A stretch of 12,985 nucleotides of DNA from a virus (taxonomy: Duplodnaviria; Heunggongvirae; Uroviricota; Caudoviricetes), in IMG/VR virus record IMGVR_UViG_2537561857_000027, one strand, 5' to 3'. The translations under genes and the position numbers were made by a program. Shown piece after piece: positions 1 through 12,985 of the stretch (positions within the stretch are counted from its first letter, which is position 1; each line of letters begins with the position of its first letter). The notes under the pieces were generated by a model. It had not been told where the DNA came from. It saw nothing but the letters and a program-made list of their open reading frames with translations, and did no database searches.

Positions 1-393
1 TTATGCCGTCACTGAATCGCGCTCAACATACCGATCCATCTCCAGCCGAACATCCAGCATCATCAGCATTCCTTCAATAACACCTTCAGCTTTTTGCAGC
101 CGCTTTCCGATAGTCCCATCAGAGCATTCATGTTTTTGCGCCAGTGACATAAACGTCATCCCCCGCACGTAGTAATCAACCAGCAACTCATGCAGATCGC
201 GATTGTTCCGGTAAAGGCGGGCTATGCACCCGCATATCACCATCGCATCATCGTCACAGCACTGTGGGCGTGATGTTATCTTTGCCGGAATAATCCCCTT
301 AAATCCTGCGGCAACGGATGACCAGGTCACATTCTCGCGATTATTTGCCGCCCACGCTCCCCTGCGTTCCAGAACCTGCTGAATATCACGCAT
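1..393 (-). CDS. Phage antitermination protein Q-like (QuuD-like), about 130 aa
   Basis: ORF-track frame 1..399 with stop at 1-3. The track's first codon is TTG; the first ATG is at 393-391, preceded by GAGG 9 nt upstream. The product [18 protein letters not shown]...CCDDDAM...[18 protein letters not shown]...[15 protein letters not shown] matches, from memory, the DLP12 QuuD / Q antiterminator family. Identification is by recall, not search. Confidence 0.6.
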
Positions 394-461
394 CAACAAT
401 CGCCTCGTAATAGCTGTGGTTACATACCCGTAATTCGGAGATGCACTGGATGAAAGTTAAA

Positions 462-600
462 CTACGAAAATTTCGTAGTTCTGACCCTCTTAAAGATGGT
501 TTGTTATCAGCCCTCAGAAGTGAGGGATGTAAAAATCAGGGCTGGCTGGCTGGCCCGGTCTGGATGGTTTACATACCCCGATATCGGGGATGTACAAATC
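462..600. other. Cluster of three GC-rich hairpins upstream of the Q-like gene: CTACGAAAATTTCGTAG (462-478), CCCTCAgaagTGAGGG (511-526), CCCCGATATCGGGG (576-589); the last two are each followed by ATGTA(A/C)AAATC
   Basis: Inverted repeats read directly from the sequence. The third is embedded in a longer imperfect palindrome ACATACCCCGATATCGGGGATGTA. None is followed by a T-run on the plus strand. Function unknown. Confidence 0.4.
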
Positions 601-779
601 ATGGTTTTACGACTGGTGAATTTGAACAACTCAAATAATCGAGTAAATGAGCAATAAACATCAATGGGTTAGAGTAATACCACGCAGCAGTGTTTCTCAA
701 CGCCCACCACTGACGGAAGTTGAATAAACTGAGCAGGCCAAAGCTCAAAAATGAGCTTTGGAACAATATCAACAAGTTA

Positions 780-975
780 CCGCCGTAACCGCTCCGGTTT
801 CCCCCAATGGGGGATTTCGAAAGAATCAACGGCTTAGGCCTTAATCATCTGCGTAATCATAATGATTATTCAGCCAGCGCAATTTTGCGCTTTGCTTTAA
901 TCTCAATGAGTTACCACGCCGACTTCCTCAAATTGAGGATTGTGGAAGAATCAACGGGTTAAGCCTAAATCAAAG
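780..975. repeat. Two degenerate tandem units about 125 bp apart, each a short GC hairpin (CCCCCAATGGGGG 800-812; CCTCAAATTGAGG 925-937) followed by the box GAAGAATCAACGGNTTARGCCTNAATCA (818-846; 945-972)
   Basis: Direct comparison of the two units. Both boxes contain a perfect match to the IHF core consensus WATCAANNNNTTR (AATCAACGGCTTA 823-835; AATCAACGGGTTA 949-961). No convincing ORF on either strand. Confidence 0.45.
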
Positions 976-1146
976 TTTTCGTGTGTATGTATTCGAAGGC
1001 TGATTTTCATGAAAATACCTTTAGAAGGGGTTTTGAAATTCCTCATTTGTGGCTCTGGCTTATGCCACTGATACGGAGCCGCGTTCTGTCGCTGCTCCTG
1101 CCGTCTCCTGACCACCATATGTTCCACCGTGTACAGCGTGCTCAGT

Positions 1147-1170
1147 AAAAACCACAGATTCGTGGTTTTT
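1147..1170. terminator. Candidate bidirectional intrinsic terminator (AAAA-ACCAC-agattc-GTGGT-TTTTT)
   Basis: 5-bp stem with 6-nt loop, flanked by an A-run upstream and a T-run downstream, so it is a hairpin plus U-tract on either strand. It lies about 70 bp downstream of the stop of the minus-strand 57-aa gene. The stem is short, so this is weak. Confidence 0.35.
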
Positions 1171-1239
1171 CTCCGGCTCTTTTTGCGACTCGTTTAAAAC
1201 TGGTCACAAGGTTACTTAAAGTTACTCAGTTCGACACCA

Positions 1240-1413
1240 TCACGGCACACCAGCCACAACACGCGCATAATTTTCAGTGGTCACGCTGTCCGGCTGCGTG
1301 GACTCCTGTTTGCGCTGGCGTTCTCTCTGCTCTTCAATCATGAGGATTAACTCGCGCTCCTCCTGTTCTTCAATAATCCCGTGAATTACCTCTGTTGGTG
1401 AACGGTCGGTCAT
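1240..1413 (-). CDS. Hypothetical small acidic protein, 57 aa (MTDRSPTEVIHGIIEEQEERELILMIEEQRERQRKQESTQPDSVTTENYARVVAGVP)
   Basis: Hand translation; below the 60-aa cut-off of the ORF track. ATG at 1413-1411 is preceded by a G-rich SD-like stretch (GGGGG, about 4 nt spacer); stop at 1240-1242. Its first 30 bp are duplicated at 4390-4419. Flanked on both sides by GGTTACTT(A/T)AAGT(T/A)ACT sites (1210-1227 and 1465-1483). Confidence 0.4.
   Translation of the reverse strand: MTDRSPTEVIHGIIEEQEERELILMIEEQRERQRKQESTQPDSVTTENYARVVAGVP
1382..1411. repeat. 30-bp perfect direct repeat, copy 1 (TGAATTACCTCTGTTGGTGAACGGTCGGTC); partner at 4390-4419
   Basis: Exact 30/30 identity read from the sequence; flanking bases differ on both sides. 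Copy 1 covers codons 2-10 of the 57-aa gene. Confidence 0.9.
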
Positions 1414-1550
1414 CGGTCCCCCTGTGAGTTGCGGTTATGCTCTGTAAAAACGTTCATTTTTGTAGGTTACTTTAAGTAACTTACAAAAAATCGATCATCA
1501 CGTATCGGTTTCGTTTTGCGCTTCCTGTTGCGTTTCGTTTTTGAGAAAAA

Positions 1551-1756
1551 TGCGCATTTTTTTGCGCACTTTTTGAGGTGGTCTATCCCCCTGCAAGCCG
1601 CGTCGTTACTGGCTTTGTGCTGGTGGTCAGCATAATCGATTTTGTGATCGGTTTTATGATCGAATTTGCGCAGTTTTCTGCGCACTTTTCGGGGAATTGT
1701 TGCCCTACGGAATGTGTGCATCAGGAGCGATATGTAACTGACTTTGTAACTGACTT
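1551..1756. promoter_or_regulatory. Operator-like repeat block: two pairs of the palindromic hexamer TGCGCA at 12-bp centre spacing (1551-1556/1563-1568 and 1667-1672/1679-1684), plus two directly adjacent 12-bp repeats TGTAACTGACTT (1733-1744, 1745-1756)
   Basis: Read directly from the sequence. The block sits in a 630-bp stretch (1414-2067) with no convincing ORF, between the restriction gene and the 57-aa gene. A regulatory function is inferred only. Confidence 0.35.
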
Positions 1757-2045
1757 ACTGTCAGCCGCAATCACTACGGGTAATTGCAGATTTCTTACGC
1801 GATTTTAAAATCAGGCCTTCCGTTGTGACATTTCTTTGATGTGCATGAGGTATATTGCTCGCAAGTTATCTTTCGCCCATGTCGTCAATAGTTTTACGGC
1901 CTTAATTAGATCGTTAAACGTATCGACATCGCTCAGTCCGATTTGCTTATTTGGGATTTGTGTTATTGATCAGATCTCATAATCTGGATTGAGTTCCCTC
2001 AAATACGAAGTGATCTACTATTCCGAACAGCTATTTAGTCATCAT

Positions 2046-2069
2046 AACCGGGTTTATCCCGGCTTTTTT
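2046..2069 (+). terminator. Candidate plus-strand intrinsic terminator (CCGGG-ttta-CCCGG, then c + TTTTTT)
   Basis: 5-bp GC stem followed by a T6 run on the plus strand only. Its T-run overlaps the stop codon of the convergent minus-strand restriction gene. It implies plus-strand transcription in 1414-2040. Confidence 0.4.
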
Positions 2070-3144
2070 AATGTTTGATGCATTTTTCCATGAAAGAATC
2101 TAAGAATTGATCGGTTATTCCTTGAGGCTTTCGGCGCTCACAAAGAGAATACAATTCTTCTACGGCAGAGTAAGGAAAAAATTTTGTGTCTAGCTCACGA
2201 AATTGTGGTCTATTTGCAAACTCAATTACTTTTTCTCTATATTCATCTGGAGCTACGATTGTCCATCGTATATCTTGCAGACGGGGAGCATAATCACAGA
2301 AGTTCTTCATACGTGCTAAACCCCTTATTATTCCGGTACTATGCTCGATCTCCATCACGGCAGGCATCAATTTACCATTTCTAAACCAGATGCAATCTAT
2401 CAATCTTGCGCCAGCAATGGCTTCGCTGTAGGAACTTAGGACTTTTTCATTAGACAGACTGTCAATGACACCATCCATTTGAGCGATTGCTTTACCATTG
2501 TATTTTAATCCTCGGTCATTAGCTGCAACCCATGTTCTGTATCCCAGATGATGACCGATTTTTACTAATGCTATCTGGATTTGTGCATGTCTTCTTGATT
2601 CTTCAATAGACATGCCTTCAATTGGACGGATTGTTTCTGAATCAACACTTTGGTATACAACTTCTGTGTTCATCTCTGATATTACAATATTAGTTTTGTA
2701 TTCAGAAAGCTTGCCGTTTTCATGTGGTAAATTCGGTAAGTATATAAGATGCTTGTGGCCTTTTTTAATCGTCTGTTTCGTATTAATAACCTCTAAGCGG
2801 TCGAGTTTACACCAATAAAATTGAGGTGTATGAGCAAGCAAACTTTCAATAACTGAACGAGAGTTATAGCTTGCACCGAATACTCTATCTAAATTGATAG
2901 GCGCATCCTCTTGAATTGCGTTAGCCAAACGCCATAGCATTTGGCTAGATATGCTATCAACTTTGGCATCTCTGAGCGTTTCACCTTTGGTTGGATTGAA
3001 ACGTTTAAAGCGTATTGGGCCTTCTGGTAACTTAATCGAGTCGATAACAATCTTCCCGGCATTACTTTCATTCACATAATCAAACTGCCTGTTTTTGGGT
3101 AGATTTGCTATCGCATTCACAAGATTCATTGCTGTTAAATTCAT
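2068..3144 (-). CDS. Putative Type II restriction endonuclease partner of the adjacent methyltransferase (358 aa); nuclease family not recognisable
   Basis: Long ORF directly downstream of, and overlapping by 65 nt, the C5-methyltransferase gene on the same strand. ATG at 3144 has GGGA 6 nt upstream. The C-terminal region has a possible PD-(D/E)xK-like arrangement (...ARLIDCIWF...PAVMEIEHS...), which is a weak call. The restriction function is inferred from operon context. Confidence 0.5.
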   Translation of the reverse strand: MNLTAMNLVNAIANLPKNRQFDYVNESNAGKIVIDSIKLPEGPIRFKRFNPTKGETLRDAKVDSISSQMLWRLANAIQEDAPINLDRVFGASYNSRSVIESLLAHTPQFYWCKLDRLEVINTKQTIKKGHKHLIYLPNLPHENGKLSEYKTNIVISEMNTEVVYQSVDSETIRPIEGMSIEESRRHAQIQIALVKIGHHLGYRTWVAANDRGLKYNGKAIAQMDGVIDSLSNEKVLSSYSEAIAGARLIDCIWFRNGKLMPAVMEIEHSTGIIRGLARMKNFCDYAPRLQDIRWTIVAPDEYREKVIEFANRPQFRELDTKFFPYSAVEELYSLCERRKPQGITDQFLDSFMEKCIKH

Positions 3145-4219
3145 CTTTTATCCCTAAATGCTCTAATATGGATTTTGCTATGCCTAAAGCCGCAAGGTAA
3201 GGAACACCATTGCCAACAGTTTTAAACATATTTGAAAGAGTCATGTAAGATGGCAATTCGAATTCTTTCGGTAAAGACTGAATGGCAAGTGCTTCTGCAA
3301 CTGTTATTCTACGTGGCTTATATGGATGCAAATGTACTTCATTATTACCGTAAGCAGCTGTTGGAGAATATCTCCAGCGATGAAGACGCTTGTAAGATTT
3401 TTTGCTATCGTCCCCTTCAGCTACAGCTTTAAAGCGAACTAACCCAGCCCTAGCAGTAAACACATGTTTTGCGTTCACATGTTCAGAAACTTTGTTTTTC
3501 CTAAACCAGTAGTCAACAGTTAACTCTTCAGGAAGTGACTCAGGCATTGCCAGTGTTGAGTTCTCAACAAATTCATTCGTAGTTGGCCAATTATGTTCAA
3601 AAGCACTACTATCTGGGTATAATCTTCCACTCCAGTTAAAGATCTTGGTTAGACTTTTATTTTGGAAACCCAACAGAATAATGCGTTCACGGTCTTGCGG
3701 GACTCCGTATTCAATCGAATTTATTAACCTTTCATGAAGGATGTAACCAACGTCCATTAACTGTTTTTTGAGATGCTCAAAAAACTCACGGTGTTTGAGC
3801 GTGCGATAAAGACCTTTGACGTTCTCGAACAAAAAGAAGTCAGGCTTCATCTCAACAATTATATTGATGTAACTTTGAGACAGCTTACCGTTCTCTCCAT
3901 CGCGACCTTTGTTCTTACCTGCAACGGAGAAATCAGGGCACGGTGGGCCACCGATGAAGCCAATTAGTCTTTTTTCTTTCTTGAGAGCTTTAATATTATC
4001 TTTCAACTTATTGTGATCAACTTCCTCGATGCTCTCTTCTGCATATCCAAAACGTGGGATAGGTTTGTTCATCACCGCTCGTGAGTGCTTGTAAGCATCC
4101 ATAAATGGTGGGTGAAATTCATTCACAAAAACCACCTCGTAGCCTGAGTTTTCGAAGCCAAGATCTAGAAAACCTGAGCCGGAAAAGAAAGAGAAGATGG
4201 CGGGTTTAAGTGTGGACAT
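3080..4219 (-). CDS. DNA (cytosine-5)-methyltransferase, Type II R-M modification subunit (379 aa)
   Basis: Canonical m5C-MTase motifs in the correct order: I FSGSGF (FxGxG), IV GGPPCPDFS (catalytic Pro-Cys), VI ENVKGL, VIII QDRERIILLGF, IX RRITVAEALAIQSLP, X GNGVPY. A variable region of about 130 aa lies between VIII and IX. Start ATG at 4219. Confidence 0.9.
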   Translation of the reverse strand: MSTLKPAIFSFFSGSGFLDLGFENSGYEVVFVNEFHPPFMDAYKHSRAVMNKPIPRFGYAEESIEEVDHNKLKDNIKALKKEKRLIGFIGGPPCPDFSVAGKNKGRDGENGKLSQSYINIIVEMKPDFFLFENVKGLYRTLKHREFFEHLKKQLMDVGYILHERLINSIEYGVPQDRERIILLGFQNKSLTKIFNWSGRLYPDSSAFEHNWPTTNEFVENSTLAMPESLPEELTVDYWFRKNKVSEHVNAKHVFTARAGLVRFKAVAEGDDSKKSYKRLHRWRYSPTAAYGNNEVHLHPYKPRRITVAEALAIQSLPKEFELPSYMTLSNMFKTVGNGVPYLAALGIAKSILEHLGIKDEFNSNESCECDSKSTQKQAV

Positions 4220-4248
4220 TTTTTACCTATCGGTGATCGTTGAGTCAT

Positions 4249-4285
4249 GCAAAAACGCCCCTGCATCTTACCAGATGAAAGGGGC
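4249..4285 (-). terminator. Minus-strand intrinsic terminator between ssb and the R-M operon (GCCCCT...AGGGGC stem with inner CATC/GATG pairing, then T-run)
   Basis: Plus-strand 4257-4262 GCCCCT pairs with 4280-4285 AGGGGC; the plus-strand A5 at 4251-4255 is the U-tract after the hairpin on the minus transcript. Confidence 0.5.
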
Positions 4286-4292
4286 ATTGCAA
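4265..4292 (-). promoter_or_regulatory. Candidate sigma70 promoter for the R-M operon: -35 TTGCAA (4292-4287), 16-nt spacer, -10 TAAGAT (4270-4265)
   Basis: Hexamers read on the minus strand. The -10 lies in the loop of the upstream terminator hairpin, so cassette transcripts would start inside or after the hairpin while read-through from ssb is terminated. Confidence 0.4.
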
Positions 4293-4367
4293 CGGGATTG
4301 CAGGCTCTTGTAAAGGTCGTCCGTTGTCATTTTTATGGATATAGTCTTTAATCAACGTGTTCACCTC

Positions 4368-4430
4368 CTATGATGTGTTTAAGGTTGCTTGAATTACCTC
4401 TGTTGGTGAACGGTCGGTCTGCTGGTTCAT
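4368..4430 (-). pseudogene. Truncated duplicate (20 codons, MNQQTDRSPTEVIQATLNTS) of the 5' end of the 57-aa gene at 1240-1413
   Basis: Shares the 30-bp repeat and the peptide TDRSPTEVI with the full-length gene, then diverges to a stop at 4368-4370. Its ATG lies 13 nt after the ssb stop. Confidence 0.5.
4390..4419. repeat. 30-bp perfect direct repeat, copy 2; partner at 1382-1411
   Basis: Exact identity to 1382-1411. Confidence 0.9.
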
Positions 4431-4443
4431 GTTGTGCTGTCAT

Positions 4444-4893
4444 TCAGAACGGAATATCGTCAGAGAACGGGTCATCACCTCCCGCTGGTGGCTGATTTCC
4501 CTGCTGTCCGGTCTGTCGTTTTGCTCTTTCCAGTGCTTCAGTCGCCTTCCCCTGTTGCCCCCGCTTCCCGCCAGGGCGCACCGAACGGGCACTGATTACG
4601 CTGTCAGCGATAACCTGCCAGCCCTGCCGTGTTTCCCCGTTCTGTCCGGTCCACTGGCTGATCTGCATGTTACCCGCCACGCTGATAAGGTCGCCTTTTT
4701 CATGTCTCGCCAGCGCGTCGGCCTGCTTACCAAATGCCAGGACTGATAGCCATAACGTCGCCTGTCCGTCCTGTGCCTGACTGCATGGCAGTGATACCGC
4801 CATACGCGCCAGCGTCATCGGTGTGCCCTTGCTGGTCTGTTTTACCTGCGGGTCGTCCACCAGCCGCCCGTAAGCTGCAATCTGTGCTGTCAT
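4444..4893 (-). CDS. ssb: Single-stranded DNA-binding protein (SSB), 149 aa
   Basis: Gly/Gln/Pro-rich linker and the hallmark acidic C-terminal tail ...GGDDPFSDDIPF (E. coli SSB ends DDDIPF). AAGGAG lies 8 nt upstream of the ATG. Start overlaps the stop of the upstream gene (ATGA). Confidence 0.85.
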   Translation of the reverse strand: MTAQIAAYGRLVDDPQVKQTSKGTPMTLARMAVSLPCSQAQDGQATLWLSVLAFGKQADALARHEKGDLISVAGNMQISQWTGQNGETRQGWQVIADSVISARSVRPGGKRGQQGKATEALERAKRQTGQQGNQPPAGGDDPFSDDIPF

Positions 4894-5306
4894 GGTCTGC
4901 GCTCCTTGTTCCGGTACTCCTGGATAATCCCCATTGTCATATCGAATAAATCACATGCCGCTTTTTCTGCATCTTCCGCTTTCAGGTCATACAGCGTCAT
5001 GAAATGGTGAGCGATTGCCCGTGCGGATCTTTTGCTGTTTGCTGAATATTTCTCATAGATTTTTTCTGCCCGCTCTTCAATATCCCGCCGGAACTCTTCA
5101 CGTTCAAACAGGTCACGGTGTATCAACATCAGCGAATCATTCAGCCATGTCACATCGGCGTATACCGTTCGCTTCCAGACAATCAGGATCGGGATATGTT
5201 TTTCATCGCAGTGATGCAGATGTTCGTCAGGTATATAAAGCGTGGCTCTGCCTCGTACCGATACGAACCTCACAACAGATTCCGTTTCACTTGTTTTTTT
5301 GATCAT
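4890..5306 (-). CDS. Hypothetical protein, 138 aa, translationally coupled to ssb
   Basis: The track ORF 4890..5435 runs back into the origin iterons, giving an RRLRQLRQLRRLRR artefact. The internal ATG at 5306 has a strong SD (AAGGAG, 7-nt spacer), so the start is placed there. Confidence 0.6.
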   Translation of the reverse strand: MIKKTSETESVVRFVSVRGRATLYIPDEHLHHCDEKHIPILIVWKRTVYADVTWLNDSLMLIHRDLFEREEFRRDIEERAEKIYEKYSANSKRSARAIAHHFMTLYDLKAEDAEKAACDLFDMTMGIIQEYRNKERRP

Positions 5307-5367
5307 GAATCGTCTCCTTCCAGGCATCACATCATTCACACGCTTTATATATATAGGAAAAACGTGT

Positions 5368-5683
5368 CGCCTCAGTCGCCTCAGTTGCCTCAGTTGCCTC
5401 AAACGTCTTAACGTATTGATTTGATTAATAATCACAAAAAAATTGAGGCGACATCATGTCGATTTGAGGCAACAATAGGGGGTATTTGAGGCAACATCAC
5501 GTTGGTTCCGTTCAGACAAACAAAACCTGTCAGCCGTGTTGCCTCAAAATGGGCAGTTGTTGCCTCAAAATGGGTAATTGTTGCCTCAAAATGAGCAATT
5601 GTTGCCTCAGTAAAAACAGAAATAAAACATATAAATCAATCACATATATATATTTATTACTGTTTGAGGCAACTGAGGCAACA
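5368..5683. repeat. Iteron-type replication origin: at least 13 copies of the 9-mer GTTGCCTCA / TGAGGCAAC in both orientations, plus an AT-rich stretch (5611-5662)
   Basis: Four tandem 9-mers at 5368-5403; three inverted copies at 5444-5496; four copies at exact 21-bp spacing (5539, 5560, 5581, 5602); two inverted copies at 5666-5683. The array lies immediately downstream of the replication protein gene. Confidence 0.8.
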
Positions 5684-5707
5684 TTTTTTCATCTTATATA
5701 CGCGTAG

Positions 5708-7846
5708 TTAATCGCTTCCCTCCTCATCGTGATTAGCGAACAACATCCCGTAGGCCCATAATTGCGCTCCATTAAGGTTCTTAAGGCGTGGGGTCTTGAT
5801 TTTCCATCCTCTCCCGCTCTCTGGTCGTTTCAGCATTCCAGCTTCGTGGAGTATTTTTGCAACGGTATCCTTGTTGAAGCCTTCCGCTACTTTCGATTTA
5901 AACGGCTCCGATAATACGTAAAACAACAATGGTTCATCGTAACGGCTTCCCGAATCCCTGTAGCCGTACAGCTCAGAAATCGGCAGGCTGGCTGGGTCAT
6001 AATCAACGGGCGCAAAACGGCTCATGCCGTAGGCAGCAAGAAACGCCTCTGCCTGCTCAATGATCTGTTTGTGTTCCTTGTTGCCCGTGCCAAATTCTTT
6101 TACCCAGGCATTAAATACATACTGAATTGCATCGCGGCATTCCTGCACGGACCAGCCAGTTACATGACCGGAAAGCACAAGCGCGGCCTCCAGTATGGAG
6201 AAACGTTCACCCACGCGGTGGACCTGCTCACCGTAATTGTCTGGAATGATATTTCGCCAGCGTGCACGGCTCTCTCTAACCGCGTCCTTAGCTTCCTGCT
6301 GGTTCTCCGCAAGCCATTTAATCCACTCACGCCCCGCTGCGCCGTGGTTTTCTTGCCATGCCGCCTTCAATGCGTCAGCGTGATCCTTTCCGTTGCTGTA
6401 TTCGTGTAACTGCGTGGCTTTTTGAATCGGGATATTGAGCAGGCGCACAAGTTGCCCGACCTTAACTTTTATCCCCGACGTTTTGAGGTATGTTTCGATA
6501 TCCACCTCTCCGGTGCTGATAGCAACGGTCCGCCAGTTTTTCAGCTCTCTGTTGCCGCCGTCCTTTGCCCCCTGTAATTTTCCGAATCCATTGAACAAAG
6601 TGTATGAGGATACGTACACGTCACGGGGGCTTCCTGCCTGCCCTATCTCGTCCAGTGGAAGGAGTCCGTGATTGTGTGCTTCTGCTTCGTTAGCTATCCC
6701 CAGCGCCGTTCCGTACCAGGTTAATCGCAGCGCCTCAGGATCGCCCCACAAGCTCGACGCGATGCTCTGCGTTGTGGTCTTGCCTGCTGTGGATTGCTCG
6801 AAAAAATGCACGCCAAAACCATCAGCGCCTGTCAGCCCGACTAATGGCGCGGATAATGACGTCGCTATACCCAGCATCATGAACGGATTGCCACCAGCCA
6901 GCCGCGCCACGCTGTCGCGCCAGCTTTCCGCCGTTCCTGCCACGGAATAACCGTTAATCGCGGCACTTTTTCCGGTAAACAAAACGGGCTTGTCAGATTC
7001 GCCGATAACCGTACCGTCCGGCATGATGTACGCGCCAAAATGCCAGCCAGCCTTCGGGCTTAAGTGCCATTCCTCATGCTGTCCGCCTAACTGCATCCAG
7101 TCAGCCAGGGGGATCCTGTGTTTTCCGTTTGTCGTGACTTTAAGCCCGTTGGCTTTCAGTAATCGCCAGCCGTCAGTGTCGCCTATTCCGCAGCAAGGCA
7201 CAGCCATAGTGACAAGCCGATTTGTTGTCGAATCTGTCCAGCGCATCACGCGGTAATGCTCGTTACCAATGACACCTGAACCGAGTAATTCAACGGAAGA
7301 ACACAGCCATTCGAACGGACGGATAATTTCGCCAGATTGCTTATCAACCTTTGGCGTCACCCAGTAAACGCCATCAGGACGGCATTCAACGCGGGGTTTT
7401 AATTCGTCATCATAATTTCCGGTGAAATTTGTCTTTGCCGGAAGATTGATCACCAGGCAGTTGCCGCGTTCCGCATCATCCTTCAGTCCAGCCATGCGCG
7501 GTGTCCAGTCCTCCGGCTGCTGGTCAACAAAGCCGCTGTAGCAGCGTGCCTCCTTTACACCCGCCACCGCAAGCAGTGTTGCTATCTGTAAAAGTGCTGT
7601 CTCTGATATTTCACCAGCACGATAAACGCGCACGTAATTGCGCCCTTTATCGATGATTTTCGTGTCTTCCAGGCTCGCCAGTTGTTTCGGTCCAAGAATA
7701 ACGGGCGGTGTATCATCTGCTGCAATATGCTTTCCGGCCCATTCGCTCCACTCTTTCGCATGTGCCCAGGCATCACTACCCGCAAAGATAATGACTTCGG
7801 TCATTTTGTCTTTCGGCTGTTTTTTTAAATTCGGTGCGCTTTTCAT
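5708..7846 (-). CDS. Satellite replication initiator, primase/helicase-like (pri-rep), 712 aa
   Basis: Large ORF adjacent to the iteron array. N-terminal region (MTEVIIFAGSDAWAHAKEW...) resembles Toprim/primase-type domains; the central region has a P-loop-like GKT segment (EQSTAGKTTTQS). The domain call is from pattern memory only. Start ATG overlaps the stop of the upstream gene (ATGA). Confidence 0.75.
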   Translation of the reverse strand: MKSAPNLKKQPKDKMTEVIIFAGSDAWAHAKEWSEWAGKHIAADDTPPVILGPKQLASLEDTKIIDKGRNYVRVYRAGEISETALLQIATLLAVAGVKEARCYSGFVDQQPEDWTPRMAGLKDDAERGNCLVINLPAKTNFTGNYDDELKPRVECRPDGVYWVTPKVDKQSGEIIRPFEWLCSSVELLGSGVIGNEHYRVMRWTDSTTNRLVTMAVPCCGIGDTDGWRLLKANGLKVTTNGKHRIPLADWMQLGGQHEEWHLSPKAGWHFGAYIMPDGTVIGESDKPVLFTGKSAAINGYSVAGTAESWRDSVARLAGGNPFMMLGIATSLSAPLVGLTGADGFGVHFFEQSTAGKTTTQSIASSLWGDPEALRLTWYGTALGIANEAEAHNHGLLPLDEIGQAGSPRDVYVSSYTLFNGFGKLQGAKDGGNRELKNWRTVAISTGEVDIETYLKTSGIKVKVGQLVRLLNIPIQKATQLHEYSNGKDHADALKAAWQENHGAAGREWIKWLAENQQEAKDAVRESRARWRNIIPDNYGEQVHRVGERFSILEAALVLSGHVTGWSVQECRDAIQYVFNAWVKEFGTGNKEHKQIIEQAEAFLAAYGMSRFAPVDYDPASLPISELYGYRDSGSRYDEPLLFYVLSEPFKSKVAEGFNKDTVAKILHEAGMLKRPESGRGWKIKTPRLKNLNGAQLWAYGMLFANHDEEGSD

Positions 7847-8142
7847 TTCTTGCCCCTGAATGCGTTAATCATGTTTTTCATCTTTCGGATGTTCGCCTCT
7901 GCTTTTGCGTTGCTGGCTGGCTTACCGCGCGGCACGGACTGCACCAGAGAAAAATCACGCGCGAACTGATACAGTGGCATTACGCAGTCATAGTCATAGC
8001 CTTCACGGCGGTAGGCGATACGGCGTTCTCTCACGCTGATAATTGTCACGATGCCGCCGTACTTATCGCGGTAAATATCCCCGCGCATAAATTCAGGTTG
8101 AGCTTTGCCACTGGCAGTTAAGCCAGAATTTTTTGATGTCAT
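7843..8142 (-). CDS. Hypothetical protein, 99 aa, translationally coupled to pri-rep
   Basis: ATG at 8142 with GGAGA 8 nt upstream; stop overlaps the pri-rep start. Confidence 0.6.
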   Translation of the reverse strand: MTSKNSGLTASGKAQPEFMRGDIYRDKYGGIVTIISVRERRIAYRREGYDYDCVMPLYQFARDFSLVQSVPRGKPASNAKAEANIRKMKNMINAFRGKK

Positions 8143-8198
8143 TGAGTTAATCTCCTGAAGGAGTTGTCTTAATCTTTATTTCCCGTTTATTTTTGCCG

Positions 8199-8390
8199 TT
8201 ATTGTTCGCCGCGTTTTTCTTCCTCCGTCATTAACCACACCGCCACATTGCTGGAAAGCTGTTTGATAAGTCCCGCAATAACAGAAAGGTCATGGTCGTC
8301 TATTTCTTCGTGGTTGCGTTCAATCATGCGGCTGATTACTTCGACCTGTTGCGCTTTCAGTGAGGCTTCTGCCAGTGTCATTTCCTGCAT
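8199..8390 (-). CDS. Hypothetical protein, 63 aa
   Basis: ATG overlaps the stop of the upstream 61-aa ORF (TAATG); G-rich SD-like stretch upstream. Confidence 0.5.
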   Translation of the reverse strand: MQEMTLAEASLKAQQVEVISRMIERNHEEIDDHDLSVIAGLIKQLSSNVAVWLMTEEEKRGEQ

Positions 8391-8575
8391 TACTGCACCC
8401 CCTTAATTTCATGAACGGCGTGGATAATTACGCCGGATAAACCGGCTTTAGCTGATTTGTTAATTACTGTGCTGATTGCAGCCTGGACGTTTTCGGCCTT
8501 CACGTTCTGCGTGATGCCAACGGTATAGCCGCGTGCATTAACGGCACGGGAAAAAACACGGAAGGTTTTAAGCAT
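8390..8575 (-). CDS. Hypothetical protein, 61 aa
   Basis: Strong SD: GGAGG with 6-nt spacer before the ATG at 8575. Confidence 0.55.
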   Translation of the reverse strand: MLKTFRVFSRAVNARGYTVGITQNVKAENVQAAISTVINKSAKAGLSGVIIHAVHEIKGVQ

Positions 8576-8738
8576 GAGTCACCTCCTGACGGATACGGGC
8601 GACAAAAATCAGATGTGCGTGCGGCAGCTGCGCGCGTGCTTCGCGCTCAGTGGCAGCGGTAACGGTGAATATTGCAATGCTACCTGTCAGGCACTGCATA
8701 AAGCGCCAGACAAAGTAAGGGCGTGCGGATACAGCCAT
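8568..8738 (-). CDS. Hypothetical small protein, 56 aa, with a hydrophobic core (LTGSIAIFTVTAAT); proposed real 3' part of the 504-aa track ORF
   Basis: Internal ATG at 8738 is preceded by GAGGAG with an 8-nt spacer, and codon usage improves from here to the stop. Its end overlaps the start of the next gene by 8 nt. Start assignment is by inference. Confidence 0.35.
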   Translation of the reverse strand: MAVSARPYFVWRFMQCLTGSIAIFTVTAATEREARAQLPHAHLIFVARIRQEVTHA

Positions 8739-8903
8739 GTGAAAGGCTCCTCTGACTTTGGGATTATACCCACCGCCGGAGGTGGTAAGCTCGCTGGCGG
8801 TGGACTGTACAGGGTTACCACAACTGGCGTTAGAGGAAACCAGCCCGACCGAAGTCGGCCCCATACAGCCCACCATTGTTGAGGTGTGCGTGTGCGCCGA
8901 TAC

Positions 8904-8924
8904 AAAAAAAGACGCTGGCGCGTC
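8904..8924 (-). terminator. Minus-strand intrinsic terminator (GACGC-tggc-GCGTC followed by T7 on the minus transcript)
   Basis: Plus-strand A7 at 8904-8910 precedes the hairpin at 8911-8924; an outer CGATACA/TGTATCG stem (8897-8903 with 8926-8932) encloses it. Confidence 0.5.
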
Positions 8925-9207
8925 GTGTATCGCCTCTAACTCCAGCGGGGTGGTAATCCCGATCCCCGTTTTATAAGGGATAGCCTCAGTATATGCCGCT
9001 TTTTTGCTTAAGTGGTCGGATGTGTTGCGAGAGAAGTTTGTGCGAAAAATACCTGCGTTTTCTTTGAAAGCACATAATAACATCACGTTATTTATGTTTA
9101 TGCAGTGTGTCGCAAAGCGACCTGAATCATCACGCAAATTACAACCATAAAAAATACCTGCGCTGTGATATGAGGTACTACAGCGCACCGCTTTACGGGT
9201 ACAGACA

Positions 9208-9387
9208 ATGACAAATGAAGAACTACAGGAAATCGCATTATCCATACTTGAGCGACAGCGCGAAAAAGTACGCCTGGAACGCGAGTCTTTGCTTAATCCC
9301 TCTCCTCTCACCAGACCAAAACGATTTGCGCTTGAGGCATTTCTGGACAAATACCCACGGCGATTAATCTCGCCTAAAAACCGATAG
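9208..9387 (+). CDS. Small basic/helical protein A, 59 aa (MTNEELQEIALSILERQREKVRLERESLLNPSPLTRPKRFALEAFLDKYPRRLISPKNR)
   Basis: Hand translation; below the track cut-off. Shares a C-terminal motif K(R/K)FALE(A/E)FL(D/R)KYPRRL...KNR with ORF B, and a similar 45-nt upstream region. Composition is protein-like. The coding strand is not proven (see findings). Confidence 0.4.
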   Translation: MTNEELQEIALSILERQREKVRLERESLLNPSPLTRPKRFALEAFLDKYPRRLISPKNR

Positions 9388-9483
9388 CGATCCGCTTTTG
9401 CTTCTCTGACTCCATAAAACGAATAACAACCATCAGCGCCGTGGTGTGAGGTGCTGCGTCGCTCCGCTGTACAGGAAATAAGT

Positions 9484-9762
9484 ATGGATTTACCACCAGA
9501 AGATGAGAAATTTTTACGACAACTACAACACCAACTACTCATGGATGCCATTGTCGAGCAGCAAACAGGGAGCAGCCCCATTGATTCATCGCTGAATAAA
9601 AAGGCCGCTTCCCGTTTTATTGAAAACAGGATAAGACGAGGAAAAACATGTGACGACGAGTCAAAGGCATCGCATACAAGAGATAAAAAATTTGCACTTG
9701 AAGAGTTTCTCAGGAAATACCCACGGCGGCTAAAAGCAACCAAAAATCGCCCGCCAGGCTGA
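9484..9762 (+). CDS. Small protein B, 92 aa, paralogue of protein A
   Basis: The track ORF 9451..9762 begins at GTG; the ATG at 9484 has AGGAA 6 nt upstream. C-terminal motif shared with protein A. Confidence 0.45.
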   Translation: MDLPPEDEKFLRQLQHQLLMDAIVEQQTGSSPIDSSLNKKAASRFIENRIRRGKTCDDESKASHTRDKKFALEEFLRKYPRRLKATKNRPPG

Positions 9763-9765
9763 TAG

Positions 9766-10076
9766 CATTGTCCACCAGCCTCAGATATGGCATTGTGGAT
9801 AATGCGCTTGATTTCCTTTATCTCCACTGGCGACCCTTTCGTGGTCGCCTTTGTTTTGCCTGCCATTCCTGCATCATGCGGATATTCGCGCCGTACAGGG
9901 CCACCAGCGCGATAATTTGATAAAGCCTCCTTCTGATAATGCTTAACGTGTTTCATGCGCTCAGCGGCGAAATGGCTCACGATATGGCGCATGTAATCAG
10001 CATGGTTGATGCTCACCTGTGCGAACTTATCCGCAGTATCGATGTACAGGGCGGCAGCGTTGCGGATGTCAGGCAT
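9766..10076 (-). CDS. Hypothetical protein (MPDIRNAAALYIDTADKFAQVSINHADYMRHIVSHFAAERMKHVKHYQKEAL...); start well supported, 3' end unresolved
   Basis: ATG at 10076 with GGAG about 9 nt upstream; it overlaps the stop of the upstream 51-aa gene by 8 nt (ATGCCTGA). The first 50 or so codons use E. coli-preferred codons (ATC, CTG, CGC, AAC, TTC). The frame has no stop until 8568. The lower coordinate given here is arbitrary. Confidence 0.3.
9829..9858 (+). terminator. Plus-strand intrinsic terminator (GGCGACC-ctttcgt-GGTCGCC followed by TTTGTTTTG)
   Basis: Perfect 7-bp GC-rich stem followed by a T-rich tract, about 70 bp downstream of ORF B. Confidence 0.6.
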
Positions 10077-10224
10077 GTTCACGTTCTCCCAGGCGACGGA
10101 CCAGCCAGCGTTGGGCTAATTCGGTGAGACGTTCTTTACGTTCTGGCGTTGGCATATCCATATCCAGTAGCGCACAGTTACGGCTTTCCAGATACGCGAG
10201 CAACGCCAGTTGATCAGCGGTCAT
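10069..10224 (-). CDS. Hypothetical small protein, 51 aa (MTADQLALLAYLESRNCALLDMDMPTPERKERLTELAQRWLVRRLGEREHA)
   Basis: Internal ATG at 10224 overlaps the stop of the Rha-family gene (ATGA); the track's longer 81-aa version would overlap that gene. Confidence 0.45.
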   Translation of the reverse strand: MTADQLALLAYLESRNCALLDMDMPTPERKERLTELAQRWLVRRLGEREHA

Positions 10225-10859
10225 ATGGTCACGAACTTTTTTTGATGGGATGCCGTTTTTTTGGCCCATACAGGCGGGTGCATCCCTAATACAAGGCGCG
10301 CAATGAAAGTACATTCGTTGTTATAAGCATGACCGTGTTGAGTATCTCCAGTGCGCTCAATGTATCCCTTCATGGCATCCCCCATAGAGCGCATCTCAGC
10401 TTTGGCCTCACATCTCTCTGCTATCCAGTTAGCCATGCGGTTAAACTGCGCAATGTATGCCTCTTTGAATGCAGCCGCTTTTTTTCCGGTAAATCCCATT
10501 GTTAAAAACACGAAGCCGTCTTTGGTGACTTCGTAGGCTTTCAATACGCGCCCCTTATGCTCAAATTTTACCCGCCGAAAATTGCGGGTTAAAAATTCAG
10601 CAGAACAACACAGGTTTTCAATCCGGTTAACAACCTTATCGTGATCCTTTCTGAAAAATCGGGCGATAGCCTGTGAAGTGGTTACAGGCTCACCGCCAGA
10701 AGGAAACACTTCCGGCGCGGTGAGTGCATTTTTATTTATTCCGTCAGCAATAATCTCATTGCCGGAAATTACCGGAATAATTGCGGCGAAATACTGTTGG
10801 CTCAGTTCTTCGGGCTGAACGAAGCCCTGCCCCTGTACGAGCATATTCGGACGTTTCAT
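10221..10859 (-). CDS. Phage regulatory protein, Rha family (212 aa)
   Basis: Residues about 57-140 (TTSQAIARFFRKDHDKVVNRIENL...RVLKAYEVTKDGFVFLTMGFTGKKAAAFKEAYIAQFNRM) match the Rha-domain signature as I remember it. AGGAG lies 7 nt upstream of the ATG at 10859. Confidence 0.75.
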   Translation of the reverse strand: MKRPNMLVQGQGFVQPEELSQQYFAAIIPVISGNEIIADGINKNALTAPEVFPSGGEPVTTSQAIARFFRKDHDKVVNRIENLCCSAEFLTRNFRRVKFEHKGRVLKAYEVTKDGFVFLTMGFTGKKAAAFKEAYIAQFNRMANWIAERCEAKAEMRSMGDAMKGYIERTGDTQHGHAYNNECTFIARLVLGMHPPVWAKKTASHQKKFVTI

Positions 10860-10924
10860 TGAAAAACTCCTGCTATCGGATCAGGTTTAGTGCTGGGGGA
10901 GAATACCCCCCACCCAAAAGATTA

Positions 10925-11128
10925 TTACGCGGCGTTGTTGCGAGAAGCATCAATACGCTGGTTAATCCATTCGTCGACTTCACTTTCAATAAAAGCCACG
11001 GAGCGGGGACCAATTTTTACCGGTTTAGGGAAACGCCCCAGGCTGATCAGGCGATAAATCCATGCGCGACCATAACCAGTACGGCGCATAACTTCAGAAA
11101 GACGGATGAATGAATTGTTATTAGCCAT
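10925..11128 (-). CDS. alpA: AlpA-family transcriptional regulator / excisionase-like protein (67 aa)
   Basis: MANNNSFIRLSEVMRRTGYGRAWIYRLISLGRFPKPVKIGPRSVAFIESEVDEWI matches the AlpA/Vis-type helix-turn-helix signature. AAGGAG upstream. Position just downstream of the integrase is typical for P4/PICI satellites. Confidence 0.85.
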   Translation of the reverse strand: MANNNSFIRLSEVMRRTGYGRAWIYRLISLGRFPKPVKIGPRSVAFIESEVDEWINQRIDASRNNAA

Positions 11129-11206
11129 TTATCAATCTCCTTAATGTTGACGCGGAAATCCCCTCCTGTGGCTTAGTAAGAGTTTTATTTGCGTCAAATT
11201 ACGAAC

Positions 11207-11239
11207 ACGACAAAAACCACAACATGAAAACATGTTGTG
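11207..11239 (-). terminator. Minus-strand intrinsic terminator (CCACAACATG-aaaa-CATGTTGTGG, then TTTTTGTCG on the minus transcript)
   Basis: Perfect 10-bp inverted repeat at 11216-11239 with the A-run on its plus-strand 5' side; about 530 nt downstream of the int stop and about 90 bp upstream of the alpA start. Confidence 0.6.
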
Positions 11240-11770
11240 GTATTGCATAAGATAAATTCAGATTGTTTGGTTGGTATGCTCCAGCAAGGTAGAGCTATTC
11301 CCGCTTTCGGCGGGGTCACACGATTAGGCGTGACGTCCAGTAGTTTTAAAGAGCGTTTTTTCAGTACATGGTGGGCGGACAAGAAAGCAATTGCGCTTTG
11401 TCAGCGCCGTAGATTCATATTTGAATCGTTGTATGTTTCCCGATAGCAAATCTATCGGTCACTGCGGGACGAACCATCCCGCCGCATCAATGTTAAAGAT
11501 CAACAGCACTTTGCCAGCGCTCCACCGCCTCATGGATGAATCATTACATGCTTTGTAATAGTGCATATATCACCATTCTTTCCTGCATCAGGAAAGCACT
11601 AAAGGCTGTTAAAGAGCATCCAGCTTTTCAGCTGCGTAGAAGACTCAATCTTCGTTGTTACAAAGAGCGCCCATACATGACGGATAACTGCGTGAAAAAC
11701 CCTCTGTAAGGATGTTAGCTGTAGCTTTCCGTGTACGTTAGTATACATCTGTATACTTGTCCAGTCGTTT

Positions 11771-12985
11771 TTATGCACATACACCAAACTTGCCGTGCAC
11801 CACGTTACCGCCCTGTTCCAGTGAGTCCATATAGTCGGCGTACCACTGGAGCATCTCCCGCCGTCCGTCCAGATATTGCGCGTGATTGTATGTGCCACGG
11901 ATCGAGTTTTTATCGACGTGCGCCAGCTGCGTTTCTATCCATGCGGAGTTATACCCCTGCTCGTGCAAAATCGTACTCATGGTGTGCCGGAACCCATGAC
12001 CAGTAACACGCCCTGCATAACCAATACGACGAATAAGCACGTTCATCGCCATTTCACTCATCGGTTTACTGTGCTGTATTCGACCAGGGAAAATAAACGG
12101 ATACTGCCCCGTCATGTGTTTCAGTTGTTCCAGAATAGCAATCGCCTGTTCTGAAAGCGGCACGCAATGAGGACGGCGCATTTTCATTCGTTCTTTCGGC
12201 ACTTCCCACAGACGATTATCAAAATCAATCTCCTGCCACTCTGCCTGCCGTAATTCACCAGGGCGGAGTCCTGTAAGAATCAACAATCGCATACCCAGCT
12301 TGACGATCTGGCTTCCGGTGTACGTATTAAAAACGCGGAAAAACTCCGGTAGCTCATCAACTTTCAGATACGCGTAATGCTCTTTCTTGTGTGGTGCAAA
12401 TGCGCTTGCCAGATCAGGAGCGGGGTTATATTCAGCGCGTCCGGTAATTATTGCGTACCGGAACACTTCGCCACATCGCTGGCGAACCTTACGCAATTTT
12501 TCAGTTGCGCCACGGTCATTAAGACGGGATAGAACCGCGAGCAATTCCATCGGCTTAATCTCTGCGATGGGCCTACCTCCAATGTACGGAAAAACGTCTT
12601 TTTCAAACGTCTCTATCATTTCCTCTGCATATGAGGGAGACCATCGGTCCAGGCGTTTTTCATACCACTCACGGGCGATCGCCTCAAAGGTGTTACCGCA
12701 TTTGTTCGCCTGTTCTCGCTTTTGGGCCTTTCTGACCTCACTCGGATTAACTCCACCAGCGATAAGCCTTTTGGCCTCATCCCTTGCCGTCCTGGCATCA
12801 GAAAGGGACACCTCAGGATAAACACCCAGCGACAACATTTTGGGCTTGCCTGCAAACCTGTATCGCAATCGCCAGCCCTTCGAACCGTTCGGCTCAATGA
12901 GTAACGAAAGCCCGTTGCCGTCATTGAGTGTATAGGCTTTCTCTTTTGGCTTCGCGCGGCGGATAGCAAGGTCTGAAAGCAACAT
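11771..12985 (-). CDS. int: P4-type tyrosine integrase (404 aa), complete
   Basis: N-terminus MLLSDLAIRRAKPKEKAYTLNDGNGLSLLIEPNGSKGWRLRYRFAGKPKMLSLGVYPEVSLSDAR is the conserved P4-integrase N-terminal domain; C-terminus has the catalytic region (HGFRHT ... RGTYNHAQY). ATG is at 12985-12983, the window edge, so the attachment site lies beyond the window. Confidence 0.95.
   Translation of the reverse strand: MLLSDLAIRRAKPKEKAYTLNDGNGLSLLIEPNGSKGWRLRYRFAGKPKMLSLGVYPEVSLSDARTARDEAKRLIAGGVNPSEVRKAQKREQANKCGNTFEAIAREWYEKRLDRWSPSYAEEMIETFEKDVFPYIGGRPIAEIKPMELLAVLSRLNDRGATEKLRKVRQRCGEVFRYAIITGRAEYNPAPDLASAFAPHKKEHYAYLKVDELPEFFRVFNTYTGSQIVKLGMRLLILTGLRPGELRQAEWQEIDFDNRLWEVPKERMKMRRPHCVPLSEQAIAILEQLKHMTGQYPFIFPGRIQHSKPMSEMAMNVLIRRIGYAGRVTGHGFRHTMSTILHEQGYNSAWIETQLAHVDKNSIRGTYNHAQYLDGRREMLQWYADYMDSLEQGGNVVHGKFGVCA

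Follow-up and report, generated by a model that had tools for sequence, protein, structure and literature searches.

The stretch of DNA analysed here (referred to as the window; 12,985 nucleotides of the IMG/VR virus record IMGVR_UViG_2537561857_000027) begins with a gene which a sequence-only reading had taken for a Q-type, QuuD-like late-gene antiterminator lying next to a phage satellite. Such a gene raises the question whether it belongs to the satellite or to a neighbouring prophage and, if it belongs to the satellite, what an antiterminator of late phage genes could do there.

The open reading frame is intact. It runs on the minus strand from an ATG at position 393 to a TAA stop codon at 3-1 and encodes 130 amino acids; a GAGG motif is located 9 nt 5' of the ATG, and an alternative in-frame start, a TTG at 399, would yield 132 amino acids. 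The product matched the Pfam profile PF06530 (Phage_antitermQ) from end to end (profile positions 1-118 of 118, E=1.5e-49, 167 bits with a cut-off of 26) and PHROG 79, 'anti-termination protein Q-like' (E=1e-47). With phmmer it matched Q21 in its solved structures, 6JNX and 6P18 (E=2.5e-7). In a search of 5.8 billion proteins it was 81% identical to QuuD of DLP12 (P0058) and 86% identical to P0020, a 126-aa Q protein of canonical lambdoid prophages, whose gene neighbourhood is NinB-NinE-YbcO-RusA-NinH-Q-...-holin-lysozyme-Rz. The AlphaFold2 model (mean pLDDT 66.6, residues 47-112 confident, helices at 81-87 and 92-112) looks like a sigma-region-4-like DNA-binding domain of the Q21 type: the top Foldseek matches were ECF sigma region 4 (rmsd 1.6-1.9 Å over 68 amino acids) and Q21 chains, with E-values of only about 1e-2, and the model agrees with the sigma-region-4-like helix-turn-helix (HTH) fold known from Q21 (bioRxiv 10.1101/651190). 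Taking into account the Pfam and PHROG matches, the identity to QuuD, the Q21 matches and the fold, these comparisons confirm that the supposed likeness to QuuD was correct and that the product of 1-393 is a genuine member of the lambda-type Q family. The orientation had also been read correctly, all other island genes being on the minus strand, and the distance to the cargo, put at 1.2 kb, was roughly right: the nearest gene, orf57, is at 1240-1413 and the restriction-modification cargo starts at 2068.

All 36 invariant columns of the family (36/36) are retained in the window protein. Q21 and 35 of 36 relatives share a tryptophan at position 11, where the window protein has arginine (codon CGG at 361-363). 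This W11R substitution is common to the whole lineage with this exact Q protein (700 blocks of the collection listed). Because it affects a nearly invariant tryptophan, the Q allele of the window lineage may be weakened, hypomorphic or inactive.

To which element the gene belongs was decided by the ends of the island. The E. coli chromosomes that match the window at 99.9-100% identity carry the island beside the tRNA-Gly gene glyU, between actS/xdhA and the ygeQ/ETT2 region. Since the window runs exactly from the Q stop codon (left edge) to the integrase start codon (right edge), both att sites are outside it; no copy of the tRNA-Gly att core was found within the window with up to 3 mismatches allowed, nor any tRNA gene. 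The attL site, the 3' end of glyU (TGGAGCGGGCGAAGGGAA), is 166 bp past the right end. The distal att site is a degenerate copy (TGGAGCGG-CGAAGGGAA) about 770 bp past the left end, beyond Q; the DNA between Q and this attR is non-coding. The sequence to the left of the distal copy was joined to the tRNA, and the resulting synthetic empty-site junction was looked for in 5,426 complete E. coli genomes, of which 3,387 contain it in one piece with 99.9% identity. The intact occurrence of this junction indicates that the whole stretch, Q included, is one insertion. A related satellite (L002) occupies the clpS/cspD intergenic site, has a different integrase and is bounded by an 11-bp direct repeat (ATAACTATCAT); its reconstructed empty site was present with 100% identity in 5,057 of the 5,426 genomes. 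Q is located inside the att repeats at both sites, by approximately 0.77 kb at glyU and by 1.75 kb at clpS/cspD. The left flank past the island consists of ygeQ (glycoside hydrolase family 15, GH15) and type III secretion genes of ETT2, and no phage lysis or structural genes were found there.

Q is therefore inside a PICI-like satellite of about 15 kb with no prophage next door. The description of the gene as adjacent to the satellite has to be corrected accordingly, and a boundary between 400 and 1240 with Q in a neighbouring prophage, or an attR to the right of Q with an ordinary prophage to the left, is refuted by an att copy beyond Q and ETT2 genes on that side. The direct repeats of the island, which the sequence-only reading had named as the thing to locate, flank it with Q between them. 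A tandem-element boundary between Q and the cargo was also considered and rejected, because a third att copy (≤3 mismatches) is absent from this interval. As to the other suggestion, a satellite carrying its own Q-like activator, membership is established and is joined by evidence of selection (see below), whereas the activator action is our inference.

The features of the island are listed in Table 1. The integrase, AlpA, the primase with ori iterons and the flanking att repeats are those of PICI-type elements; AlpA is the master activator in related PICIs (PMC6092414, PMC11773190). Structural or lysis genes were not found in the island, nor did it yield a cos/pac site or a gene for packaging. 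A general family scan of the proteins, not a search by name, gave no match to P4 sid, psu or delta, and no unassigned ORF of suitable size for any of them remains. The C4 antisense RNA was the sole Rfam match, and no Rfam family was found near Q. This RNA is enclosed by a 504-aa ORF (8568-10082, 'Icd-like' in PGAP) of odd, Ser/Cys/Arg-rich composition, of which only the last ~70 codons are likely to be the real icd-like gene; in relatives the region is split into several short genes. The methyltransferase and endonuclease genes overlap by 65 nt.

Table 1. Features of the island (window coordinates; those marked L001 refer to the JNEC-KY203 copy)
Feature	Position	Strand	Remarks
Q antiterminator gene	1..393	-	130 aa; last gene of the satellite; tail DSVTA; W11R in window lineage
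Q aa 68-101	92..193	-	HTH of sigma-region-4-like domain; cassette swapped with phage Q
Spacer upstream of Q	394..1239		non-coding, 846 bp; lambdoid-phage scraps
Small palindromes CCCYC..GRGGGAT	511, 576, 801, 926		
Direct repeat, 63 nt	785-847 and 910-972		
roi fragment	919-1000		82 bp, 95% identity; inverted relative to Q
KilA-N/Rz-region fragment	about 1099-1187		
orf57	1240..1413	-	small conserved gene; present with Q in most relatives
Variable cargo slot	2068..4219	-	restriction-modification pair
NmeDI-like endonuclease	2068-3144	-	NmeDI_C domain
C5 cytosine methyltransferase	3080-4219	-	Dcm-type
Replication module	4444..8142	-	
SSB	4444-4893	-	
orf138	4890-5306	-	
ori iterons	5366-5401 and 5537-5609		adjoining primase gene
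DUF927 primase-helicase	5708-7846	-	
DUF4222	7843-8142	-	
Regulatory module	8568..10859	-	with Ash/Icd-like region
C4 antisense RNA	8793-8880	same as Icd-like ORF	Rfam, 77.7 bits
Rha-family regulator	10221-10859	-	
alpA	10925..11128	-	
alpA leader	11216..11634	-	boxB-/boxA-like (nut-like) elements
Intrinsic terminator	11241-11216	-	strong; 11-bp stem, then T-run; directly before alpA
Hairpin after consensus boxA	about 11313-11299	-	
Consensus boxA	11344-11333	-	CGCTCTTTAAAA
P22 / Stx-phage nutL boxB	11407-11393	-	exact; GCGCTGACAAAGCGC
boxB-like hairpins	11634-11621 and 11521-11505	-	
P4-type tyrosine integrase	11771..12985	-	
JNEC-KY203 lesion, IS421	L001 31089-32201		
JNEC-KY203 lesion, rha	L001 30078-30853		
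JNEC-KY203 lesion, int	L001 33130-34274		

The position of Q at the end of the satellite is not particular to this copy. The gene order in the family is int, alpA, rha, C4/icd (ash/icd), DUF4222, DUF927 primase, a small ORF, ssb, variable cargo, (orf57) and Q, and this architecture with Q last was found at glyU (for instance in L003, from STEC), at clpS/cspD, near ligB/gmk and near dppA (the last two in L015 and L016). The cargo between ssb and Q is a restriction-modification pair in the window and ProQ/PerC or an EcoRII system in relatives, and the slot behaves as a defence/accessory hotspot. Some satellite copies have a 124-aa ORF on the opposite strand beyond Q. Of the 5,426 complete genomes, 116 or more contain the satellite-type Q together with its own downstream sequence. 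An estimate, by DNA search, of the Q-bearing share of the primase-defined family was rejected, since the primase is too diverged (78-81%) to give comparable megablast counts. All satellite Q proteins are 130 amino acids long, and their C terminus is (D/E)SVTA or, in one variant, LVTA; every Q protein with a different tail that was looked up is encoded in a prophage beside lysis genes.

Comparison of Q genes between satellites and prophages revealed a sharp change of relatedness within the gene. Over nt 1-200 the window Q gene is 97-99% identical to that of satellite L003 and about 81% identical to prophage L019, but over nt 201-290 (aa 68-97, the HTH) it is 97.8% identical to the prophage and only 75.6% identical to L003. 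The HTH segment of L003 is in turn 97.8% identical to that of the VT1-Sakai (Stx1 phage) Q gene. Satellite Q proteins fall into four recognition-helix types (SDGT, SDGH, SDSL and SDTC), and the variable residues 93 and 94 are at the start of the recognition helix in the AlphaFold2 model. In O157:H7 the satellite Q, of the SDSL type, differs from that serotype's Stx1 phage Q, which is of the SDTC type. These alignments show satellite Q to be a mosaic, whose HTH cassette has been exchanged with different phage Q genes.

The site on which a phage Q acts did not accompany the cassette. The resemblance to phage Q genes breaks off precisely at the edge of PR'/qut, and when five satellites were searched for phage PR'/qut/tR' DNA, only 8-13-mers at chance level were obtained. 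A scan around Q for sigma70 consensus promoters returned 0 sites. There are neither nin genes before Q nor PR'-qut-tR' and lysis genes after it, and the approximately 100 bp downstream of the gene is ~91% conserved between satellites which have different cassettes. The satellite thus possesses a Q factor without a recognisable site for it. Since the cassette moved without qut and the 100 bp after Q stayed conserved, the simplest reading is that the target of Q is in a phage. From the similarity of the proteins we infer that satellite Q would match the qut of a helper.

In lambdoid phages PR' is constitutive, and Q alone suffices for late-gene expression from a repressed prophage. For this reason Q is proposed to be a trans-activator of the late operon, be it that of a helper or that of a prophage resident in the cell. 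Activation of a lambdoid helper would lead to transcription through the co-oriented satellite, possibly starting at the nut-like alpA leader (see below), and Q would be reached last. The HTH of Q would then bind the Q-binding element at the constitutive PR' of the helper or of a resident or cryptic prophage, and Q would load on the sigma70-paused RNA polymerase, allowing readthrough of tR' and turning on the lysis and virion genes in trans. The satellite would thereby gain capsids and release, as P4 does by means of delta with P2, and swaps of the DNA-recognition cassette with phage Q genes would keep Q matched to the circulating phages. We consider it an even chance that Q acts in this way on the late promoter of a lambdoid helper and secures capsids and release for the satellite. 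Several observations speak against the proposal. A matching helper is not always resident, because some host genomes, such as that of S1-KEN-03-A, have a single Q-like place and no second relative of Q detectable by megablast; the satellite and Stx1-phage Q types of O157:H7 disagree; the window allele has W11R; and no cos/pac site or packaging gene came to light through which the satellite would make use of the virions.

All evidence for action in trans is equally compatible with Q loading at the PR'-qut of the helper for the purpose of interference or defence. Q produced early by the satellite would then fire the holin, endolysin and late genes ahead of phage replication, causing premature lysis or expression of late genes from an unexcised prophage, cutting the yield of the helper and protecting the population. 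The island carries defence cargo in the form of the restriction-modification pair, and interference with helpers is common among PICIs (PMC6739421, PMC11364771). What speaks against this reading is that Q is the last gene in a 12-kb co-oriented array, which suggests that it is expressed late rather than early. Benefit and interference are not separable from the sequence, but we regard interference as unlikely to be the main role.

It is less probable still that Q serves the transcription of the satellite itself through an unrecognised qut, for example downstream of Q, and that in the circular form Q-modified transcription crosses attP into int-alpA and overrides the internal terminators of the satellite, creating positive feedback. 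The co-orientation of all genes, with int following Q in the circular form, the conservation of ~100 bp downstream of Q among satellites and the many terminator-like sites on the coding strand would fit such a circuit; searches near Q and in the rest of the satellite brought up neither a sigma70 promoter nor a PR'/qut of the phage type. Moreover, a cis site would be mismatched, because the HTH cassette was swapped without a phage qut while the downstream 100 bp stayed ~91% conserved.

The surroundings of Q bear on a further explanation, namely that the gene is inert baggage, a piece of a lambdoid nin region gained by recombination and in this lineage already inactivated by W11R at the nearly invariant tryptophan. 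Q is indeed found amid phage scraps: fragments of roi and of the KilA-N/Rz region in the upstream spacer and, a short way past the window, ori iterons of the lambda type. In addition, the JNEC-KY203 copy of the island (L001), otherwise a 100% match to the window, is decaying: IS421 has inserted between rha and alpA, and both rha and int are frameshifted. Yet Q is intact even in this copy, as it is in every copy examined, representing at least four integration sites and four cassette types. The dN/dS values among satellite Q copies are 0.10-0.22 at a substantial dS of 0.28-0.74, a range like that obtained between phages. Because dN/dS is low while the phage-derived DNA around Q decayed to fragments, Q must have been kept by selection, and the comparisons indicate that it is an integral gene of a PICI-like satellite under purifying selection. 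Inert baggage is accordingly quite improbable. As to a separate element, be it a lambdoid prophage (a neighbour or a remnant) or another island integrated in tandem at glyU, with the satellite boundary at 400-1240, the non-coding 846-bp gap with its phage fragments could be cited for it, but the absence of an att core copy from the window, the precise empty-site junctions which place Q inside one insertion at two sites with two integrases, the non-phage left flank (ygeQ and ETT2) and the linkage of Q to the same backbone at other loci make it hardly conceivable.

Two kinds of replication-related sequence were noticed on the distal side of Q. Four iterons of the lambda O-protein type are located at L001 19784-19870, approximately 130-215 bp past the left end of the window; they are 83% identical over 76 bp to the ori within gene O of 933W, H-19B and VT1-Sakai, are not followed by an AT-rich region, and are confined to the window lineage (L001, L005-L014), being absent from other Q-bearing satellites. 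They may be a decoy for O protein, a borrowed origin or a scrap. The palindromes flanking Q were considered as a family-wide lambda-type origin, but they are treated as phage scraps because the four-iteron block is lineage-specific and one 'iteron' lies within the roi fragment. In addition, a block of approximately 190 bp from the satellite ori (window 5327-5515), containing a 9-bp unit four times (5366-5401) and TTGAGGCRAC motifs, is duplicated past Q (L001 19544-19724) with 87-92% identity. Direct repeats thus enclose the segment orf138-ssb-RM-orf57-Q in the window lineage, and recombination between them would delete Q.

The opposite end of the co-oriented array suggests how the satellite might sense its helper. 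The leader between int and alpA is 640 nt long and displays, on the coding strand, three hairpins that resemble boxB, with a boxA-like run after each of them. The boxB at 11407-11393 is an exact 15-nt match to the nutL boxB annotated in the P22 record. The 48 nt around it are 96-98% identical to a site in approximately 366 E. coli genomes; in one genome that was opened, this site is between repressor/stk and N of a prophage resembling 933W/H-19B, which is the position of nutL. The leader of L003 additionally has an exact lambda nutR boxB, and that of EcCIMP1 contains a copy of the lambda nutL boxB with one mismatch together with a P22-type boxB. The nut-like leader is not universal among Q-bearing satellites, since that of L002 differs and is without such elements. 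In 2018 the phage factor responsible for alpA induction was described as unidentified (PMC6092414). The alpA reporter of EcCIMP1, which responds when the helper is induced, covers -449 to +50 (PMC11773190), a segment that would include the nut-like leader. The boxB copies in the leader and the span of the reporter make it a concrete hypothesis, suggested by these sequence elements, that the N protein of the helper induces alpA by readthrough of the leader.

If so, the co-oriented satellite would resemble the lambda PR operon, with nut first and Q last. That this PICI subfamily is wired into both lambdoid antitermination switches, with an N input at the alpA leader and a Q output at PR', is a tentative proposal which we consider possible but somewhat doubtful. 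Were it true, N would be the long-sought phage-encoded inducer of E. coli PICIs, and satellite Q would fire the PR' of the helper or of any matching resident or cryptic prophage, that of stx included in STEC, so that late-gene expression would no longer depend on a decision by the helper itself. We found no description of nut sites in alpA leaders in the searchable literature; the nut-like leader offers a directly testable answer to the question by what means a lambdoid helper induces a PICI in E. coli.

Capture from helpers is known among satellites for capsids, terminases and even late-gene activators (P4 delta). No description of a lambda-type Q in the role of a conserved helper-exploitation gene of a PICI or other satellite was found in the searchable literature, the coverage of which is incomplete. 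As a protein, satellite Q is an ordinary member of its family; out of the ordinary is its occurrence as the conserved last gene of a PICI subfamily, without qut and with a cassette exchanged with phages. Should Q act in trans, an island of 15 kb could set off lysis and the production of virions by lambdoid prophages that are repressed or cryptic and, in STEC, home to many such islands, the expression of Shiga toxin from these prophages. The swapped cassettes would in that case constitute a natural series for studying Q-binding specificity in the Q82/QuuD group.

Compared with the lambdoid Q proteins (QuuD of DLP12, Q of H-19B/VT1-Sakai, Q21), satellite Q is a full-length member of the same family, 75-86% identical to prophage Q. 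Phage Q genes are preceded by nin genes and followed by PR'-qut-tR' and the lysis cassette, whereas satellite Q has neither; its tail, (D/E)SVTA, is its own, and its HTH cassette is mosaic. A Q-like protein under RNA control is AntQ of the Gifsy-1 prophage, which is governed by an upstream RNA and terminator circuit, IsrK/AnrP (PMC4825925). IsrK is in the same Rfam clan as the C4 RNA of the island, but AntQ, unlike satellite Q, is borne by a prophage.

An experimentally studied relative is EcCIMP1 (L023), an E. coli PICI for which induction and packaging by phage Kapi1 were demonstrated (PMC11773190). In amino acid sequence the integrase of the window satellite is 66% identical to that of EcCIMP1, its AlpA 71% and its primase 58%, and DUF4222, Ash/Icd and the nut-like alpA leader are also shared with it and with L032. 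Helper-dependent excision, replication and packaging have been demonstrated only for EcCIMP1 (PMC11773190) and EcCICFT073 (PMC6092414). L032, L031 and L023 have the backbone int-alpA-icd-DUF4222-DUF927-ssb-PerC in common and differ from the window satellite in the distal slot, where none of them has Q. In EcCIMP1 this slot contains P22-like ejection proteins and a homologue of Xis, which can substitute for the xis of the helper (PMC11773190), and in L032, a capsid-forming PICI of O157:H7 strain 8368, it contains HK97 capsid, portal and terminase genes. L031 (ExPEC XM) has large phage proteins distally. In the window subfamily Q is the sole intact phage-derived gene of the slot. By this comparison the distal slot, in which Q sits, is a swappable module for helper exploitation.

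Satellites acting on the late switch of their helper have precedents. The SaPI proteins PtiA and PtiM modulate the late-gene activator LtrC of the helper by binding and inhibiting it; the window satellite instead carries a member of the late-gene activator class itself. P4 resembles the island in its backbone (P4-type integrase, C4/CI-like antisense RNA, primase-helicase with iterons), and the duplicated ori block recalls the ori/crr layout of P4. In the window satellite sid and psu were not seen, and the proposed helper is a lambdoid phage, not P2. The proposed logic is the same in both cases, a satellite devoid of structural genes providing a regulator that acts in trans on the late genes of the helper, but the means are unrelated: P4 delta is a zinc-finger promoter activator, whereas satellite Q is an antiterminator.

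Follow-up and report, generated by a model that had tools for sequence, protein, structure and literature searches.

The block between positions 400 and 1240 of the window (the whole stretch of DNA analysed here, 12,985 nucleotides in length) is a scrambled tandem array made of at least seven copies of one type of module. A module associates a perfect short palindrome, commonly of the form NNNCA-loop-TGNNN, with a spacer of about 10 nt followed by a ATCAAnnnnTTA box; in the block all modules have the same orientation, antisense to the genes of the island that harbours them, and scraps of a kilA-N gene and of a broken small gene are interspersed among them. To judge from sequence comparison, the modules descend from a single piece, of about 50 bp, of the phage regulator genes of the rha/roi family, where that piece encodes the strand that comes after the recognition helix. 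Its role is probably to bind proteins, as a control region or as a decoy, rather than to serve as an island end, an origin or a structured RNA. The best explanation of the whole that we can offer, a non-coding array of rha/roi-derived modules that would work as a DNA-binding region for IHF and Roi-type proteins, is one that we hold with slightly more doubt than confidence.

The whole window is a phage satellite of the PICI type and the block is internal to this island, whose distal spacer, without coding function, it forms. Its gene set comprises int, alpA, rha, ash/icd with a C4 RNA, a DUF927 primase gene with iterons, cargo and Q. Set against the features that define PICIs (PMC6092414), the window combines int, alpA and pri-rep with iterons 3' of rep, unidirectional genes and zero structural genes; iterons placed just 3' of the primase gene are the layout of Gram-negative PICIs (PMC6092414, PMC11773190). 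As an element induced and transferred by a helper phage the island is a putative PICI, known here from its sequence. The block is bordered on one side by the gene of a Q-family antiterminator and on the other by a broken small gene of the phrog_1561 family, which in the window is split into three displaced pieces. The real rha gene of the island (10221-10859) is found 9 kb from the block. The features of the block and of its borders are the following.

1-399, minus strand: gene of a Q-family antiterminator, the left border (Pfam PF06530, E 1.6e-49; antiterminator Q family in RefSeq)
400-532, no strand assigned: Q-proximal leader, which holds the hairpins 460-480 and 511-526
460-480, no strand assigned: palindrome T0, AACTACGAAaatTTCGTAGTT, with a 9-bp stem, found too in arrays without Q
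511-537, plus strand: module T1, CCCTCAgaagTGAGGG followed by ATGTAAAAATC, a module also present in 26 IMG/VR stretches
569-607, plus strand: module T5, CCCCGatatCGGGG (576-589) followed by ATGTACAAATC and the box-like ATCATGGTTTTA
738-779, plus strand: module T4, CCAAAGCTCAaaaaTGAGCTTTGG with the perfect IHF core TATCAACAAGTTA (767-779)
776-797, minus strand: displaced 3' end of the phrog_1561 gene (…KPERLRR, stop), recognized by tblastn with the intact 105-aa homologue of island L031
792-845, plus strand: tandem unit 1, nearest to roi allele c, TCCCCCaatGGGGGA (800-814) with the perfect IHF core AATCAACGGCTTA (824-836)
869-931, plus strand: module T2, a fragment of Rha ('RNFALC…NEL'), AGCGCAatttTGCGCT (876-891) with the box CTCAATGAGTTA (902-913)
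919-1000, plus strand: tandem unit 2, a fragment of roi allele a, TCCTCAaatTGAGGA (925-939) with the perfect IHF core AATCAACGGGTTA (949-961)
1053-1118, minus strand: displaced fragment of the phrog_1561 gene, aa 80-101
1099-1187, minus strand: fragment of a KilA-N gene with the palindrome AAAAACCACagattcGTGGTTTTT (1147-1170), 94% identical in nucleotides to HK620 hkbK (tblastn, E 6e-11) and a pseudogene in RefSeq
1240-1413, minus strand: 57-aa ORF, a truncation of the phrog_1561 gene to its N-terminal half, the right border

Two ideas about the phrog_1561 small gene were set aside. Its identification as Rpp finds no sequence match in the PDB, and no Pfam or NCBIfam family was found for the gene. 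An N-like arginine-rich motif at the C-terminus of its product, acting with boxB-like hairpins, was suggested by reading the protein sequence by eye; GNRA-like loops are in the minority, and the copy of the gene in the window is truncated. Separately, the relatives of Q in other species belong to ordinary prophages, where the DNA immediately upstream of Q is occupied by coding genes and has no IHF cores; in one Citrobacter prophage, a roi-like gene is located directly upstream of Q.

A first-pass annotation made from the letters of the window had described three GC hairpins between 462 and 600. Three hairpins are present there, and two of them run into a shared motif as described (CCCTCAgaagTGAGGG at 511-526 into ATGTAAAAATC, CCCCGatatCGGGG at 576-589 into ATGTACAAATC); the first, at 460-480, is AT-rich, not GC-rich. 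Perfect hairpins, understood as stems of at least 5 bp with loops of 3-6 nt, number 12 in the block as compared with 2.85 +/- 1.64 in shuffles, and their density is the highest in the window, with 9 of its 27 stems of at least 6 bp falling inside the block. T5 arose by duplication of the Q-proximal segment 420-446, from which it has diverged (repeat family D4), and the leader that contains this segment is conserved: some 130 E. coli genomes have it upstream of a Q-family gene, at 80-88% identity. The two tandem units of 125 bp that had been noticed are real: 785-847 and 910-972 are 76% identical with a spacing of 125, and the repeat extends past them, 742-781 and 876-915 being 70% identical with a spacing of 134. 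The perfect IHF consensus that had been claimed is there as well, WATCAANNNNTTR starting at 767, 824 and 949, always on the plus strand, and the other 12 kb of the window contain two more. Some 0.03 cores would be expected by chance in 841 bp, and the three observed copies are related through duplication. By consensus match these cores are candidate IHF sites, a reading that is credible because the unit made of a palindrome and an IHF box also sits within roi genes.

That the block has no convincing gene was also well seen. Its longest ORFs do not exceed 76 aa, and the RefSeq annotation, which comes from an identical copy, lists one 81-bp scrap of a KilA-N pseudogene. The 65-aa ORF at 441-638 was rejected as a gene for want of conservation, the alignment of related islands showing that in L005 and L031 a stop cuts it down to 11 codons. 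The 18-codon repeat that stays in frame in island L175 was likewise discarded as coding sequence, with a stop just upstream and a start that is not conserved; in the window, the 125-bp spacing interrupts its frame. An intact Rha ORF with its Phage_pRha domain (PF09669) was not found in the block, where the match is restricted to 21 residues at 869-931, and no intact roi gene lies upstream of Q and co-oriented with it: there are only equivalents of aa 41-68, with stops around them and facing opposite to Q.

The relationship with phage genes is clearest for unit 2, which is 95% identical in nucleotides to roi of JLK-2012, Lahn2 and Stx phages and corresponds to Roi aa 42-68 with 93% identity (tblastn, E ~1e-13 to 1e-15; 4e-15 for allele a). 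Unit 1 matches aa 41-57 of Roi allele c with 65% identity (tblastn, 792-842, E 8.6e-5), and each of the two tandem units thus represents a roi allele of its own. T2 matches Rha domains with 57% identity (tblastn, E 7e-6) and shares a 19-mer with diverse rha genes. The first-pass annotation had overlooked this derivation of the units from phage genes (roi, rha, kilA-N), as well as the small gene that the array breaks. Within the genes themselves, a perfect IHF core is found at the equivalent spot of five roi alleles out of five, where the encoded residues vary (PQIE, PALQ, PPMV), and the palindrome is kept in all five, perfect in four and with one mismatch in allele c; the array copy CCCCCAATGGGGG is perfect where this allele reads GGTGG. 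In the same way, of 21 nucleotide-distinct RNFALC rha genes collected by means of a codon-degenerate pattern, 18 have CGCAATTTTGCGCTTTGC to the letter, while the wobble positions on either side of it are variable; in the rha gene of the island itself, the equivalent codons form another palindrome. It thus looks as if rha/roi genes carry, within their coding sequence, a small element at the nucleotide level, a palindrome with or without an IHF core. Among the five roi alleles the pairing of palindrome class with recognition helix is suggestive of binding by Roi, which is a prediction, and this pairing could be mere linkage within one mosaic block. Clerget and Boccard, in a 1996 paper cited in PMC3430580, are said to have found that HK022 Roi and IHF bind within roi, Roi next to an IHF site; this site may correspond to the roi stretch made of the palindrome and the IHF core. 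As to rha, PMC4936722, in a passage that cites Henthorn & Friedman 1995, states that Rha is harmful to phage growth without IHF and that IHF regulates rha.

Related arrays exist in other islands, and the block is more than plain spacer, as had been proposed: the unit made of a hairpin and an IHF box recurs, with a strict polarity, in 36 distinct related arrays. Twenty-three modules are present in eight islands. Over the 36 arrays, where all counts are inflated by shared ancestry, there are 12.0 perfect hairpins per kb as against 1.9 in shuffles, and the box follows the hairpin on the plus strand, at a distance of 5-16 nt (mode 10-11), for 96 hairpins out of 252, while the reverse orientation is never observed. 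With the same inflation, the 18.4 kb of arrays contain the perfect IHF consensus 64 times on the plus strand and twice on the minus strand, as against once in 83.5 kb of adjacent island DNA, an enrichment of about 290-fold over neighbouring DNA. The HSPs of Roi and Rha on the arrays are all on the plus strand (87 of 87), nearly always at Roi aa ~40-60 or Rha aa ~50-70, with a few Rha matches that extend further.

The number, order and content of the modules vary freely between islands. The array of L175 contains three consecutive 54-bp modules with the three roi palindrome classes, and those of L004 and L005 have an extra module flanked by an 18-bp direct repeat. Paralogous modules differ through compensatory changes in their arms: the outer pair of T1 is compensatory in L005 (TCCTCA/TGAGGA), and T4 differs from its L029 copy by three compensatory double changes (CCAGAGTGCA/TGCACTCTGG). 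In L031, an O157:H7 relative, the 105-aa small gene is intact and is separated from Q by just a 158-bp gap with three hairpins; as this gap stands there instead of the array, the array is dispensable for maintenance of the island. Furthermore, most arrays are in islands without Q, so that any Q-specific role cannot be general. Copies were found in 944 and 908 of 5426 E. coli genomes (~17%), with a median of one place per genome and a maximum of 5-6, and in the genomes surveyed these are always satellite islands or phage roi or kilA genes. Membership of a known dispersed repeat family, the finding that was to speak against the first-pass annotation, does not agree with such a low copy number as far as the REP/BIME type is concerned, REP-type elements having more than 100 copies per genome (PMC2817692).

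Several ways of understanding this array have to be balanced against one another. The first-pass annotation had proposed that the block might be the island boundary or a site of attachment, packaging or replication initiation. Such places typically have arrays of IHF sites and repeats, and in cos-type relatives the array does lie within a few hundred bp of cosN. The proposal is, in our view, very improbable. The block sits between island genes, with Q on its left, and the sole candidate att repeat found is ~680 bp beyond Q, outside the window; the comparison with the int-tRNA-Gly side that had been proposed for finding a shared attL core yielded this repeat as its best, a weak one of 22 nt that does not fall in 400-1240. 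An origin in the block competes with PICI-type iterons (5366-5401, 5537-5609 and 5665-5682) located ~4 kb from it and just 3' of the primase gene, the place where PICIs have their origin, an AT-rich stretch framed by two iteron sets and directly following pri-rep on its 3' side (PMC6092414). Packaging fares no better: the lambda cosN sequence GGGCGGCGACCT was not found with up to one mismatch in the full island L001, and with up to two mismatches the window has a single match, a 2-mismatch one at 12261, which is at chance level. In the cos-type relatives it is on the side of cosQ that the array is located, with the small gene between array and cosN, and hence it is not cosB.

The hairpins might also operate as RNA, either as IHF-assisted attenuators or insulators against antisense transcription entering the distal end, or as stabilizing or processing hairpins ahead of Q in the long operon mRNA of the island. 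The strict co-orientation of the modules is in line with this, as are the 2-4 T that follow most plus-strand hairpins, the terminator-like score of 876-891 and the seven sites that a terminator scan detects in 1-2100 where 2.1 are expected; the invariant CGCAATTTTGCGCTTTGC of rha genes reads as a hairpin with a U-rich tail, as would suit a toxic product whose level is limited in an IHF-dependent manner (PMC4936722). However, a simple terminator test is passed by two sites of the block (876-891 on the plus strand, 748-729 on the minus strand) and by none of the three roi-type modules of L175, and neither a sigma-70-like promoter in the block nor any promoter-like site facing into the array was found. 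The block folds far better than shuffles on both strands (z = -5.3 and -5.45), and stem mismatches have no G-U wobble bias on either. The covariance-model search that had been proposed for a structured RNA returns no Rfam family in the block at the gathering threshold; in a relaxed search the best match is manA, at 17.7 bits for a threshold of 55.2, again at chance level. Equal folding of the two strands, lack of wobble bias and lack of an Rfam match argue for a DNA element rather than an RNA element, and we see a role as RNA as quite unlikely.

A serious rival, if a somewhat unlikely one, is that the array is debris: an antisense rha-type pseudogene at the island end, duplicated internally and patched by co-resident lambdoid phages (roi, kilA-N), in which palindromes would persist or be perfected via hairpin-templated mutation and the IHF boxes would be inherited passengers. 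The three displaced pieces of the phrog_1561 gene fit this account, and the kilA-N scrap together with the 95%-identical roi scrap points to recent illegitimate or short-homology exchange. The variation of copy number and order by island, with the 18-bp direct repeat of L004 and L005, goes in the same direction, as do the absence of nearly all of the array from L031 and the longer Rha remnants (aa 20-80 or 50-120) retained by a few arrays. Yet random decay hardly explains why one ~50-bp piece of rha/roi alone is ever reiterated. Other points against debris are the strict polarity and the 10-11 nt between palindrome and box across 96 modules, the enrichment of the IHF consensus, the compensatory changes that keep palindromes while coding sense is lost, and the adjacent modules of L175 with their three roi palindrome classes. 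Palindromes that are perfect or compensated in DNA that no longer codes suggest a constraint on palindromy rather than on coding. The reading that we prefer, a DNA-binding array, has difficulties of its own: a single sequence-specific dimer is not easily reconciled with stems so diverse in sequence and with arms spaced by 1, 3 or 4 nt; perfect palindromes can stay perfect via template-switch mutation without selection; and variable modules next to a broken small gene are what is expected of a recombination scar.

If the array acts as DNA, as we infer, IHF would bend it at the boxes while winged-helix proteins of the Rha/Roi type, either those of a helper phage or the Rha of the island itself, would occupy the palindromes. 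A nucleoprotein block would thereby form immediately upstream of Q and would gate transcription at the end of the island or insulate it; alternatively, the array would titrate helper regulators once the island replicates. A more specific proposal, which we put forward as unlikely, is that PICIs carry multi-allelic arrays of the operator and IHF sites that helper lambdoid phages keep inside rha/roi, so that the amplified array would soak up or sense helper Roi/Rha of several classes. The outcome would be interference with the helper or gating of distal genes, here Q, and a continuing tracking of helpers would account for the modules that are nearly identical to present-day phage alleles. Sensing of helpers by Gram-negative PICIs and interference with them are only partly understood, and work so far has centred on proteins, AlpA and Rpp. 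A conserved non-coding array derived from the regulatory site of a helper gene would be a DNA-based contact point between satellite and helper, and the element embedded in rha/roi could be the reason why phages with these genes depend on IHF, as has long been known; even as debris, the array would bear witness to a hot spot of recombination at the distal island end. A full-text search of the literature for Roi, PICI and helper phage jointly returned no paper, and the PICI papers cited here do not describe such arrays.

Known systems resemble the array in part. The RIP/RIB (BIME-1) elements of E. coli, where REP palindromes flank an IHF site, are likewise clusters of extragenic palindromes with an IHF consensus; the array, however, has no REP sequence, its modules are co-oriented instead of alternating and it occupies about one locus per genome. 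Lambda cosB (R sites of the small terminase and the IHF site I1) and the cos of PICIs offer a second parallel, with repeated sites for winged-helix proteins interspersed with an IHF site, close to cos as the array is in some relatives; yet the island has no cosN and the cos-type relatives have their array on the wrong side of it. Gram-negative PICIs such as EcCICFT073, EcCIEDL933 and EcCIMP1 share with the window their characteristic genes and an iteron origin located directly 3' of pri-rep (PMC6092414, PMC11773190), whereas the Q-family gene is present in a subset of islands only. Genes of the rha family (PF09669), which is linked to IHF and whose products block phage growth in IHF-deficient hosts (PMC4936722), are recognizable in T2 through the piece it encodes and its near-invariant 18-mer, although what the array holds is limited to some 20 codons and includes neither an intact domain nor an ORF. 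A further counterpart is the reported intragenic Roi/IHF site of lambdoid phage roi genes: in every roi allele examined, as in the array modules, a palindrome precedes a perfect IHF core by ~10 nt; in the array, by contrast, this piece has been excised from its gene and repeated many times in several allelic forms, and it is non-coding, antisense and carried by a satellite instead of the nin region of a phage.

The 400-1240 block has no convincing open reading frame (the longest reaches at most 76 aa, and the sole RefSeq annotation is a KilA-N pseudogene scrap), as the first-pass annotation had it; that original observation is confirmed and extended here. The three hairpins it reported, two with ATGTAMAAATC tails, lie at 460-480, 511-537 and 576-600. 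Perfect hairpins number 12, against 2.85 +/- 1.64 in shuffled sequence, the highest density in the window, and folding of the block gives z ~ -5.4 on each strand. The tandem units proved real and longer than claimed, pairing 742-781 with 876-915 and 785-847 with 910-972, and their perfect IHF cores were recovered, with three in the block (767, 824 and 949), all on the same strand. Judged by gene set and origin layout, both as in Gram-negative phage-inducible chromosomal islands (PMC6092414, PMC11773190), the island that carries the block is a PICI. All its genes lie on the minus strand of the window:

11771-12985, minus strand, integrase
10925-11128, minus strand, AlpA
10221-10859, minus strand, Rha-family regulator
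8568-10082, minus strand, Ash/Icd-like gene
8793-8880, minus strand, C4 antisense RNA within the Ash/Icd-like gene (Rfam RF01695, 77.7 bits, E 3e-14, full-length)
5708-7846, minus strand, DUF927 primase
5366-5682, short iterons just 3' of the primase gene: GTCGCCTCA x4 (5366-5401), a 21-nt unit x3.5 (5537-5609) and TGAGGCAAC x2 (5665-5682)
4444-4893, minus strand, SSB
3080-4219, minus strand, cytosine methyltransferase
2068-3144, minus strand, 358-aa gene, no Pfam or PHROG match
1240-1413, minus strand, 57-aa ORF
400-1240, ORF-poor block
1-399, minus strand, Q-family antiterminator

An identical copy of the block is found in E. coli JNEC-KY203, where the island sits beside tRNA-Gly, adjoining the ETT2 locus; in that copy of the island IS421 has inserted and both int and rha are frameshifted, none of which applies to the window. 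The C4 RNA in the Ash/Icd-like frame points to a putative antisense immunity module of P1/P7/P4 style in this satellite. The methyltransferase and the overlapping 358-aa gene fill a slot (2068-4219, minus strand) that in related islands holds restriction endonuclease, PemK/MazF toxin or PerC genes instead, likely a cargo or defence hotspot. Between alpA and int, the region ranking second in the window for hairpin richness, there is a perfect palindrome with an 11-bp stem (ACCACAACATGaaaaCATGTTGTGGT, 11216-11241). Near-identical palindromes, GTTACTTAAAGTTAC and GTTACTTTAAGTAAC, stand on both sides of the 57-aa ORF (1211-1225, 1466-1480), and 12-nt repeats (TGCGCACTTTTT, ATCGATTTTATG) fill 1551-1690; together these may form an operator or promoter region. 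Q, a late-gene antiterminator, is the last gene in a subset of satellites (the window and the related islands L004, L005, L027, L029, L030, L031 and L178), yet it is absent from most relatives with the same array. Its candidate targets are a helper late promoter or short ORFs downstream of it.

When the gap is aligned with related islands, blocks come and go as whole units, L004 and L005 having an additional module between copies of an 18-bp direct repeat. Taking each ATCAR....TWA box with its left flank yielded 23 modules in eight islands, of a single design: palindrome, 8-12 nt, box. Pattern scans with three module sequences retrieved about 90 further IMG/VR loci. Most hold their modules downstream of a phrog_1561 homologue, no more than 400 bp away, on small PICI-like contigs and usually without Q. 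In counts over arrays of common ancestry, where events are not independent, 36 distinct arrays hold 12.0 perfect hairpins per kb versus 1.9 in shuffles, a plus-strand box 5-16 nt after the hairpin (mode 10-11) in 96 of 252 cases and the reverse in none, and spacing peaks of 48, 52 and 54 bp between neighbouring boxes; perfect IHF consensus occurs 64 times on the plus and twice on the minus strand of 31 arrays (18.4 kb), and a single time in the 83.5 kb of island DNA beside them; and all 87 Roi/Rha protein matches are on the plus strand, nearly all at Roi residues ~40-60 or Rha residues ~50-70. The modules are no dispersed repeat family: about 17% of E. coli genomes have them, at a median of one locus each. 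Such arrays were found described neither in the PICI literature examined nor by full-text search.

The pieces can be traced. In phage genomes, 919-1000 matches roi from Stx-type and JLK-2012 phages, within the 5' part of that gene (95% identity), and 1112-1187, minus strand, the HK620 KilA-N gene hkbK (94%). At the protein level, Roi residues 42-68 match 920-1000, this segment recurs in diverged form as a second copy, unit 1 (792-845), and 869-931 matches the Rha-family segment FAERNFALC..NEL (E 7e-6). The phrog_1561 gene is intact in the O157:H7 relative L031 (105 aa, 2653-2970), where it lies just 158 bp upstream of Q. The window has it in pieces: the first 56 residues are the 57-aa ORF, residues 80-101 are displaced to 1118-1053, and the last residues and stop are at 797-776. 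The block is thus a patchwork, grown within and after that gene's 3' part. The protein has an arginine-rich C-terminus and is truncated in the window and several relatives. An array of palindromes and IHF boxes in a PICI, derived from rha and roi, is well supported in anatomy and origin.

The first-pass view of the block as a cis-acting, IHF-related site stays plausible; its boundary, origin, packaging and structured-RNA versions found no support. The block sits inside the island, and just one att-like repeat was found: 22 nt at 91% identity in the full island L001 (12905-12926 and 27904-27925), shared by the int-tRNA-Gly side and a point ~680 bp beyond Q, which may be the att core. The iterons adjoin the primase gene, not the block; their arrangement agrees with the published PICI origin layout, and they are the probable ori. 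As for packaging, cosN is absent from the window and L001; of the IMG/VR loci fetched, 30 carry lambda cosN, ~120 bp from the phrog_1561 gene in those inspected (e.g. locus L118), and cos-type relatives have their array to the cosQ side of this small gene. On these grounds att, origin and packaging site were rejected.

Recombination debris would account for the broken phrog_1561 gene, the kilA-N scrap, the freely varying order and number of modules, and the fact that L031 manages without an array. By contrast, a palindrome that is imperfect in the gene is perfect in the arrays (CCCCCAATGGGGG in the arrays versus GGTGG); between paralogous modules, double changes preserve the pairing with unchanged flanks (CCAAAGCTCA/TGAGCTTTGG versus CCAGAGTGCA/TGCACTCTGG, with further variants GCGCA, GCTCA, GTGCA and ACGCA); and in the array L175 three successive 54-bp modules represent the three roi palindrome classes, all of which favours a putative constraint on palindromy. 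A function at the RNA level finds little support: stem mismatches show no wobble bias (G.T 6, A.C 7, other 20), folding is alike on both strands, a terminator test is passed by few modules, and a covariance-model check against Rfam gave nothing. We infer that IHF and Roi/Rha-type proteins would bind the array, which might gate Q or titrate helper regulators.

The same arrangement recurs inside phage genes. In 80 IMG/VR roi loci and HK022, the corresponding stretch has five allelic forms with differing residues (PQIE.., PALQ.., PPMV..), each with a palindrome (CCTCAAATTGAGG, CCTGCATTGCAGG, CCCCCAATGGTGG, CTGCATTGCAG) 10-12 nt ahead of a perfect IHF core; the palindrome of allele c, the sole imperfect one, is off by one base. 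Palindrome class goes with the putative recognition helix, a match for which linkage could account because the two are only ~40 nt apart. Among RNFALC-type rha genes, gathered by a codon-degenerate peptide search (IMG/VR loci L205-L260), 18 of 21 nucleotide-distinct genes share an identical 18 nt, CGCAATTTTGCGCTTTGC, while flanking wobble positions differ and the proteins are just 50-60% identical. The island's own rha has a different palindrome, ACCCGCaattttcgGCGGGT, at the corresponding codons. This part of rha and roi genes thus appears to hold a nucleotide-level element, one that looks undescribed in the case of rha. HK022 Roi reportedly binds inside its own gene, adjoining an IHF site. 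As for Rha, a passage citing Henthorn & Friedman 1995 has it stopping phage growth in IHF-deficient hosts, with rha itself regulated by IHF (PMC4936722).

Follow-up and report, generated by a model that had tools for sequence, protein, structure and literature searches.

A Type II restriction-modification module and a 30-bp direct repeat at the ProQ/FinO-PerC position of an integrated island

The R-M module and its genomic setting

The analyzed DNA (the whole stretch of 12,985 bp, referred to here as the window) belongs to an island of approximately 13.9 kb integrated at tRNA-Gly, about 750 bp of which lie beyond the window. A 19-bp att repeat (TTGGAGCGGGCGAAGGGAA) is present at the 3′ end of tRNA-Gly and again 13.9 kb away. 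The island encodes a P4-type integrase (domains PF00589, PF13356 and PF22022), AlpA (PF05930), a DUF927 primase adjoined by iteron-like repeats, Ssb and Q. The segment between ssb and a small acidic gene contains a pair of restriction-modification (R-M) genes, and its features are as follows (strand given where assigned).

1240–1413, minus strand: intact 57-aa small acidic gene (MTDRSPTEVIHGII...), identified by ORF calling; a conserved member of the island family
1382–1411: 30-mer copy B, the native copy, equal to nt 3–32 of the intact 57-aa gene
1414–1701: intergenic stretch ahead of the small gene, conserved in the island family and defined by homology to nine relatives
1702–1921: orphan segment X (220 bp), part of the foreign DNA
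1922–2039, minus strand: IS630-family left-end remnant (inverted repeat and 5′ UTR), truncated at 1922
2036–4352, minus strand: R-M core module, the unit common to other genomic contexts
2068–3144, minus strand: R, Type II restriction endonuclease of 358 aa, NmeDI-related (PADLOC REase_II)
3080–4219, minus strand: M, C5 cytosine DNA methyltransferase of 379 aa (PF00145 at 3.7e-53)
4250–4292, minus strand: conserved control region at the 5′ end of the R-M module, defined by alignment and folding
4353–4389: 37-nt orphan that separates the R-M core from 30-mer copy A
4368–4430, minus strand: chimeric 20-codon ORF, translated as MNQQTDRSPTEVIQATLNTS followed by a stop
4390–4419: 30-mer copy A, the ectopic copy, inside the 20-codon ORF after ssb
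4444–4893, minus strand: ssb, the last backbone gene ahead of the junction (PF00436 at 4.8e-16)

The integrase, AlpA and primase genes occur in the conserved order used to recognize PICIs (SatelliteFinder, de Sousa 2023) and, as also expected of these elements, the att repeats are accompanied by no phage structural or lysis genes in the annotation of L001. No capsid-morphogenesis or terS/rpp genes were recognized among the ORFs scanned with Pfam, PHROGs and NCBIfam, and several small ORFs received no assignment. Its architecture suggests that the island is PICI-like, i.e. resembles an E. coli phage satellite, and the R-M operon is indeed, as proposed in the initial annotation, cargo of an int-alpA-primase island, which here lies at tRNA-Gly.

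Residues 2–356 of R match positions 5–350 (of 351) of the PADLOC REase_II profile PDLC03534 (7.3e-124), while profile searches gave no Pfam or NCBIfam match for this protein. A copy of R with 94.5% identity is named “type II restriction enzyme NmeDI-related protein” by PGAP. The M gene overlaps R by 65 nt; the PF00145 domain covers residues 8–352 of its 379-residue product, which also matches TIGR00675 (1e-47, 163 bits; cutoff 100.65) and PADLOC MTase_II (3.1e-164) and contains the sequences GGPPCPDFS and FENVKG (PPC and ENV motifs). The dN/dS values were 0.054 and 0.036 for R (in comparison with L006 and L007, respectively) and 0.10 for M. Both genes are intact and AT-rich, and the dN/dS values show purifying selection. 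By the criteria for Type II R-M systems, M is a complete methyltransferase and R a separately encoded, adjacent endonuclease with homology to characterized Type II enzymes, and full-length profile matches of both genes bear out the earlier designation of this methyltransferase/nuclease operon as Type II R-M cargo. The module may defend both the host and the island against unmethylated DNA.

A minus-strand hairpin with a U5 tract is predicted upstream of M (at about 4250–4287; −22.7 kcal/mol, z = −3.07), and the hairpin annotated near 4249–4285 is real as well as conserved. It is overlapped by a promoter-like element composed of TTGCAA (4292–4287), a 16-nt spacer and TAAGAT (4270–4265). This sequence, which had been annotated as a promoter, is present and conserved, but its match is weak, scoring 8/12 against the consensus and falling short of the threshold of the promoter scanner, which did not call it. 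The control region is nearly invariant across four contexts, and the sequence located 5′ of it diverges completely; on this pattern, the hairpin and the promoter-like element are assigned to the R-M module. Transcripts of the inducible ssb operon would be stopped at the hairpin before reaching the R-M genes, and the putative promoter, starting inside the hairpin, would drive constitutive expression of the R-M genes.

The foreign DNA extends from 1702 to 4389 (2.69 kb) and is a mosaic of four pieces. Outside the three genomes that carry the same island, searches of E. coli genomes, plasmids and phages gave no match to segment X. The adjacent remnant resembles the ends of IS630-family elements in over 1,000 records (identity of approximately 78%), and in one of these loci (L017) the matching region lies directly upstream of a transposase start. 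The R-M core, which this remnant adjoins, shows 94.6% identity to DNA of 21 E. coli genomes, where it is placed in an unrelated defence island on the nanC side; no flanking repeat of 12 nt or longer was found around this copy (L006). Homologs of the core are also present in Trabulsiella (86%) and Citrobacter (78%), over positions 2065/2080–4304/4306. The 37-nt orphan is not present in L006, and a 25-mer derived from it gave metagenome matches only within the same island (L015 and L016) and none in viral contigs.

The view that the segment between the repeats is foreign holds: its GC content is 40% compared with 50% for the backbone (0.397 for the R-M core versus 0.496), and the core, a modular unit, recurs in unrelated contexts. 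The “630 bp of non-coding DNA” included in the cassette by the initial annotation is present but composite, comprising the intergenic region typical of the family (1414–1701), the orphan segment (1702–1921) and the IS630-family end remnant (1922–2039).

Related islands and the junctions of the foreign DNA

In all nine sampled relatives, ssb is followed by a ProQ/FinO gene and then PerC, and the same order was observed in 38 of 39 among the matches listed; a PF04352 match confirms the post-ssb gene of the relatives as ProQ. These islands hold about 1.9–2.7 kb of ProQ/PerC genes at the position of the foreign DNA, and R-M genes occur in the ssb-to-small-gene interval only in the present lineage. 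The interval had been described as a cargo slot, but it is not a free one, ProQ/FinO-PerC being present in every sampled relative; nor does it show the diverse cargo, with breakpoints in conserved flanking genes, that defines hotspots of the type reported by Rousset 2022. Another variable position is located downstream, with MazF or YeeE instead of the small gene in some relatives.

A repeat search of the window confirmed the two identical 30-mers (TGAATTACCTCTGTTGGTGAACGGTCGGTC) at 1382–1411 and 4390–4419, as well as the location of the former in the 5′ end of the intact 57-aa gene (nt 3–32). The repeat is exactly 30 bp long, with similarity stopping at both ends, and the chance expectation for such a pair in 13 kb is approximately 1e-10. 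The copies are 3,008 bp apart, with both R and M inside. The small gene, which gives a weak match to phrog_1561, has 53-aa homologs in the relatives, and that of the relative L002 holds an identical 30-mer. The exact 30-mer is not a common repeat: among 5,426 E. coli genomes it was present in 6, namely in three R-M islands (two copies each) and three close relatives (one copy each). Since it is confined to these genomes, the ectopic copy A must represent the lineage's own small-gene allele. None of the sampled relatives has a 30-mer at the ssb-proximal position. Both copies are kept in all five known carriers of the R-M island, which are mutually 99.8–99.9% identical and consist of three genomes (two apparently of the same strain) and two metagenome contigs, possibly representing a single event (n = 1). 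The refuting conditions named in the initial annotation thus had a mixed outcome: the R-M core alone occurs elsewhere without the repeat (L006), but every island bearing the cassette has it, and the 30-mer is rare.

The ATG of the chimeric ORF lies 13 nt past the TGA of ssb. Its sequence consists of (i) the ProQ/FinO start (ATGAACCAGCAGACC), (ii) nt 7–32 of the small gene, (iii) seven foreign codons and (iv) a stop. The opening MNQQT is that of the ProQ/FinO gene, whose products in the relatives have the N-terminus MNQQTTQQD. An ORF of 20 codons is thus indeed present 13 nt after the ssb stop, as the initial annotation stated, but it opens as a ProQ/FinO gene, from which the ATG and the first four codons derive, and not as the small gene. 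Codon 5 of ProQ/FinO is joined to 26 nt of the small-gene start via a 4-nt microhomology (4416–4419; GGTC, or GACC on the minus strand) common to copy A and the ProQ/FinO gene start, and homology with ssb-proQ islands on the left side stops at 4416. The arm on this (ssb) side is 96.8% identical to L002. At a second joint, nt 32 of the small gene abuts the 37-nt orphan.

On the right side, homology ends at 1689–1701 in all nine relatives. These remain alignable to one another past this point, and position 1701 is therefore not a recombination boundary of the whole family. The conserved region 1414–1701 contains two terminator-like palindromes (TGCGCA-N7-TGCGCA, at 1551–1578 and 1667–1694). An 84-aa ORF called at 1467–1721 is probably spurious, as judged from the alignment with relatives, in which indels over this region are not multiples of three. 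The right edge of the foreign DNA (~1701) is located approximately 290 bp upstream of the intact 30-mer, so that the 30-mers do not mark crossovers in conserved flanks. Alignment of the related islands does not reveal the expected variable interval with breakpoints at the 30-mer; the breakpoints are at proQ codon 5 and ~1701, and both are unique to the R-M lineage. This establishes the anatomy of all three junctions.

Origin of the 30-bp repeat

The 30-mers had been interpreted as the footprint of cargo exchange, in which the contents of the slot are swapped by homologous recombination in conserved DNA on either side, i.e. in the small gene and the 3′ end of ssb. Such a double crossover would leave no duplication. 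Moreover, the breakpoints are misplaced, the right one being at ~1701 instead of the 30-mer and the left one within proQ codon 5, with 4 nt shared, instead of the ssb 3′ end; one of the copies is ectopic, and the small-gene 5′ end is found beside ssb in no relative, all sampled islands keeping ProQ/FinO-PerC and aligning with each other across the 1701 position. Although recombination partners are available (related islands occupy 2 places per genome in the median and as many as 10), the backbone is mosaic (left arm 96.8%, versus 76–92% for the right arm) and the interval varies somewhat among relatives (1–3 PerC copies, an extra hypothetical gene), we regard this origin as very unlikely. It is even harder to credit the repeat with a function, either as a pair of programmed or RecA-mediated excision sites of the R-M cassette or as a shared cis-regulatory element. 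The copies are perfectly identical and both persist in the five carriers, but given the near identity of these carriers no selection is needed to explain this. Their length of 30 bp is close to the lower limit for RecA-dependent recombination in E. coli; however, the predicted deletion product was found in none of the 5,426 genomes and the 30-mer has no internal symmetry. It simply belongs to the beginning of the coding region in a rare allele of the small gene, and it cannot transfer translational control because it lacks the ribosome-binding site and ATG of this gene.

Insertion of the R-M DNA into a pre-existing ssb-MNQQ::small-gene fusion, with duplication of a 30-bp target, would account for perfect, direct repeats with R and M between them, and R-M units with long flanking direct repeats are a documented class (Furuta 2010, PMC2853133). 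This explanation is nevertheless unlikely. It requires an empty site, and none of the 5,426 E. coli genomes covered at least 80% of a synthetic ssb-MNQQ::small-gene fusion query. The insert would have to include about 290 bp of family-conserved DNA (1414–1701), which excludes a simple foreign insert, and the R-M core in L006 is without a flanking repeat. The duplication is exactly 30 bp, compared with the >30 bp set by Furuta; of the features used in that scheme, the locus has R and M in an insert of less than 20 kb, but neither the longer duplication nor the empty site. In this scheme the locus falls into the substitution class, its counterpart in the relatives being occupied by more than 1 kb of other genes.

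We consider it probable (at roughly 0.7) that the 2.69-kb foreign mosaic with the R-M module, a self-contained unit with horizontal mobility, displaced ProQ/FinO-PerC by illegitimate recombination and that the repeat is the scar of this event. The 37-nt orphan, the R-M core, the truncated IS630 end and the 220-bp orphan would together have taken the place of ProQ/FinO-PerC, and the left joint would have been templated, running from proQ codon 5 through the GACC microhomology and the 26-nt copy of the small gene into the foreign DNA. The best reading of the 30-bp repeat is therefore that of a scar of an untidy gene replacement, not a site for clean cassette swapping. The brevity of the left-joint microhomology (just 4 nt) counts against this explanation, and the 5,426 E. 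coli genomes and a metagenome scan yielded neither an intermediate nor a donor context or an empty site.

Several routes may have led to such a replacement, and they can be weighted only roughly. We tentatively place foremost, by a narrow margin, a one-step template switch, with the 26 nt copied as filler. Almost as likely is an insertion with a target duplication of ~320 bp, after which a deletion at the microhomology would have removed the DNA from proQ up to the first copy of the small gene. Slightly less likely again is that an unsampled sister island supplied the R-M segment along with the divergent right arm; other routes are improbable. The specific proposal that the left junction is a templated insertion formed by MMBIR/FoSTeS-like replication template switching in a replicating satellite is doubtful. 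In this proposal, the replication machinery would have departed from ProQ/FinO at the 4-nt microhomology and used the start of the small gene of the same island, at a distance of 3 kb, as template for 26 nt before jumping to the foreign DNA. If true, it would provide direct sequence evidence of satellites trading core accessory genes for defence cargo via microhomology, in a roughly size-neutral substitution (2.69 kb in, 2.3–2.7 kb out) and not through homologous exchange in hotspot flanks. Replacement of ProQ/PerC by R-M genes would be an ordinary type of event that left an unusually readable footprint.

Comparison with known systems

R.NmeDI and M.NmeDI form a Type II R-M system of Neisseria meningitidis, which recognizes RCCGGY and cleaves on two sides (Kwiatek & Piekarowicz 2007, PMC2095814). 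Both systems combine a C5 methyltransferase with a nuclease of ~350 aa (351 aa for R.NmeDI and 358 aa for R). The probable kinship of R with NmeDI is drawn from the PGAP name of its close copy and the PADLOC profile. The host and the genomic context differ.

R-M complexes flanked by direct repeats, including those inserted with long target duplications, were described by Furuta, Abe & Kobayashi (2010, PMC2853133). As in this class, an R-M unit of less than 20 kb is located between direct repeats far longer than a transposon target duplication, and is linked to an IS fragment within a mobile element. In contrast to this class, (i) the site in the relatives is occupied by other genes and not by a single repeat, (ii) one repeat copy is ectopic and fused to the start of another gene, and (iii) the right edge of the foreign DNA does not coincide with a repeat.

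The island itself is comparable to the Gram-negative PICIs EcCICFT073, EcCIEDL933 and EcCIMP1, and defence cargo is known in satellites (Fillol-Salom 2018, PMC6092414; Rousset 2022, PMC9122126; de Sousa 2023, PMC10085698). It differs from them in that three of the five SatelliteFinder core components were recognized and in carrying the antiterminator Q and a C4/isrK-type RNA immunity region. Like them, it has int, alpA and primase in that order, spans ~14 kb, is integrated at a tRNA between att repeats and lacks structural and lysis genes; PerC genes are present in its relatives. A further common feature is the accessory anti-phage system, which here appears to have displaced the family-typical ProQ/FinO-PerC genes instead of entering a recognized variable hotspot.

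The island and its relatives

Three complete E. coli genomes contain a locus with 99.8–99.9% identity to the window. In strain S1-KEN-03-A this locus lies by tRNA-Gly, between actS and the glycoside hydrolase/ETT2 region, and the limits of the island are defined by the recurrence, 13.9 kb away, of 19 bp from the tRNA 3′ end. All but approximately 750 bp of the island falls within the window. The island encodes a P4-type integrase, AlpA (PF05930), a Rha-type regulator, a DUF4222 protein, a DUF927 primase adjoining iteron-like repeats, ssb and antiterminator Q. An int-alpA-primase layout together with PerC genes has been described for E. coli PICIs (PMC11773190; PMC10085698). With no capsid-redirection or terS/rpp homolog found in the island, its classification can go no further than "PICI-like".

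The backbone is a mosaic. The left arm (4416–10030, ssb to Icd) is 96.8% identical to the STEC2018-607 island (L002), and no match above 92% over 70% of the length of the right arm (1–1701, containing Q and the small gene) was found in 5,426 genomes. The restriction-modification (R-M) segment is located exactly at the seam.

In all nine related islands, ssb is followed 16 nt downstream by a ProQ/FinO-family gene (PF04352), then by one to three PerC genes, a conserved intergenic region, the small gene and Q. The ssb-end junction, used as the query in a sensitive search, gave a similar picture, with ssb and ProQ/FinO annotated in 38 of the 39 non-self matches listed. The R-M module took the place of the ProQ/FinO RNA chaperone and PerC regulators of the family and did not fill an empty slot.

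The small gene is replaced in two of the nine relatives, by a MazF/PemK toxin gene (L010) or a YeeE transporter gene (L013). The intergenic block (1414–1701) has a GATC cluster and palindromes that precede T-runs and resemble terminators on both strands. It is retained in all nine, including these two, suggesting that a second variable slot lies on its downstream side. An 84-aa ORF (1467–1721) is probably spurious. Between Q and the small gene, a decayed gene (1099–1179) is annotated by PGAP in the identical island as a short piece from the interior of a KilA-N domain protein.

Elsewhere in the island, an origin-like array (5384–5695), placed between the primase gene and a 181-aa gene, contains three to four iterons with 21-nt spacing (TGTTGCCTCAAAATGGG...) and is bounded by perfect 21-nt inverted repeats (5384–5404 and 5662–5682). 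Only the last ~48 residues of a 504-aa ORF (8568–10082, minus strand; PGAP "Icd-like") match Icd. Rfam matches within this ORF are to C4 antisense RNA (77.7 bits against a gathering score of 45) and to an isrK-like sRNA (48.3 bits, slightly below the gathering score of 50), in particular at 8793–8880 and 8905–8981. The ORF was probably annotated in error across an RNA immunity region of P4/P1 type. L016, a metagenome contig with the same R-M island (2.9x coverage), joins window position 4966 directly to 8993 (at 1694–1705 of the contig), with loss of the primase block. The join displays a 12-nt microhomology, ATGCCGCTTTTT (window 4955–4966 and 8993–9004), and results either from a genuine deletion in the R-M island or from chimeric assembly.

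The restriction-modification module

Features of the segment between ssb and the small gene
4368–4430, minus: 20-codon ORF containing one copy of the 30-mer (4390–4419); translation MNQQTDRSPTEVIQATLNTS*; ATG 13 nt after the ssb TGA
4353–4389 and 1702–1921: orphan stretches, matched solely by copies of the same island
3080–4219, minus: M, full-length C5 methyltransferase (PF00145, 3.7e-53; TIGR00675; PADLOC MTase_II, 3e-164)
2068–3144, minus: R, 358 aa, matched end to end by the PADLOC REase_II profile (7e-124)
1922–2039: left end of an IS630-family element, cut off after ~120 bp
1240–1413, minus: intact 57-aa small gene, nt 3–32 of which form the other copy of the 30-mer (1382–1411)

The matches to PF00145, TIGR00675 and the PADLOC MTase_II and REase_II profiles bear out the presence of an R-M pair between the repeats. 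PADLOC DruM matches were also obtained, but a Druantia system was rejected, since the MTase_II match is stronger and other Druantia genes are absent. A copy 94.5% identical to R is named by PGAP "type II restriction enzyme NmeDI-related protein". RCCGGY, the NmeDI site, which may not be that of this enzyme, occurs twice in the 12,985 bp versus 37 CCGG sites; about 9 would be expected if the bases flanking CCGG were random (a value for the window only).

A further 21 E. coli genomes contain the R-M core (2036–4352) with 94.6% identity, within an unrelated defence island by nanC/nanM. There it is adjoined by a different transposase pseudogene, and no direct repeat of at least 12 nt was found around it. 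The core therefore occurs in these genomes without the flanking repeat; the initial annotation had named such an arrangement as contrary to its reading for related islands, and among the islands of this family every carrier of the cassette has the repeat. A common IS beside the core in both E. coli contexts was rejected, as the remnants are unrelated past the TA-TAGTCAT core edge. The core was also identified in Trabulsiella (86% identity) and Citrobacter (78%). A scan of GTDB species representatives with the R protein placed it in Trabulsiella, Citrobacter and a Bacillota MAG, and revealed no flanks in common with these copies. Its recurrence in three other contexts fixes the edges of the module.

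The GC content of the core is 39.7%, compared with 49.6% for the backbone. Relative to the nanC-context copy, dN/dS is 0.054 for R and 0.10 for M, and it is 0.036 for R relative to Trabulsiella. The GC contrast, the recurrence in other contexts and the low dN/dS together indicate a foreign, modular and selectively maintained unit.

Upstream of M, a hairpin with a U5 tract is predicted at approximately 4287–4250 on the minus strand (−22.7 kcal/mol, z = −3.07). It is overlapped by the putative promoter TTGCAA-N16-TAAGAT, whose −10 element occupies the loop and 3′ arm; only 8 of its 12 positions agree with the consensus, and the scanner did not call it. When the four contexts are aligned, this 60-nt element hardly varies, with complete divergence upstream of the −35; hairpin and promoter-like element therefore belong to the R-M module. 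Insulation of the R-M operon by these predicted elements is plausible: read-through RNA from the ssb side would fold the hairpin and terminate, and transcripts from the operon's own promoter would start inside it. A predicted plus-strand terminator (2048–2062) at the other core edge would likewise stop antisense entry. Two short ORFs, one of 34 aa after an AGGAGG motif upstream of M and one of 40 aa (4165–4287), were rejected as coding, their frames not being kept in the nanC-side copy.

Breakpoints and the 30-bp repeat

The left and right ends of homology to the relatives delimit the foreign DNA to 1702–4389 (2,688 bp), a mosaic of four pieces. No donor or intermediate for the orphan stretches was found by sensitive blastn of E. 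coli genomes or in plasmids, phages and viral contigs; metagenome contigs searched with the orphan flanks returned just the same island (L015, L016).

On the ssb side, homology to the relatives reaches 4416 in four independent comparisons. At this joint, proQ (CAGCAGACC) and the small gene (ATGACC) share positions 4416–4419, which read GACC on the coding strand and constitute a 4-nt microhomology. On the other side, homology stops at 1689–1701 in 9/9 relatives, approximately 290 bp upstream of the intact 30-mer and inside the family-conserved intergenic region, which carries two TGCGCA-N7-TGCGCA terminator-like palindromes. Past 1701 the relatives are still alignable with each other, indicating that this breakpoint is private to the R-M lineage. 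All three junctions are readable to the base. The initial annotation had anticipated a variable ssb-to-small-gene interval with breakpoints at the 30-mer; instead, all nine relatives keep the ProQ/FinO-PerC block and the breakpoints lie at 4416 and 1689–1701.

At the right junction, AATTGTTGCC (1695–1704) is a 10-mer identical to the core of the origin iterons (5575–5585), which alone is not significant. Its candidacy as a second templated filler was rejected (13.5% base rate at random sites).

The repeat search, ORF positions and profile matches confirmed the original description of two identical 30-mers with the R-M genes between them. Chance is excluded as their source in 13 kb, and both are read on the minus strand, as is every gene in the region. 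The 20-codon ORF starts with MNQQT and continues with the small-protein residues DRSPTEVI; MNQQTTQQD is the N-terminus of the ProQ/FinO proteins of the relatives. It is therefore a chimera, in which a ProQ/FinO gene start is joined to a small-gene start. Its earlier description as a remnant of the small gene holds for the second part, but the ATG and MNQQT come from the ProQ/FinO gene, so it is not a truncated duplicate alone.

The exact 30-mer is not a common genomic repeat. Of 5,426 E. coli genomes, just 6 contain it: the three R-M islands have two copies each, and three close relatives have one, always within the small gene. The ectopic copy thus carries the allele of its own lineage, within which it was most likely templated.

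Origin of the locus and comparison with known systems

We consider the locus to have arisen by illegitimate substitution that left a scar at the junction (probability roughly 0.7). Cargo exchange by recombination between conserved flanks, of which the 30-mers were thought to be the footprint, is unsupported, since a double crossover duplicates nothing and neither breakpoint falls where a crossover in conserved flanks at the 30-mer would put it. Two other models, insertion with duplication of a 30-bp target and Campbell integration at the 30-mer, would have required an ssb-MNQQ::small-gene fusion as the recipient. No such precursor is at hand, because a synthetic fusion query matched 0/5,426 E. 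coli genomes with at least 80% coverage; in the 30-bp-duplication model, the insert would also need to bring 290 bp of family-conserved DNA.

Three routes to an illegitimate substitution fit the data and are not separable by them. It could have arisen in a single complex template-switching event, with 26 nt copied as filler. Alternatively, a first step could have been insertion after nt 32 of the small gene with a roughly 320-bp target duplication, and a second step a microhomology deletion extending from codon 5 of proQ as far as the first small-gene copy. The remaining route, illegitimate joining to a sister island already containing the R-M segment, is kept open because the backbone is mosaic. 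All known carriers may derive from one event.

R-M systems as satellite cargo, as well as R-M units with flanking direct repeats or IS fragments, are already known (PMC9122126, PMC10085698, PMC2853133), and the locus is therefore a further example and not a new concept. It is unusual in that a ProQ/FinO-PerC block was displaced instead of a variable slot being filled, and in that the scar is legible to the base. Its value lies in being an unusually legible case of a defence module entering a satellite, and it cautions that repeats around cargo need not mean hotspot-style homologous exchange. It also provides a natural ProQ/PerC-minus, R-M-plus variant for probing the role of conserved satellite genes. 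The likeness to E. coli PICIs resides in the int-alpA-primase layout of this island and in the PerC genes of its relatives (PMC11773190; PMC10085698). Compared with the repeat-flanked R-M scheme (PMC2853133), the locus differs in representing a substitution and not an insertion with long target duplication.

Follow-up and report, generated by a model that had tools for sequence, protein, structure and literature searches.

Which kind of protein accompanies a DNA methyltransferase when its own sequence resembles no nuclease that can be recognized by eye? The question is raised by a gene pair in a 12,985-nucleotide stretch of DNA (the window; IMG/VR virus record IMGVR_UViG_2537561857_000027), in which a gene for an m5C methyltransferase (M) is followed on the same strand by an overlapping gene for a 358-amino-acid protein (R). 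The first-pass annotation, made from the letters alone, found no clear nuclease signature in R and suggested that it could represent a new restriction-enzyme family or a non-classical effector. Our analysis indicates instead that the 358-amino-acid open reading frame is very probably the endonuclease of an NmeDI-type Type II restriction–modification cassette, carried as cargo on an E. coli P4-like integrative island. The open reading frame at 2068–3144 and its 65-nt overlap with the methyltransferase frame are both present as originally described, and the features of the pair are as follows.

2048–2062: GC-rich hairpin CCGGG-N5-CCCGG just past the R stop codon (weak evidence)
2068–3144, minus strand: restriction endonuclease gene R, NmeDI family (358 aa), from the open reading frame and the match to PADLOC REase_II PDLC03534
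2071–2610, minus strand: R C-terminal nuclease domain, residues 179–358, predicted PD-(D/E)xK fold
2341–2397, minus strand: putative catalytic motif of R, D250-x14-E265-x-E267(-H268), suggested by conservation
2515–2520, minus strand: N209-D210 of R, invariant, after the first core strand; possible further metal ligand
2611–2676, minus strand: R linker, residues 157–178, of low confidence and poorly conserved (model pLDDT and alignment)
2677–3144, minus strand: R N-terminal domain, residues 1–156, presumed sequence recognition
3080–3144: M/R overlap of 65 nt, M 3′ end with R 5′ end
3080–4219, minus strand: m5C DNA methyltransferase gene M, M.NmeDI-like (379 aa), from PF00145, TIGR00675 and PADLOC MTase_II
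3151–3155, minus strand: Shine–Dalgarno-like AGGGA within the M coding sequence, read from the sequence, with a presumed function
3926–3943, minus strand: methyltransferase motif IV PCPDFS with the catalytic Cys94, residues 93–98

The ATG at 3144 has the AGGGA 6 nt upstream of it, and residues T4 and A5 of R are conserved across phyla in the family alignment, so we take this ATG to be the true start of R. Database gene calls of R are often 353 aa long and begin at the second ATG. The hairpin at 2048–2062 was called on the plus strand, with a T-run, in a terminator-like scan, and its T-run is poor on R's own strand. Scans of the window for an internal R promoter or terminator did not rise above the shuffled expectation.

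Assignment of R to the NmeDI family

Compared with profile models of defence proteins, R matches the PADLOC Type II restriction endonuclease model REase_II PDLC03534 at E=7.3e-124, with residues 2–356 aligned to model positions 5–350 of 351; a profile search, which the first-pass annotation had named as a check, thus returns a full-length match to a known model rather than the mark of a new family. A search of 5.8 billion proteins gave 1,704 homologues of R, and PF27126 was found on all 120 of those among the matches listed. In the sources, homologues are entered as 'restriction endonuclease' or as 'type II restriction enzyme', and the entry for P0117 (56% identity) reads 'Type II restriction enzyme NmeDIP'. 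R is 97.8% identical in amino acid sequence to RefSeq WP_001308314.1, 'type II restriction enzyme NmeDI-related protein'. A 351-aa homologue representative, P0150, carries no name. The link from R to NmeDI was drawn from profile models, source names and this RefSeq naming rather than from a direct pairwise alignment.

The same assignment fits the genomic neighbourhood of the family. We scanned one genome per species and fetched the best 80 of 274 loci, none of them from Neisseria; in 78 of the 80, which span many phyla, a homologous m5C methyltransferase (50–93% identical to M of the window) stands immediately upstream of the R homologue on the same strand. Together with the PADLOC match, this pairing supports the original proposal that R is the restriction partner of the methyltransferase. 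Judged by its sequence, R is an unexceptional, full-length representative of the NmeDI family, an already known group of Type II restriction enzymes, and we therefore read the two genes as a standard restriction–modification pair located on a mobile island of E. coli rather than as a new nuclease family.

Methyltransferase partner and gene overlap

The description of M as an unambiguous m5C methyltransferase is borne out by its matches to PF00145 (E=3.7e-53, covering model positions 3–323 of 324), TIGR00675 from NCBIfam (E=1e-47) and PADLOC MTase_II PDLC03355 (E=3.1e-164). The canonical C-5 cytosine methyltransferase motifs I, IV (PC), VI (ENV), VIII (QxRxR) and X (GN) are all found, as FSGSGF at residue 12, PCPDFS at 93, ENV at 132, QDRER at 175 and GNGVP at 336.

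M also matches the PADLOC models DruM (E=7.7e-140, weaker than MTase_II) and DrmMII. Druantia and DISARM systems were considered and rejected because their helicase and accessory genes (DruE/F/G; DrmA/B/C) are absent from the window, and the two matches reflect general methyltransferase similarity.

Two features of the pair had been singled out as odd. Motif IV does read PCPDFS, in place of the usual PCQ, but 75 of 79 partner methyltransferases of the related loci keep the same residues. The 65-nt overlap is likewise real but not unusually long: across the 78 related loci the median overlap is 50 nt and the extremes are −19 and +128 nt, 44 of the loci have 40 nt or more, and a length of exactly 65 nt ranks second in frequency, with further cases in Elusimicrobia, Ignavibacteriales and Saccharimonadales. 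Given that median and the sharing of PCPDFS, both are traits of the family and not anomalies. The overlap in the window spans only M residues 359–379, past the conserved domain (the profile matches end at 352 and 358), and is the M frame extending into R up to its first stop. If translation of R follows that of M, as overlapping genes would allow, methylation could be favoured ahead of restriction.

Predicted domains and candidate active site

An AlphaFold (AF2) model of full-length R, built from 35 sequences (pLDDT 82.7, pTM 0.54), divides into two domains, with residues 157–178 between them as a linker of low confidence. Within the linker, pLDDT falls below 50 at residues 157–164, with low-confidence blocks around them, and the alignment columns are variable and gapped; it may serve as a flexible connection between a recognition domain and a C-terminal nuclease. 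Nearly all fold matches of the N-terminal domain are DNA binders of the winged-helix type, the corresponding domain of SdaI among them, and residues 1–156 are predicted to form a weakly winged-helix-like domain, one specific to the NmeDI family. The C-terminal domain (residues 179–358) is predicted to be a PD-(D/E)xK-type nuclease. Foldseek matches to this domain were weak (best E 0.05), and the nearest solved folds point weakly, on the model, to Type IIS cleavage domains, a likeness that would fit cutting at a distance from the recognition site. An earlier classification placed the NmeDIP family (46 members) in PD-(D/E)XK at its lowest reliability level (Orlowski and Bujnicki 2008, PMC2441816).

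Across 114 family members, conservation reaches 100% at N209, D210, D250, E265 and E267. In the model, D250 starts the strand 251–254, E265 lies within the strand 262–266 and E267 directly follows it. D250, E265 and E267 stay unchanged in another 14 proteins as well, of which 13 are distant and have unrelated N termini, and H268 varies among them. The first-pass annotation had noticed a D...EIEH arrangement here (D250...E265-I-E267-H268) as its only hint of a nuclease. The acidic part of that hint stands up well, as D250, E265 and E267 are the only invariant acidic residues of the predicted nuclease core besides D210, but the histidine is not invariant and drops out. The conservation of D250...E265-x-E267 in both the family and the distant proteins suggests that it is likely to be the catalytic core, in the form of a D...ExE variant. 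Catalysis would then be Mg2+-dependent and carried by D250, E265 and E267, with a glutamate at the usual lysine position and possibly with D210 as well.

In BamHI, the active site D94/E111/E113 also has a glutamate at the usual lysine position of (D/E)xK. R shares this feature with BamHI but belongs to a different family, and BamHI was not among the fold matches listed for R. SdaI, which combines a winged helix with PD-(D/E)xK, resembles R only in weak structural scores, without sequence similarity, and has another recognition site.

Comparison with characterized enzymes

The founding member of the family, R.NmeDI of Neisseria meningitidis (GenBank AJ238948), was purified and characterized in 2007 by Kwiatek and Piekarowicz as a tetrameric, Mg2+-dependent enzyme of 351 aa that requires two sites, recognizes RCCGGY, cuts on both sides of the site (12/7) and thereby releases 25 bp as a fragment (PMC2095814). 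Its gene, nmeDIR, overlaps nmeDIM by nine codons, and the m5C specificity of M.NmeDI is RCCGGB (PMC2095814). NmeDI has since been termed a symmetric Type IIS enzyme (Pingoud et al. 2014, PMC4081073), and in Neisseria the system, to which a Vsr gene also belongs, is located between pheS and pheT (PMC7973814).

The pair in the window resembles this system in that R belongs to the same family by profiles and naming, is of similar length (358 versus 351 aa) and follows a separate upstream m5C methyltransferase in the same orientation with overlapping genes. It differs in the extent of the overlap (65 nt versus nine codons) and in its setting, an E. coli P4-like island without Vsr as opposed to the pheS/pheT locus with Vsr. 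A Vsr gene stands beside the cassette in 17 of the 81 fetched loci (L001–L081), and the window contains none.

With the Type IIS enzymes FokI and BspD6I, R shares a predicted layout in which one domain recognizes the site and another, attached to it, cleaves at a distance. The R motif is nevertheless D...ExE where theirs is D...DxK, the NmeDI-type site is palindromic and cut on both sides, and the recognition domain of R is much smaller. Alignment of the R family profile with the FokI cleavage domain (hhalign) gave a probability of 0.1, so the two show no similarity in sequence. The tetrameric Type IIF enzymes Cfr10I, Bse634I and NgoMIV, which read RCCGGY or GCCGGC, are single-domain proteins that cut within the site, unlike NmeDI, and R.NmeDI itself is without significant sequence homology to R.Cfr10I or R.BsrFI (PMC2095814).

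Recognition specificity and proposed mechanism

By analogy with the Neisseria enzymes, M would protect RCCGG(B/Y) sites of the host by C5-methylation, and the N-terminal domain of R would bind unmethylated RCCGGY. An R tetramer might then bridge two such sites and cleave the flanking DNA to either side of the palindrome (12/7), which would excise a fragment of about 25 bp.

It is unlikely, in our judgement, that this transfer of RCCGGY and 12/7 is wrong and that R, although an NmeDI family member, reads another CCGG-containing site or has another geometry, such as cleavage within the site. Identity to family members is only about 51–65% outside the Enterobacteria, and the Neisseria methyltransferase and endonuclease themselves differ in theirs, RCCGGB versus RCCGGY (PMC2095814). 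Against this, the presumed recognition domain, with 62% mean column identity and 22 invariant columns, is conserved to the same degree as the nuclease domain, R and its partner methyltransferase co-vary in every locus, and all family members share one order of domains and one length of linker.

Two further lines of evidence were tried on the question of specificity. RCCGGY m5C methylation is shown by E. coli MRE600 (PMC4825418). This strain is absent from the 43 complete E. coli genomes that carry the M–R pair, so that the attempted methylome link, through MRE600 and the ST95 strain SF-166, failed and the methylome side gives no support for RCCGGY; the absence counts on the side of a different specificity. 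Site avoidance was rejected as a test. RCCGGY occurs at 2 sites in the window against 10.8 ± 3.2 expected, but YCCGGR occurs at none, and in 76 non-enterobacterial loci the observed/expected ratios are 0.75 and 0.78, both palindromic classes being equally depleted. This amounts to general palindrome avoidance, and because YCCGGR is depleted alike, the rarity of RCCGGY says nothing about the specificity of R.

As a separate observation, 35 of the 37 CCGG sites in the window are non-palindromic RCCGGR/YCCGGY (the others being the two RCCGGY sites, with no YCCGGR), and TCCGGT alone occurs 14 times. The skew in CCGG context is stronger than in the neighbouring chromosome (L001, 1–10000) and may reflect codon or strand bias combined with palindrome avoidance.

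Integrity of the cassette and its island context

The window is 99.9–100% identical to an E. coli chromosomal island that adjoins tRNA-Gly and carries genes for an integrase, AlpA, a Rha-family regulator, a C4 antisense RNA, a DUF4222 protein, a DUF927 protein, an Ash-like protein, SSB and a Q antiterminator. The restriction–modification cassette stands out by a G+C content of 38–40% (window positions 1750–4250) compared with 45–58% elsewhere in the window. At 95% nucleotide identity it also occurs elsewhere in other E. coli strains (L082, 6001–8152), near tRNA-Leu, yjgR and ahr, and an M–R pair of this family is present in 43 of 5,426 complete E. coli genomes from several lineages, at 100% down to 69% nucleotide identity. 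The cassette is mobile defence cargo that moves between defence islands. In L082 it lies close to a gene for a 'phosphorothioated DNA-binding restriction endonuclease'.

Could R be an inactive relic, with M acting as a solitary enzyme on the island? The island is partly decayed, given that a near-identical E. coli record has frameshifted Rha-family and integrase genes and a KilA-N gene reduced to a fragment, and the cassette has no Vsr gene. The R frame nonetheless runs to its full length, and the protein retains the family residue at each of the 65 invariant columns of the 35-sequence alignment and at each of the 59 positions that are at least 99% conserved in 114 family members; the exact R protein is present on 306 contigs, and the M–R pair is intact in each of the 43 complete E. 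coli genomes. A relic is therefore quite improbable, and a presumably active endonuclease of the NmeDI type remains the reading that we adopt.

The R family is unusually conserved for a restriction enzyme, with a mean column identity of 64% and at least 51% identity between Enterobacteria, Elusimicrobia, Saccharimonadales, Collierbacteria, Cyanobacteria, Bacteroidota, Bacillota and Actinomycetota (loci L002–L081; proteins P0001–P0120).

Other parts of the window bear on how the island is annotated. Between the R and Q antiterminator genes, positions 400–2067 contain no open reading frame of at least 100 aa; the matching RefSeq record has only an 81-nt KilA-N pseudogene fragment and a gene for a 57-aa hypothetical protein there, and the region looks like decayed island DNA. 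On the minus strand, the open reading frame at 8568–10082 (504 aa) corresponds to a RefSeq 'host cell division inhibitor Icd-like protein', and a C4 antisense RNA (Rfam RF01695, 77.7 bits) lies within it at 8793–8880, also on the minus strand. The sole Pfam match of this frame, Phage_ASH at residues 364–450 (8733–8993), overlies the C4 RNA gene, and its first 360 or so residues look non-protein-like, with a repeated RRGY(F/L)xRNxSSAN. The frame is probably over-called across a P1/P4-type immunity RNA region.

Annotation and novelty

Searches of R against Pfam-A (a 2025 copy, older than PF27126), NCBIfam and PDB sequences returned noise only, as did a search of PDB sequences with the 35-sequence R profile. 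The remark that R shows no recognizable nuclease signature is in this sense true at the level of sequence, and these results explain why nothing was recognized at first reading; they are not evidence of novelty. In RefSeq, the exact R protein is WP_032149176.1, labelled 'hypothetical protein', and annotation is inconsistent across NZ_AP045179.1 and NZ_CP082357.1, in which WP_032149176.1 is 'hypothetical' and WP_001308314.1 'NmeDI-related'. That R represents a new restriction-enzyme family or a non-classical effector, unrelated to known nucleases, as these noise-only searches and the 'hypothetical' label could be taken to imply, is contradicted by the full-length PADLOC match, by PF27126 on the homologues among the matches listed, by the NmeDI-related naming, by the earlier listing and fold assignment of the NmeDIP family (PMC2441816) and by the biochemistry of the founding member (PMC2095814), and has next to no probability.

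The protein is thus already known: its founding member was characterized in 2007 and near-identical proteins are already named NmeDI-related. Because some RefSeq records call the exact protein hypothetical, their annotation can be corrected. For the E. coli genomes concerned, the cassette is defence cargo found in different islands. What is mildly new is confined to a structural rationale for a family without a solved structure and to a wider distribution of its nuclease module. In the model, the combination of a small recognition domain with a Type IIS-like D...ExE domain would offer such a rationale for double-sided cleavage.

The nuclease domain in other proteins

A profile of the C-terminal domain of R retrieved 1,192 cluster representatives at E<=0.001; only the 56 that reach E<=1e-30 are NmeDI-like. 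In the weaker tier, the nuclease domain is found C-terminal to TPR repeats, to Swt1-like HEPN domains or to Mrr_N, and weakly to EVE or SRA. D210, D250, E265, E267 and R278 are invariant in these distant fusion proteins; H268 is not.

The invariance of D210, D250, E265 and E267 across the TPR, HEPN and Mrr_N fusions suggests that the domain behaves as a portable cleavage module. We propose tentatively, and with somewhat less than even confidence, that the NmeDI C-terminal domain is a portable D...ExE nuclease module that was missed by the 2025 Pfam and that evolution has recombined with differing N-terminal domains, a shared cleavage cassette linking a Type II system to modification-dependent, Type IV-like nucleases and to other nucleases of defence. 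Were this so, the module would also explain in structural terms how a reader of palindromes cuts outside its site on both sides. Fusion proteins with the R-type nuclease domain include P0217, P0252, P0247, P0219, P0226 and P0232, which, from their sequences, may be modification-dependent or other defence nucleases.

Follow-up and report, generated by a model that had tools for sequence, protein, structure and literature searches.

Gram-negative PICIs have been described by a common layout of int/alpA, pri/rep, an iteron ori and an AT-rich core (Fillol-Salom et al. 2018, PMC6092414), and a published survey places primase, DUF5906 and the single-stranded DNA-binding protein (SSB) in their replication category (PMC10111431). 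The ssb gene goes undiscussed in the main PICI papers searched, and the PICI literature consulted yielded no report of its function being tested. In the prototype EcCICFT073, which we recognize by location and gene content in the CFT073 island between roxA and pepT, and in capsid-forming PICIs of the EcCIEDL933 type, ssb directly follows the primase and the iteron ori and overlaps a small upstream gene by 4 nt. The stretch of viral DNA analyzed here (the window; 12,985 nt, IMG/VR record IMGVR_UViG_2537561857_000027) is arranged in the same way on both counts and has in common with these elements the architecture of int, alpA, an Icd/Ash zone, DUF4222 and primase. Its SSB is 79% identical at the protein level to that of EcCICFT073, and both proteins end in DDIPF, the linker of the window protein being 13 aa longer. 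The two arrangements differ on either side of ssb. The upstream partner in the EcCICFT073/EcCIEDL933-type islands is Y, a protein of 81-92 aa (phrog_1231), whereas that of the window is an unrelated 138-aa protein, here called X; downstream, those islands carry PerC and capsid/packaging genes, whereas the window carries a type II restriction-modification system and a Q-like antiterminator.

Mobile elements of other kinds also carry an additional SSB, among them the F-type conjugative plasmids, in whose leading regions psiB and ardA flank an ssb gene encoding a protein with a host-like tail that is thought to supplement host SSB. Satellite DNA enters the cell as double-stranded DNA, unlike the single strand transferred by the plasmid. 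The island SSB scores 24.8 bits against the plasmid SSB model PRK13732, which has a cut-off of 265 bits, and psiB and ardA were not among the genes identified beside the island ssb. Classification as a plasmid leading-region SSB was rejected because of this score, the integrative-island context and the chromosomal location of 2,326 of the 2,328 places at which the lineage occurs. Satellite P4 resembles the window in its alpha-like primase-helicase, C4/CI-type RNA, Icd/Ash-type early region and integrase at one end, and P4-like elements share alpA with the window in addition to the alpha-like primase, int and the C4/CI RNA. To our knowledge P4 encodes no SSB and depends on that of the host, and its alpha-driven replication in vitro needs SSB and the Pol III holoenzyme. 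The core by which SatelliteFinder recognizes P4-like satellites comprises the sid, psu and delta genes (PMC10085698). None of these genes is among the window ORFs identified, and a P4-like assignment by this core was dropped for that reason.

Layout of the island and its presumed origin

The genes of the window are all co-directional on the minus strand, as judged from the ORF list and from Pfam, PHROG and PADLOC matches. The gene for a tyrosine integrase, int (11771-12985; ORF list and Pfam), and alpA (10925-11128; ORF list and Pfam) occupy one end, and they are followed by a Rha-type regulator (10221-10859, minus strand), a P4-type C4/CI immunity RNA (8793-8880; Rfam RF01695, 77.7 bits), DUF4222 (7843-8142, minus strand) and a DUF927 primase-helicase, a P4 alpha-like replication protein (5708-7846, minus strand; PF06048, 145 bits; phrog_1139 'DNA primase', E=4e-141), whose gene lies upstream of the presumed origin. 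Small ORFs share the region of the C4/CI immunity RNA. With int and alpA at one end, transcription in one direction and a primase followed by an iteron origin, the window shows the Gram-negative PICI layout. As part of the overall explanation that we favor, the host element is probably a PICI-type integrative satellite, carrying int, alpA, Rha, the C4/CI RNA, DUF4222, the DUF927 primase-helicase and ori.

The presumed origin is a cluster of iterons at 5366-5682, between the primase stop (5708) and the start of X (5306). The repeat GTTGCCTCA, with at most one mismatch, has 16 matches in the window, 13 of which fall in this interval; the chance expectation is 2.9 matches for the whole window, and a count of 16 was reached in 0 of 200 shuffles. 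The copies lie in both orientations and flank an AT-rich stretch, and the same arrangement of iterons and AT-rich DNA has been described for the origins of E. coli PICIs (PMC6092414). On this repeat analysis we presume that the cluster functions as the origin. A scan of 4150-5760 returned no sigma-70 consensus promoter, and a single weak terminator-like hairpin was seen within the iterons.

The large ORFs beyond ori encode X (4890-5306), SSB (4444-4893), a C5 DNA methyltransferase (3080-4219), a type II restriction enzyme (2068-3144) and a Q-like antiterminator (1-399), all on the minus strand; the two restriction-modification genes were recognized by Pfam and PADLOC, and the window ends inside the antiterminator gene. 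Small ORFs lie at 400-2068; the scan covered the large post-ori ORFs, among which neither capsid nor terS was found. The genomic copy closest to the window is a near-identical island in JNEC-KY203, in which int and Rha are frameshifted and one IS insertion is present.

The position of ssb just after the origin of an int-alpA-pri island, and its translational coupling to the preceding gene, had both been foreseen in the original prediction and agree with what we find, and the coordinates first given for the two genes prove exact. The stop codon of X (TGA) and the start codon of ssb (ATG) share the sequence ATGA at 4890-4893 on the minus strand, and by this overlap the two genes are read as translationally coupled. 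A Shine-Dalgarno sequence for ssb (AAGGAG, 4902-4907, minus strand) is placed 8 nt before the ATG and within the end of X, so that the junction reads ACCGGAACAAGGAGCGCAGACCATGA; an identical AAGGAG (5314-5319, minus strand) stands 7 nt before the ATG of X, in the sequence GGAAGGAGACGATTCATG.

The satellite SSB and its distribution

The ssb gene (4444-4893, minus strand) encodes a 149-aa protein that belongs to the SSB family, with matches to PF00436 (E=4.8e-16, 59.1 bits against a cut-off of 26, residues 5-99), to TIGR00621 over its full length (68.2 bits against a cut-off of 53.95), to phrog_44 (E=3.7e-41) and to 24 solved SSB structures among the PDB sequences. It consists of an OB fold at approximately residues 1-100, a linker of about 40 aa and a C-terminal DDIPF tip. 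Presence of the OB fold and the tail in an alignment had been set as a test beforehand, and the alignment confirms both. The C-terminus ...DDPFSDDIPF aligns with ...MDFDDDIPF of E. coli SSB, and the canonical acidic tip that had been claimed for the protein is identical to that of the host.

For these comparisons the host SSB was represented by the sequence matching PDB 1EQQ over its full length. The island protein resembles it in the OB fold, in the equivalents of the ssDNA-stacking aromatic residues Trp54, Phe60 and Trp88, in an intrinsically disordered linker and in the partner-binding DDIPF tip. It differs in an overall identity of 26%, in a linker of only about 40 aa, where E. coli SSB has about 65 aa, that is not rich in Gly, Gln or Pro, in its location on a mobile element and in two positions without an equivalent residue, the stacking residue Trp40 aligning with a shortened loop (LPCSQ) and His55, at the tetramer interface, with Leu. 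The D[DEN]IPF tip is retained in every aligned island SSB from E. coli and E. albertii, and it is degenerate in those from Klebsiella (DSIPL) and Pantoea (DEAGF). Identity to each SSB in 50,697 GenBank phage records is below 30%; taken with the 26% identity to the host protein, this points to a satellite lineage and not to a recent capture. Across genera, the dN/dS values of ssb (0.10-0.27) and of X (0.16-0.18) show that both genes are under purifying selection.

A DNA search with ssb covered 5,426 complete E. coli genomes and found the lineage in 1,784 of them, at 2,328 places in all and with up to six copies per genome. Islands were also sampled through the primase/DUF4222 gene and not through ssb, to avoid selecting on ssb; the 5' end and the DUF4222 junction of the primase query also match islands whose replication proteins differ. 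Ten E. coli primase matches spaced along the ranking were inspected, and in eight of them, the CFT073 island included, SSB directly follows the replication gene and origin; it is absent from the other two (L031 and L033). The replication proteins of the eight SSB-bearing islands are of the DUF927, TOPRIM-DUF927, 'DNA primase family'/P4-family and RepA-helicase types. Capsid-forming PICIs that have genes for capsid, portal and terminase carry the lineage too, as do islands embedded inside a prophage capsid gene and islands of Klebsiella, Pantoea and E. albertii. Among primase relatives outside E. coli, six loci were considered, too few for statistics, and one of them, on a 4-kb Sodalis contig, does not have the length needed for a verdict; SSB is missing from four of the five complete-length loci, and primase-related islands of Pseudomonas, Citrobacter and Symbiopectobacterium are without this SSB.

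In E. coli islands SSB is the rule and not an oddity, though it is no marker gene. The original prediction placed ssb outside the minimal satellite core, and in this it was correct, as SSB is not among the marker genes that define such satellites. Its view of a dedicated SSB as unusual does not survive the counts given above or the presence of the gene in EcCICFT073; universality of ssb in the satellite family, which it had named as evidence against itself, is largely what we observe for E. coli. RefSeq already annotates the gene, and the survey cited above counts SSB in the PICI replication module. In the explanation that we favor, SSB is the standard post-origin gene of enterobacterial PICIs, whatever the replication protein with which it occurs (DUF927, TOPRIM-DUF927, D5_N/DUF5906 or RepA-helicase).

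Protein X and the slot between ori and ssb

Protein X was correctly described at the outset as uncharacterized: profile searches return no Pfam, PHROGs, NCBIfam or PADLOC match, and it has no match among PDB sequences. A moderately confident AlphaFold2 model (mean pLDDT 78, pTM 0.72) contains three beta-hairpin-plus-helix units, and a Foldseek search with this fold gave no significant match, the best E values being 0.35 in PDB and 0.034 in BFVD. Close relatives number 18 in 5.8 billion clusters, the genera named for them including Escherichia, Salmonella and Pantoea, and tblastn finds a homologue in one Klebsiella record. An exhaustive profile search yields 53 distant relatives, most of them metagenomic proteins of about 115-130 aa with E of 1e-10 to 1e-3 and none in a named family. 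None of the 50,697 phage records contains X, and none was found in IMG/VR with the distant-homologue pattern. Within complete E. coli genomes (n=5,426), it occurs in 108, against 1,784 with the SSB lineage. The dN/dS of 0.16-0.18 was obtained against the Pantoea and Salmonella homologues and an E. coli homologue of about 50% identity (L012), and it marks X as a real gene.

The family conserves Cys33, Pro39, an ADVTW motif and a C-terminal AEKAACDLFDM helix; in the broader alignment Cys33, Pro39 and Ala117 are the only invariant residues. As no invariant residues of a catalytic type are present, X is probably a binding or adaptor protein, to judge from its conservation pattern. The distant relatives stand beside an exonuclease-like gene with a SNF2-type helicase, beside an ABC-3C defence system or beside unknown genes, and their contexts were dropped as a clue to function because they are heterogeneous and belong to unrelated operons. 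Two assignments to known classes were likewise set aside. The solved structures of RppC (6HLK, 6HN7) are those of a winged-HTH protein (PMC6739421), and X was rejected as an Rpp (redirecting phage packaging) protein since it matches no PDB entry in sequence or fold; neither X nor SSB is a known defence component by PADLOC match.

X lies upstream of the SSB lineage in every intact island in which it was found, and it does so behind four primase types, so that the conserved link is between X and SSB and not between X and the primase. It directly precedes ssb with the same 4-nt overlap in L001-L003 and in the Klebsiella locus (L013); a gap of 118 nt separates the two genes in Pantoea, and two small genes stand between them in L012. 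The SSB lineage usually occurs without X, and isolated copies of X are found in Salmonella remnants that have neither primase nor SSB. X is rare, is the only uncharted element of the module, and has its linkage to ssb as its single functional clue.

In most islands the gene that overlaps the ssb start is Y, in some the slot between ori and ssb holds no gene, and phrog_27268 is a third small family found in it. A relationship between X and Y was rejected, as all-against-all BLASTP similarity is limited to the N-terminal leader of 149-aa variants of X. In the L003-type variant approximately 18 N-terminal residues (MTEKHAKKSHSHAIDLTE) resemble the N-terminus of Y, 12 of 18 being identical to those of the Y copy in L037 (MTTKHAKKPQSHALDLTE), and DNA homology of the L003 type to the window stops near 5288, a short way into the 5' end of X. 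The Y-like leader and this stop suggest cassette exchange within a single ori-ssb slot, in which recombination put X in place of the body of Y. On the other side, homology with sister islands ends at about 4416, which is 28 nt beyond the ssb stop and inside the spacer at 4220-4443 that holds the module boundary. The window continues with its type II restriction-modification pair (2068-4219) as cargo, where sister islands have ProQ/FinO with PerC. With homology stopping on both sides, X-ssb is flanked by two recombination boundaries, and the ori-ssb slot is a small recombination hotspot with unnamed protein families, X included.

A proposed replication role and its alternatives

The analysis shows that the genes are real and establishes the SSB family membership, the tail, the genomic position, the distribution and the purifying selection; the role in replication, the recruitment of partners and any role of X are inferred. 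Our preferred reading, which we consider reasonably probable, is that the coupled X-ssb pair after the iteron origin provides a satellite-lineage SSB that serves as an auxiliary replication booster and recruits host partners. On induction of the island by a helper phage, the primase-helicase would open the origin and unwind the DNA, and the island SSB could then coat the single strands so exposed, just when demand on host SSB is heavy. The known partners of E. coli SSB include Pol III chi and PriA, and the conserved DDIPF tip may be able to recruit these and others to satellite forks. The SSB would act as an auxiliary booster and not as an essential replication gene, and X would belong to a set of small genes (X, Y/phrog_1231 and phrog_27268) that fill the variable ori-ssb slot. 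For X itself our best guess is an accessory role, directed at SSB or single-stranded DNA, or at a host or helper target.

Occurrence of the same SSB with different primase types argues for a generic replication role and not for a specific primase partnership. In EcCICFT073, rep and ori alone maintain a plasmid in DH5alpha (PMC6092414); this and the existence of islands without SSB indicate that the protein is dispensable for basic replication. The degenerate tips of the Klebsiella and Pantoea proteins weaken the partner-recruitment step, and the lack of conservation at Trp40 and His55 and the absence of SSB from two of the ten E. coli islands and from four of the five complete-length loci outside E. 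coli count against the booster view as a whole. For the part given to X, the unfavorable points are that the SSB is far commoner than X and that distant X relatives stand in unrelated operons. Two roles had originally been offered for the SSB, and of these the support of satellite replication is more likely than competition with host SSB for partner proteins.

The alternative that fares best, and which we nonetheless regard as unlikely, is that X, possibly with SSB, is anti-defence cargo, for example an inhibitor of immunity that senses foreign SSB, single-stranded DNA or replication intermediates. Such a function would suit a protein without enzyme-like invariant residues in a variable slot of small genes swapped by recombination, next to a region that is a cargo hotspot right after ssb and holds a restriction-modification system in the window. 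One distant relative of X stands directly upstream of the ABC-3C defence system and another upstream of the exonuclease-like gene and SNF2-type helicase, but these heterogeneous contexts are joined to X by weak homology (E 1e-5 to 1e-10). X also resembles no solved structure and has no PADLOC match, though PADLOC covers defence systems and not anti-defence proteins. The slot families would be worth study if they act on SSB or on SSB-sensing defences.

Next in standing, and also improbable, is the proposal, in line with the second of the roles originally offered, that the SSB is mainly a weapon or decoy whose tip titrates host SSB-interacting proteins, or which displaces host SSB from helper DNA; if this were true, helper replication would be impaired or resources biased to the satellite. 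Retention of a host-like DDIPF tip on so divergent a protein (26% identity to host SSB) fits this proposal, but a replication helper would need an intact tip just as much. The genes after a PICI origin are the usual place of interference functions (PMC6739421, PMC6092414). However, when post-ori genes of EcCICFT073 were expressed singly, only c1503/rppA cut lambda plaquing (PMC6739421), a result in which the inclusion of ssb is unconfirmed; the SSB with 79% identity to that of the window comes from that tested island.

We would give a slender chance to the idea that X, and perhaps also phrog_1231 and phrog_27268, are dedicated modulators of SSB biology, for example by loading the satellite SSB, by steering it to other targets, or by blocking the host or helper proteins that bind the SSB tip. 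If so, such modulators would be a previously unrecognized satellite route to replication resources or to evasion of SSB-sensing immunity. The satellite-specific SSB lineage, which is less than 30% identical to GenBank phage SSBs, occurs in roughly a third of the complete E. coli genomes.

That X-ssb is a decaying remnant carried by a defective island, with no current function, is very unlikely. The frameshifted integrase and Rha and the IS insertion in the near-identical JNEC-KY203 island, and the isolated X copies in Salmonella remnants without primase or SSB, would accord with decay. Both ORFs are nevertheless intact with strong ribosome-binding sites, dN/dS across genera is 0.1-0.27, and the SSB is held at the same position in thousands of islands. 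Least probable of all is a recombination module in which X is a small single-strand annealing protein with its cognate SSB, as in Sak4-SSB or Erf-SSB, for phage recombinases often adjoin a cognate SSB gene (PMC5499656) and X is tightly coupled to ssb, but X matches no Pfam/PHROG recombinase family and no recombinase fold, occurs in none of the 50,697 phage records, and most islands pair the SSB with Y or with no upstream partner.

The start of the 138-aa protein gene and its distant relatives

The gene encoding the 138-aa protein (4890-5306, minus strand) lies upstream of ssb, the position at which most islands carry phrog_1231, a protein of 81-92 aa whose gene overlaps the ssb start. In the 149-aa variants of the 138-aa protein, such as the one encoded at 10478-10927 in the sister island L003, the first ~18 residues match the N-terminus of phrog_1231; the site concerned in the window is ~5288-5306. 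This match suggests that the 138-aa protein took over the phrog_1231 body through recombination within the 5' end of the phrog_1231 gene. The start codon and ribosome-binding site of the 138-aa protein gene are enclosed between the arms of a perfect 13-nt inverted repeat (TATATAAAGCGTG at 5232-5244 and CACGCTTTATATA at 5339-5351), of which the sister islands L001 and L002 retain both arms and L003 is without the upstream arm. This repeat could form an mRNA structure controlling translation of the protein, or could be part of the origin.

Distant relatives occur in other gene neighborhoods. On a metagenomic contig (L022, 8001-12239), a 121-aa relative immediately precedes an ABC-3C system of three genes, which encode a CTD7 effector, MC3 and a DUF3732 ATPase. 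At a further locus (L004), another relative is followed by an exonuclease-like gene and a SNF2-type helicase.

Cargo and regulatory elements of the window

The cargo directly after ssb is a type II restriction-modification pair, a C5 methyltransferase and a restriction enzyme (2068-4219, minus strand; PADLOC REase_II, E=7e-124). In sister islands this point is occupied by ProQ/FinO and PerC genes, and homology with these islands breaks at ~4416, 28 nt past the ssb stop; this junction looks like a cargo hotspot.

At the window end, a Q-family antiterminator gene (1-399, minus strand) is cut by the boundary; Stx-converting phages carry a Q region with ~83-84% DNA identity to it. This similarity hints at regulatory cross-talk with late transcription of a lambdoid helper. 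An immunity RNA of the P4 CI / P1 C4 type was identified as a C4 antisense RNA at 8793-8880 (minus strand; Rfam RF01695, 77.7 bits, E=3.4e-14). The 504-aa ORF that encloses it (8568-10082, minus strand) has an odd composition and is labeled 'Icd-like protein' by RefSeq in a near-identical island, and is probably not a real gene across its full length.

Related islands in bacterial genomes

The closest genomic copy of the window island is L001 (NZ_AP045179.1), with 99.2% identity over a 1,451-nt query. Its int and Rha genes are frameshifted, IS421 is inserted between Rha and alpA, and this copy is probably immobile. A Klebsiella 'plasmid' record of 22.9 kb (NZ_CP033626.1) is made up of one such island alone, part of it duplicated, and encodes int, an alpA-like protein, primase, a homologue of the 138-aa protein, SSB, PerC and a tape-measure protein; this record may reflect a replicating form of the island, excised or concatemeric, or may have arisen as an artefact of assembly. 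Two further E. coli islands (L034 and L036), both with SSB, lie within a split major capsid gene of a prophage, with one of its two halves on each side, and are helper-embedded PICIs of the type described in PMC10111431.

Follow-up and report, generated by a model that had tools for sequence, protein, structure and literature searches.

A probable PICI-type phage satellite in the 3′ end of an E. coli tRNA-Gly gene, with a Q933-type antiterminator and a restriction-modification cassette

The stretch of DNA analysed here (the window, 12,985 nt) makes up ~93% of a ~13.9-kb E. coli island, the whole of which is present at the matching locus of E. coli S1-KEN-03-A (L001; 99.8% identical to the window). 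At that locus, the island (~13.9 kb) has inserted precisely into the 3′ end of a tRNA-Gly gene, the one annotated beside actS, and is bounded by 25-nt att repeats that copy the tRNA 3′ end (23 of 25 positions match; L001 14237-14261 and 28141-28165); the tRNA-Gly gene itself lies 166 nt past the window end. Once reconstructed without the island, the site is 100% identical and contiguous in many E. coli genomes; it is intact and empty in 3,397 of 5,426 genomes, and the exact island is found in 3 of 5,426 complete genomes. In L001, tRNA-Gly and actS lie to one side of the island, and a GH15 gene and the ETT2 type III secretion cluster to the other; only chromosomal genes are found there, and none of the structural or lysis genes that would have marked the region as part of a full prophage. 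The following features were located.

11771-12985, minus strand: tyrosine integrase of the P4/CP4-57 type (Pfam Arm-DNA-bind_3, Phage_int_M and Phage_integrase, E 1e-25 to 3e-34)
11216-11241, minus strand: candidate intrinsic terminator between int and alpA (11-bp stem and T-run; consensus scan, pattern match only)
10925-11128, minus strand: AlpA-family regulator/excisionase (Pfam Phage_AlpA, E 2e-20)
10069-10859, minus strand: frameshifted Rha/Ant ("Bro-zone") gene, ORFs 10221-10859 and 10069-10314 (Phage_pRha, E 2e-22 on 10221-10859)
9208-9387 and 9451-9762 (together 9208-9762), plus strand: two paralogous small ORFs (ORF list)
8905-8981, minus strand: isrK/P4-seqA-like leader (Rfam isrK, 48.3 bits, just below the gathering score of 50)
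8793-8880, minus strand: C4/P4-CI-type antisense immunity RNA (Rfam C4, 77.7 bits, E 3e-14, full-length)
8568-8738, minus strand: Icd-like small protein, 56 aa, first in the replication operon (NCBIfam phage_ICD_like, E 2e-14)
8390-8575, minus strand: orf61 (ORF list; PHROG_3672, PHROG_1478 and PHROG_285 cover the orf61, orf63 and DUF4222 trio)
8199-8390, minus strand: orf63 (ORF list; PHROG match)
7843-8142, minus strand: DUF4222 gene (Pfam DUF4222, E 5e-24)
5708-7846, minus strand: replication initiator/helicase (Rep), DUF927 with P-loop (Pfam DUF927, E 4e-42)
5366-5682, no strand: replication origin of two units (13 iterons GT[TC]GCCTCA)
5537-5609, 5610-5664 and 5665-5682, no strand: origin unit B, consisting of 4 iterons at 21-nt spacing, an 84% AT spacer and 2 inverted iterons (motif scan)
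5366-5401, 5402-5443 and 5444-5495, no strand: origin unit A, consisting of 4 iterons at 9-nt spacing, a 79% AT spacer and 3 inverted iterons (motif scan)
4890-5306, minus strand: conserved hypothetical gene after the origin (138 aa from the PGAP start, 181 aa from an upstream GTG)
4444-4893, minus strand: single-stranded DNA-binding protein (SSB; Pfam SSB, E 5e-16)
1382-4419, minus strand: type II restriction-modification cassette, accessory cargo (PADLOC MTase_II 3e-164, REase_II 7e-124)
3080-4219, minus strand: C5 methyltransferase (PADLOC MTase_II 3e-164)
2068-3144, minus strand: restriction endonuclease (PADLOC REase_II 7e-124)
1-393, minus strand: antiterminator Q, the terminal gene of the island (Pfam Phage_antitermQ, E 2e-49)

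The initial annotation had described positions 4444-12985 as a one-strand array of integrase, AlpA, Rha-type regulator, replication protein and iteron origin. Domain searches and motif counting placed all five on the minus strand of that interval, and the single-strand description holds for them but not for the two small plus-strand ORFs. The four zones of the published Gram-negative PICI organisation (Integration-Bro-Replication-Late) are all present: an integration zone (int and alpA), a Bro/immunity zone (the frameshifted Rha gene, the two reverse small ORFs, the seqA/IsrK-like leader, the C4/CI RNA and icd), a replication zone (from orf61 to the SSB gene, including the iteron origin) and a terminal zone, which holds the restriction-modification cassette and Q with no capsid or packaging genes.

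In the integration zone, the integrase carries an arm-binding domain and is transcribed inward from the tRNA-Gly end; its amino acid identity is 38.5% with the P4 integrase and 66% with that of EcCIMP1. The hairpin at 11216-11241 would leave alpA with its own promoter region. AlpA is 45% identical to P4 Vis, 42% to EcCICFT073 AlpA and 70% to EcCIMP1 AlpA, and is presumed to be the master activator, a role borrowed from experiments on EcCICFT073 and EcCIMP1. The Rha-type regulator next to it has a Phage_pRha domain, but a frameshift close to A7 runs (~10245-10260) has broken the gene in two: a PHROG_2657 match spans the two pieces in succession (10221-10859, then 10069-10314), and PGAP labels the gene "frameshifted" in L001. 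The plus-strand ORFs, over which alone the AT skew is positive, have no matches in Pfam, PHROG or NCBIfam; in the related loci L003 and L004 their counterparts are 94-100% identical, and the annotation YlcI/YnfO is given to ORFs that occupy this position in L002, EcCICFT073 and EcCIRM13514. A 504-aa ORF at 8568-10082 was rejected as an artefact, as it is Icd-like in its last 56 aa only and overruns two RNA genes.

The CI/seqA module (Rfam C4 and isrK), which lies upstream of the replication operon, is of the P4 type; the same Rfam pair marks CI and seqA of P4 and was previously noted in Gram-negative PICIs. The leader carries the upstream C4 target boxes (b1, UUACCAC, at 8956; a1, GUUAGAGG, at 8940) and ends in a hairpin and U-run at 8911-8924. 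The loop UCCUCUAAC and the junction GUGGUAA of the C4 RNA are complementary to these upstream sites, to UUACCAC at 8788 and to the icd Shine-Dalgarno sequence AGAGGA at 8753. A C4 RNA also precedes icd in L003 (in two copies), L004, L008 and EcCIMP1, and the Icd-like protein is 94-96% identical to those of L002, L008 and EcCIRM13514 and 41% to that of EcCICFT073.

The replication operon is tightly packed: icd runs into orf61, and orf61 into orf63, with stop-start overlaps, and DUF4222, 56 nt beyond orf63 and 70% identical to its EcCICFT073 counterpart, overlaps rep. The gene earlier called "pri" does encode a replication initiator, but no primase/Toprim domain was detected in Pfam, NCBIfam or PDB comparisons, and it is identified as a predicted DUF927 initiator of the SaPI-Rep/Cch type by matches to two PDB chains, 8tch ("Pathogenicity island protein", E 1e-13) and 5dgk ("Active helicase"), and to NCBIfam's model for the cassette chromosome replicative helicase. 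Rep is 58% identical to the TOPRIM/DUF927 protein of EcCIMP1, and its N-terminal ~165 aa are 42% identical to Pri-Rep of EcCICFT073. It is 100% identical in L004 even though the integrase there is just 30% identical, which points to module shuffling in a population that exchanges across att sites. All 13 copies of the iteron fall within 5366-5682, against ~0.19 expected in the whole window and a maximum of 2 in 500 simulations. Each unit consists of direct iterons, an AT-rich spacer and inverted iterons; in the published description of E. coli PICI origins, an AT-rich region with a set of iterons on either side follows directly 3′ of rep, and the predicted origin has this form. A second copy of unit A is found just outside the window, 5.8 kb from the origin. 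The hypothetical gene after the origin has no family or PDB matches (Pfam, PHROG, NCBIfam, PDB), yet its position is conserved and its product is 82-100% identical in L002, L004 and L008. SSB is 96-97% identical in relatives and 78-79% identical to that of EcCICFT073.

The cassette has a GC content of 0.38-0.40 versus 0.44-0.58 for the core and is bracketed by perfect 30-nt direct repeats (1382-1411 and 4390-4419). It was found in none of the relatives examined, and the earlier description of a carried defence cassette is borne out, the restriction-modification genes occupying the variable accessory zone in which relatives hold other cargo. Q lies outside the interval first annotated, yet is part of the element. 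The protein has 81-83% amino acid identity to the Q proteins of Stx phages, among them 933W and VT2-Sakai, with similarity at the DNA level limited to the ORF, and a relationship to the Q21 structures (6jnx and 6p18, E 2e-7) was detected as well. Q is also the terminal gene of L002, L003, L004 and L008, which share its short C-terminus, and it is under purifying selection across islands (dN/dS 0.11-0.23). Four orphan 933W-type O-protein origin iterons form a 76-nt block just outside the window, 130-210 nt downstream of Q in L001. As had been claimed, capsid, tail and lysis genes are absent, and so are terminase genes, with no ORF matches in Pfam, PHROGs or NCBIfam. Likewise, terS, Rpp and capsid-remodelling genes were not found in the island with these databases or by comparison with the EcCICFT073 late zone, of which no gene, including two ORFs of RppA-like size, has a homologue here; nor was a lambda-type cosN found.

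PICIs are mobile elements that borrow a helper virus for their spread. The Gram-negative prototype, EcCICFT073 from E. coli CFT073, is mobilised by lambda and phi80, and manual comparison revealed a layout common gene for gene with this experimentally proven element and with the catalogued EcCIRM13514. With EcCICFT073, the island shares int, alpA, the opposite-strand YlcI/YnfO ORF, an Icd-like gene, small ORFs, DUF4222, Rep, an iteron origin whose AT-rich spacer lies between two iteron sets, a hypothetical gene and SSB, under unidirectional transcription (11.4 kb versus 13.9 kb here). In contrast, EcCICFT073 has a primase-family Rep, another integrase (26% identity), the att site ycfD-phoQ and a late zone with capsid-like and decoration-like genes, RppA and two cos sites, and it lacks Q and a C4 match at the Rfam gathering score. 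EcCIMP1, the E. coli MP1 PICI mobilised by phage Kapi1, resembles the island in Int, AlpA and the DUF927 Rep, has an Ant/Rha gene and a tRNA att site, and likewise places isrK and C4 RNAs before Icd, but is 20 kb long, has a TOPRIM domain in its Rep and annotated phage DNA ejection, lytic transglycosylase and DUF2824 proteins, and lacks an SSB match and Q.

EcCIRM13514, listed as a PICI (Table S1, PMC6092414), has closely similar Icd (94%), orf61 (93%), orf63 (95%) and SSB (97%). Together with EcCIRM13514, the yicC-dinD-site islands of O157:H7 F6667 and SCU-106 show 90-98% identity in these four, and Rep of the SCU-106 island is 100% identical. None of the three has a morphogenesis module, and the SCU-106 and O157:H7 islands also end in an island-type Q, whereas EcCIRM13514 lacks Q. 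On the other hand, all three differ in integrase (30% identity) and att site, carry ProQ/FinO, PerC-family regulators, IS66 or YeeE instead of restriction-modification genes, and lack the O-iteron block. P4 shares the related integrase and AlpA/Vis, the RNA module between alpA and the replication operon, and integration in a tRNA gene; its crr iterons lie ~4.5 kb from ori, comparable to the distant unit-A copy here. However, its alpha, epsilon, sid, delta, psu, cII, beta and gop have no homologue in the island, whose Rep is of the DUF927 type. With the Gram-positive elements, SaPI and SCCmec, the island shares only the SaPI-Rep/Cch-like protein and, as described for Gram-positive PICIs, an origin immediately 3′ of rep; those elements are regulated by Stl repressors.

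The label "P4-like / PICI-type" thus stands in its second half: by sequence comparison, the island belongs to the Gram-negative PICI lineage and, lacking sid, delta, psu, epsilon and alpha, is not strictly P4-like. The int-alpA-rep-ori layout was too readily taken as defining on its own, since SatelliteFinder, in which the island fits partially (3 of 5 PICI core components, with terS, Rpp and capsid remodelling missing), assigns such elements to "Type C", set aside in its paper as uncertain, possibly defective or not satellites. The island is ordinary for the family except at its far end, where a restriction system and a copy of the Stx-phage late-gene switch replace the capsid-hijacking genes. 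It is probably a Gram-negative PICI-type satellite, site-specific for the tRNA-Gly 3′ end, with a helper role assigned by homology.

Based on its complementarity and on P1 c4 and P4 CI, the C4/CI-like RNA may pair with the icd ribosome-binding site during quiescence and hold the icd-orf61-orf63-DUF4222-rep operon off. Experiments on EcCICFT073 and EcCIMP1 showed alpA induction, excision and transfer (in EcCIMP1, transduction) to depend on a helper; by homology, a helper phage could switch on the alpA promoter, after which AlpA would activate the island operon and, with Int, excision. Rep may then fire the iteron origin, assisted by the island SSB. With terS, Rpp and capsid-remodelling genes missing and a lambda-type cosN not found, packaging would have to rely on a site of some unrecognised kind or on a helper that can package DNA without one. 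No obvious resident helper is apparent: the host genome lacks both a second Q933-like gene and an origin of the lambda/933W type. The restriction system could defend the host, and thereby the island, against other phages.

The same gaps would suit a satellite-derived island that is no longer packageable, having kept integration, immunity and replication while its hijack/packaging module was lost or never gained, and that serves mainly as a vertical defence carrier. The missing terS, Rpp, capsid-like gene and cosN, the frameshifted Rha gene, the Type C placement and the occurrence of the exact island in so few genomes agree with this reading. It is nevertheless judged unlikely: int, alpA, the C4 RNA, icd, rep, the origin, SSB and Q have all stayed intact, purifying selection acts on Q across islands, and modules 97-100% identical in amino acid sequence to islands at a different att site indicate recent exchange. 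Moreover, minimal satellites without capsid-remodelling genes are described, PICMI being an example, and EcCIRM13514 is catalogued as a PICI with a similarly bare terminal zone.

A PICI-type satellite also accounts better for the gene content than a non-phage, SCC-like integrative element that moves without a helper phage and amounts to a defence island equipped with a replicon of its own. The DUF927/Cch-type protein, also present in staphylococcal cassette chromosomes, and the missing packaging genes are consistent with such an element, but much of the non-cargo content (Rha/Ant, the P4/P1-type C4 RNA, Icd, AlpA and the Q933-type antiterminator) is phage- or satellite-associated, 933W-type O iterons adjoin the island end, the gene order agrees with proven PICIs, and relaxase, oriT and SCC-type recombinase are absent from every scan (Pfam, PHROGs, NCBIfam), making this reading highly improbable. 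Descent from a decayed lambdoid prophage that kept Q and origin fragments, to which the Stx-phage-like Q and the lambda/933W-type iterons downstream of it could point, is barely credible. Phage similarity is limited to the Q ORF and the iteron block, stopping short of ninH, pR′/qut and the O coding sequence, and the order of Q followed by iterons is not that of a lambdoid genome. Furthermore, a P4-type, inward-pointing integrase with AlpA next to it is the published distinction of PICIs from prophages, the 13.9-kb element has exact att boundaries, and the same architecture recurs across many genomes.

The initial annotation described an int-alpA-pri-ori phage satellite lying on one strand and lacking capsid, tail and lysis genes. 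The integrase, AlpA, Rha, Rep and iteron origin that it named are all present, in the following arrangement:

11771-12985, minus strand: tyrosine integrase with an arm-binding domain, transcribed inward (family scan)
11216-11241, between int and alpA: strong hairpin with a T-run (pattern scan)
10925-11128, minus strand: AlpA-family regulator (family scan)
10221-10859, minus strand: Rha-domain gene (family scan), followed by a long gene-poor stretch
9208-9387 and 9451-9762, plus strand: two small ORFs, the sole gene calls off the minus strand
8568-8738, minus strand: Icd-like ORF (family scan)
between Icd and Rep, minus strand: two small ORFs (orf61 and orf63), then DUF4222 at 7843-8142
5708-7846, minus strand: DUF927 replication protein (Rep), 712 aa
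5366-5682: iteron region, directly after the rep stop at 5708
after the origin, minus strand: hypothetical ORF, then SSB at 4444-4893
1-393: antiterminator Q, 130 aa, the last gene of the island

All substantial genes of the window are carried by the minus strand, and the one-strand description fails for the two small plus-strand ORFs. No ORF matched capsid, tail, terminase or lysis families, as the annotation had held, and a tRNA scan of the window found none, the tRNA sitting just outside. The genes leading to the origin are packed as an operon, with stop-to-start overlaps between Icd, orf61 and orf63, a gap of 56 nt between orf63 and DUF4222, and an overlap of DUF4222 with rep. The label "pri" for the replication gene is not retained because a primase domain was not detected in the DUF927 Rep (5708-7846), whose solved-structure relatives are 8tch, a "Pathogenicity island protein" (E 1e-13), and 5dgk, an "Active helicase". 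All 13 copies of the iteron GT[TC]GCCTCA fall within 5366-5682, compared with approximately 0.19 expected by chance in the whole window, and they form two origin units, A and B, in each of which an AT-rich spacer (79% and 84% AT, respectively) separates direct from inverted repeats. Matches to miRNA families of Rfam at 5580-5701 were dismissed as artefacts of this AT-rich region. For the ORF that follows the origin (181 aa or 138 aa), no family or PDB relative was found.

The Rha gene is broken by a frameshift close to A7 runs; the region of the frameshift, 10240-10262, adjoins two of these, CCAAAAAAACGG and TCAAAAAAAGTT. The frameshift may be a genuine mutation, may mark a slippage site or may stem from a shared error in sequencing. 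A stop-free ORF of 504 aa at 8568-10082 was rejected as an artefact, only its last 56 aa being Icd-like; it covers the C4 and isrK RNAs described below and the two opposite-strand ORFs. In the identical RefSeq locus, its PGAP label is "host cell division inhibitor Icd-like protein"; in relatives, the matching region is labelled as an "ash family protein" pseudogene.

Along its entire length, the window matches a locus in E. coli S1-KEN-03-A (L001) at 99.8% identity. In that genome, the integrase side is flanked by a tRNA-Gly gene and actS, and the other side by a GH15 gene and the ETT2 type III secretion cluster. Structural or lysis genes just outside the window, which according to the annotation would mark a full prophage, are not found nearby in these flanks. 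The tRNA att site lies just past the int start, and the 3' end of the tRNA recurs as a 25-nt copy (23/25 identical) 740 nt past the left end of the window, which gives an element of approximately 13.9 kb. The empty site, reconstructed in silico by joining both outer flanks, is contiguous and 100% identical in many E. coli genomes (3,397 of 5,426 at a coverage of at least 80%). Based on the att repeats, the chromosomal flanks and the intact empty site, the element is a precise site-specific insertion and no part of a larger prophage. This tRNA-Gly site is absent from the E. coli PICI sites of Table S1 (PMC6092414), and the island would represent one further E. coli PICI with an att site outside the original catalogue.

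The features of Gram-negative PICIs have been described (Fillol-Salom 2018), and four zones, Integration, Bro, Replication and Late, were used by Mageeney and colleagues to separate them from prophages (Mageeney 2023). The island possesses an inward int (12985->11771) followed by alpA (11128->10925), both on the minus strand, and its unidirectional transcription follows the order Integration-Bro-Replication-Late, running from Rha, C4 and Icd through DUF4222, Rep, origin and SSB to the terminal zone. The origin is located 3' of rep, with two iteron sets around an AT-rich region, which is the form described for E. coli PICIs. As expected of a PICI, the element is discrete, within the range of approximately 8-15 kb, has a specific att site, gives no match to structural or lysis families, and shares homologous genes with PICIs validated by experiment. 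EcCICFT073, the prototype Gram-negative PICI (coordinates from Table S1 of PMC6092414), has the same order of int, alpA, a reverse YlcI/YnfO ORF, an Icd-like gene, small ORFs, DUF4222, Rep, origin, a hypothetical gene and SSB, with identities of 70% for DUF4222, 78-79% for SSB, 41% for Icd, 42% for AlpA and 42% for the N-terminal domain of Rep. EcCIRM13514, which is listed as a PICI in Table S1 of PMC6092414, has Icd, orf61, orf63 and SSB in common with the island at 93-97%, and EcCIMP1, for which induction and transduction by phage Kapi1 were shown experimentally, has Int (66%), AlpA (70%) and Rep (58%) in common with it. Sibling islands occur at the same tRNA-Gly site (L002 and L003) and at yicC-dinD (L004 of E. 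coli SCU-106 and L008 of O157:H7). They keep the gene order and swap the integrase, Rha/Ant, the Rep type and the cargo. Between L004 and the island, Rep is 100% identical although the integrases share only 30% identity. The compared islands show module exchange within a living population. The reading as a PICI-type satellite is thus supported by the boundaries, the empty site, the gene order and direct homology to proven satellites, with the caveats that a hijack or packaging module is missing, that Rha is frameshifted and that the island is known from its sequence alone. Helper-dependent induction, specific packaging, high-frequency transfer and interference with the helper were shown only for the relatives EcCICFT073 and EcCIMP1.

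The label "P4-like / PICI-type" holds in its PICI half, by homology and gene order, but not in its P4-like half, for which the hijack genes and alpha are missing. Compared with the genome of satellite phage P4, Int and AlpA/Vis show amino acid identities of 38.5% and 45%, respectively, so that the integrase and AlpA expected of a P4 relative are in place; none of the other window proteins matched the P4 genome by tblastn. The psu-delta-sid operon gave no tblastn match and no Pfam or PHROG family, and no similarity to the P4 alpha primase-helicase or epsilon (Ash) was found in the island, the Rep of which is of the DUF927 type. The "ash family" labels given by PGAP in relatives were set aside, as they fall on the C4 RNA region. 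Because only Int and AlpA match and alpha, epsilon, sid, delta and psu are missing, the island, as judged from its gene content, is not P4-like by the seven-component definition. The genes of capsid-forming PICIs (capsid, portal, protease, head-tail connector and terminase) were likewise found neither in the window nor in the S1-KEN-03-A flanks. The late-zone proteins encoded after PerC in EcCICFT073, which include a capsid-like gene, a decoration gene and two ORFs of RppA-like size, have no counterpart in the whole island by tblastn save for a 24-aa patch of the last small ORF. In terms of the SatelliteFinder PICI components, those numbered iv and v (capsid-morphogenesis gene, terS and Rpp) were not found with Pfam and PHROG; as the capsid-morphogenesis gene and terS are missing, the island scores three of five and is "Type C", a class that the SatelliteFinder authors set aside as uncertain. 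No lambda-type cosN (GGGCGGCGACCT) was present at up to one mismatch across the 43-kb locus, and one match with two mismatches in the island was judged to be due to chance. What the satellite model chiefly lacks is a route of DNA packaging.

Upstream of the replication operon, the island carries a CI/seqA-type immunity, a P4 trait that lies outside the seven SatelliteFinder components. A full-length C4 antisense RNA is located at 8793-8880 (Rfam, 77.7 bits) and an isrK-like element at 8905-8981 (Rfam, 48.3 bits, just below threshold), and the same models match P4 CI (74.9 bits) and seqA (60.8 bits). They also match EcCIMP1, L003, L004 and L008, directly upstream of icd; the use of Rfam C4 and isrK as markers of CI/seqA relatives in PICIs has already been noted in the literature. 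Because RNAduplex of the whole C4 against its flanks unfolds C4, targets were sought by explicit loop-to-target motif matches. For the C4 loop UCCUCUAAC and the junction GUGGUAA, complementary sites occur in two pairs, an upstream pair consisting of UUACCAC at 8956 and GUUAGAGG at 8940, and a downstream pair consisting of UUACCAC at 8788 and AGAGGA at 8753, the latter being the Shine-Dalgarno sequence of icd (ATG at 8738). C4 silences icd-ant in P1, and CI silences the alpha operon in P4. By analogy with these two systems, the C4 RNA would keep the replication operon silent, and AlpA induced by a helper, as shown for EcCICFT073 and EcCIMP1, would override the silencing. In circular order, alpA, seqA, CI, small proteins, replicase, iterons, attP and int are collinear with P4. 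The collinearity of the immunity-replication core of prototype PICIs with the alpA-seqA-CI-replicase of P4 links both satellite families mechanistically.

The defence cassette mentioned in the annotation is a type II restriction-modification pair at 2068-4219 (PADLOC E 7e-124 and 3e-164). Its location in an accessory slot agrees with what the annotation says of a defence cassette and with the literature on PICI accessory genes and provides another case of satellites with defence cargo. The cassette is GC-poor, and none of the relatives examined carries it; in these, ProQ/FinO, PerC-family regulators, a MazF toxin or IS66 take its place. Perfect 30-nt direct repeats at 1382-1411 and 4390-4419 bracket the cassette, the repeat being the 5' end of a small ORF (1240-1413) duplicated directly after the SSB stop. 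This duplication suggests that the cassette was inserted or exchanged at the repeat. Nearby, the region of an 84-aa ORF at 1467-1760 contains many 12-nt repeats and TGCGCA palindromes (e.g., AAAGTGCGCAGAAAACTGCGCA) and matches relatives only in part, and is thus possibly regulatory DNA rather than a gene.

The two features that might alone be likely to surprise a specialist, a Q933-type terminal gene and orphan helper-type iterons, both lie outside 4444-12985. At the protein level, Q is 81-83% identical to its counterparts in Stx phages such as 933W and VT2-Sakai, and it belongs to the Q21 structural family; its DNA similarity to the phages ends at the ends of the ORF. It is also the last gene of four other islands, which makes at least five in all, each with the same shortened and distinct C-terminus (dN/dS 0.11-0.23). 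Of 5,426 complete E. coli genomes, at least 116, many of which are STEC, carry Q together with the downstream sequence specific to the islands. Searches of the island for pR'/qut of 933W and VT2-Sakai returned only chance matches of 9-15 nt, and those for the 933W cI operators only chance matches with three mismatches. A second Q933-like gene was not found in the host genome, and the literature searched showed no link between PICIs and either Q antiterminators or Stx. In 933W-type phages, Stx2 expression is under the control of Q933, and a second, trans-acting Q could therefore modulate toxin output and phage release in the cell.

Four 18-nt repeats with a spacing of 20 nt are located at 14792-14869 of the S1-KEN-03-A locus, 130-210 nt past the Q stop, on the minus strand. 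This block matches the annotated ori iterons 1-4 of 933W at 63 of 76 nt (blastn E 3e-12 against 2.3 Gb of phage DNA), with the same spacing, and it is situated outside any O gene. In 429 other genomes, the sequence lies, in all matches listed, within a prophage gene annotated as "replication protein"; it is an orphan only in the three genomes with the exact island. The host genome contains no other copy. The block is not family-wide, since the region downstream of Q in L003 gave no phage matches. Beyond Q and the O iterons, 5.8 kb from the main origin, a second, direct copy of origin unit A is present (14553-14729 of the S1-KEN-03-A locus, 90-95% identical to window positions 5327-5511); P4 also has a second iteron region, crr. 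L004 lacks the copy of unit A despite its identical Rep, and L003, whose own Rep and origin belong to another type, nevertheless has unit A downstream of Q, so that the second unit A is possibly a crr-like element or, equally possibly, a recombination scar.

A PICI sub-lineage that replaced the hijack of capsids and packaging by control of a Stx-type lambdoid helper at two earlier steps, through Q in trans and through the O iterons, is a rather unlikely reading of these features; the O-iteron step is proposed for this particular island and the conserved Q for the sub-lineage. The shortened Q933-family protein, which lacks a pR'/qut target of the 933W type on the island, would work in trans at the late promoter of the helper, so that virion genes and, in STEC, stx would be turned on or expressed at the wrong time. 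The O iterons beside the spare unit A would serve as an origin decoy or recruit the helper O/P machinery as the island amplifies. Plasmid-borne (ectopic) lambda origin sequences were shown experimentally to block lambda replication, and the decoy or recruitment site is offered on this ground as a testable idea and not as a finding. Origin iterons of helper type, orphaned on a satellite, would make a natural "origin decoy", a strategy demonstrated to date, to our knowledge, with engineered plasmids alone.

A perfect 15-bp palindrome, TACGAAAATTTCGTA, is found at 463-477, with two to five copies around Q in L002-L004 and L008; EcCIMP1 and EcCIRM13514 contain it too. The palindrome may be a site, conserved in this PICI lineage, that binds a protein or is related to packaging. 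Upstream of Q lies an imperfect 63-nt direct repeat (785-847 and 910-972, 76% identity), each copy of which contains a palindrome (TCCCCCAATGGGGGA and TCCTCAAATTGAGGA), and the stretch from 460 to 600 has several more hairpins. These repeats and hairpins may be terminators or binding sites that gate Q expression.

Follow-up and report, generated by a model that had tools for sequence, protein, structure and literature searches.

A putative two-module iteron replication origin downstream of rep in a Gram-negative PICI of E. coli

The intergenic region 5307-5707 of the window (the whole stretch of 12,985 nucleotides analysed here) is very probably, judging from sequence comparison, the Rep-dependent replication origin of a Gram-negative phage-inducible chromosomal island (PICI) of E. 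coli. A sequence-only reading had proposed an iteron origin with an adjacent replication protein, and this proposal is strongly supported by the position of the repeats 3' of rep, the homology of Rep, the synteny with EcCICFT073, and the conserved layout with its co-varying 9-mer among relatives. Origins of this type have already been described for PICIs, and the basic finding leaves the knowledge of PICI origins unchanged.

Repeat arrays between rep and orf138

An exact search of both strands (12,985 bases) returned 13 copies of GTYGCCTCA, all of them inside 5366-5682, a span of just 317 bp. Only 0.19 copies were expected; none of 200 dinucleotide-preserving shuffles reached 13 and the largest shuffle value was 2. 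The previous count of at least 13 copies of a 9-mer in both orientations was thus upheld. The iterons formed four arrays, A to D, with two AT-rich spacers between arrays (Table 1). We interpret the sequence as an origin of two modules: M1 would consist of array D, the AT-rich stretch and array C, and M2 of array B, its spacer and array A together with the T-tract and (TA)5 run. Array D, whose 9-mer reads TGAGGCAAC on the + strand, begins 25 nt past the rep stop, and the iteron cluster fills the whole gap between rep and orf138. Arrays D and C bracket the AT-rich stretch 5610-5664, which holds the lowest-GC 50-nt window 3' of the rep stop (GC 0.14). Arrays A and B bracket the other one (5402-5443), and array B is inverted relative to array C. 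In the TRF analysis array C had a period of 21, 3.5 copies and 92% matches; its sites are two helical turns apart and would therefore lie on one face of the DNA. The four copies at exact 21-bp spacing and the AT-rich stretch that had been noted from the sequence correspond to array C and to 5610-5664, to which the second AT-rich stretch can be added. The first tandem array, previously placed at 5368-5403, was real, but its coordinates were 2 bp off. It lies 60-95 nt from the orf138 ATG, in line with the 60-100 bp upstream of the small-protein/ssb operon estimated before. An exact IHF consensus, WATCAANNNNTTR, is found at 5409-5421 on the minus strand, inside the M2 spacer.

Table 1. Positions of the genes and repeat elements in the window
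Feature	Position	Strand	Description
ssb	4444-4893	-	149-aa SSB; Pfam SSB E 4.8e-16, phrog_44
orf138	4890-5306	-	138 aa; ATG 5306-5304, RBS AAGGAGA; first gene beyond the origin
T-tract (minus-strand reading) + (TA)5	5344-5362		directly flanks array A; (TA)5 at 5346-5355
Array A	5366, 5375, 5384, 5393 (5366-5401)	+	4 tandem 9-mers, 9-bp step; M2 outer arm
M2 AT-rich spacer	5402-5443		42 bp, GC 0.21
Array B	5444, 5465, 5487 (5444-5495)	-	3 iterons, 21 and 22 bp apart; M2 inner arm
M1-M2 linker	5496-5537		42 bp, not AT-rich
Array C	5538, 5559, 5580, 5601 (5538-5609)	+	4 iterons, three steps of exactly 21 bp; M1 inner arm
M1 AT-rich spacer	5610-5664		55 bp, GC 0.16, contains (TA)5 run; proposed DNA-unwinding element
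Array D	5665, 5674 (5665-5682)	-	2 tandem 9-mers, 9-bp step; M1 outer arm
rep	5708-7846	-	712-aa DUF927 helicase-initiator
alpA	10925-11128	-	island gene
int	11771-12985	-	integrase

Island context

The genes around the repeats are all encoded on the minus strand, which places the repeat region 3' of the helicase gene and 5' of orf138-ssb. The island order is int-alpA-Rha-C4 RNA-DUF4222-rep-(repeats)-orf138-ssb. We defined the PICI context as int, alpA and rep in one unidirectional block of about 10-20 kb without a full phage structural gene set; here int, alpA and rep are all on the minus strand, and the order is syntenic with EcCICFT073. Near-identical islands were about 14 kb long and were bounded by tRNA-Gly and a GH15 gene. 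The island site is tRNA-Gly(ccc), between actS and the GH15 gene, and it is not among the sites in Table S1 of PMC6092414. In the att core search, no direct repeat of at least 12 nt joined the tRNA-Gly side to the far end of the near-identical island L016. The element is chromosomal: megablast with positions 4400-8200 of the window gave zero matches in the phage collection and only partial matches, to ssb and DUF4222, among plasmids. The island also carries a P4-like immunity RNA of the C4 family, and its defence cargo includes a type II restriction-modification pair.

The start of ssb overlaps the end of orf138. No family match was obtained for orf138 in Pfam, PHROGs or NCBIfam. It was perfectly linked to the GTYGCCTCA iteron class, being seen only in loci carrying that class, and from this distribution it may possibly be a co-factor at the origin. 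Relatives with the same array layout and without any orf138 homologue exist.

The Rep protein

Rep matched Pfam DUF927 (E 3.8e-42), PDB 8tch_A, a 'Pathogenicity island protein' (E 1.2e-13), and PDB 5dgk, which is Cch (E 3.3e-4 by sequence; top match in Foldseek, E 4e-9). The match to NCBIfam Cch1 (E 3e-10) was under the equivalog cut-off. By these matches Rep is a relative of both the SaPI Rep and the Cch protein of SCCmec. Rep homologues were widespread, with 1,834 found at E <= 1e-10 across Enterobacteriaceae. The protein comprises an N-terminal PICI-type domain of 146 aa, a DUF927/P-loop ATPase core and a C-terminal module of ~110 aa. The label 'pri-rep' used for it previously could not be kept: in the window Rep, Pfam matched DUF927 alone and neither a Toprim nor a zinc-ribbon primase domain, both of which are carried by longer relatives. 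The alignment with SaPI Rep ended at Rep residue 605, leaving the C-terminal ~107 residues unaligned. The AlphaFold model had a mean pLDDT of 60.8, with residues 586-712 below 50, and the alignment was too shallow (all rows at least 59% identical). The fold search added only the Cch similarity, and the C-terminus of the model was unusable. The C-terminal ~70-110 residues probably form a helix-turn-helix with a beta-hairpin wing; this winged-helix assignment is a candidate and not an established one.

Conserved layout and changing 9-mer among relatives

We compared about 20 related loci, in which the array layout was read from the rep stop codon; L013 (a Sodalis MAG) was left out as its rep frame was broken. 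The layout began with 2-3 tandem copies at +23 to +44 past the stop (the position of array D), an AT-rich spacer and 3-4 copies phased at 21 bp at +87 to +171 (the position of array C). Further 3' it continued with inverted and phased copies at +179 to +270 and tandem copies at +276 to +355. It was kept by most relatives, in E. coli, E. albertii, Citrobacter, Klebsiella, Symbiopectobacterium and one Pseudomonas assembly, with L004 as an exception that has a looser arrangement of its own. Seven loci were scanned for the lowest-GC 50-nt window, and in six it lay at +39 to +47 past the stop; the one exception was again L004, which carries a different iteron family. Copy number in array A ranged from 3 to 5 among islands with identical or near-identical Rep, and the M2 spacer measured 40-45 bp across relatives. 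The exact IHF 13-mer was present in the M2 spacers of the window, L008 and the distal copy (see below). In L009 the ATCAA-N4-TTR core was kept and the first base missed; the site was partial in L010 and L012, and none was seen in L011. The T-tract/(TA)5 beside array A was kept by all alleles, and the distal M2 copies all had it too.

The 9-mer itself differed by allele: TGAGGCAAC, TGGGACRAS, TAACCCGCA, TGAACCAAC, TGGTACAAC, TGAAACYAC and GGTGGATA. The motif scan of related islands suggested with the earlier reading therefore gave a layout conserved in most of the ~20 loci and a 9-mer that co-varies with Rep. The 9-mer followed the last ~70 residues of Rep and not its N-terminal or middle parts. 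Across 13 alleles including mosaics it tracked Rep residues 641-700, a region that adjoins the origin and in which the model is of low confidence. The Rep proteins of L024 and L021 were identical in the N-domain (100%), close in the middle part (90%) and divergent at the C-terminus (28% identity), and their iterons differ. Conversely, L025 and L011 shared 14% identity in the N-domain and 86% at the C-terminus, and their iteron is identical. The Rep proteins of L010 and L012 are 98.6% identical, with 13 differences that mostly fall within the ~55 C-terminal residues; the rep-proximal iterons of these two loci are different. Two close classes, TGAGGCAAC and TGGGACAAC, were accompanied by W-K-I-K and W-Q-I-R, respectively, in the putative wing. 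At least seven iteron classes were found, each paired with one C-terminal Rep class. From these natural mosaics we infer that iteron recognition may be narrowed to about 70 residues. The Rep C-terminus is encoded beside the origin, so it could have been inherited together with the iteron because recombination tracts link the two, and not because one recognises the other.

The M2 module and its distal copy

M1 was found in every relative, whereas M2 was optional. M2 adjoins M1 in the window, lies 2.3 kb off in E. albertii L008 and is absent in L024 and L026. In the latter two (L024 has the same iteron and a Rep 92% identical) the promoter-proximal half of the repeats was missing and the next gene started a few bases past array C. 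Near-identical islands have a second copy of M2 at a distance of ~5.7 kb, a position just outside the window. It was located at +6004 to +6117 past the rep stop in L016, L017, L019 and L020, and was also present in L001 and L002. In near-identical islands the distal copy keeps the cognate iteron. It was absent in L005-L007, L015 and L018, which have the same or near-identical Rep, and the distal copy of L004, with a non-cognate iteron, looks like a recombination relic. No conserved ORF was found 3' of the distal copies. L012 also has an extra cluster with M1-type spacing; it lies 10.9 kb upstream of the rep stop and has no rep remnant alongside.

Two alternatives were considered for the role of M2. 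In the first one, which we regard as possible and no more, M2 would assist replication in cis as crr does in P4, or would control copy number by handcuffing: Rep on M2 would contact Rep on M1, and the distal M2 copy, by pairing or looping, and so stimulate or limit initiation. The modularity of M2 and the second copies described above speak for it, as do the two-site arrangement bound by one protein in P4 and the exact IHF consensus inside the M2 spacer. However, some islands lack the distal copy despite the same or near-identical Rep, and the copy in L004 is non-cognate.

The second alternative, which we regard as rather unlikely, is that M2 (5344-5495) is mainly a Rep-responsive promoter/operator: Rep at array A would activate or repress orf138-ssb, array A would take the -35 position relative to (TA)5, and orf138-ssb would be coupled to the Rep level. 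Array A ends 3 nt short of the T-tract with (TA)5 beyond, and this is conserved in every allele. The orientation of M2 is constant relative to the direction of transcription, an RBS and start codon follow ~25-45 nt past the TA run wherever M2 adjoins M1, and in E. albertii the cassette occurs separated from M1. However, no sigma-70-like promoter was found on either strand of 5200-5800, nor was there a -35-like hexamer, and an alternating TA run is unable to give both -11A and -7T of a -10 hexamer. The distal M2 copies have no conserved ORF behind them. Moreover, L024 and L026 lack M2 and have a gene right past array C, indicating that read-through from rep can suffice for downstream expression. 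For these reasons the overlap of the origin with the promoter region of the downstream operon, as had been suggested, was not supported; Rep on array A may possibly regulate orf138-ssb. The scan of 5200-5800 also gave one weak terminator-like hairpin (5461-5449), which was not above chance and was not kept in the L002 and L003 copies.

Our own proposal for M2 is equally tentative: a universal core, M1, would be joined by a portable Rep-binding cassette, M2, acting as a tunable cis element, either a crr-like enhancer/handcuffing site or a Rep-activated start site. The cassette would comprise three phased iterons, the ~42-bp spacer and its IHF-like site, a tandem array prone to slippage, and the T-tract/(TA)5; islands would carry it beside the core, kilobases off, as a second copy close to the island end, or would do without it.

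Discussion

On the reading of 5307-5707 as an origin, the following course of events can be proposed. After induction, the unidirectional island operon would make the 712-aa Rep, a member of the family of self-loading hexameric helicases SaPI Rep/Cch, and its C-terminal ~70-110 residues would recognise the 9-bp iteron GTYGCCTCA. In M1 the 55-bp AT-rich element is bracketed by the opposed arrays D, with two adjoining sites, and C, whose four sites share one face; Rep assemblies on either side would melt this element, self-load and unwind the DNA. The island's own SSB, encoded just downstream, may then coat the single strands. As Rep has no recognisable primase domain, priming would take some other route. 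M2 (array B, the 42-bp spacer with the IHF-like site, array A and the T-tract/(TA)5) would be an optional accessory Rep-binding cassette. In this scheme the attachment of Rep to the iterons, the opening of the duplex, helicase loading and a possible part of IHF are inferred; the sequence analysis itself shows the repeats and their statistics, the conserved layout, the iteron's co-variation with the C-terminus of Rep, the homologies and the synteny.

The nearest known system is EcCICFT073, in which a rep-ori segment was shown to support Rep-dependent autonomous replication (Fillol-Salom et al., 2018, ISME J, PMC6092414). The two islands share the order int-alpA-Icd-like/C4 RNA-DUF4222-rep-ori-small ORF-SSB; SSB is followed by PerC both in EcCICFT073 and in islands related to that of the window. 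In both, the origin is directly 3' of rep, with iterons in both orientations around an AT-rich stretch; the outer inverted tandem 9-bp pairs and the rep-proximal position of that stretch are shared too. Rep shares 42% identity with the Pri-Rep of EcCICFT073 over its first ~140 residues. Past the N-domain the proteins differ: the window helicase is DUF927/Cch-like, whereas those of CFT073, RM13514 and IHE3034 are annotated as 'DNA primase family protein'. The iterons differ as well (GTYGCCTCA in the window, GGTAGAYA in CFT073 and TGTTCACC in RM13514), and the window origin has four arrays, two modules and strict 21-bp phasing unlike that of EcCICFT073. A literature search for the 9-mer and TGTTCACC returned only unrelated primer matches, and the supplements of PMC6092414 do not contain the iteron sequences of its Fig. 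2a.

SaPIs and Cch elements have homologous Rep proteins (8tch, 5dgk), and their origin is likewise directly downstream of rep. According to PMC9371898, SaPI iterons are situated just downstream of rep and flank an AT-rich region on both sides in opposite directions, as in the window. The same paper gives 6-12 copies of 5-6 bp and one AT-rich spacer for SaPIs, compared with 13 copies of 9 bp and two spacers here. It further states, citing Ubeda et al. (2007, 2012), that SaPI Reps bind iterons via a C-terminal winged helix; in SaPIs a C-terminal domain has been shown to determine specificity, and a similar role of the window Rep C-terminus is suggested by co-variation. This part does not align with SaPI Rep. 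The window island also differs from SaPIs in its Gram-negative host and unidirectional operon.

P4 has two cis sites apart from each other, and a single initiator-helicase binds the short repeats of both. Its crr is directly 3' of the alpha gene, with modules that combine two tandem 9-bp copies with a T-rich spacer and inverted repeats. The C4-family immunity RNA and the distal partial repeat copy of near-identical islands are further points of likeness. However, Rep had no detectable similarity to alpha (BLASTP E 1.8), and the P4 type 1 repeat TGTTCACC was not enriched, its single match (0.35 expected) lying outside the origin. A P4-type system of alpha and TGTTCACC was therefore rejected. 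The genes sid, psu and delta are absent from the window. Flensburg and Calendar reportedly found in 1987 that both P4 sites are required, while the second site is optional in window-type islands.

Iteron plasmids such as P1, F, pSC101, R6K and RK2 have direct repeats bound by the replicon's own initiator. They use extra iteron clusters for copy control, and binding of the initiator overlaps a promoter. The helical phasing of the iterons is similar in the window. However, the initiators of these plasmids are winged-helix proteins without helicase activity that need DnaA and DnaB/DnaC, whereas the window initiator is a P-loop helicase homologue and its iterons are downstream and not upstream of rep. 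DnaA boxes were not enriched either (32 matches against 29 expected, none of them exact within 5307-5707). The classical type (RepA/pi/TrfA) was rejected because of the helicase-homologue initiator and the lack of an exact DnaA box in 5307-5707. GATC clustering showed no enrichment in the origin.

It is very improbable that the repeats are a binding array with a function other than that of an origin, for example in partition (as a centromere), in packaging (cos/pac) or as the operator of an unrelated regulator. Short repeat arrays in two orientations do occur at plasmid centromeres and some terminase-binding sites, and orf138, which has no known function, is linked to this iteron class. However, no partition or terminase gene was seen among the window ORFs and no lambda-type cosN within the window, same-layout relatives exist without orf138 homologues, the layout is anchored to the rep stop with a 9-mer that tracks the Rep C-terminus, and the corresponding part of EcCICFT073 works as an origin (PMC6092414). 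A coding repeat, for which a + strand ORF of 73 aa (5486-5707, peptide repeat CCLKMG) covers arrays C and D, can be given almost no credence, as can chance in view of the shuffles: a 21-bp period is 7 codons long and would be expected to produce such an ORF incidentally, copies are present in both orientations with those of array A in tandem at 9 bp, and the coding reading is refuted by the comparative data, in which copy number varies at identical or near-identical Rep and the same layout is filled by unrelated 9-mers in other alleles.

As the origin of a PICI, the region and its cognate Rep module offer a usable specificity map for a large family. Such a map can help to predict incompatibility or cross-replication of co-resident PICIs, to annotate islands with defence cargo and to design minimal PICI replicons. 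In the PICI literature examined we found no description of a portable element like M2. If our tentative proposal is true, M2 would set the copy number of the island, or would couple replication to the expression of downstream or integration-site-adjacent genes. The M2 cassette and its distal copy may thus be a lead on copy-number control in phage satellites.

Results

A pattern search located 13 copies of the 9-mer GTYGCCTCA in the 12,985 bases of the window, all of them within 5366-5682, against 0.19 copies expected by shuffling (0 of 200 shuffles reached 13). The repeat cluster noticed in the sequence-only reading is thus real and far from random; its exact 21-bp phasing (array C) and its AT-rich stretch (between C and D) were also borne out, and its description was accurate apart from a register that was off by 2 bp. 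The copies fell into four arrays between rep and orf138, the 138-aa ORF that precedes ssb (see the table). The C-D spacer was 55 bp long with a GC of 0.16 and the A-B spacer 42 bp with a GC of 0.21, and no AT-richness was seen in the B-C linker (5496-5537). The outer arrays A and D were mutually inverted, 5384-5404 and 5662-5682 being 100% complementary over 21 nt. Because of these orientations, spacers and inverted outer arrays, the region is best read as two back-to-back modules of one grammar: M1 (D, AT spacer, C) on the side of rep, and M2 (B, AT spacer, A and a T-tract/(TA)5) on the side of the next gene.

All convincing genes of the window were found on the minus strand. The Rha regulator was split, and it is probably a pseudogene; its counterpart in the related locus L001 was annotated as frameshifted. 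The C4 RNA sits within a 504-aa ORF of odd composition (8568-10082, minus strand), whose RefSeq relatives were annotated as 'host cell division inhibitor Icd-like protein'. This ORF is probably spurious, and the region appears to be a P4-type RNA immunity region. The cargo at 2068-4219 (minus strand) resembles a type II restriction-modification pair, and the L016 equivalent of its 358-aa ORF had a precomputed Pfam match to NmeDI_C. The IHF consensus was matched five times in the whole window (0.72 expected), with exact matches at 767, 824 and 949 in the region 767-970 (plus strand). This trio and a direct repeat of about 23 nt, GAATCAACGGSTTARGCCTWAATCA (823-845 and 948-970), occupied the non-coding DNA that separates the Q gene from the next ORFs. 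Short tandem 12-mers in 1551-1756 (TGCGCACTTTTT twice at 1551-1574 with a near-copy at 1667-1690, 2.8 copies of ATCGATTTTATG, and TGTAACTGACTT twice) surround a lysine-/arginine-rich 84-aa ORF (1467-1721, minus strand).

Features of the window island and its repeat arrays
Feature	Position	Strand	Remarks
P4-type integrase	11771-12985	-	
AlpA	10925-11128	-	
Rha regulator, split	10069-10859	-	two overlapping ORFs (212 aa and 81 aa), both matching phrog_2657
C4-family antisense RNA	8793-8880	-	Rfam RF01695, 77.7 bits (gathering score 45)
Two small PHROG families		-	listed between C4 RNA and DUF4222
DUF4222	7843-8142	-	
DUF927 protein (Rep)	5708-7846	-	712 aa
Array D	5665, 5674	-	two contiguous copies
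Array C	5538, 5559, 5580, 5601	+	four copies, spacing exactly 21 bp
Array B	5444, 5465, 5487	-	three copies, spacing 21 and 22 bp
Array A	5366-5401	+	four contiguous 9-mers
orf138	4890-5306	-	138 aa, no family match
SSB	4444-4893	-	
Cytosine-5 methyltransferase	3080-4219	-	379 aa, TIGR00675, E 1e-47
358-aa ORF	2068-3144	-	65-nt overlap with methyltransferase gene
Q-type antiterminator	1-399	-	

DUF927 was the sole Pfam match of the 712-aa Rep. In sequence searches residues 221-605 matched PDB 8tch_A, a 'Pathogenicity island protein' (E 1.2e-13), and Rep also matched the SCCmec helicase Cch (5dgk). The AlphaFold model was mediocre overall (mean pLDDT 60.8) with residues 1-130 and 150-290 well modelled, and its only significant PDB fold matches were two chains of 5dgk (E 4e-9). 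By this helicase homology, Rep is placed with SaPI Rep and the Cch-type initiators. Residues 1-146 (window 7409-7846, minus strand) formed a confidently modelled alpha/beta fold with no Pfam match, which was 42% identical to the N-terminus of Pri-Rep from EcCICFT073, an experimentally tested E. coli phage-inducible chromosomal island (PICI), while the remainders were unrelated. This similarity qualifies the earlier label 'pri-rep', as does the domain content: in place of residues 1-146, longer relatives have a zinc-ribbon primase and/or Toprim domain before DUF927 (both in L009, Toprim only in L011), which Pfam did not show in Rep.

Of 5,426 complete E. coli genomes, no more than 13 contained the region; the identical Rep protein, however, was listed in 694 assembly-index blocks, and the Rep family comprised at least 1,834 homologues. 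About 20 loci were compared: E. coli loci sharing the window's Rep (L001, L002, L005-7, L015-20), allelic variants found via protein matches (L021-27) and loci from other species (L008-12). The motif scan that had been proposed as a check found the same array layout in most of them. Counted from the rep stop codon, it consisted of two to three contiguous 9-mers at +23..44, a spacer of 53-66 bp, three to four copies phased at 21 bp (to about +171), two to three inverted copies spaced by 21-23 bp, a spacer of 40-45 bp and three to five contiguous copies. The rep-proximal spacer was AT-rich in all loci (GC 0.15-0.31) and contained the lowest-GC 50-nt window in all except L004, which has its own iteron family in a looser arrangement. 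Islands with the same or almost the same Rep varied in their tandem arrays (three to five copies in A, two to three in D), and the phased arrays were steadier, a fifth array C copy occurring in L002 only.

The iteron itself differed between loci: TGAGGCAAC in the window and L024, TGGGACRAS in L008, L023 and L027, TAACCCGCA in L021, L022 and L026, TGAACCAAC in L011 and L025, TGGTACAAC in L009, TGAAACYAC in L012 and GGTGGATA in L004. Such a constant layout with joint change of all motif copies is the signature of a putative binding-site array co-evolving with its protein. Rep alleles were mosaics of three exchangeable parts, which we treated as natural domain swaps. L024 and L021 were 100% identical in residues 1-146, 90% in 147-600 and 28% in 641-700. 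For L008 and L026, identity was 95% across the middle part and fell to 33% at the C-terminus. The iterons differed in both pairs. L025 and L011 had the same iteron, with an identity of 14% across the N-domain and 86% across the C-terminus. The window class was 73-78% identical to the nearest class at the Rep C-terminus and its iteron differed only in three central bases (TG-AGG-CAAC versus TG-GGA-CAAC), and the Rep differences included W681-K-I-K versus W-Q-I-R, a site predicted by the model as a hairpin after two short helices. In L010 and L012 Rep was 98.6% identical, with most of the 13 differences in the last ~55 residues, and the rep-proximal arrays carried TGAAACCCAT in one and TGAAACYAC in the other. 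The Rep C-terminus is encoded beside the origin, therefore one recombination tract would carry both, which qualifies this co-variation. The gene orf138 was present only with the window's iteron class; since relatives sharing the array layout have no homologue of it, Rep is the common factor.

M1 was found in every locus compared. M2 was missing in L024 (same iteron as the window, Rep 92% identical) and L026, in which the next gene starts a few bases past array C. In the E. albertii locus L008, ssb directly followed M1 and a complete M2 lay 2.3 kb further on. This M2 comprised three copies in phase, an AT spacer that includes an exact IHF consensus, a tandem array of three and TTTTGTATATATATA. 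A second M2 copy was present in L001, L002 and in L016, L017, L019 and L020, the latter four almost identical to the window. This distal copy (arrays B and A, spacer and T-tract/(TA)5; L016 18143-18264, L001 2276-2397, L002 2370-2490) was homologous to window 5327-5505 and lay at +6004..6117 after the rep stop, past the Q gene near the island end and about 5.7 kb from the origin, a place some 300-410 bases beyond window position 1 and hence outside the window. It was absent from L005-7, L015 and L018 despite the same or nearly identical Rep. Just downstream of it, a 15-bp perfect palindrome was observed (L016 18305-18319, with a matching place in L002/L003), reading TGGTGATAATCACCA in one lineage and TGGTCATGATGACCA in another; as it is intact in both versions, the dyad was kept via paired changes. 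L004 carried a distal GTYGCCTCA cluster (19213-19333), while its own iterons lie at 12489-12766 and its own Rep is 44% identical. By its motif this cluster is a non-cognate orphan, indicating that the rep-ori cassette was swapped. Downstream of the unrelated rep-ori module of the published PICI EcCIRM13514 (L028), at ~8375-8545, a 3' remnant of orf138 that encodes ...SARAIAHHFMTLYDLKAEDAEKAACDLFDMTMGIIQEYRNKERRP was also seen, which suggests that such cassettes may be exchanged with a breakpoint inside orf138. In L012, an extra cluster of cognate iterons (~718-838; three tandem and two phased copies, M1-type spacing) lay 10.9 kb upstream of the rep stop without a neighbouring rep remnant.

Discussion

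The window island shares the published organisation of Gram-negative PICIs, with int, alpA and pri-rep running in one direction and an origin placed after rep (PMC6092414; PMC10111431). EcCICFT073 has the same gene order: int, alpA, Icd-like, DUF4222, a primase-family protein, a 288-bp gap, a small ORF, SSB and PerC. Its gap contains GGTAGAYA repeats. Two tandem 9-bp copies stand beside the rep stop, there is an AT-rich stretch, and the far edge carries a tandem pair in inverted orientation. The gap fragment was experimentally shown to be a Rep-dependent origin (PMC6092414). SaPI Reps are self-loading hexameric helicases whose C-terminal winged helix binds iterons, which lie just downstream of rep and flank an AT-rich region in opposite orientations (PMC9371898). 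The Gram-negative PICI origin is the closest match to the window repeats, which agree with it in the features that can be compared at sequence level, and the region is very probably the island's replication origin, as the sequence-only reading had proposed.

That reading also held that the repeats overlap a promoter and could regulate the downstream operon. Array A does precede the orf138 start codon by 60-95 nt, and a T-tract and (TA)4-5 follow it directly in every allele. However, no sigma-70-like promoter was detected on either strand of the repeat region, and alternating TA makes a poor -10 element. Where M2 is missing, orf138 or ssb can evidently be transcribed together with rep. The T-tract and TA run might just as well serve the origin by unwinding or bending; an imperfect mirror copy of this element flanks array D (5665-5700). 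For these reasons we consider the regulatory role rather unlikely.

Like the window island, P4 has its iteron modules immediately downstream of the helicase gene: crr is placed 46 nt beyond alpha in the P4 record and combines a tandem 9-bp pair with a T-rich spacer and inverted repeats. Some islands of the window type also have a second distant site. The P4 system was rejected for the window island, as Rep showed no detectable similarity to alpha and the origin lacks the P4 repeat. The EcCIRM13514 origin (L028 8055-8300) was built from TGTTCACC, an 8-mer also found within stretches of the P4 record annotated as ori type 1 repeats (L030 4291-4590, crr), suggesting that this PICI Pri-Rep allele and P4 alpha may share a DNA-binding module. 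A classical iteron-plasmid origin was rejected because the initiator is a helicase and the origin gave no DnaA-box signal.

The origin, very probably that of the island, is a new allele of an already described kind. Neither the island's att site at tRNA-Gly(ccc) nor its DUF927 Rep class was among the checked examples of the 2018 paper (PMC6092414). What is new would be limited to M2 as a modular cassette, the second copy of it at the distal site and the putative mapping of iteron specificity to the Rep C-terminus.

Follow-up and report, generated by a model that had tools for sequence, protein, structure and literature searches.

The question raised by this locus is what four small open reading frames (ORFs) do directly upstream of a replication gene in a viral stretch of 12,985 nt (IMGVR_UViG_2537561857_000027, hereafter the window). 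A preliminary description had reported ORFs of 56, 61, 63 and 99 aa chained by overlapping stop and start codons, each with a Shine–Dalgarno (SD)-like element, in a satellite operon leading into pri-rep. It had recognised none of the products and had suggested helper-interference or derepression functions. ORF reading recovered all four ORFs on the minus strand, exactly where they had been placed.

8571-8738 (stop codon 8568-8570; with stop 8568..8738), minus strand, 56-aa ORF
8390-8575, minus strand, 61-aa ORF
8199-8390, minus strand, 63-aa ORF
8143-8198, minus strand, untranslated gap of 56 nt between the 63-aa and 99-aa genes (sequence reading)
7843-8142, minus strand, 99-aa ORF
5708-7846, minus strand, 712-aa DUF927 primase/helicase (pri-rep), last in the chain (Pfam DUF927, E 4e-42; phrog_1139 DNA primase, E 4e-141)
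8747-8753, minus strand, SD-like AGAGGAG of the 56-aa ORF, 8 nt before the ATG at 8738
8580-8587, minus strand, SD-like AGGAGGTG of the 61-aa ORF
8398-8404, minus strand, SD-like AAGGGGG of the 63-aa ORF
8151-8157, minus strand, SD-like CAGGAGA of the 99-aa ORF
7853-7858, minus strand, SD-like CAGGGG of the replicase

As described, an SD-like element precedes every start by 6-8 nt, for the four ORFs and for the replicase alike. Also correct were the junction strings given earlier, with an overlap of 8 nt at 56/61 (ATGCTTAA), of 1 nt at 61/63 (TAATG) and of 4 nt at 99/712 (ATGA). However, the chain is interrupted once, as only three of the four junctions overlap and the 56-nt gap makes the step from the 63-aa to the 99-aa gene the sole non-overlapping, uncoupled one. 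A scan of the coding strand found no intrinsic terminator or consensus promoter inside the operon, and fold checks found neither a structure enforcing coupling around the start sites nor a stable structure in the gap 8143-8198.

The same architecture was repeated across 80 distinct related loci. The Icd-like gene, to which the 56-aa ORF corresponds, overlaps the next ORF in 77 of the 80, and the junction between the DUF4222 gene (the 99-aa ORF) and the replicase is ATGA in all 61 distinct loci that have both genes. Between Icd and DUF4222 there are 0-4 variable ORFs per locus, belonging to many unrelated families. At the position of the 63-to-99 gap most related loci have a spacing of +5 or +6, and a gap of about 57 nt was found only in L003 and L038. 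The Icd-like and DUF4222 frames are conserved in nearly all of these homologous islands, and the 61-aa and 63-aa families are present in 18 and 21 of the 80 loci, respectively. The refuting condition named in the preliminary description, homologous islands in which these frames are not conserved, was thus checked and does not apply. Homologue comparison showed purifying selection on all four small frames (dN/dS 0.1-0.4). Because of this selection and the recurrence in 80 loci, the four small ORFs are real genes in an arrangement beyond chance.

Nor are the products all unrecognisable, as had been stated: the 56-aa ORF belongs to an Icd-like family, the 99-aa ORF carries DUF4222, and the 61-aa and 63-aa ORFs match the functionally unannotated families phrog_3672 (E 1e-24) and phrog_1478 (E 1e-18). 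The 56-aa ORF matches the NCBIfam Icd-like model NF033153 at 53.4 bits (curated cutoff 25 bits) and contains the conserved WRF...TExEAR...F-AR motifs. In an alignment it shared 43-48% identity with P1-type and other Icd proteins, and the WRF and TExEAR motifs were invariant; its dN/dS over 62 homologous coding sequences is 0.2-0.4. By these sequence criteria the ORF belongs to the Icd-like family, which also includes P1 Icd and P4 Kil. P4 Kil itself matches NF033153 at 73.9 bits; pairwise BLASTP of the window protein against Kil gave no match, and the two are related at the profile level only. The product is, by homology, a predicted inhibitor of host cell division. The SD of the 61-aa gene is encoded within the 3′ end of the 56-aa ORF. 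In the operon, the 56-aa ORF is most likely the first gene to be translated and the one on which an RNA switch acts.

Two RNA genes, absent from the preliminary description and in our reading key to operon control, were found directly upstream.

8905..8981, minus strand, isrK / P4 seqA-like RNA (Rfam RF01394, 48.3 bits, E 5e-8, slightly below the gathering score of 50)
8988-8993, minus strand, possible -10 box TATACT before the isrK-like RNA (assigned by eye)
8950-8956, minus strand, a1 site UUACCAC, exact complement of the C4 a′ segment
8933-8940, minus strand, b1 site GUUAGAGG, exact complement of the C4 b′ segment
8911-8924, minus strand, stem of the intrinsic terminator that, with a U run, ends the isrK-like RNA (terminator scan)
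8793..8880, minus strand, C4 / P4 CI-type antisense RNA (Rfam RF01695, 77.7 bits, E 3e-14; gathering score 45)
8829-8836, minus strand, C4 b′ loop CCUCUAAC
8815-8821, minus strand, C4 a′ segment GUGGUAA
8739..8792, minus strand, leader with target sites a2 and b2 (pairing with C4)
8782-8788, minus strand, a2 site UUACCAC
8747-8756, minus strand, b2 site GUCAGAGGAG, containing the SD AGAGGAG of the 56-aa ORF

The C4 RNA scored 106 bits with a covariance model built in this analysis (R1), and the fold z-score of its region was -4.1. A promoter scan found no convincing σ70 promoter upstream of the isrK-like RNA. In the window, pairing with C4 is complete at a1 (7/7), a2 (7/7) and b1 (8/8), and the b′-b2 helix has 7 contiguous pairs, extending to 10 if one A·C mismatch is allowed. 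In a comparison of C4 plus leader from 33 distinct sequences, among which 22 different b′ loops occurred, the mean b′-b2 helix was 10.3 nt for cognate and 5.9 nt for non-cognate combinations, and the a′-a2, a′-a1 and b′-b1 pairings covaried likewise. The position of b2 was constant in all 33, abutting or overlapping the Icd SD. The sequence elements of a C4/CI switch are found here, namely a structured RNA, paired sets of sites upstream and downstream of it, and overlap with the ribosome-binding site of the first ORF. The b′-b2 pairing of the window is the weakest among the 33 sequences and looks like a recombinant junction, and repression may therefore be leaky. C4 RNA was undetected in about half of the related Icd-led operons, implying that the RNA gate is not obligatory for this type of operon. 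C4 and isrK hits in Gram-negative phage-inducible chromosomal islands (PICIs) were reported in 2023 (PMC10111431).

Both RNA genes are crossed by a long frame in phase with the 56-aa ORF.

8568..10082, minus strand, 504-aa stop-free frame (stop count)

Upstream of the icd ATG this frame has no stop in 448 codons, compared with 13-29 stops in the other five frames, and none of 2,000 shuffles matched its openness. In L100 and L102 the frame is likewise open, over 550 aa and 569 aa, respectively. Protein-level constraint on its upstream part is weak. The frame looks like an analogue of P4 eta.

The closest parallel to the whole arrangement is the left operon of P4 (checked in NC_001609), which has the same order and strand logic: seqA, CI RNA, eta/kil, ε, orf151, orf106 and α primase. 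As in the window, an RNA matching the isrK model (seqA, 60.8 bits) and one matching the C4 model (CI) lie upstream, a long frame (eta, 214 aa) runs across both RNAs and ends in the Icd-like Kil, the next gene overlaps the Icd-like ORF by 8 nt and is followed by small genes and then the primase, and an AlpA/Vis-type gene is found upstream. The two differ in that ε, orf151 and orf106 (DUF5375) are replaced in the window by the 61-aa, 63-aa and DUF4222/RgdR genes, the primase is of the DUF927 type instead of α, and the Eta-like frame has 504 aa, far more than the 214 aa of eta.

The immI region of P1/P7 (a1 b1 - c4 - a2 b2/icd - ant) is similar to the window in that the C4 a′ and b′ segments complement site pairs upstream and downstream, b2 lies over the icd ribosome-binding site, and icd is overlap-coupled to the next gene, with ATGA in P1-type loci. 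P1 Icd is 43% identical to the Icd-like protein of the window (alignment). However, the cargo in P1 is the Ant antirepressor, whereas the window has chained small genes and a replicase in that place, and the overlap after icd is 4 nt in P1 but 8 nt in the window. The isrK - orf45 - anrP region of Salmonella Gifsy-1 likewise has an IsrK-type RNA with its own terminator upstream. There, a read-through mRNA is made, translation of the first small ORF is required for the downstream gene by translational coupling, and a CI-like processed RNA, STnc1160, is present (PMC4825925). Gifsy-1 differs from the window in that IsrK activates orf45 translation in trans and that its antirepressor cargo leads to AntQ. 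The isrK-like RNA of the window may be an activator or a mere titrator of C4.

In P1 and P4, the C4/CI RNA arises by processing of the leader transcript of the operon that it controls, and it represses by blocking translation and causing premature termination (PMC10111431, PMC4825925); the literature also summarises P4 eta/kil and CI/seqA (PMC10111431). The observed genes and their families, the two RNAs, the complementary and covarying sites, the conserved coupling and the P4 parallel are best read together as follows, with a probability of roughly 0.7: the four ORFs stand at the front of the early/replication operon of an Escherichia coli PICI-type satellite and are gated by RNA, such that C4 would block Icd and thereby silence everything downstream. 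In the leader, the single-stranded a′ and b′ segments of C4 would base-pair with a2 and b2, the latter covering the Icd SD, and with C4 in excess Icd would not be translated. The untranslated transcript would then be terminated prematurely by Rho, as in P1 and P4, leaving the 61-aa, 63-aa and RgdR-like genes and the primase silent and the island unreplicated. The gate could be opened by the upstream RNA bearing a1 and b1 out-titrating C4, by increased transcription, or by ribosomes arriving through the long Eta-like frame after induction driven by AlpA, which is the PICI activator (PMC6092414). Once Icd is translated, the 8-nt overlap would bring ribosomes to the 61-aa gene and the 1-nt overlap would take them on to the 63-aa gene; fresh initiation at the RgdR-like gene would follow, and then passage to the primase through ATGA. 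Repression, Rho polarity and the trigger are predicted steps, and the functions given to the proteins are likewise predictions.

The 99-aa ORF matches Pfam PF13973 (DUF4222) at 84.1 bits (cutoff 27 bits). The protein is basic (pI 10.2), has an RGD at residues 20-22 (R20-G21-D22), and in its AF2 model has a core (residues 20-70, pLDDT about 90) that folds as a small β-barrel, SH3/KOW-like, and then a C-terminal helix. Along its full length of 99 residues, the window protein shares 68% identity with the DUF4222 protein from an O157:H7 island that we take to be OI-51/CP-933C, where RgdR (ECs1581) is encoded. The compared protein is likely RgdR, the type III secretion regulator of EHEC, and the 68% identity is an identity to RgdR if this is so. 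RgdR resembles the window protein in being a basic 99-aa protein with RGD at 20-22 and a conserved core at 20-68, and in being encoded immediately upstream of, and overlapping, the island replicase. Its sequence features (PF13973 match, length, basic charge, core and RGD) place the 99-aa protein in the DUF4222/RgdR family. RgdR has been characterised in EHEC as an activator of LEE1/type III secretion, a repressor of motility and a non-specific DNA-binding protein, in work covering ECs1581 and C1493 of CFT073, a named RgdR orthologue, only (PMC3378721). It is a predicted DNA-binding, small basic β-barrel protein and, because its gene is ATGA-coupled to the replicase in every locus with both, most likely an accessory or regulator of the replication module. 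A helper-interference or derepression function, as first suggested, does not fit either end of the chain, the first ORF being a target of antisense RNA of the Icd/Kil type and the last a member of the RgdR family.

For the two middle genes, such a function would be a positional analogy only. The 61-aa protein is basic (pI 10.6), its ORF has a dN/dS of 0.10-0.42, and its family always lies immediately 3′ of Icd in related loci. Its relatives comprise only 32 cluster representatives in 1.84 billion proteins, and no match was found among 50,697 phage records. The AF2 model has a ββαβ fold (pLDDT 92), for which the best matches were the archaeal ribosomal LX / eL20 N-domain (TM about 0.8, E 4.5e-3). 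The 63-aa protein is acidic (pI 4.6; dN/dS 0.18-0.28), and the homologues found were essentially all from E. coli. Both are probably satellite-specific proteins that form an exchangeable accessory pair in a variable slot. That the coupled small genes, or at least this pair, encode helper-directed effectors, either ε-like derepressors or interference proteins, we consider unlikely. In P4, the slot occupied here by orf61 encodes the helper-derepression protein ε, with an 8-nt overlap with kil; the slot between Icd and DUF4222 varies as an arms race would make it; and orf61 and orf63 are restricted to E. coli islands, with essentially no occurrence in bona fide phage genomes. However, orf61 is not homologous to ε (hhalign probability 0.2%), neither gene hits a PADLOC defence or interference model or a functionally annotated family, the fold matches are uninformative, and the idea does not extend to the Icd/Kil-type first ORF or the RgdR-type last.

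A broader proposal, possible although on balance doubtful, is that DUF4222/RgdR is natively a replication-module factor of PICIs and that the 61-/63-aa pair is a helper-interaction module in the slot of P4 ε. The first part is suggested because the ATGA junction is kept in all 61 loci although the replicases span 465-725 aa and carry differing annotations. If it is true, DUF4222/RgdR could load or regulate the replicase at the origin, and the effect on LEE would be a side-activity. With more than 20 C4 loop specificities, the stretch from Icd to RgdR would then set both the immunity type and the helper specificity of Gram-negative PICIs.

The remaining features of the window bear on the kind of element that carries the operon.

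11771-12985, minus strand, int, intact
minus strand, AlpA gene (PF05930 match)
5537-5609, no strand, 21-nt iterons in 3.5 copies, putative ori (tandem repeat search)
5665-5682, just downstream of pri-rep, two 9-mers TGAGGCAAC flanking an AT-rich stretch, putative ori (5537..5682)

The layout of the putative ori matches that of PICI origins (PMC6092414). The genes that define a Gram-negative PICI, namely int, alpA, pri-rep and an iteron-containing ori with one direction of transcription, are all found, every gene of the island being on the minus strand; the size also fits the roughly 10-18 kb of such islands, and genes for phage lysis or tails are absent. A satellite operon leading into pri-rep, as first described, is thus borne out by the single strand, the scans for internal terminators and promoters, the coupled junctions, and the int, AlpA, primase and iterons. 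A P4-like satellite, with its sid-delta-psu-α core, was rejected because sid, delta, psu and an α-type primase are absent from the RefSeq annotation of an identical island. The element is P4-like in its immunity/replication operon, yet it is not a P4-like satellite. Arrangements of this kind are ordinary and have been described before: the island is an E. coli phage satellite of P4-like build, with two of the four genes in named families.

The island adjoins tRNA-Gly in strain JNEC-KY203. The Rha gene upstream is frameshifted both in the window and in that strain, so the element may be partly decayed. In JNEC-KY203 there is a further frameshift in the integrase gene and an insertion of an IS421 element. 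The window contains no capsid or packaging genes. Together with the mismatch in b2 and the documented host-regulatory effects of RgdR (PMC3378721), these features would fit a decaying remnant whose ORFs persist by recent descent or by domestication of single genes, for example RgdR as a host regulator. This reading appears quite improbable, as the integrase, AlpA, four small ORFs, primase, SSB and ori iterons of the window are intact, the small ORFs are under purifying selection, and EcCIMP1, a PICI that also lacks packaging genes, has been mobilised experimentally (PMC11773190).

A toxin-antitoxin or addiction pair within the operon, made up of the 61-aa and 63-aa genes, is very unlikely. Their small size, 1-nt overlap and opposite charge would suit such a pair, as would their occurrence together in 17 of the 22 distinct loci with either family. 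However, searches of Pfam, NCBIfam and PADLOC found no hit to toxin-antitoxin or defence/interference models, the promoter scan found no consensus for a promoter of their own, the 63-aa gene occurs alone in four loci and the 61-aa gene alone in one, and the fold of orf61 is similar to that of small domains binding RNA or protein, unlike known toxins. That the small ORFs are translated spacers that keep Rho from terminating before the primase, their products being irrelevant, is hardly credible: translation of the P4 kil region as such prevents termination (PMC10111431) and the Eta-like frame stays open despite weak amino-acid constraint, but the dN/dS values indicate selection on all four proteins, high-confidence folds are predicted for orf61 and the DUF4222 core, and RgdR activity has been demonstrated (PMC3378721).

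The operon lies in a setting shared with Gram-negative PICIs (EcCICFT073, EcCIMP1 and cf-PICIs; the four-zone organisation of Mageeney et al. 2023), which, like the window, combine int and AlpA with a Bro/Rha zone that contains immunity RNAs and a replication zone made up of primase, SSB and ori iterons, transcription being unidirectional. Downstream of the primase, the window encodes a 181-aa protein without assigned function, SSB, a restriction-modification system and Q; it differs from those islands in having the type II restriction-modification system and the Q antiterminator in place of packaging genes.

Every gene in the window lies on the minus strand, and the four small open reading frames (ORFs) and the primase gene that follows them are arranged as follows:

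8571-8738 (stop codon 8568-8570), minus strand, 56-aa ORF, Icd-like
8390-8575, minus strand, 61-aa ORF (orf61), phrog_3672
8199-8390, minus strand, 63-aa ORF (orf63), phrog_1478
7843-8142, minus strand, 99-aa ORF, Pfam DUF4222
5708-7846, minus strand, 712-aa ORF, DUF927 primase/helicase, downstream of the four small ORFs

The preliminary description of this region had presented the four small ORFs as an operon chained by overlapping stop and start codons. The junction strings that it quoted were found to be correct (56/61, ATGCTTAA; 61/63, TAATG; 99/712, ATGA), and a Shine-Dalgarno-like element lies 6-8 nt upstream of each start, as it had stated. The chain exists, but the 63-aa and 99-aa genes are set apart by an untranslated gap of 56 nt (8143-8198). 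The coding strand from the isrK terminator to the primase gene yielded neither an intrinsic terminator nor a σ70 consensus promoter. These ORF, junction, Shine-Dalgarno and terminator/promoter checks show that the observation stands, except for the one uncoupled junction and the statement that nothing in it is recognisable. Comparison with homologous coding sequences (CDS) of related loci gave dN/dS values of 0.21-0.38 for the 56-aa frame (62 distinct CDS), 0.10-0.42 for the 61-aa frame and 0.23-0.41 for the 99-aa frame; the 63-aa frame gave 0.18-0.28 against homologous CDS in which synonymous sites were unsaturated. The four ORFs are genuine genes. RNA folding around the start sites showed nothing above shuffles, and the C>G skew, examined as a hint of a Rho site, was weak.

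Two of the four genes, reported previously as unrecognisable, can be assigned to named families, and a member of one of these families has been studied experimentally. The 56-aa protein scored 53.4 bits (cutoff 25) against NCBIfam NF033153, "host cell division inhibitor Icd-like", and the 99-aa protein scored 84.1 bits (cutoff 27) against Pfam DUF4222; the 61- and 63-aa proteins matched phrog_3672 and phrog_1478, respectively, two families with no assigned function. No PADLOC model matched any of the four small proteins, and PDB sequence searches with three profiles (Icd-like, orf61 and DUF4222) returned no match. In the Icd-like protein, W11-R12-F13 and T30-E31-x-E33-A34-R35 are invariant. 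P1 Icd inhibits cell division and over-expressed P4 Kil is lethal; by analogy, the 56-aa protein may function in the same way.

Over its entire length the 99-aa protein shares 68% identity with the DUF4222 protein of an O157:H7 island adjoining roxA, and R20-G21-D22 are kept. We take this island to be OI-51/CP-933C, which encodes RgdR. RgdR, a protein of 99 aa and pI 10 whose orthologue in CFT073 is C1493, activates LEE1 and type III secretion, represses motility and binds DNA non-specifically (PMC3378721; PMC10877973). Structure prediction, which had been proposed as a check, gave confident folds for both the 99-aa and the 61-aa protein, and the fold matches gave no function for either. The AF2 model of the 99-aa protein is a small five-stranded β-barrel (residues 20-70, pLDDT about 90) followed by a basic C-terminal helix, and its core retrieved only weak KOW/SH3/TnsB-barrel matches (E >= 0.01). 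The model of orf61 (pI 10.6) has a ββαβ fold (pLDDT 92) that matched the archaeal LX/eL20 N-domain (TM about 0.8, E 4.5e-3) and uncharacterised phage proteins. The orf61 family is rare, with 32 cluster representatives among 1.84 billion proteins and no match among 50,697 phage records; the apparent "fusion" proteins of 238-378 aa from an exhaustive search are not domain fusions but over-called ORFs that extend across the Ash/C4 region. Homologues of orf63 (pI 4.6) are essentially limited to E. coli, with a single weak phage match, in Fels-1. Distant kinship of orf63 with an acidic family of 73-80 aa, which usually precedes DUF4222, was rejected (hhalign probability 0.3%), as was the merger of that acidic family with Icd by single-linkage clustering.

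An Rfam scan revealed two control RNAs upstream of the 56-aa ORF, which the preliminary description had overlooked. The RNAs and the sites complementary to two single-stranded C4 segments, a' and b', are as follows:

8905-8981, minus strand, isrK-type RNA (48.3 bits, gathering score 50), with an intrinsic terminator at its end
8950-8956, minus strand, a1, within the isrK-like RNA, exact complement of a'
8933-8940, minus strand, b1, within the isrK-like RNA, exact complement of b'
8793-8880, minus strand, C4 antisense RNA (77.7 bits, gathering score 45)
8782-8788, minus strand, a2, in the leader, exact complement of a'
8747-8756, minus strand, b2, in the leader, complement of b' with a mismatch

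The loop of C4 hairpin 2 is b' (CCUCUAAC) and the single-stranded segment after it is a' (GUGGUAA); the two segments have four complements between them. The ATG of the 56-aa ORF lies 55 nt from the 3' end of C4, and its Shine-Dalgarno sequence, AGAGGAG, lies inside b2. To test the link between the RNA and its targets, 97 related loci were fetched via the Icd-like protein and a C4 covariance model was built, which gave 49 C4 matches in 40 sources; these condensed to 33 distinct C4-plus-leader sequences, which together had 22 different b' loops and 11 different a' segments. Within a locus, the longest uninterrupted helix that b' could form with the leader downstream of it had a mean of 10.3 nt (minimum 7), compared with a mean of 5.9 nt against the leaders of other loci, and in all 33 sequences the cognate b2 had the same position, where it extends into GGAG of the ribosome-binding site of Icd. 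The same cognate pattern held for the a'-a2, a'-a1 and b'-b1 pairings. Judged from this complementarity, the arrangement of RNA and targets is predicted to follow the logic of P1 c4/icd, with many immunity specificities.

The b2 of the window, like that of the related locus L003, is the weakest of the 33, with seven contiguous pairs, or ten with one A·C mismatch, the natural mismatch being a C rather than U at the GUCAGAGG site. The C4-Icd unit of the window seems to have arisen by recombination, joining a P1-type C4 module to an Icd of the "MAVSARPYF" type; both the window and L003 look as if the first C4 of a tandem pair had been fused to the second Icd, leaving a mismatched b2. Tandem C4-Icd modules with different loop specificities occur in nine related loci (L018, L020, L023, L026, L033, L037, L039, L045 and L046), for example in L018 (2818-2904 and 3296-3382). 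Roughly half of the operons led by Icd, namely a second Icd class with about 50% identity, have no C4 detectable even with filters off. This class comprises loci L005, L010 and L048-L097 (e.g. L064, 3770-3965) and has other hairpins upstream, with a fold z-score of -2.9 in L064.

The closest known system is P4. On the minus strand of P4 (NC_001609), vis (orf88) is followed by seqA, which matches the isrK model (60.8 bits), and by the CI RNA, which matches the C4 model (74.9 bits); eta, a frame of 214 aa, runs over both RNAs, and the 65 residues at its end (Kil) score 73.9 bits against the Icd-like model. Then come ε and orf151, each with an 8-nt overlap, orf106 (DUF5375) and the α primase. In P1 (Citron & Schuster 1990; Biere et al. 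1992), blocked icd translation reportedly leaves the transcript open to Rho-dependent termination, and the same is said of blocked kil translation in P4 (Dehò, Ghisotti and colleagues; Forti et al. 1999). In the Gifsy-1 isrK-orf45-anrP locus expression of the downstream gene likewise requires that a small leader ORF be translated (PMC4825925). In P4, CI-seqA interactions terminate transcripts from the constitutive promoter early, read-through allows Kil translation, and the late promoter gives translation of full-length Eta, which prevents termination; Gram-negative phage-satellite islands (PICIs) have a "Bro zone" with immunity RNAs, and several of these islands give hits with the isrK and C4 models (Mageeney et al. 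2023, PMC10111431). The four-ORF region is real and is most probably the ordinary RNA-gated leader of a P4-type PICI replication operon. Conceptually this is nothing new, the P4 paradigm being old and the RNAs having been noted in PICIs in 2023. Three points go slightly past the accessible literature: the numbers showing that 22 C4 loop types covary with the ribosome-binding site of Icd, the ATGA junction that invariably couples RgdR-family genes to the start of the replicase, and the long open frame resembling Eta. In this PICI class the replication genes are predicted to lie behind an antisense-RNA gate of the P1/P4 type, with many specificities.

Helper interference or derepression had been suggested for the small genes. 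In P4 the helper-derepression protein ε overlaps the end of Kil/eta by 8 nt, and a fair positional analogy with ε can be drawn for orf61 and orf63 as possible helper-derepression genes; descent of orf61 from ε was rejected, as no homology was found. Among 80 distinct related loci, the 61-aa family is present in 18, each time directly after Icd, and the 63-aa family in 21, the two occurring together in 17. The Icd-like ORF has 55-77 aa throughout, bar one fused 130-aa call, and overlaps the next ORF by 8, 11, 4 or 1 nt in 78 of the 80 loci (8, 11 or 4 nt in 77). Between Icd and DUF4222 there are 0-4 small ORFs of many unrelated families, then a gap of mostly 5-6 nt before DUF4222 (99 aa). orf61 and orf63 are exchangeable accessory genes. 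In P1-type phage loci Icd is followed, through ATGA, by the Ant antirepressor gene.

DUF4222 is joined to the replicase by ATGA in all 61 of 61 loci, while the replicases (465-725 aa) are variously annotated as DUF927, DNA primase family, RepA helicase or AAA ATPase and have the N-terminal ~150 residues in common. This invariant coupling suggests that the RgdR-family protein acts in the replication module. RgdR, an EHEC virulence regulator, is thereby placed within a satellite replication module, which offers a concrete hypothesis for its native role. L003 carries an internally deleted DUF4222 remnant of 40 aa (gene-strand 7220-7342) in which the ATGA overlap with the replicase start is kept; truncated RgdR copies have been reported in O157 islands (PMC3378721).

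The 56-aa ORF is also the end of a much longer frame, which has two ORFs antisense to it:

8568-10082, minus strand, 504-aa stop-free frame in phase with the 56-aa ORF, spanning the isrK and C4 RNA genes
9208-9387 and 9451-9762, plus strand, ORFs of 59 and 103 aa

The long frame begins 14 nt within the preceding ORF. RefSeq annotates it as a 502-aa "Icd-like protein". No stop occurs in the 448 codons that precede the icd ATG, compared with 13-29 in the other five frames, and an open run this long appeared in none of 2000 shuffles. L100 (550 aa) and L102 (569 aa, starting 64 nt after AlpA), which are about 96% identical to the window here and have different upstream neighbours, keep the frame open as well; it is interrupted in L003 and L101. 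Given P4 eta, the open frames in L100 and L102 and the shuffle test, the view that the 504-aa ORF is a mechanical artefact was dropped. Amino-acid constraint is weak (synonymous/non-synonymous counts of 6/17 and 7/19 in 9763-10082), and in 9208-9762 the counts do not separate the long frame from the two plus-strand ORFs, which share its third codon positions. The frame looks like an analogue of P4 eta and, as in P4, may be selected to stay open and translatable. The translated isrK/C4 stretch (8751-8991, minus strand) matches Pfam PF10554 (Phage_ASH; 32.4 bits, gathering score 26), which explains the RefSeq calls of an "Ash family protein" and a 502-aa "Icd-like protein" and implies that "Ash family protein" calls in related islands sit on RNA genes or an Eta-like frame. 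This corrects how a common E. coli island module is annotated, these RefSeq calls covering two RNA genes and a Kil-type ORF. The two plus-strand ORFs had no Pfam match; they share the repeated motif K(R/K)FALE(A/E)FL(D/R)KYPRRL and are intact in L100 and L102. Identity with YlcI/YnfO, found at the equivalent place in L005 and L006, was rejected for lack of similarity. About 370 nt of this stretch are absent from many related islands, suggesting a duplication.

The four-ORF region is 100% identical to E. coli JNEC-KY203, in which actS and a glycoside hydrolase gene flank the island, which lies beside a tRNA-Gly gene. The island begins with int, AlpA and a frameshifted Rha gene, continues with the RNAs and the four small ORFs, and ends with the DUF927 primase/helicase, a 181-aa ORF, SSB, a type II restriction-modification pair and a Q antiterminator. 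This gene order, with an array of 21-nt iterons just downstream of the primase gene, is that of Gram-negative PICIs (PMC6092414, PMC11773190), and capsid-forming PICIs are among the related E. coli islands. Directly downstream of the primase gene lies the following feature:

5537-5682, putative replication origin

It has 3.5 copies of a 21-nt iteron (TGTTGCCTCAAAATGGGCAAT) and two TGAGGCAAC 9-mers around an AT-rich stretch; weak Rfam matches to plant and insect miRNAs at 5580-5701 were set aside as chance hits in this AT-rich region. A search of the window at E <= 1 did not detect the Rfam int-alpA RNA (RF02996), which lies between int and alpA in L007, L008 and L053. The Rha-family gene (10069-10859, minus strand) is apparently frameshifted into a 212-aa ORF (10221-10859) and an overlapping 81-aa ORF (10069-10314), which matches the C-terminal part of the same PHROG, and RefSeq flags a frameshift in the identical island. 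The type II restriction-modification cargo (2068-4219, minus strand) consists of a Dcm-type cytosine methyltransferase (3080-4219) and a restriction enzyme (2068-3144; PADLOC REase_II, E 7e-124) whose genes overlap by 65 nt. A Q-family antiterminator (1-399, minus strand; Pfam Phage_antitermQ, E 2e-49) lies at the far island end, and a link between it and the isrK/C4 switch is conceivable because the Gifsy-1 isrK locus controls the Q-like AntQ.

Follow-up and report, generated by a model that had tools for sequence, protein, structure and literature searches.

A stop-free frame resembling phage P4 eta spans a convergent gene cassette in an E. coli island

The window, by which we mean the whole 12,985-nt stretch of viral DNA analysed (IMG/VR record IMGVR_UViG_2537561857_000027), contains a 504-codon minus-strand frame which, by analogy of arrangement, is the counterpart of phage P4 eta. 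We consider it probable, from the same analogy, that the surrounding DNA serves immunity and early control in a P4-like/PICI-type E. coli island, and that translation of the frame acts in anti-termination. New relative to P4 is a stretch of about 1.1 kb, carrying a convergent plus-strand unit, between the start of the ORF and its probable internal promoter. Both strands are constrained.

Immunity module within the long frame

The gene content of the window comprises int, alpA, rha, DUF4222, a DUF927 primase, SSB, and a methylase/nuclease pair. Unlike P4, it includes neither sid, delta, nor psu, and its primase is a DUF927 protein rather than one of the alpha type. PICI-like is a better description of the island than P4-like satellite.

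An earlier sequence-only reading, made by a model, had called a minus-strand gene start at 10076 and a stop-free frame of 504 codons. Both were recovered, with the frame running 10082..8568. The likely start is ATG 10076 (GTG 10082 is also in frame); the upstream ORF's stop comes 5 nt later, with the overlap ATGCCTGA at 10076-10069. That upstream gene is rha, the would-be source of ribosomes for the long ORF. Intact rha in a related island (L019) encodes 258 aa; as the gene is frameshifted in the window, this copy may be partly defective. At the other end, the 61-aa phrog_3672 gene (8390..8575) heads a run leading to DUF4222 and the DUF927 primase, and the chain of overlapping ORFs continues down to the primase.

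Table 1. Features of the immunity region and the convergent cassette, in window coordinates
Feature	Position	Strand	Remarks
First gene downstream of long ORF	8390..8575	-	61 aa, phrog_3672; start overlaps long-ORF stop
Nested Kil/Icd-like ORF	8568..8738	-	56 aa (MAVSARPYFVWRF...), in frame with long ORF
Eta-like long ORF	8568..10082	-	504 codons; stop-free; 515 codons stop-to-stop
seqC-like second target AGUCAGAGGAG	8747..8757	-	Overlaps Kil/Icd SD; 7/8 pairing with C4 loop
C4/CI-type antisense immunity RNA	8793..8880	-	Rfam RF01695, 77.7 bits (gathering score 45), full length
seqA/isrK-type leader RNA	8905..8981	-	Rfam RF01394, 48.3 bits; intrinsic terminator at end
seqA-like target CUGGAGUUAGAGG in leader	8933..8945	-	12/13 complementary to C4 loop CCUCUAACGCCAG
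Predicted -10 of PLE-like promoter	8988..8993	-	TATACT, inside long ORF; read from the sequence
Candidate rightward promoter	9025..9053	+	TTGCGA-17-AATACC; putative, read from the sequence
Unit A leader hairpin	9160..9186	+	GCGCTGTGA...TACAGCGC, GAGG in loop
ORF A	9208-9387	+	59 aa; long helix, short FALEAFLD helix, basic tail
Unit B leader hairpin	9436..9462	+	From leader alignment
ORF B	9451/9484-9762	+	103 aa from GTG, 92 aa from ATG 9484; ends FALEEFLRKYPRRLKATKNRPPG
Plus-cassette intrinsic terminator	9829..9858	+	GGCGACC-ctttcgt-GGTCGCC-TTTGTTTTG at 9829-9849, T tract
Frameshifted rha gene, 3' part	10069..10314	-	Stop overlaps long-ORF start (ATGCCTGA)

PGAP annotates the whole frame as a 502-aa 'Icd-like protein'. 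However, the NCBIfam phage_ICD_like model (48 positions) covers only residues 457-499 of it. Pfam Phage_ASH covers aa 364-450, and residues 1-336 matched no family in Pfam, NCBIfam, or PHROGs. The middle had been described in the sequence-only reading as Ser/Cys/Arg-rich with rare codons, which comparison with the primase bore out: Ser, Cys, and Arg make up 34% of residues 106-363 (12% in the primase), and rare codons 4.3% (2.5% in the primase). Frames of this kind vary between islands. The frame ends near the Icd start in L007 and L013, in a different frame from Icd, is split into two overlapping frames in L011, and is fused in frame to a genuine AntA domain in L020. A protein database held 308 clusters of such long ORFs (287-757 aa among the 120 listed), and one frame of 633 aa extends across four antisense units and one of 540 aa across two.

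The long frame encloses the predicted promoter, the leader, and the antisense RNA, and the Kil/Icd-like ORF lies in frame at its end (Table 1). The sequence-only reading had proposed a control region flanked by the alpA/rha module and the replication operon, comparable to satellite immunity regions; the C4/CI RNA, isrK-type leader, and Icd-like ORF found here agree with that proposal. Control in such regions is known to act through the RNA and through translation of the long frame. The minus-strand terminator that it predicted is also present (stem 8924..8911, followed by a T run) and belongs to the seqA/isrK-type leader. The C4/CI RNA (8880..8793), the leader (8981..8905), the Kil/Icd-like ORF, and the putative eta counterpart were themselves missing from that reading.

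The isrK model scored 48.3 bits in the window, 1.7 under its gathering score of 50, and 49.6-52.1 bits in sister islands. IsrK is described as structurally homologous to P4 SeqA (PMC4825925). The C4 loop CCUCUAACGCCAG lies at 8836..8824, and its pairing with the leader forms inverted repeat I7. Its sequence co-varies with its targets in 10 modules, P4 among them, and co-variation at the seqC-like position was perfect in the nine modules other than the window. The Kil/Icd-like ORF has the SD GAGGAG at 8753..8748, matches NCBIfam NF033153 (phage_ICD_like) at 48.4 bits against a cut-off of 25, and ends in a stop that shares bases with the start ATG of the following gene (ATGCTTAA, 8575-8568).

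The -10 element of a PLE-like promoter likely sits near 8990, inside the long ORF. The predicted hexamer lies 7 nt upstream of A8981, where the isrK model starts; its -35 is poor, and a consensus scan did not call it. It falls within a block (8989-9055) conserved in the window, L004, L006, L010, and L011, and P4 carries TTGCCT-18-TATAGT at the same place. By analogy with P4, short transcripts from this internal promoter would be terminated in the quiescent state, and the C4/CI RNA would keep Kil and the downstream replication genes silent.

The order of elements in the window is that of P4: an alpA/vis-type gene, a long ORF on the upstream stop, an internal promoter (predicted in the window), an isrK-type leader, a C4-type RNA, an in-frame Icd-like small ORF, and the primase operon. 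P4 Eta (199 aa) starts on the vis stop, matches Phage_ASH and ICD_like, and has isrK and C4 matches inside its gene. Eta and the window ORF share a C-terminal Phage_ASH/ICD_like signature and coupling to the upstream gene, although direct protein similarity is negligible outside the translated terminator. P4 eta has 199 codons and about 75 nt from start to leader. In comparison, the window ORF has 504 codons and 1,095 nt, with two genes and a terminator where P4 has no convergent plus-strand unit. As described in PMC10111431 (citing Forti et al. 1999, J Bacteriol 181:5225), P4 has a promoter internal to eta, Kil is a truncated Eta, and Eta is translated only from the upstream promoter, its translation preventing termination.

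Other systems share parts of this arrangement. The immI locus of P1 and P7 (c4 antisense RNA - icd - ant) resembles the window in that a C4-family RNA is processed from the transcript of its targets, and in that a small Icd-type ORF, itself coupled to genes downstream, has a ribosome-binding site overlapped by a target. There, ant follows icd, whereas the window has no ant after Icd and has antirepressor-like rha/antA upstream instead. We know of no long read-through ORF described for P1. The Salmonella Gifsy-1 isrK-orf45-anrP region (PMC4825925) likewise combines a leader sRNA bearing an intrinsic terminator with partial read-through into a small coupled ORF, and its isrK is detected by the same Rfam model as the window leader. 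Unlike the window, IsrK of Gifsy-1 acts in trans to activate translation, and the description of that locus (PMC4825925) includes no C4 RNA separating the leader from the ORF, no overlapping long ORF, and no antisense genes. The 'Bro zone' of Gram-negative PICIs, as presented in PMC10111431, belongs to islands with the same four zones (int-alpA, Bro-type genes with C4/isrK matches, replication, and cargo) and likewise includes long 'Ash/Icd-like' ORFs. The passages of that paper returned by a term search describe neither opposite-strand genes in the long ORF nor selection for openness.

A convergent cassette of small genes

The sequence-only reading had reported two tandem plus-strand units, each with a conserved leader and an ORF ending in a shared motif, followed by a strong plus-strand terminator. 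All are present. The C-termini of ORF A and ORF B read K(R/K)FALE(A/E)FL(D/R)KYPRRL...KNR, and the GGCGACC/GGTCGCC stem of the terminator is followed by a T tract. An AF2 model of ORF A (mean pLDDT 79.6) contained the long helix and the short helix only.

An exhaustive HMM search collected 19 representatives of the small proteins, and homologues are annotated in other islands. The family has a variable, helical N-terminus and a conserved tail, FALExFLxKYPRRLKxxKNRPPG, together with a conserved stop. Cassettes hold one to four such genes head to tail (two in the window). The small ORFs always occupy this position, and synteny was the same in L010, L011, L013, L014, and L016. When read on the plus strand, the third codon position was the most variable, and 11 of 12 pairs showed fewer amino-acid changes. 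We conclude that the small proteins are a real, uncharacterised family. Searches of Pfam, NCBIfam, PHROGs, PADLOC, and PDB sequences returned no relatives of known function. The first plus ORF of L013, L014, and L016 was considered as a ribbon-helix-helix repressor; Pfam gave a best match to PSK_trans_fac (E=0.013) in one of the three proteins and PDB nothing relevant, and the assignment was dropped. A pattern search of species-representative genomes matched in E. coli and Shigella only, and a search of a phage collection gave no match to the convergent plus-strand unit.

A related leader, repeat family D1, precedes each ORF, with 78% mean column identity in an alignment of 11 units. Its hairpin pairs better on the plus strand (87.9% of cells, versus 79.8% on the minus strand), and four pairs change on both sides across the 11 units. 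We also considered the hairpin as a minus-strand terminator, since a T-rich run follows it on that strand; the better plus-strand pairing spoke against this, and only one of the scanned copies passed the terminator filter. A 13-codon leader mini-ORF (MRYYSAPLYGYRQ*), whose stop overlaps the start of ORF A, was rejected because it is not preserved in the units L010b, L011b, and L016b. Matches to C4 targets in the plus-unit leaders had three mismatches and were no better than chance.

The candidate rightward promoter stands back to back with the leftward one. It was not called by the consensus scan and reads TTGCAA-17-TATATT in L011. The plus-strand terminator sits inside the minus frame. Each of the seven scanned loci has one at the equivalent position, and these terminators represent at least four unrelated sequences. 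P2/186-type phages carry face-to-face promoters and convergent units at a lysis/lysogeny-type decision, with an overlap of tens of bases between promoters. Such a switch is a possible model for the plus cassette, although the reading frames here overlap fully over 0.8-1.4 kb. We speculate that the cassette is regulatory, possibly using convergent transcription to lock out basal read-through that arrives from the direction of alpA.

Absence of stop codons from the long frame

Between 8982 and 10075 the long frame contains no stops, compared with 25 and 14 in the other two minus frames. The same was true of the window and six further islands (L004, L007, L010, L013, L014, and L016), in which the stop-free stretch is 0.7-1.3 kb and the other minus frames hold 9-38 stops. 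These seven islands include five diverged lineages, though the compared loci share recombining modules and are therefore not fully independent. Dinucleotide shuffles of the non-ORF parts predicted 9.0 stops in the window and 4.8-11.5 in each of five loci; none were observed in any of them.

Codon choice within the plus ORFs avoids antisense stops. Synonymous resampling of 12 plus ORFs (869 codons) led us to expect 12.7 antisense stops. When their own codons were permuted, the expectation was 8.4, and the lowest count over 20,000 permutations was 1. The observed number was 0. At the level of single codons, none of 71 His/Gln codons followed a T-ending codon, and none of 11 Tyr codons followed a C- or T-ending codon.

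The peptide itself behaved differently: over the N-terminal 106 codons, substitutions were spread evenly over codon positions, with about three amino-acid-changing codons for every silent one. Neutral evolution thus describes the peptide from this sampled portion, the N-terminal third of the minus frame. Compared by eye rather than by alignment, translations of the L013 and L014 frames have N-termini that look unrelated to that of the window.

The sequence-only reading had named homologues with only one of the two frames interrupted as evidence against a sense/antisense region. Intact islands kept both frames. In the IS-decayed remnants L005, L006, and L008, which have no primase operon, the minus frame has acquired stops and ORF A is intact.

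Proposed role of the long frame and alternatives

The long frame starts on the rha stop, upstream of the internal promoter, and should therefore be translatable only on transcripts from the alpA/rha side. Ribosomes on it would keep the read-through transcript from being terminated, as shown for P4 eta, and induction from upstream could then reach the primase operon despite immunity. On this proposal, prevention of termination by translation itself would account for a frame that is kept stop-free even though the sampled part of its peptide lacks conservation. The GC skew of the minus RNA revealed no clear C-rich tract as a Rho-loading site; Rho dependence is not predictable from sequence.

More tentatively, and at somewhat less than even odds, these frames may form a class selected only for translatability and not for their product. 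Such frames would run fully antisense, always in the wobble-sharing phase, to one to four genuine genes and a terminator over 0.8-1.4 kb, and together with the convergent cassette may make up a switch. With the cassette on, upstream read-through would be blocked; once read-through is translated, the cassette would be overridden and the replication genes expressed.

If instead the full-length polypeptide itself were needed, it might be a Bro-network/Eta-type fusion that delivers or regulates the Kil/Icd domain, with a middle that is a tolerated linker set by the antisense genes. PGAP and other pipelines annotate a single protein, AntA is fused in frame in L020, and P4 eta has been treated as a Bro-network gene (PMC10111431). 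We nevertheless consider this unlikely, given the lack of purifying selection in the N-terminal third and N-termini that look unrelated between island lineages (translations read, not aligned). Only the Ash/Icd end matches any family, the middle is the Ser/Cys/Arg-rich segment described above, and the L007 and L013 frames are open across the cassette even though they are unfused to Icd. Slightly less likely still is that translation is what keeps the frame open but serves something other than anti-termination, such as coupling of ribosomes to Kil and downstream genes, or shielding of the long RNA against nucleases or against base pairing with the plus mRNAs. The stop/start overlaps at both frame ends (ATGCCTGA, 10076-10069; ATGCTTAA, 8575-8568) and the overlapping-ORF chain down to the primase would suit coupling. 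These effects are hard to separate from anti-termination. Nonsense codons in P4 eta reportedly led to premature termination.

Much the least probable is that only one strand codes and the other frame is its shadow, with either the plus ORFs as artefacts or the minus frame as a chance by-product. Third-codon positions of the minus frame coincide with those of both plus ORFs (coordinates = 0 mod 3), such that each reading largely determines the other. As the sequence-only reading had cautioned, substitutions between the two repeats then cannot tell which strand codes. Tests of this kind were indeed weak, with 14 wobble-only changes silent on the plus strand only and 8 silent on the minus strand only. 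A minus frame open by chance is nonetheless at odds with the lack of stops in five lineages, where non-ORF spacers, promoters, and terminators are also free of them, as well as with codon choice in the ORFs. Plus ORFs that were mere shadows would not be expected to keep the same start, leader, C-terminal motif, and stop in units whose N-termini are unrelated, to be followed by a dedicated plus-strand terminator in every locus, or to stay intact, as ORF A does, in remnants with a broken minus frame.

On the preferred reading, in which the long frame is an eta counterpart, hundreds of E. coli entries annotated as 'Icd-like' or 'Ash family' (287-757 aa among the 120 listed clusters) would mostly not be proteins in the usual sense. 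They would be eta-type read-through frames over RNA genes and opposite-strand genes. The comparison gives indirect, codon-level support to the idea that translation-dependent anti-termination, shown for P4 eta in 1999, is under selection in a wide range of satellite-like islands. It also provides a clean test case for the debate on bacterial antisense overlapping genes, since the shared wobble position lets one base be altered with a silent outcome for one reading and a nonsense outcome for the other. The cassette adds an uncharacterised small-protein family at the decision point of these mobile elements. If the frame is indeed selected for translatability only and forms a switch with the cassette, it would be among the clearest natural long antisense overlaps in bacteria with a mechanistic reason.

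Immunity RNAs and the eta frame of P4

Every element listed by the sequence-only reading, which had seen two paralogous plus-strand ORFs nested in a long open minus-strand frame, was present in the window. ORF A (9208-9387) and ORF B (9484-9762 from its ATG) share the tail K(R/K)FALE(A/E)FL(D/R)KYPRRL and have related leaders, and a plus-strand terminator at 9829-9849 is followed by a T run. The minus frame spans 515 codons from stop to stop without interruption, and its ATG at 10076 sits 5 nt ahead of the upstream ORF's stop. Ser, Cys, and Arg make up 34% of the middle of the frame (residues 106-363), versus 12% of the primase, and the third-codon positions of the frame fall on the same coordinates as those of both plus ORFs.

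Overlooked in that reading were known RNA genes on the minus strand (see table). The minus-strand terminator it had noted, at 8924..8911, is that of an isrK-type RNA. IsrK has been described as structurally homologous to SeqA, the leader found in P4-like phages (PMC4825925), and the profiles C4 and isrK detect P4 CI and seqA (PMC10111431). A predicted -10 element, TATACT, lies exactly 7 nt ahead of the point where the isrK model begins, in sequence that is conserved from island to island. At 12 of 13 positions the C4 loop CCUCUAACGCCAG pairs with the leader sequence CUGGAGUUAGAGG, and at 7 of 8 it pairs with the sequence over the ribosome-binding site of the ORF that follows. In ten modules, drawn from different islands and including that of P4, the variable C4 loop is matched by the sequence immediately 5′ of that ribosome-binding site. 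Such co-variation is what would be expected if the loop is a functional determinant of antisense specificity. NCBIfam 'Icd-like' (48.4 bits, cut-off 25) matches the final 56 codons of the long frame, from an ATG at 8738 with GAGGAG ahead. In several islands, two modules of leader, C4 RNA, and Icd-like ORF stand in tandem with differing C4 loops, which suggests two immunity specificities in series.

Phage P4 (NC_001609) contains a 199-codon frame whose ATG overlaps the vis stop (ATGA). It encloses the isrK (8692..8615) and C4 (8507..8420) matches, and yields Phage_ASH (82 bits) and then ICD_like (73 bits). This frame is eta, and kil is its last 65 codons. Forti et al. reportedly found in 1999 that nonsense codons in eta cause premature termination and that read-through is regained on suppression. 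In the portion of PMC10111431 that cites Forti et al. 1999, a constitutive promoter is placed within eta, with its transcripts quickly terminated by the CI/seqA interaction. Kil is described there as a shortened Eta; full-length Eta, coupled to the alpA homologue, is translated solely on transcripts of the late promoter upstream, and its translation stops termination. The window frame has the anatomy of eta: it is coupled to the upstream gene, crosses the leader, the RNA, and the nested Kil/Icd, and has a stop that overlaps the following gene's start (ATGCTTAA). What sets it apart is distance: from frame start to leader is ~75 nt in P4 and 1,095 nt in the window.

In the long frame of the window, Pfam Phage_ASH matches residues 364-450. 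Largely, what this model matches is the region of the seqA leader and the C4/CI RNA as translated in the eta frame (window 8733-8993; P4 8330-8705). That part of the window frame is also matched by several PHROG 'transcriptional repressor/regulator' families. Residues 1-336 matched no family in Pfam, NCBIfam, or PHROGs, yet PGAP labels the whole 502-aa frame 'Icd-like protein'. What carries a label of 'Ash family' or long 'Icd-like' is therefore, in most cases, RNA genes and a read-through frame. Such long ORFs form 308 clusters in the protein database, and the 120 of these that were listed measure 287-757 aa.

Features of the window and of homologous loci (L numbers)
Feature	Location	Strand	Evidence
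Integrase	12985..11771	-	
alpA	11128..10925	-	
rha, frameshifted	10859..10069	-	
504-codon long frame	10082..8568	-	
isrK-type RNA	8981..8905	-	Rfam, 48.3 bits (below gathering score of 50)
C4 antisense RNA, full-length	8880..8793	-	Rfam, 77.7 bits (gathering score 45)
Two small ORFs	between 504-codon frame and DUF4222	-	
DUF4222	between two small ORFs and DUF927 primase	-	
DUF927 primase	7846..5708	-	
SSB, then methylase/nuclease pair	after primase in gene order	-	
Common upstream-gene tail	window 10069-10120; L003 4558-4620; L004 4035-4090; L007 3704-3760		
Paired immunity modules	L002 2501-3476; L003 2501-3470; L010 3607-4576; L014 2904-3368		
MATKAVNAKSQTVAARVPHEV... ORF	L013 1271-1450 and 2060-2350; L014 3764-3943; L016 2438-2617		

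An island beside a tRNA-Gly gene in E. coli S1-KEN-03-A is identical to the window, in which all long genes lie on the minus strand. Here rha is broken into two frames of 212 and 81 aa (frameshifted according to PGAP); in locus L019 (1732-2508) it is intact at 258 aa. The window copy of the island may thus be partly defective in the gene preceding the long frame. Upstream genes of unlike families (Rha, GIY-YIG nuclease, AntA/AntB) end nearly alike in ...QRWL(V/A)RR(L/M)GE(R/H)EHA and a stop, and this tail overlaps the long-frame start; it looks like a fixed point at which recombination swaps modules. Between int and alpA, a strong intrinsic terminator (11216-11241, minus strand; 11-bp stem and T run) implies that alpA must have its own promoter in 11129-11215, where the scan called none. 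Just beyond the 3′ end of the primase gene, 3.5 copies of the 21-nt unit TGTTGCCTCAAAATGGGCAAT (5537-5609), with a short inverted copy nearby (5665-5682), look like iterons of the island's replication origin. Weak plant-miRNA Rfam matches there were rejected as artefacts of the repeat. Four copies of the 9-nt unit GTCGCCTCA (LRQLRQLRRLRR on the coding strand) lie at 5366-5401, within a 181-aa ORF upstream of SSB.

The plus-strand cassette

Judged from its sequence, the extra 1.1 kb forms a transcription unit of the plus strand. Other E. coli islands carry annotated 62-aa homologues of ORF A, and L007 is a single-unit version in which precisely the 122 codons separating the two C-terminal motifs are absent. 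When 1.8 billion representatives were searched exhaustively with a profile, only 19 proteins came up. Among these, proteins of 56-78 aa have unrelated N-termini and share one C-terminal motif and stop: (K/R)(F/Y)ALE(D/E)F(L/V)DK(Y/H/C)PRRLK(S/A)GKNRPPG and stop. Their genes occupy the same position in every locus examined, on the opposite strand between int-alpA(-rha/antA/GIY-YIG) and icd...primase, as one to four head-to-tail units per cassette.

A conserved leader precedes each KYPRRL-type ORF. Its hairpin pairs in 87.9% of cells as plus-strand RNA versus 79.8% as minus, and four pairs have changes on both sides. A plus-strand intrinsic terminator follows the cassette in 7 of 7 loci scanned, and its sequence is of at least four kinds that are unrelated to one another. 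Homologues vary most at the third position shared by the two strands, and amino-acid changes are fewer in the plus than in the minus reading (11 of 12 pairs). The small proteins matched no known family; in the AlphaFold prediction (mean pLDDT 79.6) a long helix is joined by a short one. A candidate rightward promoter, TTGCGA-17-AATACC, lies at 9025-9053 (TTGCAA-17-TATATT in L011); a consensus scan made no call for an internal leftward or rightward promoter.

A 13-codon mini-ORF (MRYYSAPLYGYRQ, then stop; 9170-9211) begins in the leader hairpin loop, and its TGA overlaps the ORF A start (ATGA). The arrangement recurs in several units and is absent from L010b, L011b, and L016b. In some islands the cassette opens with a different ORF of 59-96 aa (MATKAVNAKSQTVAARVPHEV...), also in the wobble-sharing phase. 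It is preceded by a good promoter (TTGAAC-17-CATACT, with TG) and by direct repeats, GTGTT(A/G)AACAC, that look operator-like. A guess that it encodes a ribbon-helix-helix repressor lacked support.

Stop avoidance in the minus frame

Five lines of sequence evidence argue that the open minus frame is more than a by-product. Across the leader-to-ORF-start interval in the window, L004, L007, L010, L013, L014, and L016, the long frame has no stops versus 9-38 in other minus frames, and the plus ORFs of these islands are very different. The frame is open for 646 codons across four antisense units in L019 and for 541 across two in L020. Dinucleotide shuffling of the sequence outside the ORFs (promoters, leaders, spacers, terminator) gave 4.8-11.5 expected stops per locus, with 0 observed. 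Codon choice was examined in twelve plus ORFs (869 codons) with their proteins held fixed. Synonymous resampling predicted 12.7 antisense stops and permutation of each ORF's own codons 8.4 ± 2.4 (minimum 1 in 20,000 trials); none was observed. His/Gln codons never follow a T-ending codon (0 of 71), nor Tyr codons a C/T-ending one (0 of 11); the other two antisense phases hold 39 and 54 stops.

The amino-acid sequence of the long frame appears unselected where tested, in its first 106 codons. Against four relatives, substitutions spread evenly over the codon positions (6/8/8, 5/4/4, 10/7/6, and 4/6/4), with about three amino-acid-altering codon changes per silent one. Compared by eye without alignment, the translated N-termini of the L013 and L014 frames look unrelated to that of the window. 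In IS-decayed remnants without the primase operon (L005, L006, L008), the long frame has stops and ORF A is intact. In L007 and L013 the frame stops near the Icd start, which lies in another frame, and L011 has two overlapping frames in its place. Because islands exchange modules, the loci fall short of full independence. In O157:H7, the EHEC small RNA Esr41 (RF02676, 108.6 bits; L006 5318-5391) lies ~2 kb from the decayed cassette remnant.

A proposed role for the extended frame

The sequences themselves show the elements and the order in which they stand, the co-varying complementarity of the RNA, minus-strand stop avoidance, and a plus-strand cassette that is conserved. Neither the immunity module nor the eta principle is new. 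In the literature searched, we found no description of a much longer eta-type frame over a conserved convergent gene cassette, of the fixed wobble-sharing phase, or of codon-level evidence for a frame held open without a conserved product.

By analogy with P4, the leader transcribed from the internal promoter would terminate and give the immunity RNA, which would keep Kil and the replication genes silent. On transcripts arriving from the alpA/rha side, ribosomes would be carried along the long frame, past the leader terminator and RNA. These ribosomes would prevent termination, so that the replication operon would be expressed despite immunity. The cassette may have a regulatory role, its convergent transcription counteracting basal read-through, although this is speculative. 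The peptide itself would be irrelevant; for translation to anti-terminate, the long frame would have to stay open across everything between its start and the leader, the antisense cassette included.
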